Source: Callorhinchus milii
Taxonomy: Eukaryota
Assembly (NCBI RefSeq): GCF_018977255.1
Contig: NW_024704742.1
Span: 41,914,001 to 41,978,000, forward strand
Reading direction: 5' to 3'
DNA: 64,000 nucleotides
In this document: positions 1 through 64,000 of the stretch, piece by piece
Numbering within the stretch: the stretch's first letter is position 1
Layout of the letters: each line of letters opens with the position of its first letter
Program-made: the position numbers and the translations under genes
Notes under the pieces: model-generated
The model's input: only the letters and a program-made list of their open reading frames with translations
What the model was told of the DNA's origin: nothing
The model's database searches: none

Positions 1-292
1 TTGTTATTGGTCAGTGAGTCAGTGAATAGAGGGTATCGATGTAAGATAATTAACAAAGGAGCAAAGTAGGGATATAAATATTTTTTGCAGAGAGTTGTTA
101 GGATACAGTGGTCAAGGCAGAATCCATACTGATGTTCAAGAGGGAACCAGATAGATATCTAAAAATAAATAATTTGCAGGAGTATAGGGAAAAGGCGGTT
201 AAGTAATCTTGAATAAATTGCTCTTTCAAACAACCAGTGTAGATACAATGGACTGAATAGCCATCACTGTACTATAAATTTCTACGGTTCTC
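1..292 (+). mobile_element. CR1 LINE 3' end fragment (old)
   Basis: Degenerate match to the CR1 3' end seen elsewhere in the window (agagagttgttaggat...gatagatat...tatagggaaaagg...atggactgaatagcc...ttctacggttct). Confidence 0.7.
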
Positions 293-299
293 TATGGTC

Positions 300-575
300 C
301 AAGTCACCCATCAAGACTTGTGCTCATAATTTTGGGTGACAGTCAGTGTAGTAATGAAGAAACGATGCACTGTTGAGGTCCCATTCTTTGAATGAAATGC
401 TAAACCATGAACCCATATGATGGTACAAGTCAACATTTAAAATCACAAGTTCTTACTTTGAAGAACAGCATGAAATTGTGATGACCTGGCTAATATTTCT
501 CCTTCATACATCATGGTCATTCATTGCGGTTTGTGAAATATTGTAGATGCAGACTAACTGCTGTATGTGCCTAGG
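300..575 (+). mobile_element. Degenerate Deu-domain SINE
   Basis: Diverged Deu-like motifs tgcactgttgaggt...gaaatgctaaacc...ttgaagaacagca...ctggctaatatt, as in the better copies at 9086 and 27203. Confidence 0.55.
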
Positions 576-2279
576 CAAATCTGTGCAGTGTGATCCTCTG
601 TTGAGATTCAAACATTCTCAGATATAACAACAAAGGACATTTTCAGGAAAAGGTAATTTGGATTGACAAGCCTTCCTCCTTATTTTGTTTGTGCACACCT
701 GGTAATACAAAATTACACTGAAACCCTCTATACCTTCAAATGTGACACTCCTGACCTTTGGATATGAGAACATATCATTCTTTACTTGTTGTCATATTGA
801 CTGACCTTTGCTGGCATGTGCTATAATGGGATTTCTCAAAAATACCCATTCATTGCCAAAGTTTGTAAACCTACCAACAAGGGGAGAATAATCCTTTTCA
901 TGGTACGTTCTTTCACAACTCATCTTATAATAATAATAATCCTTGCCTTTGATGTTAGCATCTTTCACATCAAGAGGACATCTCAAAGTGCTTCACAACA
1001 TTTACTGTTTAAGTGAATGCTGCAGACAACTTATGCATTGCAATGTCCCAAAGGCAGCCATGAAGTGACTACCCAATTTTACTTGGAGGGTTGTTGGCCA
1101 GAAATTCCCTCAAATATACTTACGTATATAATAACACTGAACCTCACTAGCTCATTCAAAGCGCTGAGATGCCGTCCGGTGTGGAGGGCGCTATATAAAT
1201 CCAAGTTGTTGTTGTTGTCATTCATCAAATGGTCTGCTAATATCTCCAGTTAATCAATGAATGGGCTTTTCAGGAGGATATTATCAGATTGAACTTAATT
1301 TCTCAATCAATTAATTATTTTCAAATGAACACAGAAATCTATCCTAAAATTATACATATCTATTCTTTAAAATCTTGTCTTCATGAGAGTCTAACCTTTT
1401 CCAAGGCCTCTTGAGCTTTCAGTCCATTGTCAAGATTTATTGATTTTAATGTTATGAGAACAAATGGTTACAGCACCAAATTACATTAAACACTTTGCTG
1501 GATTAAATTGCGTGTGTGGAAAACAAAACTATTTAACAACAATGTAAAATACAACCCTGTAATACCCTATCAAACTGCTAGTGTCTGGACAGATAATTGC
1601 CCACAATCAAGACACACACAGTTATTAATAGAAGTCACCACACACTATTATAGTAGTAAGCATTAGACAAGTCTAAAATATAAAGTTACTACCTTTGCTA
1701 TCATAATGGAGGGGAAACGCAGTCACGGCTTTGTAATTAAACAAGCGCCCCACGATAATGCTCCTCTAATTTAACATTAACTTTCCAAAGGTATCTGAAT
1801 TCATCTGATCCAGACCAGTTCACACCAGAGTCCGCCTCACTCAGGCCAGAAACCAGGAGGAAAAAGTTGCAACCACAAAAAGAGCCTCGGAAGAATGAGG
1901 CCAGTCTGTAATCAAAATGGAACCAGGCATAACAGAATCTGTCTCCTGTTGAAACAAGTTAGGGGTCTACTCTGGAGGATCTGTATGAAAAGATCCCTGA
2001 AAACAAGATTTAACAGGAGCACTGCTCAGAATTCTATTGTAGTTGTATCTGTTTGTCTGGTCTGGGAATCTCAGATATATGGAACACTGAAGGTGCCTAG
2101 AGCAGAACAGCTGGGGTGGATGTTGCCAGAATCTTAGCAGGGGAGCAATATAAAACCTTCCCCATTCCCCAAAGGATACATGTTACTGCACCTGTGGTAT
2201 TGCATTCATGAGAAAAAGGGCACTCTGATTCCAGCACCACTGGTACACTGTTTATGCCATGGTTTAAGTAATCGCTCAC

Positions 2280-2420
2280 ATAATTATAAAAAGTTTACAG
2301 CACAGAAGGACGCGATTGGAGGCCACTGGGTCCTTTCTGGCTGTTCTCTTCCACAGAGGAGCAATATACTCTAATCCCACCCCCTGTTTTTTCCCTATAC
2401 CCTTTTAAAAATATTAATAA
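2280..2420 (-). mobile_element. CR1 3' tail fragment
   Basis: acagcacagaagga...ggccact...ctaatcccacccc...tttccctataccc, the reverse complement of a CR1 3' end. Confidence 0.55.
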
Positions 2421-3036
2421 TTGTTTTATTACCTGTTAATTGTATGTATGGACAAGCCCTGCACATCAAGCCATTGCATTACACAGGCTGGTTTTGTACA
2501 TCTCACTACAATAAAATGGGAAATTATTTTGGAATCCACCTGATGATCAATTAAAGTATTACTTATAGATTACTAGATCTCTGGCATTCATTGGACTTCT
2601 CCACTGAAACAGTCCACACATTAAGGCCAATGAATATTTCTCACTAACAAAAATTATAAAGACCTTTACATAGAATTTATTCCCCACAACAATTAAAATA
2701 ATGTGATACTCCCATGAGTCACATTTTACATGACGATATACAATATACACTTAATTCATAACCATAAACGGTCTACAGAACCCAAGTAGTGATCATAACA
2801 TGATGAGGTGTTATGCGCCATAGTAAACATCTCATGAAATAGCATACAAGCTGCTGAAACATGTCCACAGTGAATCTCTGGAATAACCATATCTCTCATA
2901 AGCAGTGTAATGACTAGTCACTATCTCAGTGCCTCTCCGCCACATTATCTGGCAACAGTTCTATTCTGTGTAAACAGTACCGCCATTAATCACTGTCATT
3001 CACTAGCTGAATTCTATCATCTATAAATATAATTTA

Positions 3037-3161
3037 AAGGGATAAAGGGATATCGGGATAAGGCGGGTAAGTGGAGTTAGAATAGATCAGCCATGATCTT
3101 ATTGAATGGTGGGGCAGGCTCGAGGGGGCAAATGGCCTACACCTGCTCCTAATTCTTATGT
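3037..3161 (+). mobile_element. Short, young CR1 3' end (heavily 5'-truncated)
   Basis: Near-identical to the reverse complement of 3853-3975 (agatcagccatgatcttattgaatgg...gcaggctcgagggg...aatggcctac.cctgctcctaattc). Confidence 0.9.
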
Positions 3162-3296
3162 AATCTGCGCATCAGCTATTCGTTCTCTCAAATAGGTTTT
3201 CTGTCCCAAATTTTTAGGGCTCTGTGGTTCTGTGCCACAAAGTTGAAAATGAGACACCTGGAAGCAGTCTCCTGTTGAAAATTACACTCTATTGGT

Positions 3297-3666
3297 AATA
3301 ATAATCCTTGCATTTGATATAGTGCCTTATCACGTCTTCTGGACATCTCAAAATGCTTCAAAAATATACTGTAAGTAAATTGACTGTATATTTTGTGGGC
3401 GAAACATGGCAGCCAATTGCGCACAGCAGTGTCCTACAAACAGTCATGGATTGAGGTGACCAATTTCTTATTATTAATTTTTTGGGGCAATTATTACCCC
3501 CGGAAAAGCAATCTGCCAATTGACTAGTAACTGGGTTCCTACTTACTGCTAGGTAAATGGAGGCGTGTGGAGTAAGGAAACTTGCCCAACATTTTGGCCT
3601 GCCGTGAATCGAACCCAAGTCTCTCGCTTGCGAGGCGAGCACTCTAACCATTGAGCTACAGGACTC
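3297..3666 (-). mobile_element. tRNA-Ala-derived SINE, long form with full CORE-like module
   Basis: Minus-strand head gagtcctgtagctcaatggttagagtgctcgcctcgcaagcgagag (A/B boxes), body with tttacctagcagtaagtagg, Deu-like 3' part, L2-type tail and (TTA)n end. Confidence 0.9.
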
Positions 3667-3844
3667 ACATACTACCAAAGGTCATCATGTTTGTTGTTAA
3701 TCTGAGTCTGGCATTCTAACCATTTCTAATTACATTTACTGTATTGAAATTAACAGTATTTATGAATTGCAGATTTGGCCTACAAAATTCTTAGACACTA
3801 CACTTTACAGTAAATTCTGCAAAGCATTTTGAGACATTCTCCTG

Positions 3845-5952
3845 ACATAGGAACATAGGAATTAGGAGCAGGAGTAGGCCATTCGGCCCCTCGAGCCTGC
3901 CCCGCCATTCAATAAGATCATGGCTGATCTTCTAACCTAACTCCATCTGCCTGCCTTATCCCCATATCCCTTAATTACTCTCTCCTTTAGAAATCTATCA
4001 ATTTTAGAAATTTTAGAAATCTTGCGTATGTTGAAGGACTGAGCATCCACAGCCTTCTGGGGTAGAGAATTCCATAAATTCACTACCCTTTGAGTGAAGA
4101 AGTGTTTCCTCAACTCTGTTCGAAAGGGCTGTCCCTTAATCTTAAGACTGTGACCCCTAGTTCTAGATTCTCCTACCAGGGAAAACAGTCTCACACTGTC
4201 AAGCCCCATAAGAATCTTATATGTTTCTAAAAGATCACCCTCTAATTCTTCTATATTCTAGAGAATATAGGCCTAGTTTACTCAACCTGTCCTCAAAGGT
4301 CAACCCCCTCATCCCAGGAACTAACCTAGTGAATCTACGCTACACCCCCTCTAAGGCAAGTATGTCCTTTCTTAAATAAGGAGACCAAAACCGCATACAA
4401 TATTCTAGGTGCGGTCTCACCAAGTCCCTATATAGTTGCAGCAACACTTCCCTACTCTTGTATTCTAACCTGTTTGCAATAAACACCAACATGCCAGTAG
4501 CCTTCCTAGTTGCTTGCTGTACCTGCGTACTAACTTTTCGTGACTGGTGTATAAGGATACCCAAATCCCTCTGAATACTAGTCTCTCCTCTTCTAGAAAA
4601 TAATCTGCGTTGCTGTTTTTATTACCTAGGTGAATAAATTCACACTTCCCCACATTATATTCCATCTGCCACCTTCTTGCCCACTCACCTAGCCTATCTG
4701 TATCCCTTTGCAATTTTTTTTTTGTGTCATCCTCAGAGCTTACTCTTCCACCTAGCTTAGTATCATCCGCAAATTTAGATATTTTAAGTTCTATGTTCTC
4801 ATCTAGATCATTGATATAGATTGTAAATAGTTGAGGCCCAAGCACTGATCCTTGTGGCACTCCACTCATCGCATCCTGCCAATCTGAGAAGGACCCGTTT
4901 ATCCCTATTTCCTGTTTTCTTCCCATTAGCTATTCTTCGATCCATATTAATATTGCCTTTAATTCCATGGGCCCTAATCTTGTGTAACAGCCTTTTATGT
5001 GGCACCTTGTCAAATGCCTTCTGAAAATTTAAATATACTACACCTACTGGTTCCCCTCTATCTAACCTGCTAGTTACATCCCCAAAAAACTCTAAAAGAT
5101 TTGTTAAGCATGACTTCCCTTTTGTAAAGCCATGTTGACTCTGCTTAATCATGTTACGGTCTTCTAAGTATCCCACTACGATGTCCCTAATTAAGGATTC
5201 TAGAATTTTTCATACCACCGATGTCAGACTGACTGGTCTATAGTTCCCCATTTTCTCTCTCCCACCTTTCTTAAGTAGCGGTGTTACGTTTGCGATCTTC
5301 CAATCAATGGGAACCATTCCAGAATCCAGAGAATTTTGGAAGATCAAAAACAAGTCATCCACTATCTCAGCAGTCACCTCTTTTAAAACCCTAGGATGCA
5401 GGCCATCAGGTCCAGGGGAATTGTTGTTTTTCAATCCGAACAGTTTCCCTAGTACTAGCACTGATGTTAATTTCCCTAAATTGCTCACTAAGATTAGCTT
5501 CTTGGTTCCCCTCTATCTTTGGTAAGTTTTCAGTGTCTTCCAATGTAAAGACAGAAGCAAAGTATTTGTTTAATGACTCTGCCATATCTTTATCCCTCAT
5601 TATAATTCCTCCTGTCTCTGCCTGTAATGGACCCACATTCACTTTTGCTAGTCTCTTCCTTTTTATGTATTTGTAAAAACTCTTGCAGACTGTCTTTATG
5701 TTCCTAGCTTTCATAATCCATTTTCTCTCTCCTAATCAGTTTCTTAGTTTTTCTTTGTTGATCTCTGAAGCCCTCCCAATCCTTGGGTTTACTGCTCTTC
5801 TTGGCAGTATTATAGGTCTCTTCTTTTAATTTTATACTTTCCCTAACTGCTCCAGTTAGCCATGGTTGAACCACTTTTCCCGTGGTATTTTTATTCCTCA
5901 TGGGAATATATGATCGCTGGGAATTATGGACTATATATTTAAAGGTTTGCAA
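3845..5952 (-). mobile_element. 5'-truncated CR1 LINE; frameshifted ORF2 (linker, reverse transcriptase, C-terminus) and 3' UTR
   Basis: Consecutive minus-strand ORFs give SPGPDGLHPRVLKE, DWKIANVTPLLKKG..GNYRPVSLTS, QHGF..GKSCLTNLLEFF, YLNFQKAFDKVPHKRL, GVPQGSVLGP.LF.IYINDL, FADD, LVRPHLEYC, TRGHSLK and FFTQRVVNLWNSLP. The short repeat tail acataggaacatagg is at 3845. Confidence 0.97.
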
Positions 5953-6339
5953 CTTAAAGAGTGCTATATCATTTGTAAGAATTGTTATTTATGAATAGAA
6001 TAAAAGTAACTTCCAAACAATAAAGCTACCATTGTCTGAACAGATCACCAGTCATGAACATAAAACCATTAGCATAACACACAATGCTTTAAGATTTTGC
6101 TTGAATAATTTTCCAAACATATAAAGCAGATTCAGGCCAACTTAATCCTTGTATCAGGGCATTTGGGCTGATTTAAATCTAGTAGTAACACATTTTCGGA
6201 GTAAAAAATTGCATGTCCCAAATATTCCCCAATACAATGCTTATTGCTACTCTGTTTAATACAATACTCAAATAAGTTCAGAATTGAATGTGCAACAAGA
6301 GTTAATATTATCTACTTGCATTTTTCTTTCTGTTTGCAC

Positions 6340-6555
6340 AATTTACTTCCCTCCGGCTCACCTGAAGACAGTTCTTCTTGCAGGGATGATACTCTGTTGG
6401 CACCAGGTTTCTTGCTTAAGGGGTCATTATTCGTGTGTGAGCTTACATAAAAAGAACCGGCAGGTGATTCCACCATGGGGGACATTATAATTGAGCCCAA
6501 TCCTGTCCTCACCCAATAACCACGCACAGGCACCTTCACACCATCAGGTGATCCC
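6340..6555 (-). repeat. Old unnamed SINE-like dispersed repeat (family A)
   Basis: Shares tgtgtgagc...gagcccaatcctgtcctcaccc with the copies at 45725 and 60465, and reverse-complemented with 58990 and 16895. Confidence 0.55.
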
Positions 6556-6559
6556 TGTT

Positions 6560-6830
6560 GCTCTTTTTACTTAGAAACTCAGTGCAACAACAAGAGAACA
6601 CACTAGTCATAACACAATAGAAATAAGTTTCTCCCAGTGTCCTGCCAACAATCCTCCAAATACAATTGATCATTAACCCCATGTTGGTTGGGGGACATTG
6701 TTGTGTGCAAATTATCTTGCCTACAAAATAAGCAGTCACTCCACTTTACAGTATATCCTGGAAAGCACTTTAAGATATCTCAAATCTGTGATACGTTTCT
6801 ACATCAAATGCAAGAATTATTATGATTAAA
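6560..6830 (+). mobile_element. Deu-domain SINE, 3' half
   Basis: ctcccagtgtcctgccaacaatcc...gggacattgttgtgtgcaaatt...cctacaaaat...atcaaatgcaagaattattat. Confidence 0.7.
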
Positions 6831-7112
6831 ATATTATGATGCAAGTCAGCAGAAGGAAATGAAATAATTCACAAGGTCCACAGTGAAAATACAAAATGTT
6901 GTTGAAAGACAATTGGAAAGATGTTTCAGATTTAATTGACATTATCCACTTGCTATAAACAGCAACTAGGAGATATATCCAGATCTCCAATTTGTGTCTC
7001 TAAATAATGGTGATGTTTAGTTATAAGAAATTGCAGGAACAAATGTGCAACCTTCAACTTTATGCTACACCCCATTGAAGGTTCAATGTGCCTCTGCAGC
7101 AGCCCATCTCAT

Positions 7113-7430
7113 GGAGTCCTGTAGCTCAGTGGTTAGAGCACTCGCTTTGCAAGTGAGAGACCTGAGTTCAATTCCAGGCAGGGCGAAACCTTGGGCAAGT
7201 TTCCTTACTCTACACGCCTAATAATAATCCCTCCAAAACCAAAAACAATAATAAATTTATCATTTTTGATCTACGACTGTTTGTGGGACATTGCTGTGCG
7301 CAATTTGCTGCCGTGTTTGCCCACAAATATACAGTCAATTCATTTTACAGTGTGTTCTGTGAAGCGCTTTGGGACATCCTCCCGACATGAAAAGCGCTAT
7401 ATCTAATGCAAGGATTATTATTATTGTTAT
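7113..7430 (+). mobile_element. Young tRNA-Ala-derived SINE (short form)
   Basis: Head ggagtcctgtagctcagtggttagagcactcgctttgcaag. Nearly identical to the copies at 10279 and 39874. L2-like tail and (TTA)n end. Confidence 0.95.
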
Positions 7431-8379
7431 CATGAACATCTTTAATTAACAATTATGTGTAATGTATCAATAGGCTCATTCACTCTTTAAACCACAATCA
7501 TGAAAATCCATATCTGGGAAACAAATTACAATAGAGTCTGACATACCTTGTTTTGTTTGTTCTGCACCAAAAATTCAAAAATAAAGGGCCAGAAAGAAAA
7601 ATGATCGGCCATGGGGAGATGCCACTTCACTCTCTGCCTTTTTTCCCCACTTTGTTGACTGCCAGAAATTGCCACCCTGAATCCATCAATTTAGGCCAAC
7701 TAGGAATGCTCAAATTAGCACTTTCCATCATTAGCGCCTCTTTTTTGTGACTAATTACACTTAAGTGTGTTTTAAACCCAGCTGAAAAAATGCTCGCTAC
7801 TTCGCAAGTGTGAACTGTTTTCAATAATAATCCTTATGTTTTGATAGGATTATTATCTTTATGGTTTCTCTGAGTGAGATTAACCGTTTTGTTCAAATCT
7901 GAGTCAGAATTGTGAGTTATTTTATGCTTTGGGCCACATCTAACAGGAAGTTGAAATATAAAGGAAGATCTTGGAGTTTATTTATAAAGAAAATCTAAGT
8001 ATACCATATGGAGTAAAGCTGACTTGAAATGTTAGAATGAAGGAGTTAACATGATGTTATAAGCAATGACAGCACATCATAATTATAAAGTCACCTGAAC
8101 CCGTAGATACTGTTACAGGCTTGCACAAAATGAGTGAAGGCAGCTGTCATTATTTATAGCAGGCACAACTTGTTTTCTATGTGATAAGTGAAATTGAAAT
8201 CATCTTTAATTGTGCTTGTGGTTTGGATTCAGCTTCAAAGGATCTGAATTACAAATACAAGGGCTAAAATCAAGGTTTAAGACTACATTAATGATTAATT
8301 AAGTGATTATTATTATTACATCTTCTCTGGTTTGTTGGAGACACACTGTTCGAGAGCAAATGGTGACAGTTCTTATATG

Positions 8380-8840
8380 CATTCCATTGCAGTGTTGAGG
8401 GAGTCCTGCATTGTTGGAAGTGCCGTCTTTCAGCTGAGACATTAACATTGTGGGCGAAATGCGGCAGCACTGTCCCACAAATAGTTGTGGATTGAGTGAC
8501 CACATTTTTTTTGAAGGAATCAAACCCAGGTCCTCGAGCTTGCAAGGTGAGCGCTCCAACCACTAAGCTACATTAAGCCAAAGTACTGTTTACCTGCTTA
8601 GGTTGATCATAAAGATCCACATGGCACTATTTGGAAAGAGTGTTTCTCCCAGTGTTCTGGCCAACAATCCCCAGATAAAATCGATCACTCACTTCATGAT
8701 GTTTGTGGGACATTGCCGTGTACAAATTGGCTGTTGTATTTGCCAACAAATATGCAGTCGCTAAACTTCATAGTAAAATCCTGTGAAATGTTTTGAGACG
8801 TCTCAACAGCATGATGTATATCAAATGCAAGGGTTATTAT
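8380..8840 (+). mobile_element. Deu-domain SINE interrupted by an inverted tRNA-SINE fragment (about 8446-8571)
   Basis: Deu 5' motif ttgcagtgttgagggagtcctgcattgttggaagtgccgtctttc.gctgagacattaa resumes at cctgcttaggttga...aaagatccacatggcactatt after a minus-strand SINE piece. Confidence 0.75.
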
Positions 8841-9085
8841 TACATTCCCTTCGTAGAATCGTACAGATTGCAGCATAGCGAGAAGTCATTCAGCCTACCA
8901 CATCAATGCTACGCTTGGCTCCTGCATTCTTTTGAGCTTTGAAATTCCATCTAATCAGCCAATAAGACATTTTTGTTTGAAATTTAAGATGGTGTGGAAT
9001 TGTGGAAAATTCATAAATTTAGTCTGATTAGGGAAGCCAGTTTTCTGCAATTGTTAAAAAAGAATTGCAATCTTAAAATCTAAGT

Positions 9086-9510
9086 TTGGCTCAGGTGGTA
9101 GAACTCTCACACAAATTCAGTAAGTTTGGATTCAAGCTCCTGGTACGGACTTTGAACTTAGATTCTACGCTGACACTCCAATGCATTGCTGGGGGAGCGT
9201 TGCATTGTTGGAGATGCCATCCTTCATATGAGGTGCTAAACCGAGGTCCTATCTGCCTGTTCAAGTGGACTTTAAAGATCCCGTGCCACTATCCAAAAAG
9301 AGAAGGAATTTTTCCAAGCATCCTGGCCAACAATCCCCAAATAATATTGCTTATTCACTTCATCGCTATTTGTGCGACATTTCTGTGTGCAAATTGACAG
9401 CCCCATTCAACTACAAATACACAATCAATGCACTTTACAGTAAAATCGTGTGAAGCACTTTGAGAGGATCTCCCAGTGTGAAAGGTGCTATAAATATAAG
9501 GATTATTTTT
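9086..9510 (+). mobile_element. Deu-domain SINE, near full length
   Basis: Pol III-like head (ggctcaggtggtag...ggattcaagctcc), Deu motif gcgttgcattgttggagatgccatccttc...gtgctaaaccgaggtcc...aagatcccgtgccactat, and L2-like tail. Confidence 0.85.
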
Positions 9511-10278
9511 ACACACAAGCTAAGACGAGGTGGAATTGCATCCTGAAACAACAGAGATGTTTCTTTAGTTTCCAGTCCTGGCACTAAAGGTGGTTTGTCA
9601 CTGATAGCAACACTGCACAGTCCGCTGCCGCCTGGCTGAGCTGCCTAGAATGGAATACCATTTAGATTAGTGATTTGTTTGGATCAGTGATCTCATTATG
9701 ATAGACGGCCTTTAAGAAAAGTTCTGTTTGAAAACCTACTGATCAATTTTTTTTGTTCTGTTAAACATTAACCATTATAAAATTCTCAACAGAATGCAAT
9801 AATTGACATGTATGTTATCTCTTGACGTGGTTGGGTGCAAAATGCGCCTTTAATCTTTTGACGGCAGACTGGAAGATCACAACAGTGACCAAATCAAGAA
9901 AGAAACTATTAAATGTTAAAGGTAAGTAGTATAATGAGAAATCATCAAACCTTGCTAAATCCTGAGATCAGGCACAGCAGAGAGAGCAGACTGAATGCAT
10001 TCAACTTTACAATTCTTATTAATTTTCCCCCAGCTGCGTATATCTCAGACTATCTTTTCTAACAGCTTGTCCCTGTGGTTTAGATAAATTTACCGGTAAC
10101 TGGCACCAGCCATCGTATGAAACATGAAGATGTAATGGATTTTGCTTCAGGGATAAGCCAGCTGAATGAGGAACACATTACATTGCATCTCGTGTGCTAC
10201 AGTGTATTTGTTAGTGAGTTTACAGAATTGTTTTTAGCCATAGAGTCTGCACCACCTGCAACAGACCTTTAAATGAGT

Positions 10279-10590
10279 GGAGTCCTGTAGCTCAGTGGTT
10301 AGAGCACTCGCTTTGCAAGCGAGAACCTGAGTTCAATTCCAGGCAGGGCGAAACCTTGGGCAAGTTTCCTTACTCCACACGCCTAATAATAATCCCTCCA
10401 AAACCAAAAACAATAATAAATTGGTCATTTTCAATCTACGACTGTTTGTGGGACATTGCTGTGCGCAATTGGCTCCCGCGTTTGCCCACAAATATACAGT
10501 CAATTCACTTTACAGTGTGTTCTGTGAAGCGCTTTGGGACGTCCTCCCGACGTGAAAAGGGCTACATCAAATGCAAGGATTAATTAATTA
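10279..10590 (+). mobile_element. Young tRNA-Ala-derived SINE with target-site duplication
   Basis: Same family as 7113. Flanked by aaatgag at 10271-10277 and 10591-10597. Confidence 0.95.
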
Positions 10591-11289
10591 AAATGAGGAT
10601 TGATACAAATTATGTAAGTTATTAAGTTTAACACTGCTCTTTTGCAAATACCTTTGATAAGTTTGCTGATTAAAATTAAACCACACATACCAGTTTATTG
10701 TGAGGTTTAAAAAAGGAAACTGTAAACTCTTGTGGCTCACTAGCTGTGCTCTTTTGTACTATAATTCTTTTGATGCAATATTGCTACAGGTAAGATTCAT
10801 CTGTTTCCTCCTCAGCCGCCAACAAGCCAGCCAGAAGCTCAGAGCTCTTCAGATGTCATGGGTGACAGCAAGTCAAAATGATGACTGCTGCAAGAAATAC
10901 AAATAGGATCTGCCTTACCCATCATCAGAGATGTGGGTCAACATAATTTCACTCATCACCAAATGGTGTTTATGCTCAAATAGGTTTGTGGATGCTTTCT
11001 TCACCGAGCCACCTCAGAGGCCTGAAATTTCGTTTGATCTTAGTCTTAACACAATTGTCTAAATATTAATATTTATGCAGAATGGTAGAAAATTGTTAAA
11101 TTCTCTCTTAATTTTGAATCTGTATTTCTACTATTTTTTCTAAGAACCGAGTAACACCATCTTCCAAAACAAGGCTGAATTCAACTGTTTCCCAACATTC
11201 TGCACAATCTTAAATTTTAGGATAATGTCTTAGGTAAGGAACCTGAATAATTTCCAGTTTCAAATACTTGCCCTAAAGTGACAACCTAA

Positions 11290-12200
11290 GCGCATTGATC
11301 TTTACATGAGATCATGTCATAAGGCTCAGGAGAAACTCACTTACGTGGCATTCATTGATTTCTGTAAGACTTTCGATCTTGAGACTCATGAAGCCCACAT
11401 CACAAAACTGGAAGCTGTGGGAACTTATGGGCAAATTTTGCATTTTATTCAGGATATGTATTTCAGCTTCAAGATCCATGTAGGGTTGATGGGAGACTCA
11501 CCAAGCCTATCCCTCTTGAAAGGGGCATAAAACAAGGCTGTCAACTGGTGACAATTGACAGCCTTATTTGTTGTAGTCAGCAATGATGTATTGGATGGCA
11601 ACGAAGGAGACGGATTTGGTGTGATACGCCATAAGAGAGGTCCTTGAAGGTATTAACTGGGATGTACAAGGGACATTGCCACAATTGTGCATTTGTACGG
11701 ATACCTGAGGGATTGTGGTGGACACCAACTTTTACTTGGATACTCTCCTTTGGCACTGCACTGAGAAGAGGCGATGGGTACTCTAGTCATCTCTCTTCAA
11801 TGACATTTTACTGCTAGTAAATGACCAGAAATGAGGTGGATTTGTGGTAAAAAGGAGAAGTGGCTCAGGAAGGGAGGACTCTGGCTTACACTGACCTGTT
11901 GCTGAGCATTCTAGAGACATAATCAATTTCACAGTCAAAATGTCTCTTTACAAAAAGCCCCTCACATGAGGACCTGGATTAAGCAGCTGGTGCTGAGTAA
12001 CCTGATATGTGGCATTCGACTTCAACCTTGAGAACATCAAGATGGCTGACACGTCCAAGATGTACTATAAACGTCCTCCCAACATGCTGAAGGCAATCTG
12101 TCCAATAGTTGATGAGGGACCACAGAGGTTTGGCTTGACAGTTGTTAGAAGGATTAACTTGGGGAGGAAGGAAAGCAGGGTCTCCTTGTGGCTGAATTGA
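11290..12200 (+). mobile_element. Ancient non-CR1 LINE reverse-transcriptase relic(s)
   Basis: Across frames: YVAFIDF.K.FD, KL..G..G..L..I..MY, GIKQGC (11524-11541), ALFVVVSNDVLD, then LKVLTGMY, LRRGD (11761), LFND, LAYTD-LLL (11881, YADD-like) and FDFNLENIKM. Confidence 0.65.
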
Positions 12201-13393
12201 CCAAGATGATGTGCTGGACAATGGAATGTCAGAATTCAATCAACCTTCTGTGAGGGTCTTGATAGTCTGATTCCTCAGCCACGCAAGCCCTGGCTTTATA
12301 AAAATAAAATTGTTCATAGAAATATGGCTGCTTGGTTGGTTACAAGGTAGATAGTTTGTATATTTCTAAATTCACACCTGTTGATATTTCCCTCGGTAGC
12401 ACTAATCACTAATGTATTCCTTTTGAGTTAATCTCGGAAACTCAACAACAGCTTGCATTTAGATAGCATCTTTCACATGGGGTAGCGTCTCTGAGCATTG
12501 AAACCTTATACTTAAAGGTGCAATTGATCTTTGAAAATGTGACACAGCGAGATGTAACAATATGTTTTTCCTGTTGAGAATTGTTCACACTCCTCCCTTG
12601 AGATTACAAAGTGCTAAAGTTTATGTCTGTACCCTGTACTGGACTGGAATAGTAACAGCTTGTTTGGACACCCTCTACATAACAATATGAATGTGTGGTC
12701 ATACCCATTAAATATTCTTATATACCTCTCTTGACTATCTAGCTATAAAGGAATAAATAACAAATACTTTCTTCCGACATCTGCTATTTTCTTTGGATTC
12801 ATTAGTATCCATTAAATTATTAAAGCATTGATTTTATGAATTTTTGTGAAATATTATATCTCATTTTGCAGATTCTAAAGGAAATGATGCCTGTGGCTGA
12901 CTTTTGATGCATTATTGAAAGATAAACAGAGACCACTGTAACAAATCCTCTTGGCTTGTTATTTCCCATGTGAAAGGTCTCGGTTTCACAAGGCTAAAGC
13001 AGACAAACAGCTCAAAATCTAAAGTTCTGCTCTTTAATCTAAAGTTCAAACCTTAATTTCAGCCCAGATAAACAGCCAATGAATATTTTTCTGGGGAATC
13101 ATATTCAAGAAATATTCTTGCAATGTCAATGTAAATCAAGCATTAATGGTAACAACTGACTGAATATTGATAAAAGAGGATCGTTGGCATTTTTGGAAAG
13201 GCTAAGCCTGGGAAAGAATCTGTTGTAATCATAACATACATCAAACTGAGACCATCACATTTTCATGACATAATGAGATCTAATTTCCAATATTCAGAAA
13301 TAGGATCTGAAGTGCTAATTTCCATTTGTGAATCAAAAAGCCTTTTAGTGCAGGCTTTTGCTGTCTTGATGCATATATAAATAATGTTTTAAT

Positions 13394-13560
13394 GCCTCGG
13401 GTTAATGTCTCATCTGAAGGGCAACAACTCCAACAATACAGCGTTTCCCAGTACTATATTAGAGTGTCAGCCAGGACTGAGTTCAAAGGCCAAATGTGGG
13501 GCTTGAATGCACAACCTTCTGACTCAGAGGCAAGTGTGCTAACAGCTGAGGTAGACTGAC
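13394..13560 (-). mobile_element. Deu-domain SINE, 5' part
   Basis: tctcatctgaagggc...ccagtactat...gtcagcc...acaaccttctgactcagaggcaagtgtgcta. Confidence 0.75.
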
Positions 13561-13919
13561 ACATAAGTAACAATCAAATTTATCATACTCACTGGAATGA
13601 GAGAGAATAAGATGCTCAGAGGAATGTCAGAAGCCGCTTCCTGTCTTAATTAGACTGTAGGCAGATGTGTTTGATGTTCTGGGGAAAAATTCCATGAACT
13701 GATCTTGTCACAACAACAACAATTTGGACTTATATAGTACATTTCACTTATGAAGAACATCTCATAGGCACTTTACAAAGACTGAGTGAGTGCCCACAGA
13801 TAGGAGGGATAGGGATAGGAACGGGTGGCTAAAAATGCAGTTAGGTTTTTAGAGAAAGGCATGAGGCAGAGAGATTTGGGAAGAGATGTTTGTTCATCTA
13901 ATAAAATGATGTCAGGTAA

Positions 13920-14190
13920 CAGTCTAGCTCAATCAGTGAGGTCCTTGTTTGCTTGTTTAGGTGAGGTTAAGGATACCATGTCATTTTTCAAAAAGTGAAG
14001 GGTTTTTCTCCAAGTGTCTGAGCCCCAAGTCCACCAGATCAATAATTGGTTACTCATTTAATGGCTGTGTTTGTGGGACACAATTGGCTGCACATTTGTC
14101 TACAAAATCCAGTTACTGAACTTTGCAGTAAATCCTGAGATGTTTGAAAAACAAATTATATTAAAAGCAAGTATTATTTTATTATCATTA
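13920..14190 (+). mobile_element. Degenerate Deu-domain SINE, 3' part
   Basis: gtttaggtga...ttaaggataccatgtcatt...tttgtgggacacaattggctgc...tacaaaat...gcaagtattatt. Confidence 0.55.
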
Positions 14191-16894
14191 TGAGAGACAA
14201 TTGGTTAAATGTAGAGAGTACACAAACATCCATCAGCACAAGAGTTTACTGTTTACCTGGGTCAGAAGCTCATTCACATGATCAGAGCACAGACACCTAG
14301 CAACAGTCCAGATTGTACGGGACAACACCAACAACGGTCTGTTTACGTGGCATCAGCTGGGAATATGGCAGAGGAAAAACATTACTTTTTTAATAAAATC
14401 TATATCATATTACAATGACAGTCATTTCTGGCCGGTCATTTTGGGATCCACCTGCCTAGCACATCCCCAGCTTAATCTAATGATTGCATCATTCATCTCA
14501 TTGGTAATACAGTAATGTGAATCATGATCCTGCATGAAGGGCAAATGGGATCATTTGGACTCTCATTCATAAATGCTCTTTGCAATTCAGTATAGCAGCA
14601 AACTAAGATCAACTACTGCTAGAATTGCGTTCATATTGCGGCCTGTTGATGAGAGCAAGCAGTTCTTAATTTGTTGCAAGGAGTCAAATCTGCACATGAC
14701 ATATTTCTCCACTACATCAAACCACACATCATCTAGATGTTTATTTTTTTTAAAAGGCGGGGGGTGGTGGGGAGTGCATTACGCAGCTGCTTCCAAGTGT
14801 TCCCTGTTTAAACAAGGGTGAGATACCAGACTTTAGCCATCAGTTTTTACCCAGGTATTTAATACATTTACCAATTTACCATTTACCAATTGAATTCTAC
14901 TCCCTCGACAGATAAACCTATCAAATACAAGGCAATGTACTGCGGAGACAGATTAACATTCAGAACTGTAAAAACACTGTTACATTAACTGTGTTTTTTT
15001 AAACTGCAGTTGCTAACGAAATGTTTGTTGGTTTAGATGTTTAGAACTAAATTTCACACTTACTTGGTGTGCACAACAATCAGCACGGGAAATACGCTTC
15101 AACGTACATTTGGTCTCGGGACTCAGAGAACCCATAGATTCCTCAAATTTAAAATAGCTCCAGTGTGGAAGCTTTCCCAACAGGCCATATAATCCAGTAC
15201 AAAAAGTGCTTTCACCTATTTAAAGCAGACAGCCCAAATGCCCATTATCAATGCATTCCACCAACGCCTGCTACAGCACCATCACAAAATTGAACAGGAG
15301 CAATCACACAACTAATAGGAATAATAGCAAGAAACAATCATCCTTTGGCACCTGACATTATGCATGGACACAGGGATACAAAGAGGCAAAATTGTCTCAC
15401 GGCATATAAAAGCACAATTTTTTCAAAAGTCAACTATTGTTCGAAATACATCCAAATTCAAAATGCTACAGTCTTGGCCAAAATTCTCAGTCCAAAGCTA
15501 GCTCCAATATTTCTGCTACTCCATTTTCTTTTCCTCCTCTTAGATGGATTCTTGTTCTAACCTCCAGAGACCAATCAAATTGGACATGCCATGAAGCAGC
15601 ACTGATCTCTAATGGAAAACAACAAGAGGGTGCAGATTTCTTGGGCCAACCATTATGCTGAAGTCGGGGGTGGAGAGCGAGTTGTTTACATCCACTTTTA
15701 GGAATAGATTGAAAAAGTCATGTTTCTTAACAAATTCTGCCACATATTGAAAATGTTCGGATTTGTAAAACGTTGTGTTTTTCACCCTGTGTTACTGTAT
15801 TACATTCACCCACAAAATATAGTCACTACATTTTATAGTAAATCCTGTGAAATGCTTTGAGAAGTCTCGCCAATGTGAAAAGGAGCAATATCAAATGTAA
15901 AGGTTATTTATTTTTATCTCTGTATTAAATAGGAGGTTACACAGTCGTGTAGGAGGTGTACAATTGTGGCCTCCCATTTAAGCCCCACCTCCAACCAGTA
16001 ATACTCACCCTGGGGTCTATCGCGTGCTGATTGCTAAGACATGATCGTTTCATGACAAGCTTATAATGGGATAACTCAGTCGGTAAGTCTGAGCCTGCTT
16101 TACAACACTACCGTGCCCCACTACCCCACATCAAAGAAAAATAAATTCCAATACTTGTTCAACAATGTAGTCGATAGTCCCTGATAAACTCCAAACGTCT
16201 TTACTTTATTTGGCTTCATTTTATGAGGGATCACAAAACAAATGGGCTACCACTGTAGCATGAACTATTTCCAACACAGTTGCCTCTAAAAACTATTCAT
16301 GGAAAACTGAAGCATTTTCCCATAAAGTTAGAGAATGGGCCAAATTTGTACAATTATGTCTGGAATGAACTTTAAAAGCTGCACATAAAAGAACTAAGGA
16401 ATACAGTATTTATGAAAATAATAAAGATAATTAAATGGAAAAAGTGTTTTAACTGCTTACCAGTTAAGCAATTCCCTTCTGTCCTCCTGGGCATACTTTT
16501 ATTCCTTATAAAGCTGTTAAATTTTCATTACATGGCAGACGGCACGTGCATATCTCTGATCAGGTATAGTACATGAGGACAGGGTACAGATGGCCATTAG
16601 TAACAATTAGGTTTTTGTTCTTATTGGAATCAATCCTTATGAAGTAAGAAAAGTGATCTGTCACATCAGAAAGAATATAAGCTTGAAATTCCACCTAGTC
16701 TTAGCCTGTAAGATCATGACATAAATTTTAAATCAGGTAAAACCGTGGAAAATTAAATTCATTTTTAATTTGGAGGCTTTTTTTGCAGTACTTAAAAATT
16801 AAGACTGAATTTAAGAGTTTTCCACAAATCTGGATGATCATAAATGTTAAGACAAATGGTTTCACAAGCTATGTCATGCCTATAATCTTGCCAT

Positions 16895-17285
16895 TGCCTG
16901 TGCTAATTTAGCTGATCTCAGGGCAGAGAAGGAAGTAGTTACTGATGTACCGAAAATGGGGAATTCACATTATAAGTGCACAATACCAAGGTTTGACACT
17001 ATCCTGATCAGCAGAAATGTGCATCTTAGAATTGACCAGAATGTTCTTTCAGTAGGGAACATTTGGGTTCTGACTCTTGATCATTGTTCCATTCTGGAAA
17101 GTGCCTTTGTATGATATCAATGTGAGGACAGAAATTAGAATGAGTTGTGATGCACCATATGGTTAACCAGACTGATAACGCTGGCTCACACCGAAAGAAC
17201 GGCCAATTGGTCAAGATGTTGGAGGGCTGTTGGTGCTGCAACTCAGGGTGTGACTGGCTTTAGTAGTACAGGGGAGAAAAGAGCT
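16895..17285 (+). repeat. Old unnamed SINE-like dispersed repeat (family A)
   Basis: gtgctaatttagctgatctcag...gtgaggacag...ggctcacac.gaaagaacggcca.ttgg...ggagggc...aggggagaaaa, shared with the other family A copies. Confidence 0.55.
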
Positions 17286-17944
17286 AGGAGGAGGAACAAC
17301 TTACATCTGAAATATTCCTTTTTCAATGGGACCAAAATGGCAAAGCAGAGATACAGTGTTGAGTTATTAGATTTGCCTTTACCCTCTTTTGTAGCCACTT
17401 ACAAAAGAAAGGATCCACAACCAAAGATTGTGAATTCTTGTTCAAAGCAATATAAGAATATGTGGAGTTTTAGAGGCATGAATTCTCTCTTTTGCTTCTT
17501 TTTATTTTTATATCTGCTCCATAAGTTAATTTTCTCCACAACTTATATCCCCGCCAATGTGAATTACAGATTAGTTTTTGCTTACATTGAGGTTAATATC
17601 ATTGGAACCTATTAAATAACATCATGCTGAGAGTACATGTGTTTGGCTGCTCCTGAGAGCATTTTCTGTCCTCCATGTTCTCCTTCACTAATGAGCTGGG
17701 TCAAGTTACTTCCATCTTTGGGTGAATATTATTTACATAAATTTTTCCAATTGAGTGAAGTGTGAAGTGCGTTGGGAGGAAATACACAACATAACAAGAC
17801 AGAGTCAGTGAGAAAAATATTCAAGCTATCTCACAGTGATGTGCAATATATTCACATTCCGCTGAAGTCCTGCAACACCTATGGGTGATTAATGGCAATT
17901 AAGAGAGGTTCCAAATGAAAAATGGTAAGGGTGAAAATCATAAC

Positions 17945-18085
17945 TATAATCCTTGCAATAATCCTTGCATTTCATATAGCGCTTTTCATATCGGGAGGAC
18001 GTCCCAAAGTGCTTCACAGAACACACTGTAAAGTGAATTGACTGTATATTTGTGGGCGAACGAGGCAGCCAATTGCACACAGCCA
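17945..18085 (-). mobile_element. 3' portion of tRNA-SINE (5'-truncated)
   Basis: aatccttgcatttcatatagcgcttttca...gggaggacgtcccaaagtgcttcacag...aattgcacacagc. Confidence 0.85.
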
Positions 18086-18460
18086 GCTGCTCAACCACTG
18101 GACTTCTAAGCCACAGATCATGGCATCAATATATCAGTTATAGGGTTACTGGTTTAACTGAACCTCCCCAAAAAATCTACACGTCAACAAATCCACAGGC
18201 CAGTTTCAGCACAACTAATGTAACAGAGTTGGAGGTAGAGGGTCACACATAGTTTTCGACAGATCTTGAGCACCATATTCATCTCCGATTGTGTTAGTTA
18301 CCACCAGTGACAATTATTACATTACACATTGCAATTTTCATCCAAACGAGGTTAAAACATCTGCCTACAAAATACAGTCACTACACTTTAGAGTAAATTC
18401 CTGTGAAGCGCATTGCGACATCCTCCCGATGTGAAAGGCAACATATCAAATGTAAGTATA

Positions 18461-18660
18461 AACAAAACGCAAAATAGTGCTGATGCTGGAAATCTGAAAC
18501 AAAAATAGAAGTCGCTGGGAACACTCAGCAGGTCAGGCAGCATCTATGGAGAAAGTAAAGTGAGTTAATGTTTCGGGTCCACGACCCTTCATCCCAACTG
18601 GGGCATGTTGGTAGGGAGAGGCTTTTAAGGACTAACAGAGAGGGGGGAGGCAGAGCAAGA
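18461..18660 (-). mobile_element. Penelope-like element terminal fragment with mutated hammerhead core
   Basis: Same sequence as the arms at 48532-48751 (gatgctggaaatctgaaacaaaaa...cagcaggtcaggcagcatctatggaga...tttcgggtccacgacccttc). Confidence 0.7.
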
Positions 18661-18794
18661 AAACACCTCTTTTCCCCTGTTTTGTTTTAATCCCCCCTTT
18701 TGTTTCGCATAATTAACACCTCTTTAACTCAGCATTCCCTGTTCTCTACCTCATTTTCCCCTTTGTCTTCCTTGCCCTGTAGAGTATGGAAATT

Positions 18795-18879
18795 TGTCCA
18801 AAGTTTCGCCCTGCCGGGAATCAAACCCAGGTCTCTCGCTTGCAAGGTGAGTGCTCTAACCACTGAGCTGCGGGACTCC
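18795..18879 (-). mobile_element. tRNA-SINE head only
   Basis: gtttcgccctgcc...tctcgcttgcaaggtgagtgctctaaccactgagctgcgggactcc. Confidence 0.85.
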
Positions 18880-20164
18880 AATGTAAAAATAAAAAATGCT
18901 GAAATGCAGTTGACTGAGCAATGCCTCAGAGAGAAAGTTTGATTAGCCCTTCAGATGTGACCGTTTGTGATGTTGGCTTGAGGGTCACGACTGAACTATT
19001 AACCTACCTTTTTTCAGGTATTGGAGAATCTGTAGTGTGTTTCCAGTCTACTTAGTTTTTCTTTTTGTCTCCAGCAGAAAAAAACATGAAATCTCAGGTC
19101 ACGCACTGGGTCACCATGATATCTGTGAGTCTCTATATGATGGCTGCGGCTTGTGATCTATCTGTAAAAACATTAGATATGGTACTGGAATCTTTCTGAA
19201 AGTGAATTTATCTAGTTTCCTAAGGGNAAAAAAGTATATACACTTGTCTGTATTCCTTGGTAGCAAATGATGTCACAGTGAACGCTTCTGACTCCGCATA
19301 ACATCTACATAAAAAAAAGCTCATTTGTGTCAGTGCCAAATTACCTTTCTAAAAACAAATAAGATAACCATTGAACAATTATTAAAACTGAAATACGCAT
19401 TTTCTGTAGCTGGAAGCTTCACCCGAGTTTTCTAATGTTGAAATAGGTCTTAATTTGCAGTATTTCTTAATTGGATTCTTTAATAAGGAATCCGATTTGT
19501 GCAAACAAGCCCATCTATTGGTAACTTTACACTGACCTATGCAATCAATTTCTGAAGTACCCATGGGTCAAGTGGGAATTCTAACACAATTTCTTATTAT
19601 TCACATTAAAGGTAGGGCAAATTAGCCCAAAGTATGTTGGAAAATTGATTGTATGAGATTTACCATGATTTTGGGCTGAGAGCACAGTTGATTGGGAGAT
19701 GGATTTGAAGTAGAAAGTTCAGATGAGTTTAAATCCTAGTGTCTTCACTCAACTCTTCACCTTTTGAGATTGATAAAATATGTCTCACATCTAAAACATG
19801 TTCTATGGGGAGGGTCATCCACCTCATGACTGATTATGGCTGCCACATTGCAATTCTTCTTGCTTTTCACAACATATTGAGGAAACAGTCTGATTTGCAG
19901 TTACCAGCAATCAACATGCTACATGTTTCTAAGTTGGCCGTGCAGAATTAGAAAATTACTCAGTCAGACGTCCTCGGCTATCTTGCTTCGTGTTGCACCT
20001 CTGCCAATTTCATAATTGTCATTTTTCTGCCCATGAGGGAGTCTCATCTATCATGGGTATGCATCAATAAAAGATTCCCAGCTCACCGGGTATACTGGCA
20101 CCTCCTGTCCAATCTTGGAATGTCATAGCAGTGGAGCAGGAGAAACTGTGACAGGATTGGGCTA

Positions 20165-20510
20165 TCTCTCTCTCTATTTACATTTGTAAAGCGCCATTCA
20201 GATTGGGAGGACGTCTCAAGGCGCTGGACAGTCAGGAATTTGGACCCAAGCAGGGGGATTGGGTTCAGGGAGGGTGGAGCGCAGAAAGGGTAGGAGGGTG
20301 GCCAAAGGCGCAGTCGAAGAGGAGGGTCTTGAGACATGCCTTGAAGGAGGCAAGGGAGGGAGCAAGGCAAAGGGAATGTGGGATGGAGTTCAAAAGAGTG
20401 CGACAGAGATGCTGAAGGCCTGACCACCGATAAAAACAACAACAACAACAAAAATTACATTTGTATAGCGCCTTTCACGTCGGGAGGACGTCCCAAGTGC
20501 ATAGCCTTCA
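20165..20510 (-). mobile_element. Two adjacent L2 LINE 3' end fragments
   Basis: Tails tacatttgta.agcgcc.ttca...gggaggacgtc at about 20180 and 20455, plus purine-rich L2 3' body (gcagtcgaagaggagggtcttgag). Confidence 0.8.
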
Positions 20511-21154
20511 ATTTGTACACATCAGGCAGCTTCCAGACACCAGCAGGATACATTCCCAGTTAAAATTGATCATTTATTTCTTGGCGCTTTGAGGATGGGA
20601 TGTTGCTGTGAGCAAATTGGCATTCACCTGCAAATATAGTCACTACATTTTATAGAAAATCCTGTGAAGCACTTTGAAATATTTCAATACCGTAATATAA
20701 AGTATATGTACCATCATATAATTTAAGTGAATTTCATGTATATTTCATATCCTTCAATATGTGTTTGATTATAATGGGATTCTCCATTATAAAATGGGAA
20801 GTTACTTCCAAATTACACATTGTTACATCACCTTACAGTATATCCTGTGAAGCTCTTTGAGACATTTCGACAATGTGATAAGACATTACTGTATTTCTGA
20901 ATACATTCCTTTGCTAATTAGGGAATGGAATGTCTTTAGGGGTGCCATAATTTTGACCCAATACATACATAAGCCATTTTGTAAAATTATTTGGATTGAA
21001 ATAGTCCTGCTGTTTCTGTTTTACTGGTGGTTTGATAGCCCTTTAATGTCTTTGGAAAACATTTGAGATTTACCTTCCCATTTGCTCATATCATATAGTT
21101 CAGCACAGGCATTAGCTTAGACTGCACTGTGTTGAGTCAGTCTAGCATGTCTCA

Positions 21155-22030
21155 TCCCATAGAATTACATGGAATGTTGCTACGTGGAAACAAGCCATTT
21201 GGCACAACTAGTTTATGTGGGTGTATATACCTCACATGAGAGTCCACTCTTCCTAATCCCCTCTAACATACCCCTCTAATCCATTTTCATTCATGTATGC
21301 ATTAAGTTTCCTCTTAAAAACATTTATACTTTTTGATTCAATCATAGCTTCCTAAAATCAGTTCCATATTCTCACTAAACTCTGCAAAAAAAAAGTTACT
21401 CCTAAACCCCCTTTCGGACCTGCTATTGTCTTATATTTATGCTCCCTCACTTAGGACTTACCAACAAGTGAATACAACTTAAGTGGAGCCCTGTAAATCA
21501 GTGGTTAGAGCACTCGCCTCACAAGTGAGAGACCTGGGTTCGATTCCTGAAAGGGCGAAACCTTGAGCTAGTTTCCTTACTCCACACACCTGATAATAAT
21601 CCCTCAAGAAAAAAATAATAAATTGGTCACTTCAATCCACGTCTGTTTGTGGGACACTGCTGTGTGCAATTGGCTGCCACGTTTTGCCCACAAATATACA
21701 GTCAATGCACTTTACAATATATTCTGTGAAGCGCTTTAAGACATCTAAGAAGATATGAAAAGCGCTATATCAAATGCAAGGATTATTATTAGTATTATCA
21801 TATACAACTTTTGATAAGGCCACCTTATCAAATCCTTTCATAGTTTTAAACACCTCTGAGGATCCCTTCAATATGTCTCTTCTCCAGAAAGAAAAACTCT
21901 AATCTGTCCAATCTCTCTTAATAGCTGGATCCAATCATCCCTGGCAACATCTTAGAAAATGTATGCTGTACTCTCTCTAATGCCACAATATCCTTCCTTA
22001 CAACATTACGTAACCCCAACTGAGGGAACC
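21155..22030 (-). mobile_element. Old CR1 3' region interrupted by a SINE
   Basis: catagaattacatggaat...gccatt...ttccatattctcacta...tttatgctccct, resuming after the SINE as ttttaaacacctct...ctctcttctccag...atccctggcaacatctt. Confidence 0.75.
21485..21800 (+). mobile_element. tRNA-derived SINE with target-site duplication
   Basis: Head ggagccctgtaaatcagtggttagagcactcgcc. Flanked by atacaactt at 21472-21480 and 21802-21810. Confidence 0.92.
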
Positions 22031-23589
22031 AGATCACCTCCTTCGAACAGTTGTACTCTGTGTTCCATCACCTCCAGTACAAACTCCTTGACTGCCTTAC
22101 TGTTCTATCATTACCTCCCTGACCATGCTATCTACACAGCTTGGATTCCCCAATTTTAAAATTTACTTAAGCTTGTTGAAAGTTGTATTAACCTGATTAT
22201 CATGACCACATTGTTATTAGCAGAGACACTTCCAGAATTGGCTCTAAATGCTTTCTGTAACTGACACTCACTATAAGAGAGTTTACCAGATTGGTAACTT
22301 AATACAGTCATGATCAGAGTTTATCATCCAAAGCAGATGACGGGGACTCCTAAACCTGTAAGAGCATGAAATACAAATGCAATGTTTTAAATTAACCAAA
22401 TTAACCATACAGTATATAGTTTGGGACATGACATGAGCATGCAACTTCAAGGATGGTGGAATGCCAACTAGATGGACCTTGGTTCTTCTTTCATCTAGCA
22501 ATACTTAAGTTCTAAGCCTCTTGCCATAGCTACTAGCATTATCTTCAGAAAGAACAATGAAGTTCAAATTTGGCAAAGCTGTTGCTTGTTTAAATGGAGA
22601 TTTGTTGATTAGGAAATGTCTACCAGTCCTGCATGTGCAGCATCACATTTGTGGCTTTTCTTCAAGCCTTGCTGTCAAGTGAGTGGAAACAAAACAATTT
22701 GTTTCGTTAAAAACACGTTCATTTGTAAACTTCTTCATTATCCACAACATTAAACCCTTGCTTGGCAGCAATTACTAAGTTGTTCCACTTGCTTGAGGCC
22801 AGGAAATGTCAAGGAATATTTCTTGATGATATTTGCTGGTGACTAAATGACATTCTTAAACATTAACAGTGTTTGAAACTTGCTGCTTGCACAGTTTAAT
22901 CGTTTCCAGAATGTTTGTTCAAACATTTGCAAGGCTGTGCATCACACGCAAAGAGGATGATTGCCAAGTCTCCCCTGTAAGAGTTGGCACCGTTGATAGC
23001 AATGTTTATTTCGCCACTAACTACACCAAATTAAAGCCAATACCAATCATGGGGTGCCTTACGCAATGTGACCTGTAGCATTATAATGTGTTTAAGCCCA
23101 ATGTAGAATTGAATATTAAGAGTATTAAGAGAAATTGGATTTGTTTGCTTTTTGGTCATGGGGATACTGCACTATTACTTCTTTAACTGTTCGTGCCTCT
23201 ATTATAAGATTCTTAAAGTCTGCCTCACAACCTTCCTCTTTGACCTTCATCTTTCCCCCCCACACAACCCCCATTCACCCCAACTTGGGTACCATCCCTG
23301 GACTGTCCAGCGCCTTGTGACTTCCTCCTATAAAATTGTAAATTTGTGTTGTATTGTATTCCTTCTGGCTGTACAGCATTTTTTTAAATATCAAAAAACA
23401 CTGATTGCTTTTGATCCCCAAGCACAGTTGTTCCTTGAAGTTTCCTGCATACCACAACCAATAGATTTTTTAAAAACTTATTTTAAGTTAGAACATATCT
23501 GAAACAACAACAGTTTGCACTTATATGAACTTGCCCTTCTTTTCTCAGACCCCACTACTTCTGAATGCTGTGACCTTACTAGACTCCCT

Positions 23590-23780
23590 CCACTCAGCAA
23601 ACACAAGTCTGCTTCATATTCCCCACCCACGCTATACCATCATTGGTGGGCGAGCCTTCAGTCACACTGCCCCTGTTGATCGGAACTCCATCCCAGAGTC
23701 CCACCGCCTTGCCCACTCTCTCTCTGCCTTCAAAACCCACCCAAAGTTCTATCTCTTTGACTGTGCTTTTGGTCGTCTTT
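23590..23780 (+). mobile_element. L2 3' region fragment
   Basis: Translates as TIIGGRAFSHTAP..RNSIP (the L2 ORF2 C-terminal G.RAFS..AP.LWN.LP motif), followed by ccttcaaaacccacc. Confidence 0.8.
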
Positions 23781-24779
23781 CCATCGGGTTGCAGTGCTGG
23801 CTGGTAGCACAGTGCTGGCTGGGTAGCACAGTTCCCCACGGTGGCCAGAGTTCCTCATGAGCACACCGAGGCGAGCCACATACATTTCCCAGAGTTCCCG
23901 CTCCCCCCCGGCTAGCTGCTTCCCATGCAAGCTCGAAAAGAGAAGGGAGATTCTTACATTTTCCTGACCAACAATCCCCCCAAATCAAAATTCATGGCTG
24001 CTTGTGAAATTGGCTGCCACATTGACTCACAAAACACACAGTCAATCCACTTTACAAGTATATCCTGTGAAGTGCTGTGGGACATCCTCTCAATGTGAAA
24101 GCTCTATTCCAAATGCAAGGATTATAATTGTATTATTAGAATCTCATACACGTGTCATGTATAACAACACAAGCTGCAATATCATTCCGAATAGAAAGAA
24201 TGTATTTTTTTAAGTGGTGGATCAGTGGGGCAGTGGCTGGATCTGACTTACTCCATATCTCTGAACTTGTAATGGAACCAGGGATGGTGGAAGACAGCTC
24301 ATGTGTGTTGAGGCTTTAAATTGAATTTTTTTTAATGTCATTTTCATTGTATTCTCTAACAAATACAAGCTTAACTGCAATATAAAACCATCTCTGAGTT
24401 GGCAGCTGTACCTTCTTCAGTTCCAGCTTGAATTCATTCTGAATTAAAATGATATCTTGCGTCACATCAAGAATCCTCCAGAGTTTAGCTTAAAACGCTT
24501 TATTCTCGAACATTGACAACCTTCCATCCAAGAAACATGAGATCACCAATTCTTCATCTTATTAAGAACACATTTTAAATATAGATATACTTATAGTACT
24601 GTCACTCTTCTAGATGAATTTTGTGATGAATTATAGAGTGATCTTGCAAACGGTAGCCTAATATCCAAAAAGGACCAACTTGAAACTCCCAGCATATATT
24701 TCATTTTAAACATTCTTCACAACCATCTGAGAGATGAATCTTTCAATAAATCTTTCAGCCAGCATTGCCGAATGAATTT

Positions 24780-25010
24780 TTCAACCATTCTGCTCTGCTC
24801 TCTGGAACTCTGAAGTACCTCCAGGTCACCCCCATGGTGTCCACATTCACAGCCCAGCTCAAGACTTGCCTCTTTGACAGCGCTTTTGGTCATCTTGTCC
24901 CTCCCTTCCCTCTTCAGCTCCAACCCTCCTGGTTCGGGTTCTTAGCTAGCAGTGTAAAGCACTTTGAGACATCCTGCCTATGTGAAAGACTACATAAATG
25001 TAAACTGTTT
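24780..25010 (+). mobile_element. L2 3' end fragment
   Basis: ctctggaactct...gctcaagacttgcctctttgac...gtaaagcactttgagacatcc...tacataaatgtaa. Confidence 0.7.
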
Positions 25011-25139
25011 TGTAAACGATATTGTATCTGTTGAAACTGGATTTAGTTCTGAATCTTAGAGAATGAATGGCAGCGTTCTGTTAGCTAGCCCTACAGATAG
25101 ATTCACAGCATTGTCTTAAATCAAGAGGTCACCCAAAGC

Positions 25140-25860
25140 TGCTAACTGGACACCCGAGCTAAGGGTGGGAGCTGAGGGAGTGGGAAGCGGGGAGAGGAAC
25201 GAAGACTGAAGGCACAGCCAAAGAGGCAGGTCCTTAGATGGGCCTTGAACGGGGTGAGGGAGCAAATAAGTCAGAGGGATTCCAGAATGGAGGTTTAGTG
25301 ACTGGGGACAGAAAGCCTGAAAGCCTGCCTGCTAATGGTGGGATGAGTACGGTGGGGAGCATGAAGTAGGCTGATGCTCACTGAGTGAAGGGAGTAATTA
25401 GGTTGACTGGGAGGTGAGAACTGCACCAGTAGACATGGAGAGGTTCACCATATCCGAAAGCAGGGGGCAAGGAGGTGAACCTTGGAGGTCAGAATAGGGG
25501 TGCAGATAGGGTCAAGGGAGCACATTAGTGGGTTTCATGTGGGAGGTGAGGGAGGAGAAGGATGAAAGAGAAACTTGGGTTGAAAATGTGAAGGGAGGGA
25601 GGGAGCAAGGGAGGGATGTGGGAGGCCGGAGGGGAAGGGGGGAGCAGAGAGGATCTTCTTGATTTTGGAATGCGGAAGTCCATCGTCTCCTCGCATCTGA
25701 AGTCAGAGGAGAGGATGGGTAGCCCATGGAAAGGTGGGCAAAGGATCTGGTTGGTGATGGGGAAGAGGAGTCTGGGGTTGTCCTTGGCTTCCAGGATGAT
25801 CCTGGATTAGAAGCACGATTTGAGGCGAGAATGAAGCAATAGGTGTCAGTGATGTCCAAT
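25140..25860 (-). mobile_element. L2 fragment (3' region joined to an internal pyrimidine-rich segment)
   Basis: Purine-rich plus strand with gattccagaat...gaaagcctgcctgctaatggtgg matching the other L2 ends in the window. The upstream part is less certain. Confidence 0.6.
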
Positions 25861-26649
25861 CAGATCTGGCAGTGAATAATTAGGCTGGATTTAAGCCACA
25901 TGGATTTTATTTGAATAATTTGGAAATATTATGTTTGAATAAACTGAAGCATTAAAAATAGCCGATATGTGCCTTGGCTTTTAATTAACATCCAACCCAT
26001 GGAAAAATACTTTCGTTAAAGTGTAATTAAAATGTCAGTCAATTCTGACAGGATTTTTTTTGCTGTAAACATAAACTGTTATTTTAATGAAATTTAGAAA
26101 GGCGTGTTTGTTTATTTTACTGAACAGCTTTCCCAGTGTTTCTTGTAGATAATCAACTCTAAAACTACATGCATTAGAAATGACTCGGGGGTGCAACCTA
26201 CAATTCATAGCCTTAGTTTAAAATTATATTTTAGAAACTCTTTATACTAAGTTAATAATTACTTAAACAATTCAATGAAAACTAATGCATGCATTAATAC
26301 AAGATAGTAGCTTCCAGGGAATTCATAATTCATATTACCTCAAAATTAATTTGCTATCTAAAATTTGATAATTAAAGCTGCAGAGGCTTTTGCAAATCTG
26401 AATTTATTCAGATTTGGAGGGAAGCATCTCAAAAAATAAAGATCGGAGGAAATGGAGGCACTGTCAATGCTGATGGAAAGACAGTTGGGAAAAGAAAGTA
26501 AGACTAGAGATCTCTGTGGATTATTTATTTGCTTTGAAAAAGTGACTTTGACACATTTATTCATTAAGGCAGAATTTATGGTTATAAAGGATCCAGAACT
26601 AGGTGAAGGAAGAGCATTCAACTTCACAGCACTCAACTTCATTTATTAA

Positions 26650-27200
26650 TAAAAACATGGCAGAACATCTTTGCCGACCTAAATTACATCCTTTCAAGAG
26701 CAGTAGTATTCTTCTTATGATATGTTGACCAATAATATCCAAATAGGTCTAATAAGTAACAAGATCACTTCCTTTGATTGACATACGATCTCTCTGCTAA
26801 TGCATTCCAGAACCTTGTTTGTCATTTTTACTGCTACCACACACGAATGGCTTCAATTATTTTTCTATAACAACCACTTTGCTCATCAGTGCTCATAAAT
26901 GACTGTTTAATTCAACACATGACCTCCCTAGATTGAGTTGTTTCTGCAATACCATTCTTTTTAATCACACACTGCATTTAATAATTGCATTTGCCATCTA
27001 TGAGCCCAATTTCACAAAAGTTCTAAATCCTTCAAAATCTGGGTTCATGGTGTTCCCACTTCCTCATTATTAACTTTCTCCAGTTGTAAAAGACTTATAA
27101 TGTTATCTTCTCTTTTCTGCTCTTAAACCAAATTCTCCATACTTTGTATGGATTTATTTAGTATTCCTGTACTTTTTACCTCAGCAAACATATCAATTTA
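26650..27200 (-). mobile_element. Very old CR1 RT fragment
   Basis: Minus strand shows MFAE (FADD-like; tcagcaaacat at 27181) and degenerate downstream CR1 sequence (tttgccatctatgagcccaatt). Confidence 0.45.
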
Positions 27201-27202
27201 AG

Positions 27203-27653
27203 AATAATATCCTAATAATAATCCGTGCACTTAGTATAGTGCCTTTCACGTCTGGGAGACGTCCCAAAGCGCTTCACAGGATATATATTGTAAAGTGGAT
27301 TGAATGTGTGATTTGTGGATGAACACAGCTGCCAATTTTAAGCACAGCAAACTCTCAAAAACAGCCATAGAGTGAATGTCCAATTTTATTTGGGGGATTG
27401 TTGGCCAGGTCACTAGAAGACACTCCCTTTTTTTTTGAATAGTAGCATAAGATATTTAATATCCACCTGAACAAGTAGACAGATCCTAANTTTTTTTAAC
27501 ATCTCATTTGAAAGACGGCACCTCCAACAATGCAGAGCACCCCAGCACTGCATTGGAATGTCAGGTTGACGATGAGTTCCACGTCCCGGCATAGTGTTTG
27601 AACCCAGAACTTTCTGCCTCAGGGGCGAGAGTGCTACCAACTGAGCCAGCCTG
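27203..27653 (-). mobile_element. Deu-domain SINE, near full length
   Basis: tctcatttgaaagacggcacctccaacaatgcagagcaccccagcactgcattgg, head gagagtgctaccaactgagcc, L2-like tail and (ATA)n. Confidence 0.9.
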
Positions 27654-28659
27654 ACACAAATTAGCCATTAATAAATGCTACTTACTTATTCTCCAATTTC
27701 AATACCCTTCAATATTTTAATTGGATTAATATTTTCCTTTACTCTTTGCCTTCTGTATCTGTTTGTAAACCATTTTATCATCTACTTTTTTGTTTATTTT
27801 GCTTCTGCTTGCTTTTATATTCTGCTTTAACTTTATAAATGTATTTTCCTTTTGCTATACTTTACATCCTGACTTAGCAATATTAGCCTTTATTGTTCTT
27901 TCAGATGCTTTAATTTTACCAGGATAAATTACAATTGCAATTTCTCCAAATATTTCTGGAAATATTTTCCTCATTTTCACTGTAGATTTCCAGCCCACTT
28001 CTTGTCAAATTTTAACCACTTTACAATGTTACATCTCTCTCCCTGCCTTCAACAATCTCCTACAAACTTCTCTCTTCGATTATGCCTTTCTGAAAGCCAA
28101 AACATGGCAGATTTGAACCTACAGCTGTAAATATACACACTTAAATCTTAAATACAAATAACTGACATTTATGCACAATAGTCTGAGTGTAGCGACGAAT
28201 CAGAAATGTGGTCACAATGGGTCTACTATAAGGGAGGCGTATAATTATTTATTCCATCAAATTACAGAGGACATCAACTGTTACAAAACTGAATTATGTT
28301 ATTTGTGATGAATCATATTCAAAGATGCGTAGCCCATACTTTTTGATGGGCTTAAATACAGCTGAGATTCCCATAAAGATTTTAAGTTTGAACACCACAT
28401 ATTGTCATTTTTGTTAGTCTCGATAATGCATTCCATTTTTATGGGTTTTGGATGCTTCAGTCTTCAGCTTCTGTACCAGGACTGACTGGTGAGCGGCTTT
28501 CAGCTACAAGTAATGGAACATTTATTTTATTGTCAGTTGAAAATCTGTTTACAGTTAGCTGAGTGGGCAGAATATGGCTTCTGAAAACATGCCTGCAGTG
28601 CATCTAATAGCTGTCTGATTCCAATCTGGCCAGTTACTTACCACTGCCAATGTCAAGTG

Positions 28660-28845
28660 GCAGCTCATTCAGATTCACTCTGGGTCAGAAAATTTCTTTG
28701 AGACTTGAGCTGATCAACTAACGTGCCTCTCAAGTGCAGTACTGGGGGAATGCTGCATTGTTGGAGGTGCTGTTCTTTACATCGGAGTCTAATCTGCCTG
28801 TTCTTTTGCTGGACTTTAAAGATCACATGGCACAATTTGAACCAG
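28660..28845 (+). mobile_element. Deu-domain SINE fragment
   Basis: agtgcagtactgggggaatgctgcattgttggaggtgc...ggactttaaagatcacatggcac. Confidence 0.8.
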
Positions 28846-28994
28846 AATTCCACAACATGGATGAAAGTTATTATATATGAGCCACTTCTCTAAAGAGCTG
28901 TTTCTTTGGTGCTTTGTCCTTTCCATATATGTTTCTATACTTATAGAATATACAAAATATTTCAGGCTCTGTTTATCTAATCCTTATGGACCTT

Positions 28995-29245
28995 GAATTA
29001 CACAGAATTATATATGATGTTGTAGCATGAAAACATGCTATTCAGCCGATCTGGTCTGTAGCGCTTTTTAAACTCCCCCTAAACCTCCTCCCCCTTAATC
29101 CCCGCTGTTACACTCCTCTATTCCCTTTTCCCTCATGTATCCATTACATTTGCTTTTAAAGACATTAATCCTTTCTGCTTCAATCACAGCTTCCCATATT
29201 CTCACCACTCTCTGTATGATGAAGTTCCTCCTAAACTCCCTGCAT
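28995..29245 (-). mobile_element. CR1 3' tail fragment
   Basis: Similar to 21155-21420 (cagaattatat...ctattcagcc...ttcccatattctcaccactctctg...ttcctcctaaactcc). Confidence 0.65.
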
Positions 29246-30699
29246 TGAATACTTCAATACAATCTCTCTGAGATTTCTGTTCAATGCAGTTGAAATGAAG
29301 GGTTTATTTTCTTGGAAAAGAGTAGAATCTCCTAGTGAAGGCAAAGTGTTATTCTCTATAAATGTTAAGGACCATCACAGAGCTGATAGGAAGGATAAGA
29401 GTCCATGGTTGGAGAATGGTAAAACTTGATTGCTGTGTTGTCTATTTTGTTTTCTTATCTATAGTCCGATTGTGCGGAATTTCATTCAAAATGGCTGATA
29501 TCCTTGAATATGCTCCATTTACTAATATTTTCCCATAGTTTTCAGCATTGTACCTCCTCATCTGTTACTAATGAAAATCCAGCCTTAAAGTACATTGACG
29601 GCCTTTTCCAAGCTAAGAGAAAAAGCCAGTACAGTCAATATTTACTTGTGGTTTAATCGCAATCTAATAAATGCAAAATAACAAGGTATTTCTCTCCAAA
29701 ATATATGTTATTTTGAGTGTGATCAAAATTCCTGAGGTATTTTTATATGTCAACTAGGCCTCAAAGGATTCACAGTGAGGGATAACTCAGATCGCTTACC
29801 ATTTGACATTTATAGTTGGCTGGCCACCATTGCCAGCTTATTATAAGTTAACATGCAACAAGATCTCCCACAAATAAAAAAAAATTAGCATTTACTCTAA
29901 TGTATGAGTCCAGAATGCCAAACTTAAATGAATTACTGTTTGCTCGTGGTTTCAGGATATTAATAGTTTCTAACTTCCTTGAGCATATTCTGAAAAATAT
30001 GCCTATTTTAATAGGTTTAAATTTCTATTGCAACAAAGGAGTTTTTACTGTTGTGTTTTTAAACTTACACTCTGTTTTTCTTTAAAAGGACATTGTTAAC
30101 CATGCAAAGTTGCTGGCCAGGTTTTTTTCACTGTCAATAAACATTTGTGTATAATGTTCTCCAGGTGCAAAAAATGTTCTTTTTTGTGTGTATTTGTTTG
30201 TTTGTTATATTCAATTTTATTATTCTTGAGAGTAAATATGCTATGTTGCAAAACAGCTTCATATCACTTCCTCATGAAATCAACATGAGAAATATGGCAT
30301 TTATTTTCTTTGATTCCTTCCCTATAAAATAGCCACAATCTCCCTTTCACCCCAAAAGCCCATCCTTCTTGTCAAATAACATCTTGGACTATGTTTTAGT
30401 CACACAGCTCACTCCATAGCAATCGGGTTAATTTTTAAGTGCATTTCCTGCATATGAGTAAATTAGTGTGAAGAAGTCATTGGAAGCAAATTCCCCAACA
30501 GACTTTGCCAAATCTCTGTCCCTTAGCACAGACAAACTTGGCCAAACAGATGTGCTTGGCTTCAGTGAACTAATACAGTTACAATAATGCCCTCTTCCAT
30601 ATTCCACAGTATGATTCTGTATTGCTATCACTGCCAAGATTAAGCAAACAATTGCTGTGTCTGACCAGTAAAAACTGCCCCCTAATTTTTGAATAGTGC

Positions 30700-30835
30700 T
30701 GCGGGTTCTTTAAAACCCCCTTGAACAGGCAGACACTGTACTGCAGTGACAGCCTAGACATGAACTCAAAGTGGAGCTTGAATTCACAACTTTCTGAATC
30801 AAGGGCGAGAGTGCTACAAACTGTATCAGGCTGAC
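30700..30835 (-). mobile_element. Deu-SINE head fragment
   Basis: actgcagtgacagcctaga...gcttgaattcacaactttctgaatcaagggcgagagtgctac. Confidence 0.65.
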
Positions 30836-31569
30836 TTTAGTTGTATGTTGTAAGGAGTTTTTATTGGAAATAAAATGAGTTATTCTCAGCTTCCAACAAC
30901 ATGTTAGAAGCATAAGATATGCTTGGGAGATTTCACTAATAGTGTTACAAAACATAAACAGTTGCTTGTACCAAAAGCATTGACTTAAAGGTATCAATCA
31001 GGAAGCTTTCAAATCGTAGATTCTCTCAGGTTTGCAGAAACACAGGTGTTTTGGTAGTTTTAATGTGTTCCTTGTATGTATTATTTAAGGAACATTTGAT
31101 AATTATGAATAGGTAGAACACCTATCTCCAGATGATGGATTTGTTACTTTCCAGGTCCTAGTTTCCCTATTTCTTTTTTTGGGAGGAGGGCGACGGTGGT
31201 GGTGGGGGGTGGGGGGGTGGGAGAAATTTGTATTTTCTGGTTCTAGGAGCTACATTAAATGGGTGATAACCTTTTTTTGTTTGTTTCCCAACACTGATCT
31301 ATTCAGAAGAACCAAACTCCATGCACTCCACAGACACAAACATATATTTTATTGATTAACCAAGAGGTATTGGCCTGGCGATATTAACGTTCTTGCCCTC
31401 CCAACTCAGAAACCAGCCCCTTGATAGCAGAACCATTTCCTTTCCCCCAACATTAGTCACCTAATGTTCCAAGCAGCGGCATTTCCCCAACTACCATTGT
31501 TCTTATATTAGATAATCTGTTCTCATATTATATAGTTTTAGGAAATAACATATGGGATAGTTATAGTTA

Positions 31570-31750
31570 CAATAATAGATATTTACAGTACAGAAGAATC
31601 CCATTTGACCGATTGTGTCTGTGCTGTGCCTTTTAAAGAGCAATTCTTTAAATCCATTTGCCTGACTTTTCCCCATATCCCTATAGCTTATTCTTATTTA
31701 GATGTCTATATAGTTACCTTTTGAAAGCTGTTATGGATTCTGCTTTGACT
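31570..31750 (-). mobile_element. CR1 3' tail fragment
   Basis: tttacagtacagaag...ccatttgacc.attgtgtctgtgct...ctttccccatatccc...tttgaaagctgttatggattctgctt. Confidence 0.65.
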
Positions 31751-33049
31751 TCCAATAATTTCGGACCTCTTAAGTAAATGTGAGAAAGATTCACACAATT
31801 TAACAGTCCTGGGTTGCGAGATACTTCGACTGCTAGGAAATGAATGGAGCTGCCATATAGTGCAGTGCACTTTAGAAGCTGAAATTAACCCTGAATTATC
31901 ATGGTGTTGAAGGGTATCCAGATTCCCGCTGGTTCCATATCTGAGCTGAGGGAAAATAAATTCTCAGAATTGCTTACAATTATTCTGTGGATGTCAAAAA
32001 TGTTTAAGAAATATGGCTTCTCACGATATTTAACATATTAGGCTTTCCCTCAGTGCTTGCTTATCACCAGCACACAAGGTTCCTCCTCTGAAATCCTTAC
32101 AACAAAGCTTCCATTGCCAAAACCTACACTGTATGAACAATTTATTATGTAATCCCCGTTGCTTGCAGTCGTAGGCTCTAGATTATGGAATGTCAATTTT
32201 TGTGTAAAATGCTAATGAAAGTAGATTTCATTTCCATGTATCCCTTTGAGGGATGAAGAATAATTTTGTGTTGAAGATATTATTCCAACCCATGTTATTG
32301 GCATATGTAAGCTCCACTGACATGTTAGCTACTATTGTCATGGTCATGGCCAGGTATGATTATAACACAGGAACATGCAAAATCCAAAACCTCCCATCAA
32401 TTTAACCCAATATAATATCCAAGCACAAGGACACAATATCACCCAATAGAAAGAATGTATTTTAAGCAGTTGTTGAATACTATATGCACATAAGTACCAT
32501 TACACTACTACTTTCCAGAATAACTGGAAACACATATTTTGGATAAAAGACAAAATAAATAATCTTCACTTTGAGTGAGTGTCTCTGATATTGTTCCAAG
32601 CTTTTAAAGTAGGTTTTCCTTTCGTTGCGAGTTATACTTAGCTGTTAATGTTGACAGAAAAAGGTGCTTTTGTGGATAGTTTAGTCACAAATAAAAGCAG
32701 ACCACACTTCATTTTTGCTGTGCAAGAGAAAAATAACTTGGTTTATTGAATTTCAACTGGAGGCCAACAAAGGGTTCAGTACTTCTACTCTGCAAAGTGA
32801 ACGTGCACTGATTTTTTAAAGACATTCATTTAAAACGGCATTGTCATTGGTAACCTGTCTGAACCCTGCCTGGGAAAATCACATGCACACTTTCAACACA
32901 GAGCAAAATGGTGCGTTAGGTGAGACAATTATATTAAAGCCTATATTATTAATATTACTCTTAAAACAAAGGGGGGAACATCAATTGTGAAGGTTTGCAC
33001 TGCAACAAATATGCTGTATTTTTAAGGAAGTAACAACAGCATTACATTT

Positions 33050-34035
33050 TCAGATTCTGTCCCCTCCACATCACACTGTAAAATGTCCACTCTCTATCCC
33101 ACAGAGCCCTCACCATCCATGATCTCATCCTGGATGAAAACATTGATATCCTCCCCCTCGCTGAAACCTGGATTACTCCCAGTGACACCTTCCCCCTGAC
33201 TGAGCTCATCCCACCCAGTTCCTCCTTCCAGCAAACTGCTCGACCCAACAATCATGGCGGTGCCTTGGCTCTTATTTCCAGGTCTCTATTGTTCCCCCCC
33301 AAATCCTCCAGCACTTTCCTCTCCAACATCTCCACCATTCTGTCTTCCCTCTGCCTCTGATCCAAACGCCTCCACATCTTGTACAACTTCAACCTTCACT
33401 TCACTTCTTCTTGCTCTGCCCTGCTGACTTCTCTTCCATTCTCTACATTCACTTGACATTCACTCTGCCACCCAATCCATTGTCACCCCTTTGACTTGGT
33501 GATTACCCAAGGCCTCACCATCATGGACATAACCATCACTGATAAAGCCACCTCGGACTATGCAGAGCCTCGATATTTTGTTGACTCTTAACAGTCCTTT
33601 ACTCATTCAGCTTTCCTCCACCTGTGCAACATTGCCCAGCTCCACCACTACCTCTCCCCTCTGACCACCGAGACCTTTATTCATGCTTTTACAAAAGCCT
33701 ACCAACCCACCCTCCACTCAGCAAGTACTGGCCTGCTTCACATCCCCTGTCCTGCCCACCCTGCAATCAGTGGTCAGGCCTTCAGCCTTTCTGCCCACAA
33801 TCACTGGAACTCCATCCCGGAGTCCCTTCACTTTCCATTGTTTCCTTCAAAGTCTGTCTCAAGAATTTCCTCTTTGCACCACATCCATGTTCCTCATCTT
33901 CCCAACCCCACCCCGTTGGAATCCATCTCTTCCCATTCCAACTCCCAGCTTAGATGCAAACCCTTAACTGTTCAGCAACTTGGGATGTCCTCCTGGCAGG
34001 TAAGGCGCTACATAAGTAGGATTTGTTGTTATTGT
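33050..34035 (+). mobile_element. Internally deleted L2 element (AP-endonuclease relic joined to ORF2 C-terminus and 3' tail)
   Basis: NVHSL..ALTIHDLILDENIDILPLAETW (33082-33171), HGGALA, HPFDLVITQGL, SDY, then HLCNIAQLHHYLS..TFIHAF, ccttcagc...ctggaactccatccc and tail ttgggatgtcctcc...aaggcgctacataa...ttgttgtt. Confidence 0.8.
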
Positions 34036-34319
34036 TAATATTGTTCTACATAGGGGTGGAATTTCCTGATTCTGCACATCACATGTAAAGAGAGATTGAC
34101 AGATAATCAAAATTTCACCTATTCTTAGCCTGGAAAATTCTTAAATTCAGAATCAATTTGTAACACAGTTCTATTTAAAATGTGTAAATCTGAAATATTA
34201 AGACAAATACATGTCTTATTACAGGCAAATACAAATAATAATTATTATTACCCTTGAATTTGACAAACCAAATGATAACATTATTGAAACACCTCAAAGG
34301 GCTTCACAGGAATTTTACT

Positions 34320-34470
34320 GTGAGATGGTAGAGGCCAGGACACTGGATTCATTTAGAAAACAGTTTGATGCTGTGATGAGGGGATAGTAGGGTATGTGTT
34401 CTGGAGGGTGATGTTGGATAGGATGAAAGGCTTTCTTCATCCAGACCAATCTTGTGATCCAATCTTGTGA
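34320..34470 (+). mobile_element. CR1 3' tail fragment
   Basis: gatggtagaggcc...ggattcatttagaaaacagtttgatgctg...ggatgaaaggctttcttcatcc...cttgtgat; related to 56350-56540. Confidence 0.55.
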
Positions 34471-34866
34471 TTTTCTGACACAAAGTTCTATGTAAACCCA
34501 ATGCTTCTGCAATCCTTGTCATTGCTTGTTAAGTACAATTAAGGACACCTACAATATCATTTTGGTCCATGTACATTTACACACGGTTAATACAACCTGT
34601 AAATTAGACACTATTACCTGAAAAATTGTGGGTTATTACTACTCGGAAATACATTTGTGGTGTATACATTCTATGAGATCTCATGTCACATCATGTTCAA
34701 GAATCACATGTTGAAAGTGACAGAACTGGGTTGAACCTCATCAAGTTCCCATACAATTTTGCTTGCAACGTGATTCGGACAAAATACTACTGTCTCCAAG
34801 AATTCAAGAATTTGTCAGGAATAGAGCTACTTCAGAGAAGAAACAACATCTCCTTGGAAGCCTTAT

Positions 34867-34962
34867 TGTCTTAGCTTAAATCTTCTTATAGTTTTAGCCT
34901 GAAACGTGTCATGGTCTTACTCTGAATCTTCTCATGGTCTTAGCCTGAAGATTGTTGTCTTA
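34867..34962. repeat. Degenerate minisatellite, about 23-bp unit, about 4 copies
   Basis: Units resemble ggtcttagcctgaatcttctcat. Confidence 0.6.
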
Positions 34963-37785
34963 AAATTTAAGACTGTGCAGAATTTTGACAAATACTTAAA
35001 GCAAATGTTCATTTGGAACCCATTTTTCCCTAGCACCCAAAAGAAATATGCAAAAACATTCAAAGACTGAATTTCATTTTCCCAAATGATAGCTAAGGCC
35101 ATGAGAAATGTCAGAATTCAGATGTCTGTGTACCAACTTCAAATTGATTGTGAAACACTGCACTAGATAATTTATTTATCTAGTTAACTGATATGACAAG
35201 AAGATGTAAGCAGAAGTATTATGATTAAGGGCCAGCTTGTAACTTGTTTAGTTTAAGGTCACATTTATCAAATGTTTCCTAATATGTATGCAAATGTAAG
35301 AGAAAACATATTTCACTAACATGAAGTTTAAACATTTATTTTGATTGTCATCTGCAAAGTTTACACATCTGGAAAGACAAAGGGAAATTTCTATGTGTAG
35401 GTGGCCTTCATATGTGGAGCTCTTAATTTGGTTGGATACCCTTAAGCATGGTAAAGGATTTCTCCATGTTTTAGCTGACCCAAAAATTTGGGATAAATCA
35501 TGTGTTACATAGAAAGTTATAAGTGCTTCACATAAGCATATACAATCTACCTAGGTAAGTCTGGTTGAACATGTACACCAAGCCTCAATGCTAGTACCCA
35601 TATAGCTTTTATCAACACCCTATATTAGCACTAATTCCAGTGCTCTGGGGAGAGGCTTGGACATCAATAAGATGTATTGGGTATGTCAGCACTCCTTCCA
35701 TTCTGGTGTAATGAGGGAGTCACAGACCAAAAGAAAATAGAGAAGTTACCAATGGAAGGACAACAGCATCTTGCATTTATATATTGCTTTTCACAACAAA
35801 TAGCACCACAATAATCGTCACCACAGCAAATATCACCACAACGAATATCACATATTCCAACACTTTCCTCTCTGACACCTCCACCCTTCAGAGTCCAAAT
35901 AATCCCACTACCTCCAAGATGTACACTATTGTCAGGGACAAACAACTGTTCACAATTTCCAATGTAGACATAAACTGGAGCTCTGCCTTCACAAACCAGT
36001 AACAGCCATAAACACGTCAGCACCATATTTACCAGGCTCACCTCAACCACGTTTGATGCTGTAGGGTTATAAATTTAATTCCATAAAAATAATGCTTACT
36101 TTCTCAAATGTGTATTACAACAACCTTATGTTGCATGCTTGCAACAGTAAATTAATTTTGACACCTTAAACTAATTATAGAAAATGTTTCATATATTTAT
36201 ACACTAATATTTTTCTGATTTTCTAGTGCAGAGCAGTTAACTTTCTTCAAAAAGAATCAAATACAAGAACCCCTGTTGCTGCAGCAGTAGCAATGCTGTA
36301 GTTCTTTAAGAGAAATCTGTGCAAGCAAAGGATCAAAGGCACGTCTGTTTGATGTGCGTAAAACCAAACGGCCTCCTCACTTCTCTTCCTTTAGGGTGCC
36401 TAATCCACGAACTTTCAAGGCAAAAATTCCTTTGAAGTGGATTTCTGATTCAAAAGTTTGCAATTAAATTAATATTTATCAAGGTAAACAATTTTTAAAA
36501 AATTCTAGAAAATGAAAAATTATTCAAGAGAGCAGTCCACAAATGTTTCATGTCCAGCCTTGTCGTGCAAAATAATACAATCCTGAAATATCTACACTGT
36601 TTTAAATAACAATAAAGTTTCCTTTTAGAGACAGGGAATCTCAACACAAGTAAAGTTGTACTAAATACTGCAAGGACCAGAATAAAGAATAAACATTCCA
36701 GATTTTTAGTTCACCGTTGTGTGAATAGCACTGTATTTCACTTTTAATATAACATGTAGAACTGGGCAAAGTATCATAGTAATTCCAGCTCTTTCATATT
36801 TCCCTCATTCTGATCCACTGTATAACTTGTTGCTAGCATTCTGATGCCCTCCTGAATTATGATAATTATGAGATATTTCTTATTCCTTTCTTTGTATTCA
36901 TATAAGGAAATTTGCAGGGATTCCTTAATGTGCTGCTGATGCAGACAACAAACACCTTAAGTAATACTGTAGATTACCCCCATAGACTATACGACTATTT
37001 ATTTGTCTATTTAATAAGTATACAGTAGCAAAGGCTCATGAGGTCAGATAAAAAACCTGAAAGCACATTTCTTTTTTCAGCCTTTACTGAATTCAGGAAT
37101 TTGAAAATCTGCATTATTTTTAAATGTCAAAATTGTGACTTGCAACCTGAATGCTGTAGATAATGCACTGGCTTCTAGTTTGTGAATATCACAATTTTCA
37201 TCTGGATAGGATTGTGGAGTAACATAGATGTTACAAAACCCCAAACTGCATCGAATGTTAGCAAATCCAACAAATTAACAAAAACAACAACTTTCAATTA
37301 CATAGTAGCTTTCACACAAGATAATGTTAAAGGTGTTTTCCAAAAACAATGTAAATCACTAATTATGGGAGGAAGAAAAGGAAAGGTTTGAGGATTGCTG
37401 ACCATGGTCTTCTAGACAAGTGTGTAAAATGGTTTTGATGGCAATAAGAGAAGAGGCAAAGCACAGGAAGTGTTTCTGAGAACACCTTCAATAACAATAA
37501 CAATTTGCATTTATTTGGCACCCTGCACCTGGGATGGCGTCCTGGAGTGTTCAGCTTTCGCATTCTGCAGGGAAATTTACATTCATCGATGGAACGCTCA
37601 GTCTTGTTTGGATAAGCAATGTCCAATATTTTTGCATTTGTCAGACTTCTGGTTGGCCAAAAACAAGTTGCAGTGGTAGTATGGTGATATTTGTGCAAGT
37701 AATATCTGTAAGATTAGCTGGGCTAAACTAACTCCTGGGAACATTGAAAGTTCACTTTGGAGGGGTCCCTAAATAATTTGATATG

Positions 37786-38266
37786 AAGTGCGCTCCATAA
37801 ATTGCAAATTGGATAATTGCGTAATCCATTTAATTACATAGCAATTTCTAGGTACTGAAAATTTGTTATTTGTTTGCATGGTATTGCACTTTGCTAAAAT
37901 TCGTATCAGATAATTGCATAATTTGCTTAATTGCTTGAAAAATAGCCAGTCAATTTCATTCATATCTATATAATTAGTTCTGACAATTGCATTGGTTGAG
38001 GACTTCATAGGGTTTCCATCTCTGGAAGTTCTGGAAGGAATGGTTGCTGTTGTAAAGTGAGGCGGCACTGACTTTACTGTAGGGGCGTAAAGCATCATAA
38101 ACGCATTGTAAAATGTTGTTTGCTATCATAGCACATTGTAAGAGGAGAGGCAGCATGGAGAGTGTCAGGAAAGTGGCCACTAATGAAATTCAGATGATTG
38201 CCTATTCCATATAATTGCATGAAATCTGTCAGATCCAAACTCCATGCAATTGTGCGGAGTGCACTG
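37786..38266 (+). mobile_element. Tc1/mariner (Tigger/pogo-like) MITE, copy 1
   Basis: Imperfect terminal inverted repeats agtgcgctccataaattgca and tgcaattgtgcggagtgcactg followed by TA. The body matches the reverse complement of 57205-57979. Confidence 0.7.
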
Positions 38267-38319
38267 TATATAACAATTTCTGAAGTAACAGCATAGTTAA
38301 TAATTAATTGTAAGACATT

Positions 38320-38436
38320 CAAGGTGGCGTGCGATGTACATTGAGTACCTCCGACAACGCAACACCCACCCAGCACTGCATGGAATGTCAGCTTAAACCG
38401 TGTGATTCCAAGGCCCGATATGGAGCTTGAGACCAC

Positions 38437-38467
<31 letters not shown>

Positions 38468-38472
38468 ACCAA
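38320..38472 (-). mobile_element. Deu-SINE 5' fragment
   Basis: acctccgacaacgcaacacc.accc.gcactgcatggaatgtcagc...acaaccttctgactcagaggcaagagtgctacc. Confidence 0.8.
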
Positions 38473-39104
38473 CATGAAATGAGTGATAAATTGGTAGAAA
38501 TAGCCTCTTCTTAGGCTTTGAAGATTCTTAAAAATCAGATGTTATAGGCTACAACTTTGTTGTATATTGTGAATTAATGACAAGAATCAAAATACAAGTT
38601 ACATTAGACACTGTCACTCACATCGGGAGGTCATCCCTAAGTGCCTAACAATATTGATGGGCAACTGAGTTGGGTGACAGACTCTATAGAAAACTAAAAA
38701 TGGTGCTTCAGAAATTCTGGGTGGTCTATTTAATAACTCACTTGTGAGGTTATTAAGTAGTTATGATAGACAGGCTTCAATGCAAATTGCTTTCTGGTCA
38801 CATGCCTGATACTTATATATATTGTATTATTCACATTTTTTTGTGCACTTTTATGATGAATCAAAATGCAAAGTGCTCAATATACCCTTTACTTTCCTGC
38901 AGTCAAAGACTTATCCATAGGCTTCTCAATAGGATATTGATTTTATCTTACTTGTTAATGTGCCACTCGTGGATAACTAGGCTCAGAAAGCAGTAGGATA
39001 AGTTCCAATCCCTGGGTATCCACTGTGTGTAGTTATTCAAGCAACTTTGCAAACCTCAGCCAAGCAGGAATTTTTAATGTAACATTGTATTCGCAAAGCT
39101 CTGA

Positions 39105-39500
39105 AATAACAACAACAAAATTACACTTGTATAGCGCGATTCATGTCGGGAGGATATCCCAAGGCGCTAGACAGTCAGTGTTTCGGACCCAAGGTGGGGG
39201 TCGGGATCAGGGAGGGTAGAGGGCAGGGGGGGAAGGAGGGTGATCGAAGGCACGGTCGAAGAGGAGAGTCTTGAGACGGCTCTTGAAGGAGGCAAGGGAG
39301 TGGGTAAGGCGGAAGGACTGTGGGATAGTGTTCCAGTGGGTAGGGGCAGAGTGGCTGAAGGCCCGCCCGCCAGTGGCAAGGTGGGGGATCTGTTGAGCGG
39401 AGGGAGTGGGCAGGTTGGTAGGTGATTAGGAGGTCACGGAGGTAGGGGGGAGCAGGACCATGGAGGGCTTTGAAGGTGAGGACCAGAATCTTAATGCCAA
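39105..39500 (-). mobile_element. L2 LINE 3' end
   Basis: Minus-strand ORF KILVLTFKALHGPAPPYLRDLL..YQP..SLRS (L2 ORF2 C-terminus) and tail aacaacaacaaaattacacttgtatagcgc...gtcgggagga. Confidence 0.9.
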
Positions 39501-39873
39501 GAAATAATGCCAAGAATGACTTTCATGGTGACATTGAATTGGAAAATACACTGCTTTACTGGAAAAACTTGGGTACAACATTTTAATTAACACTTAAATG
39601 TTAATCTTATCATATTGAAATATTAGGATTAGTTTGAGTATTTTTATTTTTGGCAAAGCAATTACTCTATGTAAAAATAATTACACATAATCATAAAATA
39701 AGAAGATACGAAAGAGGTAAAAATTAAACCTGTGATGTGTTATTTAACAGATCATTGAAAATTCTCCGCAGTCAATAACAACAAACATTTAGGTTGAAAG
39801 TCTGTGATACAAATATAGGTGGAGTAAAGTGGTTTGGATGATGGATGCACAATGTTTTTAGCGCCAAAACAGT

Positions 39874-40195
39874 GATAATAATAATAATAATAATCTTTGC
39901 ATTTGATATAGTGCTTTTCACGTTGGGAGGATGTCCCAAAGCGCTTCACAGAACACACTAAAGTGAATTGACTGTATATTTGTGGGCAAACGCGGCAGCC
40001 AATTGCGCACAGCAATGTCCCACAAACAGTCGTAGATTGAAAAAGACCAATTTTTATTATTCTTTTTGGTTTTGGAGGGATTATTATTAGGAGTGTGGAG
40101 TAAGGAAACTTGCCCAAGGTTTCGCCCTGCCTGGAATTGAACTCAGGTCTCTCGCTTGCAAAGCGAGTGCTCTAACCACTGAGCTACAGGACTCC
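39874..40195 (-). mobile_element. Young tRNA-Ala-derived SINE (short form)
   Basis: Near-identical to the reverse complement of 7113 and 10279, with an (ATA)n tail. Confidence 0.95.
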
Positions 40196-41534
40196 AAGGT
40201 AACTGCTGAAGGCACAAAAACATTCAACTAAATGAAAAGAAATTGCAAACACCATCACTTAAAACAGATGCATGCACCTGTAAATCACAAAGTAAATTAC
40301 AGAAAGTCATGGAACAAGGATGGTAACCAGGTAAATGAATCTGGGGAAAGTCAATATTGGACAAAAAATGTGATCGCATTTGTTAAGAGAAAGCGGGGGG
40401 AACAAATCATTATTCCATGGTAAAATTGTAATTCTAAGCTCACCCACAGTTACAGGGGTTGGGAAGAGAGGAAGCACATAAATTAATCAATTATCTTGTT
40501 CTAACATTCAGGTGCAAGAGTGAAGAGAATAATCCTCATACCATGTAATTCAACCTGTCAGAAGTTGCTTTACCATCTCTTTGCTGTGCAGGTAAACCAT
40601 GAACCTGCTGGAAGATCAAGTTATAAACCTTATCTGTATCACATGGTTCCTTTATTGGGGGTTGAACCATTATAGAACAAGGCAATAAAACCTACAGGTA
40701 ACCAAATGTGTAGTTATTGCTATCACCTCACCACGGCATGAAGAGCTCAACTATTACTGCTGAATCAGTATAACTGCTGAATCAGTGATGCAGGGAAATT
40801 ATGGTTTGTGAGTATTCGCCTTTGCAAGGCTCCAAAACTAACTGTAGCACTGTAGTCAGTATTATTTAATGACCATCATTTTAGTTGACTCTCCAAATTA
40901 CTTTCCACATCTAAATAACAGAATTTCTATCCCATAATCTGTAACAATATGCGTTTCTGTCATCACTGCACTATCGTCTGACCAGCATTATTGATCTTTT
41001 TTGACAAGGTGACTCAATTTGATGGTTGGAGGCATTACTAAAACCCTAGCTGGCCGGACCAATGGGGGGGGGTGGGGTGGAATTTGGTTTGGTGAGCTGG
41101 AATTTCCAGCTTAGTGTAATTACAATACTGGTACCGGAATAAGCTATTTTAGTGAATAAGCTATATTCTGTTCATGGAATTCAAACTGAGTCAAAGTCGA
41201 TATCCCTGCCTGGCCACTGAAGGCCAATGAGAATGATGAGGCAGGGGCACACGCTAGAGGAGAGTGGGGTGTCAGGAGTCTGAGGAATTTTTTTTTAATT
41301 TCCATTTCAGGCCTGGTTAGGTCTGAATTCCAGATGCTCTGCATATAGTACCCCCTCCCAACCCCCCCATCTCCACACATACACTGAGGATTTATTGTAT
41401 ACAGTCGCTATACATTACAATAAATTCTGTGATGGGCTTTGAGATGATTCAATGAAATGATAAGATATTATATCAAATGTAAAGATTATTATTACAATTA
41501 TTATGTACCTAAAGTTTCAAAGGGCCTCCGATAC

Positions 41535-41755
41535 ACTGACACATGAGAAACTGATGTCACTATGTATCAAGGGTAAAAGATGAACATTGTTTGGTAATTG
41601 ACTGAATGGAAGGAAGCAATAGGTAGTGGGTATACGTTGAAATGAGGGGGGAGGGAGGAGGGATTGAATGGTTCATACTAGTATCTCTTCTGTTCATAGT
41701 ATATATGAATGACCTAGATTTGCAAACTTAGGGCGAGTTAGTTAAATTCGCCAGA
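41535..41755 (+). mobile_element. Old CR1 RT fragment
   Basis: HEKL..IKGK...LNGRKQ.VV, LFIVYMNDLD and VKFA. Confidence 0.65.
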
Positions 41756-43959
41756 ATACAATGTAAGAAAGCTGTGTCCCAAATTGGCAGGTACTCAAAA
41801 AAGGTCTAATTTTATCCTTGAGTTTTCATAAATTATTCCTTCGCTGGAAAATATATCACCCCCTTGATGTAATCATCTTCTTAATTTGCTACAAGCCAAT
41901 AAGGATCACATTAATTTTACAGTTCATTGGCAAGGTGCACTGGAGTTAGAATTTCACATTAACATTAAATTAACATTAAACAATCATGTTCAGTGATTTG
42001 AATAACTTCTGAGAACACACCAGCTGCCTTGATTTTGCACCGCTTGGTTTCCAACAGAGAATCACAAATTCTCAGAGCACCCTAGAAAATTATTTGGAAA
42101 GTCCACAAAGGTAAGAGAATGTCAAGCTGTAGGGGTTTGCTTTCATTATAAAAAAGAATCCAAGCTTCGTTCGGTAAAGTTTGGAGGAAACAAATTTTCA
42201 TTTCATTCATTTATATTCAAATTCTTTATTCCTAAGAACTCCCCACTCGTGGCTGCTTCAGTTTGATGGGGGAAAGAAAGGCCATACACAAAATGCCTTT
42301 TAAAATTTATATTAGAGGAATGGCTTGCGTCCAAAACAATGCTCCCTCAAGTGTTAGTGGATCATAGCATTGGAAACAAGCCATTCAATTTGATGCGACA
42401 AATTCAATCAGTCTTCAGAGGATGCTGAGCCCTGATGCTGAGATCGTTCTTTGTATAAACTCAACAAATTTGCATGACTCAGATATGCTGTGAATTTGAT
42501 AAATCACCCTTTGAAGCATTATTTTATTATAGCCTGTTAGTGTTACTGAAATAATACATTACCATATTTCAGATGTTAATCTATTCTTTCTCTGAATTAG
42601 AACTATATGAAATAAAGAACATTGATTAGCTACATCTGCCCCTCTTAAAGTAAGGTAACCTTTATTGAAGAAATCAACAAGTGTTTTCTCATGAATATGC
42701 ATTAACAATTTGTGTCGCCCATTGTGATTGCTGCTGAAAGTGTTTCGTTTGGTGTAATGTTTATGTTAAAAACATCAACATTTAACAGATGTTGAATACA
42801 CTACTGTAAAAGGATATTGGCTTAGATTGTCAATGTGGCTCAATAGACAATCCATTTTCAAACCAAACTGTTCCAATTATGCCTCTGTCTGCTATCATCC
42901 TAATTCTCCTTTAATGTCTCAATGTCTCAAAAGCTACTGTCACTTATGCATATTGGAAATATTTACATCTCTATCAATGTGCTTAACATTAGTGTGCTAG
43001 GTTGTGTCTTCCCAACTGGTGTTTTCTCCTTGTGTGCTTACTAGCCTAAAACCTGTATGAGAGGGAAACAGAATGGGACCTCTCAGGTGTGTGTCCACAA
43101 GTACAGATGCAGGAGGAGGCAGAGGTGAATGACCACGCCCCCTTAGACCTCCACGCACTCAGGAATAATTTGCACTGCACCTAAAGATACTCCTGAAGGT
43201 GTTTTGTCATACAGCTATTTTTCTCTTTCCTTCTCACCTCTGCTATGTTAAATGGTCCATTTGATGATCCATGCTGTTCCATCATCTACCTTGCCCATGA
43301 GGTGGCTTGATTGTTGAGCTGTGCAATTGTGGTGCTTGCTGAAGGGTTAGAGAGTGTTATGTGGGATGGAACATTTTACAGGGAGGGGATGTTACCACTA
43401 ACCTGCCTCTAGCTCTCTTACTACTCTGCAGAAAGAAGCTCAAATATCTCGCTCAAAGTCAAGGCGTTGGCTTGTCTGCTGGTCGGCTGGAGGAGCTGAA
43501 AAGGTATTGGGGAGAGATGGTGGGGGAGGGGATTGTGGGGAGGGACAGGTTTAGGGGATTTTGAGGAGCGTCAGAGGAGGAAATGGGAAGCGTGATGGAG
43601 ACAGGGTGATATGATGGTAGGGAAGGACAGGGAGGGATGGTGGGGATGGGCGGAATTGTGGGGACGGGACAAGGAGGGTGGTGGTGAGGATGCTGGAAGA
43701 AACAAATGAAAAGCACATGTGCAAGGTTCATTAGCAAAACATGCACCCCCTATTGAATTTCATAATCCAAACCAGGAGCAGTTTTCCCTTTGATGAGTTA
43801 CAACTACATACTCAGCATTAGCAGAATGGCGGCAGAATCCCTCTAACATCAAACTGTTCTACCTCATGGGTGAAGGAAAAAGATGCCAGCAATGTCACCA
43901 CCAGGGTCATATTAGGATCCTCCATCGTTCCCCCTCCTGTTCTCTATCATTTTCCTCTG

Positions 43960-44305
43960 AGAACCAAACTTGCAAATTCAGCCATTTCAGCACTGTGATG
44001 ATCCTCATTACTGTAGGTTACACAATGAAGTGGATCTATATCGAAGTGAACCTGCCCACAGCATCATACTGTATTGATCTTACCTTTGTGCTCACCATCA
44101 TCACTTCAAACAGCCTCCTCACCAGCATTATAGACCTCTTGTAGAGACAACCTGCATTGACCTGGTATATATCCCATAACAGACCATGGCCCTCAGGTGA
44201 TGCTCGGCAAGTGTCATTGGTCCAAACAGATTGTGCTTGAAGACCATCCAATTTCCAACAGCACCAATACACTTGGCCTAGGCCATCTTTAGCCTCCTCA
44301 TCACA
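43960..44305 (+). mobile_element. Possible Penelope-like RT N-terminal relic
   Basis: DLYIEV..TASY..IDLT..TIITSNSLLTSIIDL..RQPALTWY..PWPSG resembles the pre-RT segment of Penelope-like ORFs (DLY..EA..TSSY..ITSGDLP..QP..FY.LPKIH..PG). Recognised from memory only. Confidence 0.4.
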
Positions 44306-44309
44306 TCCT

Positions 44310-44462
44310 AATTAGAACTATAGAACCATAAAAAAATTATAGAACAGAAAGGGCATTTAGTCCATCGTGTCAGTGCTGTTGCTCTGTTAAAGCGCAATCC
44401 TTTCAGTCCCATTTACCTGCCTTTACCCCATACCTCTGCAGTTTAGTCCATTTTAGATATCC
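44310..44462 (-). mobile_element. CR1 3' tail fragment
   Basis: tagaactatagaaccata...gcatttagtccatcgtgtcagtgct...ctttaccccatacc.ctgca. Confidence 0.7.
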
Positions 44463-45724
44463 CGAACCAGTAATATATTTCCCCTTCAAAAGGAGGTAGA
44501 TATATATGTATTGAAAGAGGTGTCCAAAAGCTGATCCTCACCTCAAGACTCCAGGGCCTTGATCTGAAAACGGATTCTGATTGACATGGTGCTGACAACC
44601 AGCTCAAATATCTTGCTCAAAGTCAAAGTGGTTACTTTTGAACCTTCCAAAGACTTAACACTCACAAAACTTAATTTCCCAATGTTAATGTTTGACACTA
44701 ATAAATGTGATCCACCAGTGTCCAGTTATGTTTGTATCTTAGACTTTCAACCCTTACATGTTCAAACAAATTTTCAAGTGCTTATGTCATGTTAATATCA
44801 TTTTACTCTTGTTAAGCACGTATACTAAACTGACATTAGGAATGAAAGAAATTATTTGGCGCTAAGGAAGCTGGCTCAGTTAGTCATCGTGTGAACAGAC
44901 GTCTTCACAATAAGAGACACAACTGAAATTAAAGAGCACTGACAGAATCAAAGACTGCTATCAATCTCCATCCTTTGATATTGCATTGTCCTACTTTAAA
45001 ATGAATGAACCTAGCACAATGTCATTTATTTTAGGCTAGGGTAAATGTGGCTCTGGAAGGAGCAACTGACACAACCTTAAAAAATCAACAGCAAAAACAT
45101 CTTCAAAAATAAAACTGAAGTTAAGAATGTTCCAAAATTTCTGCACAATGTTAAATAAAAGTATAGTTGGACAGTGTGAGAAATGCCAATTTTTTAAACG
45201 CCTTCATTTTAAAGAAGAACATTGACTGTTAATGGTTTAAATCTAATAGCATTAATAATAAAATACAGTATCAATATCTGTAAAAGAAAAGCAACACGAG
45301 AATTGATGTGCAGAATCAAGTTGAGGAAAAATCTTGCTTTTCAGTTTAAGCCAATACTGATTTCAGGAGCGAGCATGAAATCAGGAATAATTGGAACTGG
45401 CACATTGAAACCTTATTATACTAATAACAATTCGTATTCAATCGCCCTCCAAAGCTGAATTTAAGATTTCCCAAATTTGGTATTCTCTGAAATGCTAAGA
45501 AAATATAATAAATCTAGATCCAGATGGAATTTCTTACCCATAAACTGTGAGGGTTCTTTGAAAAAAATCCCGCACAATGAAAAACAAAATTTTGTATATT
45601 ATGTGGGCTAATATATGGTGTTTGTATCCATAGTGTTCTGGGACGCTACCCTGTGTGCAGAGCGCCATATAAATGCAAGTTGTTGTTGTTTGTATAAATT
45701 TAGTGTGTCCAATTGTTCTGCTAA

Positions 45725-46110
45725 TCTTCTCCCCCATAGCATATACCTGTCAGCTCCTACCTTGGCCTCCACTTGCTGGGGTGCAGTTTCATGGGTTATC
45801 CTCCATTATCTTCCCCTTAAAGTGACATGTGTGAGTCTTGGCAGTGAGTCTTGGCAAGCCACTCAACTGTAGAGGGTGTCACAGCCAAGCCTGACCTCTC
45901 CTCACCCACCTACCACACAAAGAATGGTGGTTGCTATCGAGGGACCAGGAAAAGGAGCCCTATCAAGTGGTTCCTTCCCTAACTGTAGGAAGGCAGTCAC
46001 CAAGTTAAACTTCTCATGCAGCCCCAACCGAGTCCAGGAAACTCAGCAAGGAACAGGTTTCCAACCAATGAACTCCTGGTGTGAATGCTACAGTTCTGTA
46101 TGTGGTGATT
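45725..46110 (-). repeat. Old unnamed SINE-like dispersed repeat (family A)
   Basis: catgtgtgagtcttggcagtgagt...gtcacagccaagcctgacc.ctcctcaccc, shared with 6340, 58990 and 60465. Confidence 0.6.
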
Positions 46111-46139
46111 TCTAATGGATTTTATAATAAGGAATCCGA

Positions 46140-46560
46140 GTGATGGACTCCTTCCCATAAGCGCAAGTCATGCTGAAATAATTAAGTGTGGGCGCGAGGA
46201 ATCAAAAGAGAGACCATGTCAAATATCATGCTGATCTGGAAGAGATCTAGGATTAATTGTGGATAAATTAATTACCTGTCACCTCAGTGTTTTGCTGCAA
46301 TAAATAGGATAAATAAGCTACTGAGGGTTATCAGTAAAAAGTAAAAATCAAAAGAGTAAAAGAGTAAAAATCAAAAGAGATGATGTTACTGCATAAGGCA
46401 TTAGTTAGTCTGATTTGGGGCACTCTTTGGAGATTTGGAGAGTCCAACTGAGTGAAAGGTCGACAGAATGAGTAAGGTTAGTGGGCCGAGTTTGGCTTGA
46501 GCTGAAGTATGGCACTTGAATTAGTTCATAAGACTAATAAGTGACTGAGTTTAAACACAG
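46140..46560 (+). mobile_element. Highly decayed CR1 ORF2 fragment
   Basis: PHKR-like cccataagcgc and KEMMLLHKALVSL, similar to CR1 KEV.L.LYKALVRP. Confidence 0.4.
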
Positions 46561-46789
46561 CATGTGAAGCAGAATATTGAGACAGATGTTATATTAGATT
46601 AAATGCTCAGCATTCCACTGGTATTGATTATTAACCAGGAATTAAGTCAATATTTAAATTCTAGTGAACACTGTATACTCAGATTTGATATCATAGTTAA
46701 GACTTAAGCTTGCAGACAATAGATTACAAGAGAGTGGAAGAGCAAGGAATAAAAACTGCATTCTTTTAAAATTACCTGAAGAAAATAAA

Positions 46790-47120
46790 ATAAAATAAAT
46801 TCAAATTTTAGTGCCTTATTTTAAGATGTTTCAGTAATTATTGTCAAATGTAGGTGTCTGTTTTTGTAGGCAAATGTGGCAGCCATTTGCCCCCAATGAG
46901 GTGAAGGACACCAGAAGAAAATCCCTTCTCTTTTCAATCAGCATGAAGAGATCTTTAAAAAGTCAACCAGATCAGGCAGAGTAAACCTTGGCTAAGGTCT
47001 CATCTGAAAGACGGCACCTCCGATAGTGCAGTACTAGGCTAACTGAAATGTCAGCTTAGATTTTAAGCTCAAGTCATGATATGATGCTTAAATATATAGC
47101 CTTTCGACCAAACTGACACA
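46790..47120 (-). mobile_element. Deu-domain SINE
   Basis: ggtctcatctgaaagacggcacctccgatagtgcagtac and ttgtaggcaaatgtggcagcca. Confidence 0.75.
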
Positions 47121-47149
47121 AAGGAAATGTACCCTTTAAGAAAACTAAA

Positions 47150-48065
47150 TAGATAGCAAGAACTAGTCCACAGTTGCTGAAATGTGAAAACGAACATAAA
47201 AGCTAAGAATAATATTAAAATGTAAGATTCAGAAAGTAAGGAGAACATTGGTACAAAATCATTTTAAATTAACGTAATTAAGTATTAGGGGGAAGAGGCA
47301 GAGTGCAGGAATCAGCCAGAGGGATCAATAGAATGTTTTAGCAATACATGTAGTTGGCGGATTATTGAAGAATGGATAGATGGATCATTTCTTTAGTTTG
47401 GTAACAGCATCAAATGAGATCAGAAAGTGGTTGATGTGCTACATTAAGTCTTAACAAATAAAAGTGGTGACAAGATACTGGATTCACTTAAAACTGGCTC
47501 TGGAATCTGCAGCACATGTTGAAGTCAGCTATGCACTATGAAGAAACCCAAAGATTAAGGAGCAAGAAATGCAATGTAGCAATTTTAATGATTTGTGTTT
47601 GTAAAAGGATTTCAAGATGAATTCCTTTCTGAGAGTCTACAGAGCACATGGATAGATGTAGCACATTTCAGAATCCTCAAAGAAATGAATATTTAAACAG
47701 CATGCTCTGATCAATAATATCAGGAATTCAGTAAAGTCAGGGTCTGACCGAAGACTGGAGAGGTGCTCATGCAATCTCATTATTCAAGAAGACTGAGATA
47801 TAAATCAGGCAATTGCAAACCAGTTAGTCTAATATAGGTAATGGAGAAAATGTTTGTGTATTTTATGGGATACTATCAATGTTCATCTGAAAAGCATGTC
47901 AGCTGTAATGGGAAGTCAGTACAGATTTAGAAGCAATAGGTCATGCCTCACAAATCTACTGGAATCCTTTGAAAGGGTAATTAAGTTATTGGCTGAGTGA
48001 TATTCAGTACGTAAAATATACTTGAAGTTTCAGAGGATGTTTGATAAAGGTTGAGAGGTCATGGG
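47150..48065 (+). mobile_element. Old CR1 ORF2 fragment
   Basis: DWRGAHAISLFKK..SGNCKPVSL, SQYRFRSNRSCLTNLLESFE and IYLKFQRMFDK at about 47750-48050. The 5' boundary is uncertain. Confidence 0.75.
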
Positions 48066-48531
48066 TACAAACCTACAATGCAATCCTTGTTTCTTTGTAG
48101 GTTACTGATTTTGCACTAAGGGAATCCAGACATCGCCAGACATTTTCTATTGCTTTCTGAAGAGAACCCCATCCAGCCTGCCTCTACACTGAACCCTGGC
48201 TTTGAATGAGTCCCGAAAAACCAAATGCTCCTTTCAGCATTGTAAATAATATTTAACGAGTAATAGCCCCATGAATAAGACAGCCTTCCTGGAATTTAGC
48301 AAGTGGCAAGAAATCAATCAGTTGCTCATTTTATTATCGAGGCTGATCTCTAATCTCAGAACAAAAGTGTTGTTCTAGCAAGATAAATAATGTCTTCAAA
48401 TAGGCAAACAAGCAACTTATGTGTGAGTGTTACTATGTCTATGTATGTGGGCACGTGTTGATAGGTGAGAGTGTATGTAAGCATGCATCCCTTTGCCTGC
48501 ATTTCTATGTGTCTGTATGTATGTGTGTGGA

Positions 48532-48751
48532 CAAAACACAAAATACTGCAGATGCTGGAATCTGAAACAAAAACGGAGAGAGCTGGGAAAACCCAGCAGG
48601 TCAGGCAGCACCTATGGAGAAAGGAAAGTGAGTCAATGTTTTGGCTCCACAGTTCTGACGAAGGGTCGTGGACCCGAAACGTTGACTCACTTTCCTTTCT
48701 CCATAGATGCTGCCTGACCTGCTGAGCGTTCCCAGCTCTCTCTGTTTTCGT
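48532..48751. mobile_element. Palindromic Penelope-like terminal-repeat element
   Basis: Inverted arms of about 85 bp at 48567-48650 and 48668-48751. Same family as 18461. Hammerhead motif at the centre. Confidence 0.8.
48651..48687 (+). ncRNA. Candidate minimal type I hammerhead ribozyme
   Basis: agtt-CTGACGA-a-gggtc(gtg)gaccc-GAAA-cg-TT-gact: conserved core boxes, perfect 5-bp stem II, 4-bp stem I, and a minimal palindromic stem III (aacgtt). Confidence 0.6.
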
Positions 48752-49095
48752 ATGTGTGTGGAGGTGTTTTGTGTGAGAGGGCTGGGTATGTGTCTGCAAG
48801 TCTGTGTATCAGTGTTTTGTGACTGTTTGTCCCTGTTCTTATGGATGTATGAGTGTGTTTTTTCGAAGGTGTATGTGTGTGTCTATATATTAGTGTGGGT
48901 GTGCATAGAAGATGCACATGTGAGAGTATGTGAGAGTATGTGAGAGTATGTGAGAGTGGAAATGTGTGTGAATTTAGTTTATGAGTGGAAGGTATATTTA
49001 GATGTCTATATATCTGAATATGCGAGGATGTATGTGGGGATGTATGTATCTGTATATATCATTGTGGATGTGAATATGTGTGTAAGTGATTATAT

Positions 49096-49363
49096 GGAGT
49101 CCTGTAGCTCAGTGGCGGAGAACTCACCTCGCAAGTGAGACCTGTGTTTGATTCCCAGGCAGGGCGAAATGTTGGGCAAGTTTCCTTGCTCCTCACGCCT
49201 CTGTTTACCTAGTATTAAGTAGGAACCCGATTATTAGTCGATTGGCAGCTCACCCACAAAATATACAGTAAATTCACTTTACAGGATATTTTGTGAAGCG
49301 CTTTGAGACGTCTCGAAGACGTAAGAAGGTGCTATATCAAATCCAAGCATTATTAGTATTATT
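49096..49363 (+). mobile_element. tRNA-derived SINE, long form with internal deletion
   Basis: Head ggagtcctgtagctcagtgg, CORE-like ttgggcaagtttcctt...gcctctgtttacctag, and L2-like tail. Confidence 0.9.
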
Positions 49364-50984
49364 ATGTGTGTGCATATGCATGTCAGTGTGGGTGCAAGGT
49401 TGAGTGTGGGTGTGTGGGTTGCGCTACAAAGATTGTTGCAGGAAGAGATTTGTGATGATGATCTTAATGGAAAACACAAGAATAATTCAATTAATTACAG
49501 CAGAATTAGTGGTCGCAGCTCTGGAAAATATCAGCTGGCAAAGGCTTCCATTTGAAAGCCAGACCTCATAAGTCATTAAAGTTAGAATCTGCCAGAGGAC
49601 TGGGAATGATTTCACCATAAGCGGTCGTCAGTAATTTGTCAGTCATGCACAGCTTCACCTTTGTGTCCTATACATAAGAGTTCCTTCTACAGGGGAGAGG
49701 GCAGAGTGCATTCTTATATGCACCAAACCACGACAGGAGAGAACGGCTAGACTCATTTACACAGACTTTTAAGTAGACTTCAAGGTTGCTGTGACTGAAA
49801 CAAAAATATACTGCAACCAAATGTATAGCTGGAAAAGCAAAATTAAACTTTCCCCTAGACATAGAGTTCCAGCTCTGTGATTCATTCTGAACAAATTACC
49901 CAATTAATACTATACCTGCTGTTCGTCAAATGCCACCTGTGTATTCCCACCACATGCAGCACCAGACACGATTCAAATCATGGCCTGAATTAAACAGTTG
50001 GTAAACACGGTCAAACTCAAAGGCAAAGGCAGTTTGCTCCTCAAAGTTAAAATATGTTCTCCTCAGATCTCTCGGGTTCTTAACTCCCAGGCTAAGTCAC
50101 AGCATGGTCCATTTAATTCTGGTGTGCTCAGTCACTCAAAGAGCTCTCTTTACGCTGTCTGACTGGATGCAGTAACTTCCACATTGCAGGGCTGCATAGT
50201 GACAGGCTTTCAACCTAGTGCTTCTTGAAGGCCTCACAAGGATTCAGAAAGCAATGAGGATGCATGGCCAAATGTTTGATTTTATCCAACGTGTATTTCA
50301 GCTCCAAAGTCTATATGCAAGTTAATGGGAAATTCACTGAGCATATATCTCTCTCTTGGTAAGGCAAGGATATCCCATGTCAATCACTCTATTCAATATA
50401 TTCATTAGTGATGTATGGTTCTGTTTGTAGAGCATATTGTCTCATCAGTGGGACATGAAGCAGGCCGCTGTTGGCAGGAGAAGTCCCCCAAACAACCATG
50501 AGGTAAATGACCAATTTATCTTGGGGATTGTTGGCCAGGAAACTGGAGGAAACCTGTGGGATCTTTGTCTTAATATTACACCAGAGGCAGAGTTATACAC
50601 CTCATGAAAGGGTGTAATGCTATTGTGTTTCATACTCAATGACATAACCAGCCTACAGATGTCAGTGTATAGGAGACGTGATAGTGTCACACAACCATCC
50701 CATTCTGGTAATTAGAATGATATCACCATGAACTCGGGATCCTGAACAGTGACACAATCTACCTCCAGAGTGCAGTTTCCAAGCACCAGTGCGACTTGGA
50801 TTCCTTATGAGAAATATTAAGAAATGCTGTACCACAAATTAGATCCTTGTATTTCTATTGTAAAACAAAAAATGCATCAATTCTAGAATATACTCGCCAA
50901 GGAAATAATGACTGTTTGACTATGTTATTAAATTTGCAAGAGTTATTTGTTGCATTATATGTCGTTTATTGCTTATTAGTTATT

Positions 50985-51368
50985 ACCTTGTGGTTAAAGC
51001 ACTTACATCGCAGTGAGTGGACCTGGGTTTGATTCCCGGGCAGGGTGAAACGTTGAGCGAGTTTCCTTACTCCACATGCCACTGTTTACCTAGCAGTAAG
51101 TAGGAACCCAGTTATTATTCGATTGGTGGATTACTTTGCCCTTCAAAACATTTGATATAATTACATGAATTAAAATTTAAAAAATAATAATAATACGGTC
51201 ACTCAATCCACGACTGTTTGTGGGACACTGAAGTCCACAATTGGCTGCTGTGTTTCGCTCACAAAATATACAATCAATTCACATTACTTTATATTCTGTG
51301 AAGCACTATGAGACGTCTCGAAGATGTGATAAGGCGCTATAACAAATGCAAGCAATATTATTATTGTA
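50985..51368 (+). mobile_element. tRNA-derived SINE, long form
   Basis: gtggttaaagcact...cctgggtttgattcccgggcagggtgaaac...gtttacctagcagtaagtaggaacccag...tttgtgggacac...aaggcgctataacaaatgcaag. Confidence 0.88.
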
Positions 51369-51831
51369 TTACCTGGCAATCCTCCTAAAGGCTCAGTTTG
51401 TGCATTAGTCTTGGTCCTGTATCTCATCTAAAAGGAGTTCAGAGTGTAACTTCTGCAATGTCTCAACAAGCTATTTGATAGGATAAATATGTTGTGATCA
51501 ATCGACAAAACTTTGATGTACAATCTGGGCTGGACATATTGCTTAATCTCAGAATTTAGATGAAATCAACTACCATTTATTGTAACACGCTGTTCCCATA
51601 ATGAAAGAAATACATGTTTCGACCCAAACTAATATTTCAGAGAAATGACTTGTGAACGGTGATTCAAACCAGCAAAACTAAATGTACAATACAAAATTAC
51701 ATTTGTATACAAATTTGTGCTGACACTTCTGATTTGAAGTGAAAACACGATTATCCAGCAAAGTACAATCTAATGTAATGACTTTTTATTTGATCAACTG
51801 AGTAACTGAGACATGCGGAAACCAATCAGCA

Positions 51832-52095
51832 AGCCAGACTGAAGGTGCCACATATGTATGCTATGTGCACATGGAAATTTCCCTATGTCTGGAATGGAAT
51901 GCATACTCTTTCCCTGGAGGGACTCATCCTGCTTATCACATCAATTTTACATTATATAGTACCTTTCACATCAGGAGGATGTCTCAAATTTTGGAGTTTA
52001 TTAGGCACATATTGGCAAGAGGCAAGGCTTGGGAACCCCAGAGTGTGCATTGGGGTATTGCTGGAATTTAACCAGCTAAAACTACACAGCTTGAT
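51832..52095 (-). repeat. Unnamed old repeat (family B), inverted relative to 53578-53845
   Basis: ccagactga...ccacat.tgtatgc...tggaaatttcc.t.tgt.tggaatggaatg.atact...ttggcaagag.caagg.ttg.gaacc.cag...gtattgctgga.ttta aligns with the reverse complement of 53578-53785. Confidence 0.7.
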
Positions 52096-52449
52096 ATTGC
52101 GAAGACTGTCTGGCAAACTTCCCGATGCACCCCTGCCCATGAGGGCTTTGGCTTGCAAGGTTAAGAGGTGCCATGTGGGAAGAAACCCTGTTTCCAATAA
52201 ATACAATGAGTACAGTAAAATAATTATATGTAAATTACTTAATTAAATAATTCATGTAATTATATCAAATGTTTAAAAACCTTCACTTCTCTGGAATACA
52301 TCAAAATACAAATTTGACTTCAATATTACTTGGCATAGTTTATTAAACCGTCTTCGTGATATTTTGTGTCTTTGACCAATTTGTTTCAAATCTGTGAAGT
52401 CCTTTGAGACTGTATTTTGTGAAATATTCTAGTTATTCTAAAGAGTTCC

Positions 52450-52625
52450 TACCACTATCCAAAACTCTGCAGCCCATGCCCTTTATTTAACTCATAAGGC
52501 TCCATGAGACTATTACCCCCATCCTTGAATAGCAGCCCGTCCCCTCGTGGATCAAGTTCAAGTTCCTTGTCCTCACCTTTAAAACCCTTCACAGTCTCAT
52601 TCCACCCTACCTCTGCAACTACATA
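52450..52625 (+). mobile_element. L2 ORF2 C-terminal fragment
   Basis: IQNSAAHAL..ETITPIL..WIKFKFLVLTFKTLHSLIPPYLC. Confidence 0.8.
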
Positions 52626-53577
52626 TTGGACTGCCCCCTCACAGAATCAACACAGTGAACTATTTCCCATCGTATTTCAGCTGCGAAAGTCATTTCCAGT
52701 TTGGCATGTACCAATCATGAGCAAATAGTTATGACATAAAGGAATTGCCCTGAGGTAGCTTAATTGCACCAACTTGTACTTTTTGAGGTCTTGAGATTTT
52801 TTGTATTATCATTAAATAAATAATAGAATAAAAAAGACATTTTGAGACATGTAGTGAAAGAAGGAACTCTAGCATGGAGTTTTAGAGAGCAGAGGCGGAA
52901 TGGCTGAATACAGGAAATTAAGCCAGACAGTATTTGGTGAAATAATGGCATTTAAATATTGAAGTGTTGCAATCCATTACAATTTACATTTATACTGCGC
53001 CTTTCATATCAGGAGGACATCCTACCATGCTTTAGGTTGGAGCAGTGATTTCAGCTGATCTAAGCAATGTGCACCTCCTGATTCAATATCCCTTTACCTC
53101 AGATCTCTATCTTCCAGTCGAAGTAACTCTCCACAGACACATGTGCTGCCCCTTCAGAATGAAGGTTCATATTTTTAAAGTCTTTTTCCAGCTGTGAAGT
53201 GCATTTCCTGCTGACAGTGTTGTCTGCAGCTCTTTAGGCCAGATGCCAATATGAAGAATTTGTACCATTTATGTTTTTGTTAGAATTCCCACAGTAGGAA
53301 TAATCCTTCCATAAAGAATACTCTGTATGTCTGTCACAGGAGCTTAGCTTTTCAGCTAAGAACTTATTGCTTGTTCCCTTTTTTATATAGAGGCCTGTTA
53401 ATTAATCATTTTGAAGATCAGTTAATCCTGGAAACAAAGGACATATAAATGGCAGCTCACCAGTAAGATCATATAGGAAACCATTTGATCACAAAAACGG
53501 CCAATATTTGTGGACAGAGATAATACCTTGTGGAGTACGTTAGTAATATAGGGGCTAGATTTGATGTTTGCTGTTTG

Positions 53578-53845
53578 ATACAAGCTATGCAACTTTAAAC
53601 TCCAGCAATACACCAACACGTTCTGAGGTTCTCAAACCTTGGCTCTTGCCAACATATGCCAAATGCTCGCTGAGATAAGGTAAATTGTGTGGATCCTTCC
53701 AGAGAGAAAGTATCCATTCCATTCCAAACACAAGGAAATTTCCATATGTTGGTGGCATACACATGTGGAACTGTCAGTCTGGTTTAGATACTCTTAAACA
53801 CGGTGATAGGTTTCTGCATATGTCAGACACCGGCTGACAAAACCA
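53578..53845 (+). repeat. Unnamed old repeat (family B)
   Basis: Matches 51832-52095 in inverted orientation and 35380-35485 in direct orientation. Confidence 0.7.
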
Positions 53846-54879
53846 AATTGCATAATGCTGTTGCACCATAGCATACAGTGCACTGTACATGTAACACACG
53901 AATGTTGGGACATCCTCCCGATGTAAGAGGTGCTATACAATGTAATTTTGTTGTCGCTGTTAGTTTCTTTTGAGCCATGATGATATTTGTTTTGGATTTC
54001 AGCATTCTCAACAATTATGCGTAACATCCCATTCCAGCGGAAATGCATGGAGTTCCTGCAAAGTGCTCAGCTTGGAAATGTTTCTATATGCTATTAAACT
54101 GTAACACTAAAATGTTTAACACATTTGAGAGAAAAATACAGAGACTGAGAAATTAACAGTGAGCTGAATCTACTTAAGATTTGTTCCAAGGAAATATGCT
54201 AACACTGATCTGGAAACCCAAACTAAACCTCCCTGATCAGATGTTTCTTATCCACTTCAAATACTAGTTTGTGAGAAGACACAGCTGATGCAAATTACAC
54301 TGCACCATTGCATTTTAATAAGTTGATTGCTAAACAACAATTTACATTTATTTAGAGTCTTTTTGTCTGGGGATATCTCAAAGTGCTTCACGGAGTTAAC
54401 TGGGAATCTGAGGTGAAGGGGAGAGCTGAGGAAGGTGGTGGGGAGAAAAGTGACCAAAAATGATCACAAGACTGTTAGATCAGTCTTGTGGTGATATTAT
54501 AGCTTCTGTTTCAGCTTTCAGATCCTCGTTAGTCAAGCCATTGTAGCTTTTTTTATATATATCTAGGCCTTGTTCTTTCATTTCTCTTGGCAATTGATAA
54601 TGCATGATTTTATTCTCCCATTTTTTTTCTACAAGACATCATTTTCTTTTTAAGGACAATTTTCACTTCCACGAGCCATTTTTATTGGTTCAGATGAGCT
54701 ACTTTCTACTTCTTTTTGATGGATGTCATATTCATATGTCATGTTAATGATAAATTACTGTATTATTATTGCGTAATAGTTTATTGAGTTTTTCCTTGTA
54801 TTAGTTCCAAATTTACTATCACTGATTTCTATTTCTGTTCCCTGCTCCTACTGTCATATCTTATCATTGAAGTAATAGT

Positions 54880-56270
54880 ATAGGTACACCAAATGCATAC
54901 CTTTTTTCAAGTTCAATGTGATTCCCCATTAATCACCTTCTTTCCAGCCTCTAAAATCTTTCTTCATAGCTTATCCTCTTTATCATGGGATCAGTGTTGT
55001 TGCTCTTTTCTGGATTTCTTTACTGCCAGTATAGATCATTCTTGGCCAAAAATACAACATAATTCTTAGGGTATCTGGCCAGCACATCGCAAAGCTTTAG
55101 CATAAATTTAAGGTAAAATCATAAAACAATATACATTACTGCAATGGAGGAGACCATTTAAGAGCACCAATACACTAGTCCATGTGAAGGGTGCTATATA
55201 AATGCATATGCAAGTTGTCATTGCCATTCATCCCATTAAGGCTAATGTCTCTAATCTTTCCCCATACCTCCCTCCTCTTATATTGTCTTCTTGTATTCTT
55301 ACACTGCTGTGCGCAATTGGTTGCCGGGTTTCACCCACAAAATATACAGTCAATTCACTAAAGAGAATATTCTGTGAAACGCTTTGAGACGTCTCAGAGA
55401 CATAATAAGGCAACGATAAGGCAAGGGAGATGCAGATCGAATGCAAGGATTATTATTATTATTACATAACCGAACATGATTTTACGCTTTTCTAAACTAT
55501 AGTACATTGTCTAGACATTGAAAGTGACATGCCTAATACTACTCCAGATCCCTTTCTAAATGGCCCTGCCCTAACATGAGTCTTTTCATTTTATACCTAT
55601 ATTACATCTCACTAACAGCATTTTAATACCTCTGTGTGCATACTTTAAAACTGATGGTGTTAAATGTAATATGCCAGTTTATTTATCTAAACAAGCTAAA
55701 TCTTTTTGCAAATTTTTTGTTGTGTCCTCTATCTGTTGCTTTGCATATTATTTTTATATCCTCAGCAACTCCGACCACCTTCCGGTTGTTTTTGGAATTT
55801 AGATTAGATTAAAAACAAACAGGGTTCAAGCACCGATTATTGTTGCACTTCACTCAGCAGTTTTCCCTATTTCCCTGATATTATACTTCTTACAAGCACA
55901 CTCTGTTTCTTAGTTTTAACCCCATTCTTATCCTGTATCTTAAGCGGAAACTTTTGAAACGCTGTCTGAAAGTCTAAATATCTGTAGCATTCACAAAGAT
56001 GTCAAGGAGGTATGAGCTTCCCTTTCTTTGCTAGCTGTTTCTCATTAAGTTATTGCTGTACAGGTACTCCAAACAGGTCCTTTGAATGAATTCCATTATT
56101 TACATGTTATTCATGTTGGGCTAATGGGCCTCTAATTACCTGAGTCATTTTAGTTGCTGTTTCACATGTGGGGACTACATTCAATGATTCCAGTTGGGCA
56201 GAGCCTCACCACTGATCAGTACTTACTGCCTCAGACATTTCTTCCCTGGACTCCTTCAGCACCCAAGGGC
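54880..56270 (-). mobile_element. Old CR1 RT region with nested SINE/L2 tails
   Basis: Minus-strand YLDFQTAF (55957-55980), VPQGSVLGP-like (caagcaccga...gcact.cactc) and AED (tcctcagca). SINE 3' half nested at about 55300-55465. Confidence 0.6.
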
Positions 56271-56349
56271 ACTTAACCTTTTGGACTACGTATATATTAG
56301 TTTTAAATCCCCCCCTAACTAAACAAATATAGGACAACCTTGTTATAAC

Positions 56350-56540
56350 AAAGGTCTTCACTCAGAGGGTAATTAATGACTGGAACAGGTTGCCAGGAAG
56401 GGTGGTGGTTGAGGGCAGAACACTGGACTCGTTTTAAAACAAAACAACTCTTGCTGCTGTGATGGGGGTGACAATAGGATGGGTATTCTGGAGGGATTTG
56501 GGTATTCATTCAAACCAATTTTGTTATCTTGTGTGATCTT
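56350..56540 (+). mobile_element. CR1 3' end fragment
   Basis: ttcactcagagggtaattaatgactggaacaggttgccagg (FTQRVINDWNRLP). Confidence 0.8.
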
Positions 56541-56789
56541 GTCTGACTCAGGGTTATAAGAAAACATGAAAAAACATGTTGCATTGTTGGCTTGCTGCTG
56601 ACATCACTTACTTTGCAAATTGATGTCGGCAATGCTTCCAGATAAATTGATCATACATTCCATAACTCTTATTAGAACTTTCTTGTATGTAACTTAACCA
56701 ATGCATTTGCCCACAGATATATCATCACTACATTTAACAGTAATTACCCGTGAAGTGCTTTTTCACATTTTAATAATGTAAGAAAATCA

Positions 56790-57180
56790 AAATGCTTGCA
56801 TTTGATACAGTGCCTTACCACATCAAAACTTTTCAAAGTGTTTCACAGAGTGTTCTGTAAAGCGTAGTGATTGTTTATTCAGCAGCTAATTTTCACAAAG
56901 CAATGTGCCATAAACAGACATGAAGTGAATGACCATTTTTTTTCTGGGGGATTTTTGCCAGAGACACTGGGAGAAACTCTCTTCTCTTTCCAAAAAATGG
57001 AATCTTTAACAGATCTGAACAGGCAGACAGGATCTCAGTTTATCCTTTTATATGAAGGACACGTCCCAGTGTCTTGGGACATCCTCCCAACGTGAAAGGC
57101 GCTGTACAAATGTAGTTTTGTTGTTGGTGACATCACCTTTGACAATGCAGCACTCCCCACGCACTGCCCAGGTGTTGTAT
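56790..57180 (-). mobile_element. Deu-domain SINE with a nested plus-strand L2 tail (about 57070-57126)
   Basis: cttgcatttgatacagtgcc...gagacactgggagaaactc...tgaacaggcagac...gacaatgcagcactccc. Confidence 0.75.
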
Positions 57181-57204
57181 GAAATGTAAGGATTCTTATG
57201 GGCA

Positions 57205-57979
57205 CAGTGACTCTGTATAATTGCATGGAGTCAGGACTGAACAGACACCATGCAATTATACGGAGTATGCAAAATTTATTAAAGTCGCCACCTTCCTGTC
57301 GCTCTTCACGGTGCCTCTCTTTATACCTCCTACACTGTTACTCTCCATGCATGCTGTCTCTCTACCATACATACGCATTTCACGCTGTCAACTGCTCAAC
57401 CAATGCAATTTTCCAAACTAATTTTCCAGATACAAATTAAATCAACTGGTTATTTTCAGGCAATTAAGCAAATTATATTAGTCTGTGTCAGTCTGGGACT
57501 TGGAATGACATAGTTTAAGCTGAAACTCCATTGCAGTGCCAAGAGTGAACTGCATTGTCGGAGTGAATGAGACGTTAAACCAAGGTTCTGGTGGACATTA
57601 AAGATCCACGGCACTATTCGAAAAGAGAATGGAGTTTCTCCCTGTGTCCCAGCCAACATTTCCCAAATAAAATCACTCATTCCATGGCTATTTATAGGAC
57701 ATTGCTGTGCCCAAAACTGGCTGCTGCATTTCGCCGACAAAGTACAGGGTCAATCCATTTTACAGTGTATTCTATGAAGTGCTTTGAGACATCTCGGCAA
57801 TGTGATAAAGCACTAGATCAAATGCAAGGATGATGATGATTATTATGCAATAATTTGATATGCATTTGAGTGGAGTACAATACCATGCAAACAAATAGCA
57901 AATTTTCAGTACCTAGAAATTGCTATGTAATTAAATGGAATACGCAATTATCTGATATACAATTAAGTGGAGTGCACTA
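57205..57979 (-). mobile_element. Tc1/mariner (Tigger/pogo-like) MITE, copy 2, split by a SINE
   Basis: 57205-57478 and 57843-57979 align in reverse complement to 37786-38266. Ends are cagtgactctgtataattgca and ggagtgcacta followed by TA. Confidence 0.75.
57480..57845 (+). mobile_element. Deu-domain SINE inserted in the MITE
   Basis: ctccattgcagtgcc...ctgcattgtcggag...tgagacgttaaacc...ggtggacattaaagatcc.cggcactattcg...atcaaatgcaaggatgatgat. Confidence 0.85.
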
Positions 57980-58799
57980 TACTGCGCTTGTAATTGAATA
58001 ATTAGTTAGTAATATGGCTGGGAAAGGCTTAACCATGGTGTATGATGTTCTGCACAGATTGCAGCAGCCTGAGGGTTAACCTGAAAATGAGAAACATAAG
58101 ACAATCGCAATCACATTGCAAACTTCATGGGAGCTGCCAAGGTCAGGATCTCCCTCAAATTAAAAAATAAAATCAATGTTTGAGCCTATCTTCCCTCAGG
58201 GAAAGAATCAAAGTATGTCCATGTTGGCTCTGCTCAGGAAACCTGAATCATGAATACCCGACCATCAAAAAATAACTGCCTTTTCTAAATTAGCTTATCT
58301 CAGCTTTCAACCCACTGAAAAACAACAGAACTTAATTTCAAGTGTCCTGTATGTTGTGGTTAATGGTTATTCTCAGTAATCCAATAAAGCGGGTAGTGTG
58401 ACATCATGCATTTTTGTTGTTTTTATCATTTGAACCCAGAGATTATATTCCTGCCTTTTAAATTTCTGAGTGGTATTAATTTCTGTTAATATAAATATGG
58501 CTGTGATTTTCCCTTACATAGTATCTTAAGGTTTTAGTGCCATCTCTTTGCCACTTTGTGGGTGATCGTGTGATAAAGGAGTTGAAGCTAAATTGGTTTT
58601 ATGATATTGGATCTGTTGGAAGATTTGATGTGTGATGTAGGTCTGATGGTACATTGAATTTGTGATGCAGCAGCTCAAGGAATATTAGATTTGTGAAAGG
58701 TGAGTAAATTCAATTTGGAATGTAGGTTTTGCATATTTCCAAATGATTCTTGTAATCAGTGAGTTACAGAGAAATTTACTGCCTTGTATATATTCAGAT

Positions 58800-58980
58800 A
58801 CCATGCCCCAACCTCTGGAACTACCTCCCTCTACTCCTCCATCTCGCCTTCTCTCTCTCTGTCTTTAGATCCTGCCTCAGCTTTCTGGAACTCCATCCCA
58901 GAGTCTCTCTGTCCTGACCCCTAACATCCCTTATTTAAAACCCATCTCAAGACCTTTCTTTCCAACTGCACTTTTAGTCA
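58800..58980 (+). mobile_element. L2 3' fragments
   Basis: ctctggaactacctccc, ctggaactccatcccagagtc and aaaacccatctcaagacc. Confidence 0.65.
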
Positions 58981-58989
58981 TACATGTAC

Positions 58990-59225
58990 CTTGCTGCCTG
59001 TGCATGTATATGGATGCTGGGTGAGAACAGGGCTGGGTCTAGCTATGATAACTGCTGGAGTCAAAATGTGGCTAGAATCATTATTAAGGCTTTAACACTG
59101 TCAGGGTCTATTTCGGCAAAGTATTGGAGAACAACTGTTCCTTCTGCAACTGAACCTCAGTGGAGAGTTAACGCTTTCAGGTGGAAGTTGCCAAGAGAGA
59201 TTTGGCAAGAAGGTTGGTGAGAAAA
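58990..59225 (+). repeat. Old unnamed SINE-like dispersed repeat (family A)
   Basis: tgtgcatgtatatgga...gggtgagaacagg.ctggg.ctagct.tgat...cactgtc...ctttcagg. Confidence 0.55.
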
Positions 59226-59446
59226 ACTATTTCAAAAACATTTAAATTTACACTTGGCACATGCAGTTGAAATAATCTTGAGGTGTCGGCATCCACATGA
59301 TAGAAACATTTTTACAATTATTTTGCAGCTGTTTGTTGACTCACATTCCATAACATTAATAATTAGTTTTTTTTGGTTTGGCTGCTGGTGGTAAATGTGT
59401 ACACAGCTTGTTGTATATAATATTTACTGGAACTGTACTTGTGTGT

Positions 59447-59880
59447 CAGCCTGGCTCAGTTGGTTGCATTCTCAACTCTGAATCAGAAGATTGTGGATTC
59501 AAGCCCCATGTCAGGCCTTGGAACTCATGCTGGGGGGTGCTGCTTTGTCAGAGTTGCCATTCTTCAGATAAGACATTAAACCAAGACCCCATCTACATGT
59601 TCAGGTGGACGTTAAAATTCCTAAGGCACAATTCAGAAAGAGAAGAGAGTTTCTCCCAGTTCCCCGGTCCCTTCGCTTCACTCCCTCCCTTATCCTTCAA
59701 AGCCTGTCTCAAGACCCTCCTCTTCAAAAGCACTTTCGATCACCCTCCTACCTCTACCCTCCCTGCCCTCCACCACTCATGATCCCAAACTCTTGCACTG
59801 GTCCAAATCTCTGACTGTCCAGCACCTTGGGACGTCCTCCTGATGTGAAAGGTGCTATACAAATGTAATTTCTTGTTATT
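59447..59880 (+). mobile_element. Deu-SINE 5' part joined to an L2 3' end
   Basis: Head cagcctggctcagttggttgcattctc..ctctgaatcagaag and Deu motif to about 59660, then ccttcaaagcctgtctcaagaccctcctcttc...cttgggacgtcctcc.gatgtgaaaggtgctatacaaatgtaa. Confidence 0.8.
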
Positions 59881-60464
59881 GCCAAATCTCCAAATGGTAT
59901 TGATCATTCTCTTCATGGTTGCTAGATTTACAGTCATTGCATGTTACAATATGTTCTGTGAAACACTTTCAGAAGTCCTCCTAATGTGAAAAGCTCTATA
60001 TTGATTGTAAGGACTATTATTATTTTTACAGACCTGTCTGTGTATATTTAGAGAATACACACAGTTTTCTTTATTTCAGCTTTTAATTATTTTAACATAA
60101 ACGTATTTGTTTTTATTTTACAGGTCCAGTTCACCCCTGCTCTGCTCTAGAGGCATTAAATGAAACCCAGTGATCATTGGTTTGGCTTCCCTGCATGTAT
60201 TTTGCTTAATGAGGTGCTTTTGCAGTGAAAAACCATCTCCTGTTCTAGCACCTGCTTCGTGGAGCTGAAAACTAACAAAAAAAACACAGCACATCTGTGC
60301 AAATTGGACATTTGAAAAGACTAGCAAAAAGTACAACAGTAGACAAAAACACCCTCTAGAGAAATCCAAAATACATTTTCAGGGCAGCAAGGTGTTTGAC
60401 AGCCTGTCTGTTTGATAACAAAATGAGGCGTTTTACTTATATTTACTTCTAATGGGTATATGGA

Positions 60465-60790
60465 TCCACAGGCAGTGGTCACCCTCCTATATTTCATCTA
60501 ACTGGCTTTGATTCATGCATAAGCCTCAACAGTGAGTGTTTATAGGTTAATTCATATGGTGATGGTGGGGTCGGTGGGGTAGATCACAGCCAAACTCAAT
60601 CCTGTCGCCCTGATGTTCACACCACACACATACATGCTTTATTGCATGTCAGATGGTTTTCCCCTCCTGTGAGCAACTGTAGCACACAGGCTGATACCAG
60701 CTAACACAAAGTAAGATTCAAACCCGCAAGCCTGTACAGTTTAATGAATTACTAAGGCAGTGCTATTACCCACTGGGACATCAGAGAAGT
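60465..60790 (-). repeat. Old unnamed SINE-like dispersed repeat (family A)
   Basis: ttcatgcataagcctcaacagtgagtg...atcacagccaaactcaatcctgtcgccc...acacacatacatgc. Confidence 0.55.
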
Positions 60791-63059
60791 CACCAGTTTA
60801 GTTTTACATGCATCTTTCTTTTTACATTTCATTCTATCAGTTAATCTTGCAGCTCCACTGTGAAAGACACTCATTAGATTTTGCTTCTCCAAATTTCACA
60901 AAGCATATATTCATGAATTTGTTTTTGTGTTTAAATACTCAGTCAATAAGAGCAACTTTATCTCTTTGACCTCTGCAATAAATTATTCTGATGCCTGGAT
61001 ACTCTAACTCAACACTTTCAGGCTCTCAGTGGTTCCCAGTCACTGATATCCCCACTACCAGGTTCTTAGTGTTTGCACCTTCACGCTATCAGCACTCAAG
61101 CACTACTGACTGACTCGCATTCTCGTTCTTGGTACTTGCACCTCCCTCCCCTGCACACTTGTATCTGTAGGCTGTCAGACCTTCCCTGATCACATTCTTA
61201 ATGCTTGGCACTGCTACTAGGCACAAGTTCTCCAACTCTCTGGCTCTGGCAACTCACAGATATACAAGCAATACCATTGAAATTTTAAAAACCTAACACC
61301 ACTTTAATAAAGCTCTGCAGGGAAGCCAGACACAACATCCTCACATACCTGAAACTGTTCCAAATCCAAAGTAAGACGCGTGTGGCTGTCTTTCATAATG
61401 AATGACAATTTAAAACTCCCACCATCATCTGCTTTCTTATTGGGAAGCTAGAAAATAGAAGACAGTAAACCATCCGACAGGATGAGATCATCATTGAGAA
61501 GCAATGCGGTCGATTTGGCTATAGCTCATGCCCGGCACTGCGCTGGGTTGCAGCTGGCATCAATCAGATGCCATCCCTACTGGAAGCATGCAGGGTGATG
61601 AACAACCTTGAGATCACCTGCCTTTTCAAAACAGTGAATATACCTTGTTGACAGATTAGGATAGAAGCAATCCTAGTGAGTTCGCAGTACTGTGGTAGCC
61701 TTTTCAACTGGCTGTTATCTATAAGGGTGTGGATATATAACTTGCTGCTGTGGCTGTAGGCCAGATAACTACAAATAGGTTTTCCGAGATTCATAAAGGC
61801 TAAAATTGGCAGTATAACAATAGTGGTTTAGATCATTATTGATGAGCTGACTCTGGTATTTGGGTGGAATCCAAGCTGGAGGTGGATGACAAAAGATGCA
61901 ATTTTGCAGTTATTTACATGCCAATTTTATATTCCTCCAGTTTTCTAAATCTAGCACCATGGCCAATATTAAACTGTTAACGACTGGATTATAGATGCCA
62001 TGGTGCCATTCAGTGAAGAAATAACTAAGTTCAAAGCTTGTTACATCAAAGGCACTTTAATGCAATTCACAGTGCCTTAATCCTCAAGGAACGCAATACC
62101 TTCTCCAGTACTGCTGAAAACAGCTGTGTATATCTATATTTGGTATACGTAAACCATAAATCTACCAACAACGAAATCTTACTCTGCCGGCAAGTAACTT
62201 AACATTGGGGCATTGTGTTTGCAGGATTTTTTTGGTCAGCTAAAACCAGATAAAACCGCACAACCTGTCGTAGAAAGTATTGTCTGGCAAGCTTCATGCT
62301 GCTTGTTCAGCTAGGACCACCTGAACCATTAGGGCTTTGTGTTGCAGAGTTAGCAGGAGCTGAGTTGTTAAAATCCCTGCAAATCAATCTGCCATTCCAA
62401 GTCCTACCAATGAGCCAGGCTGACTGGTCAGTTATTTAGCAGCAACCTGGAGTACTGTGGACATGCTTGGCTCAGGAACTTGACTACTGAGACCGCCTCA
62501 GAGGGTTGGCTTGATACCAATATTCCGTTGCCAAACATGTCACTCTAGAGCCAGTTCAGTCAGACCCCACTTACCTCACACCAAGTAGGATGAGTTTGCT
62601 GAAGAAGGAAACTATATTGTAACTTTATTTGATCTATTTAGTTTCTGTCAAAAAAGTTATGTAGTTGTGATCCAACTTACCTGAATGATTACAAATGCTG
62701 TGCATTTCATTTCTTTACAATTGTTAGAAAATAACCTTTCATATTTTCCGGCAGGAAGAGTGCTTCAGAATCACAACGATAAATAAGTATGTGATGAATT
62801 TGCTCAGATCTGGATGGCCATTTCAAAGCACAAATATACAATCCTGTTGTCTTAAATTTGGGAAAAGTGTTAAACTTAGTTTTAATTTGTTGCTGATTTT
62901 CCGCAATTCTTAGCAATATGTATTCGATTTACAATTCACCTCAAGATCCTTGGAAAGAACCAAGGAAACCTAGGAAAGAAAAATAGCCAAGCTTCACATT
63001 CCTGTTTGCCTGCCAATCTCATACTGGAAAGTGTATGTATGGACATTGAGTGCGGACAG

Positions 63060-64000
63060 GATTACGTTTGGTTATGATGTTCCAAAGTTCAAATAGAGTG
63101 CCAAAACTCTTTGGCATCTATTACTGGATAGAAAGTTAGCTAGGGTACAGAATACAGAATAGGGTAAATGGATGGTTTTAAGACTGGAGGGATGCAAACA
63201 GCAGTGTCCCACAGGGATCAATGACAACAACAGCATGCATTTATATAGCGCCTTCACGGAGATTAACATTCAGAGTGCTTTACAGTGACGTGGATGGATG
63301 CTGAGGAAAGAAATGGGGAAAGGCAAGGTTGAAGAACTGATGCAAGTGGTAGAGTTTTGGATAAGTTTAAGTTTTTAGATGACAGAACTTGGGATACCAG
63401 CACATTAGAAAGTCCAGCCAGGAGGTGACAAAGTCGTGAATAAAGATTTTGGAGCAAAGGTTAATATACACAAATATAGACAAAGCAATGGAATCCTAAC
63501 TTTATAATGGGGTGATAGAATAGAACAGTAAAGAGGTAATACTAAATCTGTACAGATAATTATTTGGGAAACAGTTGGGGTATCATGTCCAGTTTTTGGC
63601 ACCTCACTATGAGAAAGCTGTCAAGGCCATACAGAGGGTGCAGAGGAGATTCAGTAGGGATACAAGATTTCACTTATGAGGAAAGACTGAAGAAAGACAC
63701 GAAAAATTGAGAGAAGACCTGATTGAGGCTTTTAAAATTATGAAGGATTTTGATGAGATATTATTTAATTGCTTGGCAAGTCAGTGACTGGAAAACATAG
63801 ATTAAAGGTAACTATCAAAAGACCAAAGGGAAGGTTTGGGATAATTTATTTTATATAGAGGGCTGTTGAGATGTGGATTGTCCTACCTGGAACCCTGGAT
63901 GATGCAGAATCCATATTGTCTTTTAATAGGGAATGACAGAAGTTAAAAGCTGGAAAGGAGAAATCAGAAAAGTAATGAGGAGAGGCAAGAAAATTGGACT
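63060..64000 (+). mobile_element. Old CR1 RT and 3' region with a nested minus-strand L2 tail (about 63223-63420)
   Basis: SVPQGS (gtgtcccacagggatca), SKEVILNLY, VQFLAPHYEK.VKAIQRVQRRF, DLIEAFKIMKDFD and FI.RAV. Runs off the end of the window. Confidence 0.85.

Follow-up and report, generated by a model that had tools for sequence, protein, structure and literature searches.

An apparently intact minimal hammerhead ribozyme at 48651–48687 of the window (the whole 64-kb stretch of DNA that was analysed) raises the question of whether this copy cuts RNA of its host or is a remnant of the element that carried it. Very probably it is a remnant: the motif is the minimal hammerhead of a terminal repeat (pLTR) from a Penelope-like element (PLE), and the locus is a dead, lineage-specific stub of a single insertion, from which little or no cleavage is expected.

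The boxes, the stems, the extra A and the palindromic stem III of the original prediction are confirmed by direct reading of the sequence (Table 1). According to the accessible part of PMC4209133, PLE minimal hammerheads possess both conserved boxes, an extra base between positions 9 and 10.1, a G10.1–C11.1 pair, a palindromic 15.2–16.2 segment, no helix III and a helix I of 4–5 bp. In the target, both boxes and UH at the cut site are present, A48662 is the extra base, G48663–C48675 forms the G10.1–C11.1 pair, 48679–48682 is the palindromic segment, the monomer has no helix III and helix I contains 4 bp, in agreement with the proposal of a PLE-type minimal hammerhead of type I. The proposed cut after GUU at 48683 is likewise supported; GUU is a permitted triplet, listed among the cleavable NUH sites (PMC3138052).

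Table 1. Coordinates of the hammerhead motif, the insertion that carries it and the second family copy in the window
Feature	Position	Strand	Remarks
Minimal type I hammerhead motif	48651–48687	+	core letters all intact; predicted cut between 48683 and 48684
Stem I, 5' strand	48651–48654	+	read from sequence
CUGANGA box	48655–48661	+	read from sequence
Extra A after CUGANGA box	48662	+	read from sequence
Stem II	48663–48667/48671–48675	+	5 Watson–Crick pairs, 3-nt loop, closed by G48663–C48675
GAAA box	48676–48679	+	read from sequence
Palindromic stem III strand (four bases, self-complementary)	48679–48682	+	read from sequence
GUU triplet	48681–48683	+	predicted cut site after 48683
Stem I, 3' strand	48684–48687	+	4-bp stem I, innermost pair U·G
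Target-site duplication, left copy	48519–48531	+	exact 13-mer, recurs at 48750 and nowhere else in the window; single at the X11 empty site
Target-site duplication, right copy	48750–48762	+	exact 13-mer
One-sided tail of inverted copy	48532–48568	-	extends 37 nt farther than the right copy does; also present in the second window copy
Inverted 5'-truncated copy of element end	48569–48650	-	starts in hammerhead loop II; only a decayed 3' half of the hammerhead
Direct copy of element end	48651–48749	+	99 nt, from the first stem I base onward
Second family copy in the window	about 18462–18640	-	tail, broken-core hammerhead, plus upstream element sequence missing from the target; not a fold-back

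The two core boxes alone are not above chance (one match against 0.87 expected, a count reached by 58 of 100 shuffles). The full descriptor, including boxes, stems, palindromic stem III and triplet, gives one match in the window against one in 300 simulated windows, the descriptor having been built from published features after the motif had been seen. A hammerhead model search had also been proposed as a check; no Rfam hammerhead model matches the motif, and hammerheads are absent from both the six matches above the gathering threshold and the 11 matches to E 10. The innermost pair of stem I is U·G in the target and U–A in the second window copy, a one-sided change. In addition, the consensus of loose ends in the run X12 (63 contigs) has a single change relative to the target over the stretch from stem II to stem I, and none of the four CpG sites of the motif has been lost.

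The motif lies within an insertion of 218 bp (48532–48749), bounded by a 13-bp target-site duplication. Inside these boundaries, an inverted copy of 119 nt, tail included, is joined head to head with the direct copy of 99 nt. The inverted arms (48567–48650 and 48668–48751, 84 nt) are 89% complementary, and 48569–48650 differs from 48668–48749 at nine of 82 letters (11%), three of the nine being inside the hammerhead half and several being fast-changing CpG sites. Once one CpG site is assigned by the X12 consensus, seven of the nine differences lie on the left (inverted) arm; the hammerhead-bearing arm has changed less than the other, without significance (p 0.18). Both arms contain a variant stretch near 48736–48742 that is missing from most family contigs. 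The placement of the motif at the centre of the palindrome holds for its 5' half, which forms the unpaired centre (48651–48667), and fails for its 3' half, which is situated inside the right arm.

Around the insertion, a degenerate TG-rich tract extends over 48420–49066 and contains a 10-mer tandem at 48918–48957. The left flank carries a short separate multi-copy stretch (47916–47993) with raised depth in all four sequence runs. A tRNA-headed SINE copy is located 340 bp to the right of the element (49093–49371), and other members of its family are located at 3594–3665, 7115–7186, 10281–10351, 18806–18877, 21487–21558 and 40122–40193; six SINE heads pass the Rfam tRNA threshold. The genome is that of a vertebrate, and its repeats are probably of a cartilaginous-fish type. 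Farther away, an inverted pair of dispersed repeats, about 80% alike, occupies 51831–52071 and 53595–53954, separated by 1.5–1.9 kb, and a perfect 27-nt inverted repeat (51146–51172 and 52248–52274, 1075 nt apart) lies outside the longer repeats.

Contigs from four runs were aligned to 47760–48900 at 80% likeness: X3 and X16 from organism A, X11 from organism B and X12 from organism C, where X16 is RNA by guess only and consists of contigs only. The family is of high copy, with 9366 (X3), 23654 (X11), 9318 (X12) and 3375 (X16) contigs, tallies that count contigs and not copies, and nearly all the depth falls on 48501–48773. One record of organism B (X11 record 2) represents the empty site: it lies on 48294–48514 and 48750–48900, and its corresponding positions 317–542 and 171–316 adjoin. 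The record skips 235 letters, corresponding to the 218 letters of the element, 13 of the duplication and one 4-nt microsatellite unit, and it extends well over 31 letters on each side, 31 being the minimum from which bridging of a junction is counted. By this minimum, X3 record 25, passing the left junction by 22 letters, falls short. X12 record 15 begins at 48750, as the empty-site record does, and its other part is not among the records listed. The X16 contigs leave most of the unique flank uncovered, which, for a run taken as RNA by guess, says nothing on expression.

The flanks of the window and of organism B differ at 71 of 863 letters (8.2%). At some flank positions organisms B and C agree with each other and not with the window; they are therefore counted as one lineage. 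Since the site is empty in B and the divergence of the flanks is near that of the arms, the insertion was probably made at around the time these organisms separated, and would not be shared with organism B.

The second family copy, 30 kb away on the strand opposite to the target motif, has changes in the first two core letters and in stem III of its hammerhead. In all four runs, the loose-end consensus at 48650 agrees with the upstream stretch of this second copy, around which no target-site duplication was found (best 7 letters). A Pfam scan covered 300 of the 408 stop-to-stop frames of at least 50 aa, the 108 others having been omitted by hand, mostly because they lie in repeats or overlap. 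In the scanned frames, no parent frame with reverse transcriptase (RT) or GIY-YIG was found at the target locus, which has 218 bp between the duplicated sites, or linked to the family. The same scan gives two RT matches at 4468–5209, plus two weak ones below the cut-off; a frameshifted LINE-type reverse transcriptase fragment (Pfam RVT_1) occupies 3940–5735 on the minus strand. The architecture and the motif together point to a PLE as the probable parent of the family.

Relatives of the family were also searched for in other collections. Two scans of viral contigs gave 0 and 0 matches. A scan of a genome collection gave one locus on an actinomycete contig and identified no family member. The metagenome matches, at eight loci, are taken as chance: they are 21–26 letters long, none of the eight extends further, and all have 60–67% GC. 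Furthermore, several other identities were rejected for the target. As a microRNA precursor, its best Rfam score is 46.2 bits against a threshold of 85, with generic hairpin matches; an autonomous PLE is incompatible with 218 bp between the duplicated sites and no RT plus GIY-YIG frame in the 300 of 408 frames scanned; a MITE or fold-back DNA transposon is at odds with the one-sided tail and the variable centre joints; and a non-LTR retrozyme is at odds with one intact motif in 64 kb and no head-to-tail tandem units.

The proposed origin would begin with the minimal hammerhead in the terminal repeat of the high-copy PLE family. The enzyme of the element would start copying inside the RNA at two sites one tail-length apart, +99 and +136 from stem I, and would nick both strands. 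One retro-insertion would then join the direct copy and the tailed inverted copy by their 5' ends, head to head, between the staggered nicks, leaving the fold-back and the 13-bp duplication. This enzymology is carried over by analogy from published PLE work (the accessible part of PMC11167929). Copying in an intact state and a limited period for decay since then would explain the intact hammerhead, rather than service to the host. A fold-back made by joining two short copies yields its hairpin as a by-product; hence the inverted arm is an insertion by-product that happens to bury the motif, and not a switch. Several observations stand as counterpoints to a stub without function or to this origin. 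The four retained CpG sites and the less-changed hammerhead arm also fit weak selection, and the duplication of 13 bp is longer than the 8–10 bp of the rotifer examples in the accessible part of PMC3846280.

The behaviour of the motif in RNA was approached by folding computations, which describe equilibrium secondary structure only and credit no core contacts, so that the hammerhead fold is understated. The computed share of hammerhead-compatible folds is about 5e-3 for the motif alone, 3e-3 for the right arm and 7e-17 for the whole element, and the motif alone favours pairing of 48657–48660 with 48680–48683. In plus-strand read-through prefixes, stem II is predicted to form briefly, with a probability of 0.79 at 48676 and 0.59 at 48683, a transient formation over transcript ends 48676–48683 that is itself a counterpoint to an inert stub. 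The left arm is transcribed first in any such read-through and would therefore capture the 3' half of the motif, producing a long hairpin. The pairing proposed originally between the flanking arm and this 3' half is borne out by the computation, reaching a probability of 0.986 once 48687 is made. Within the hairpin of the element, 172 of 218 bases are computed as paired, the longest unbroken helix has 33 pairs, and both strands fold at about -147 kcal/mol. Stem III would need a second motif, and no intact-core partner was found in the 64-kb window, where the other copy is broken and on the opposite strand. From these computations, little or no cleavage is expected in read-through RNA.

It had been proposed that this copy self-cleaves a host transcript, and that the inverted arm switches the ribozyme off. 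Such cleavage, by the motif alone, with a helping protein or together with a family copy in another RNA, would draw on core letters that are all intact, on a permitted GUU triplet, on the hammerhead arm having changed less than the other (not significantly), and on RNA from thousands of family copies as a source of partners (3375 contigs in X16, guessed to be RNA). However, the PLE minimal motif as a monomer shows no cleavage and as a dimer low cleavage in the accessible part of PMC4209133, and the anole PLE motif is cut only with the protein of the element, and RNA-seq shows no ends at its cut site (accessible part of PMC11167929). The computed intermolecular four-base stem III contributes -1.7 kcal/mol, compared with -147.8 for the hairpin, and the arm would take the motif before stem I can close. 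Furthermore, organism B has no insertion and hence there is no conservation across species, and no host exon was found with Pfam in 300 of 408 open frames, a scan that short exons would escape. Because published monomers are inactive, the window holds no partner core, no exon of a host gene turned up in the frames scanned and the upstream arm is predicted to capture the motif, cleavage of host RNA by the 48651–48687 copy is unlikely, and the claim of a self-cleaving host transcript is not upheld. The proposal of an off switch likewise gives way to a by-product in which no second state is apparent. As a whole, a self-cleaving copy regulated by its arm is thus given a very low probability.

Another reading gives the stub a role, if it has any, as double-stranded RNA, its hairpin of about 80 bp feeding small-RNA or editing pathways directed against the family, with the hammerhead incidental. 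The extensive pairing on both strands fits this, as do reports of small RNAs directed at Penelope copies in rotifer and fly (accessible part of PMC3846280), but the target locus has no expression evidence and such an effect would be common to many similar stubs rather than special to this one; the reading is quite improbable. A further reading takes the whole palindrome as a non-autonomous mobile unit, MITE-like or retrozyme-like, instead of a stub built anew at insertion. Fold-back forms do recur in the family, with joints from 48560 to 48650–48671 and opposite-strand joints, and the two arms share the variant near 48736–48742. However, the joints are at many different places, the ends are asymmetric with a tail on one side only, head-to-tail tandems as in the non-LTR retrozymes (accessible part of bioRxiv 10.64898/2026.07.22.740005) are lacking, and shared arm variants are expected if one RNA templated both arms, which leaves this reading extremely unlikely. 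Finally, the element could be ancestral and older than it seems, if recombination between the two copies of the duplication removed it precisely from organism B. The arm divergence slightly exceeds that of the flanks, and B and C count as one lineage; against this, a single gain is equally simple and several of the differences between the arms affect CpG sites, which change fast. Such a loss is unlikely, and if true would alter only the age of the element and not its identity. The single-insertion stub of a PLE terminal repeat remains the preferred explanation.

The 5' edges of the family copies provide a separate lead on the template RNA of the family. Many family contigs end at 48748 and many begin at 48650–48653. 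The loose ends before 48650 are upstream sequence of the family (agreement 0.48–0.55). Those before 48651–48653 are long and show almost no relation to one another, with an agreement of 0.35–0.39 compared with 0.32–0.37 for random 30-mers. Among the rows listed, contigs with such ends before 48651–48653 number 141 and 86 in X3, 254, 318 and 241 in X11, 79 in X12, and 31 and 41 in X16. In X3, the six rows listed hold 869 loose ends against 2364 partly aligned contigs, with 1042 other rows over all runs; these positions thus stand well above the average row. No loose-end row at 48684 is present among the 24 rows listed, which were chosen not purely by count from these and the 1042 others. Since copies that begin at stem I and keep the cut site inside come from uncut templates, this pattern suggests that many family copies, hundreds of contigs among them, have the first bases of stem I as their 5' edge because their template was uncut RNA with its start at that place.

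In the second copy, a TATA-like word with two mismatches is located at -30 and an initiator-like word at the equivalent of the first base of stem I, a combination, found after the fact, that occurs at 0.08% of window positions. The same stretch can also be read as an acceptor preceded by a pyrimidine tract. Tentatively, the family RNA may start with the initial base of stem I (the equivalent of 48651), so that the transcript would open with the 37-nt ribozyme and the stubs of 100–136 nt would be complete copies, a possibility that we regard as rather less than even. Copying would then initiate internally at the 5'-proximal sites (+99 and +136) and run to the 5' end of uncut RNA. The main alternative is a splice acceptor at the edge of stem I, by analogy with Drosophila virilis, in which an intron ends at helix I (accessible part of PMC4209133) and the promoter is TATA-less with a start 46 bp before the intron (PMC2377424). 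If the start at stem I is true, hundreds of genomic records would exist of PLE templates not cut by the hammerhead in vivo, and the ribozyme would be a decapping off-switch on the own message of the element instead of a replication step. In the open-licence literature, a scope outside subscription journals and the repeat libraries Repbase and Dfam, no paper was found on this family, on 5' edges at stem I or on a start at stem I.

Compared with known systems, the target motif contains all the features listed for the metazoan PLE minimal hammerheads by Cervera and De la Pena (2014, PMC4209133, accessible part). In that text these hammerheads are mostly single dispersed copies, and opposite-strand pairs 100–700 bp apart are mentioned; the opposite-strand partner in the target, by contrast, is truncated in loop II and pairs back onto the motif. 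Helix II contains 5 bp in the target and 7–8 bp in the schistosome families of the same source, and no shark or chimaera name occurs in its two searched supplements. The vertebrate non-LTR retrozymes, reported in one chondrichthyan in the accessible part of bioRxiv 10.64898/2026.07.22.740005, resemble the target in being non-autonomous, pLTR-related and equipped with a type I hammerhead. However, their defining head-to-tail tandems supply the partner, whereas the target is single and inverted.

Meanwhile, insertions of endonuclease-bearing PLEs are described as a head-to-head inverted truncated copy with a 30–40-nt tail at one end and a target-site duplication (Arkhipova et al. 2013, PMC3846280; Craig et al. 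2021, PMC8557442; accessible parts). The target shares the inverted copy, the tail, here of 37 nt, and the duplication, and differs in having no ORF, in comprising only about 100–136 nt of the element end, and in a duplication of 13 bp against 8–10 bp (PMC3846280). In the anole Poseidon element PAc (Frangieh et al. 2024, PMC11167929, accessible part), two 3' ends are situated one tail-length apart downstream of the hammerhead, comparable to +99 and +136 in the target, and the copies keep the uncut hammerhead; PAc, which was tested in vitro, is intact and coding, whereas the target is a non-coding stub. As a whole, the family bears on the in vivo role of PLE hammerheads, because the 5' edges of its short copies record the start of the RNA and its cut or uncut state. 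The single locus itself matters little, as minimal hammerheads of PLE ends and fold-back stubs with tail and duplication have already been described and very many occur in the genome: motif and insertion both belong to kinds already known, of which this is an ordinary example.
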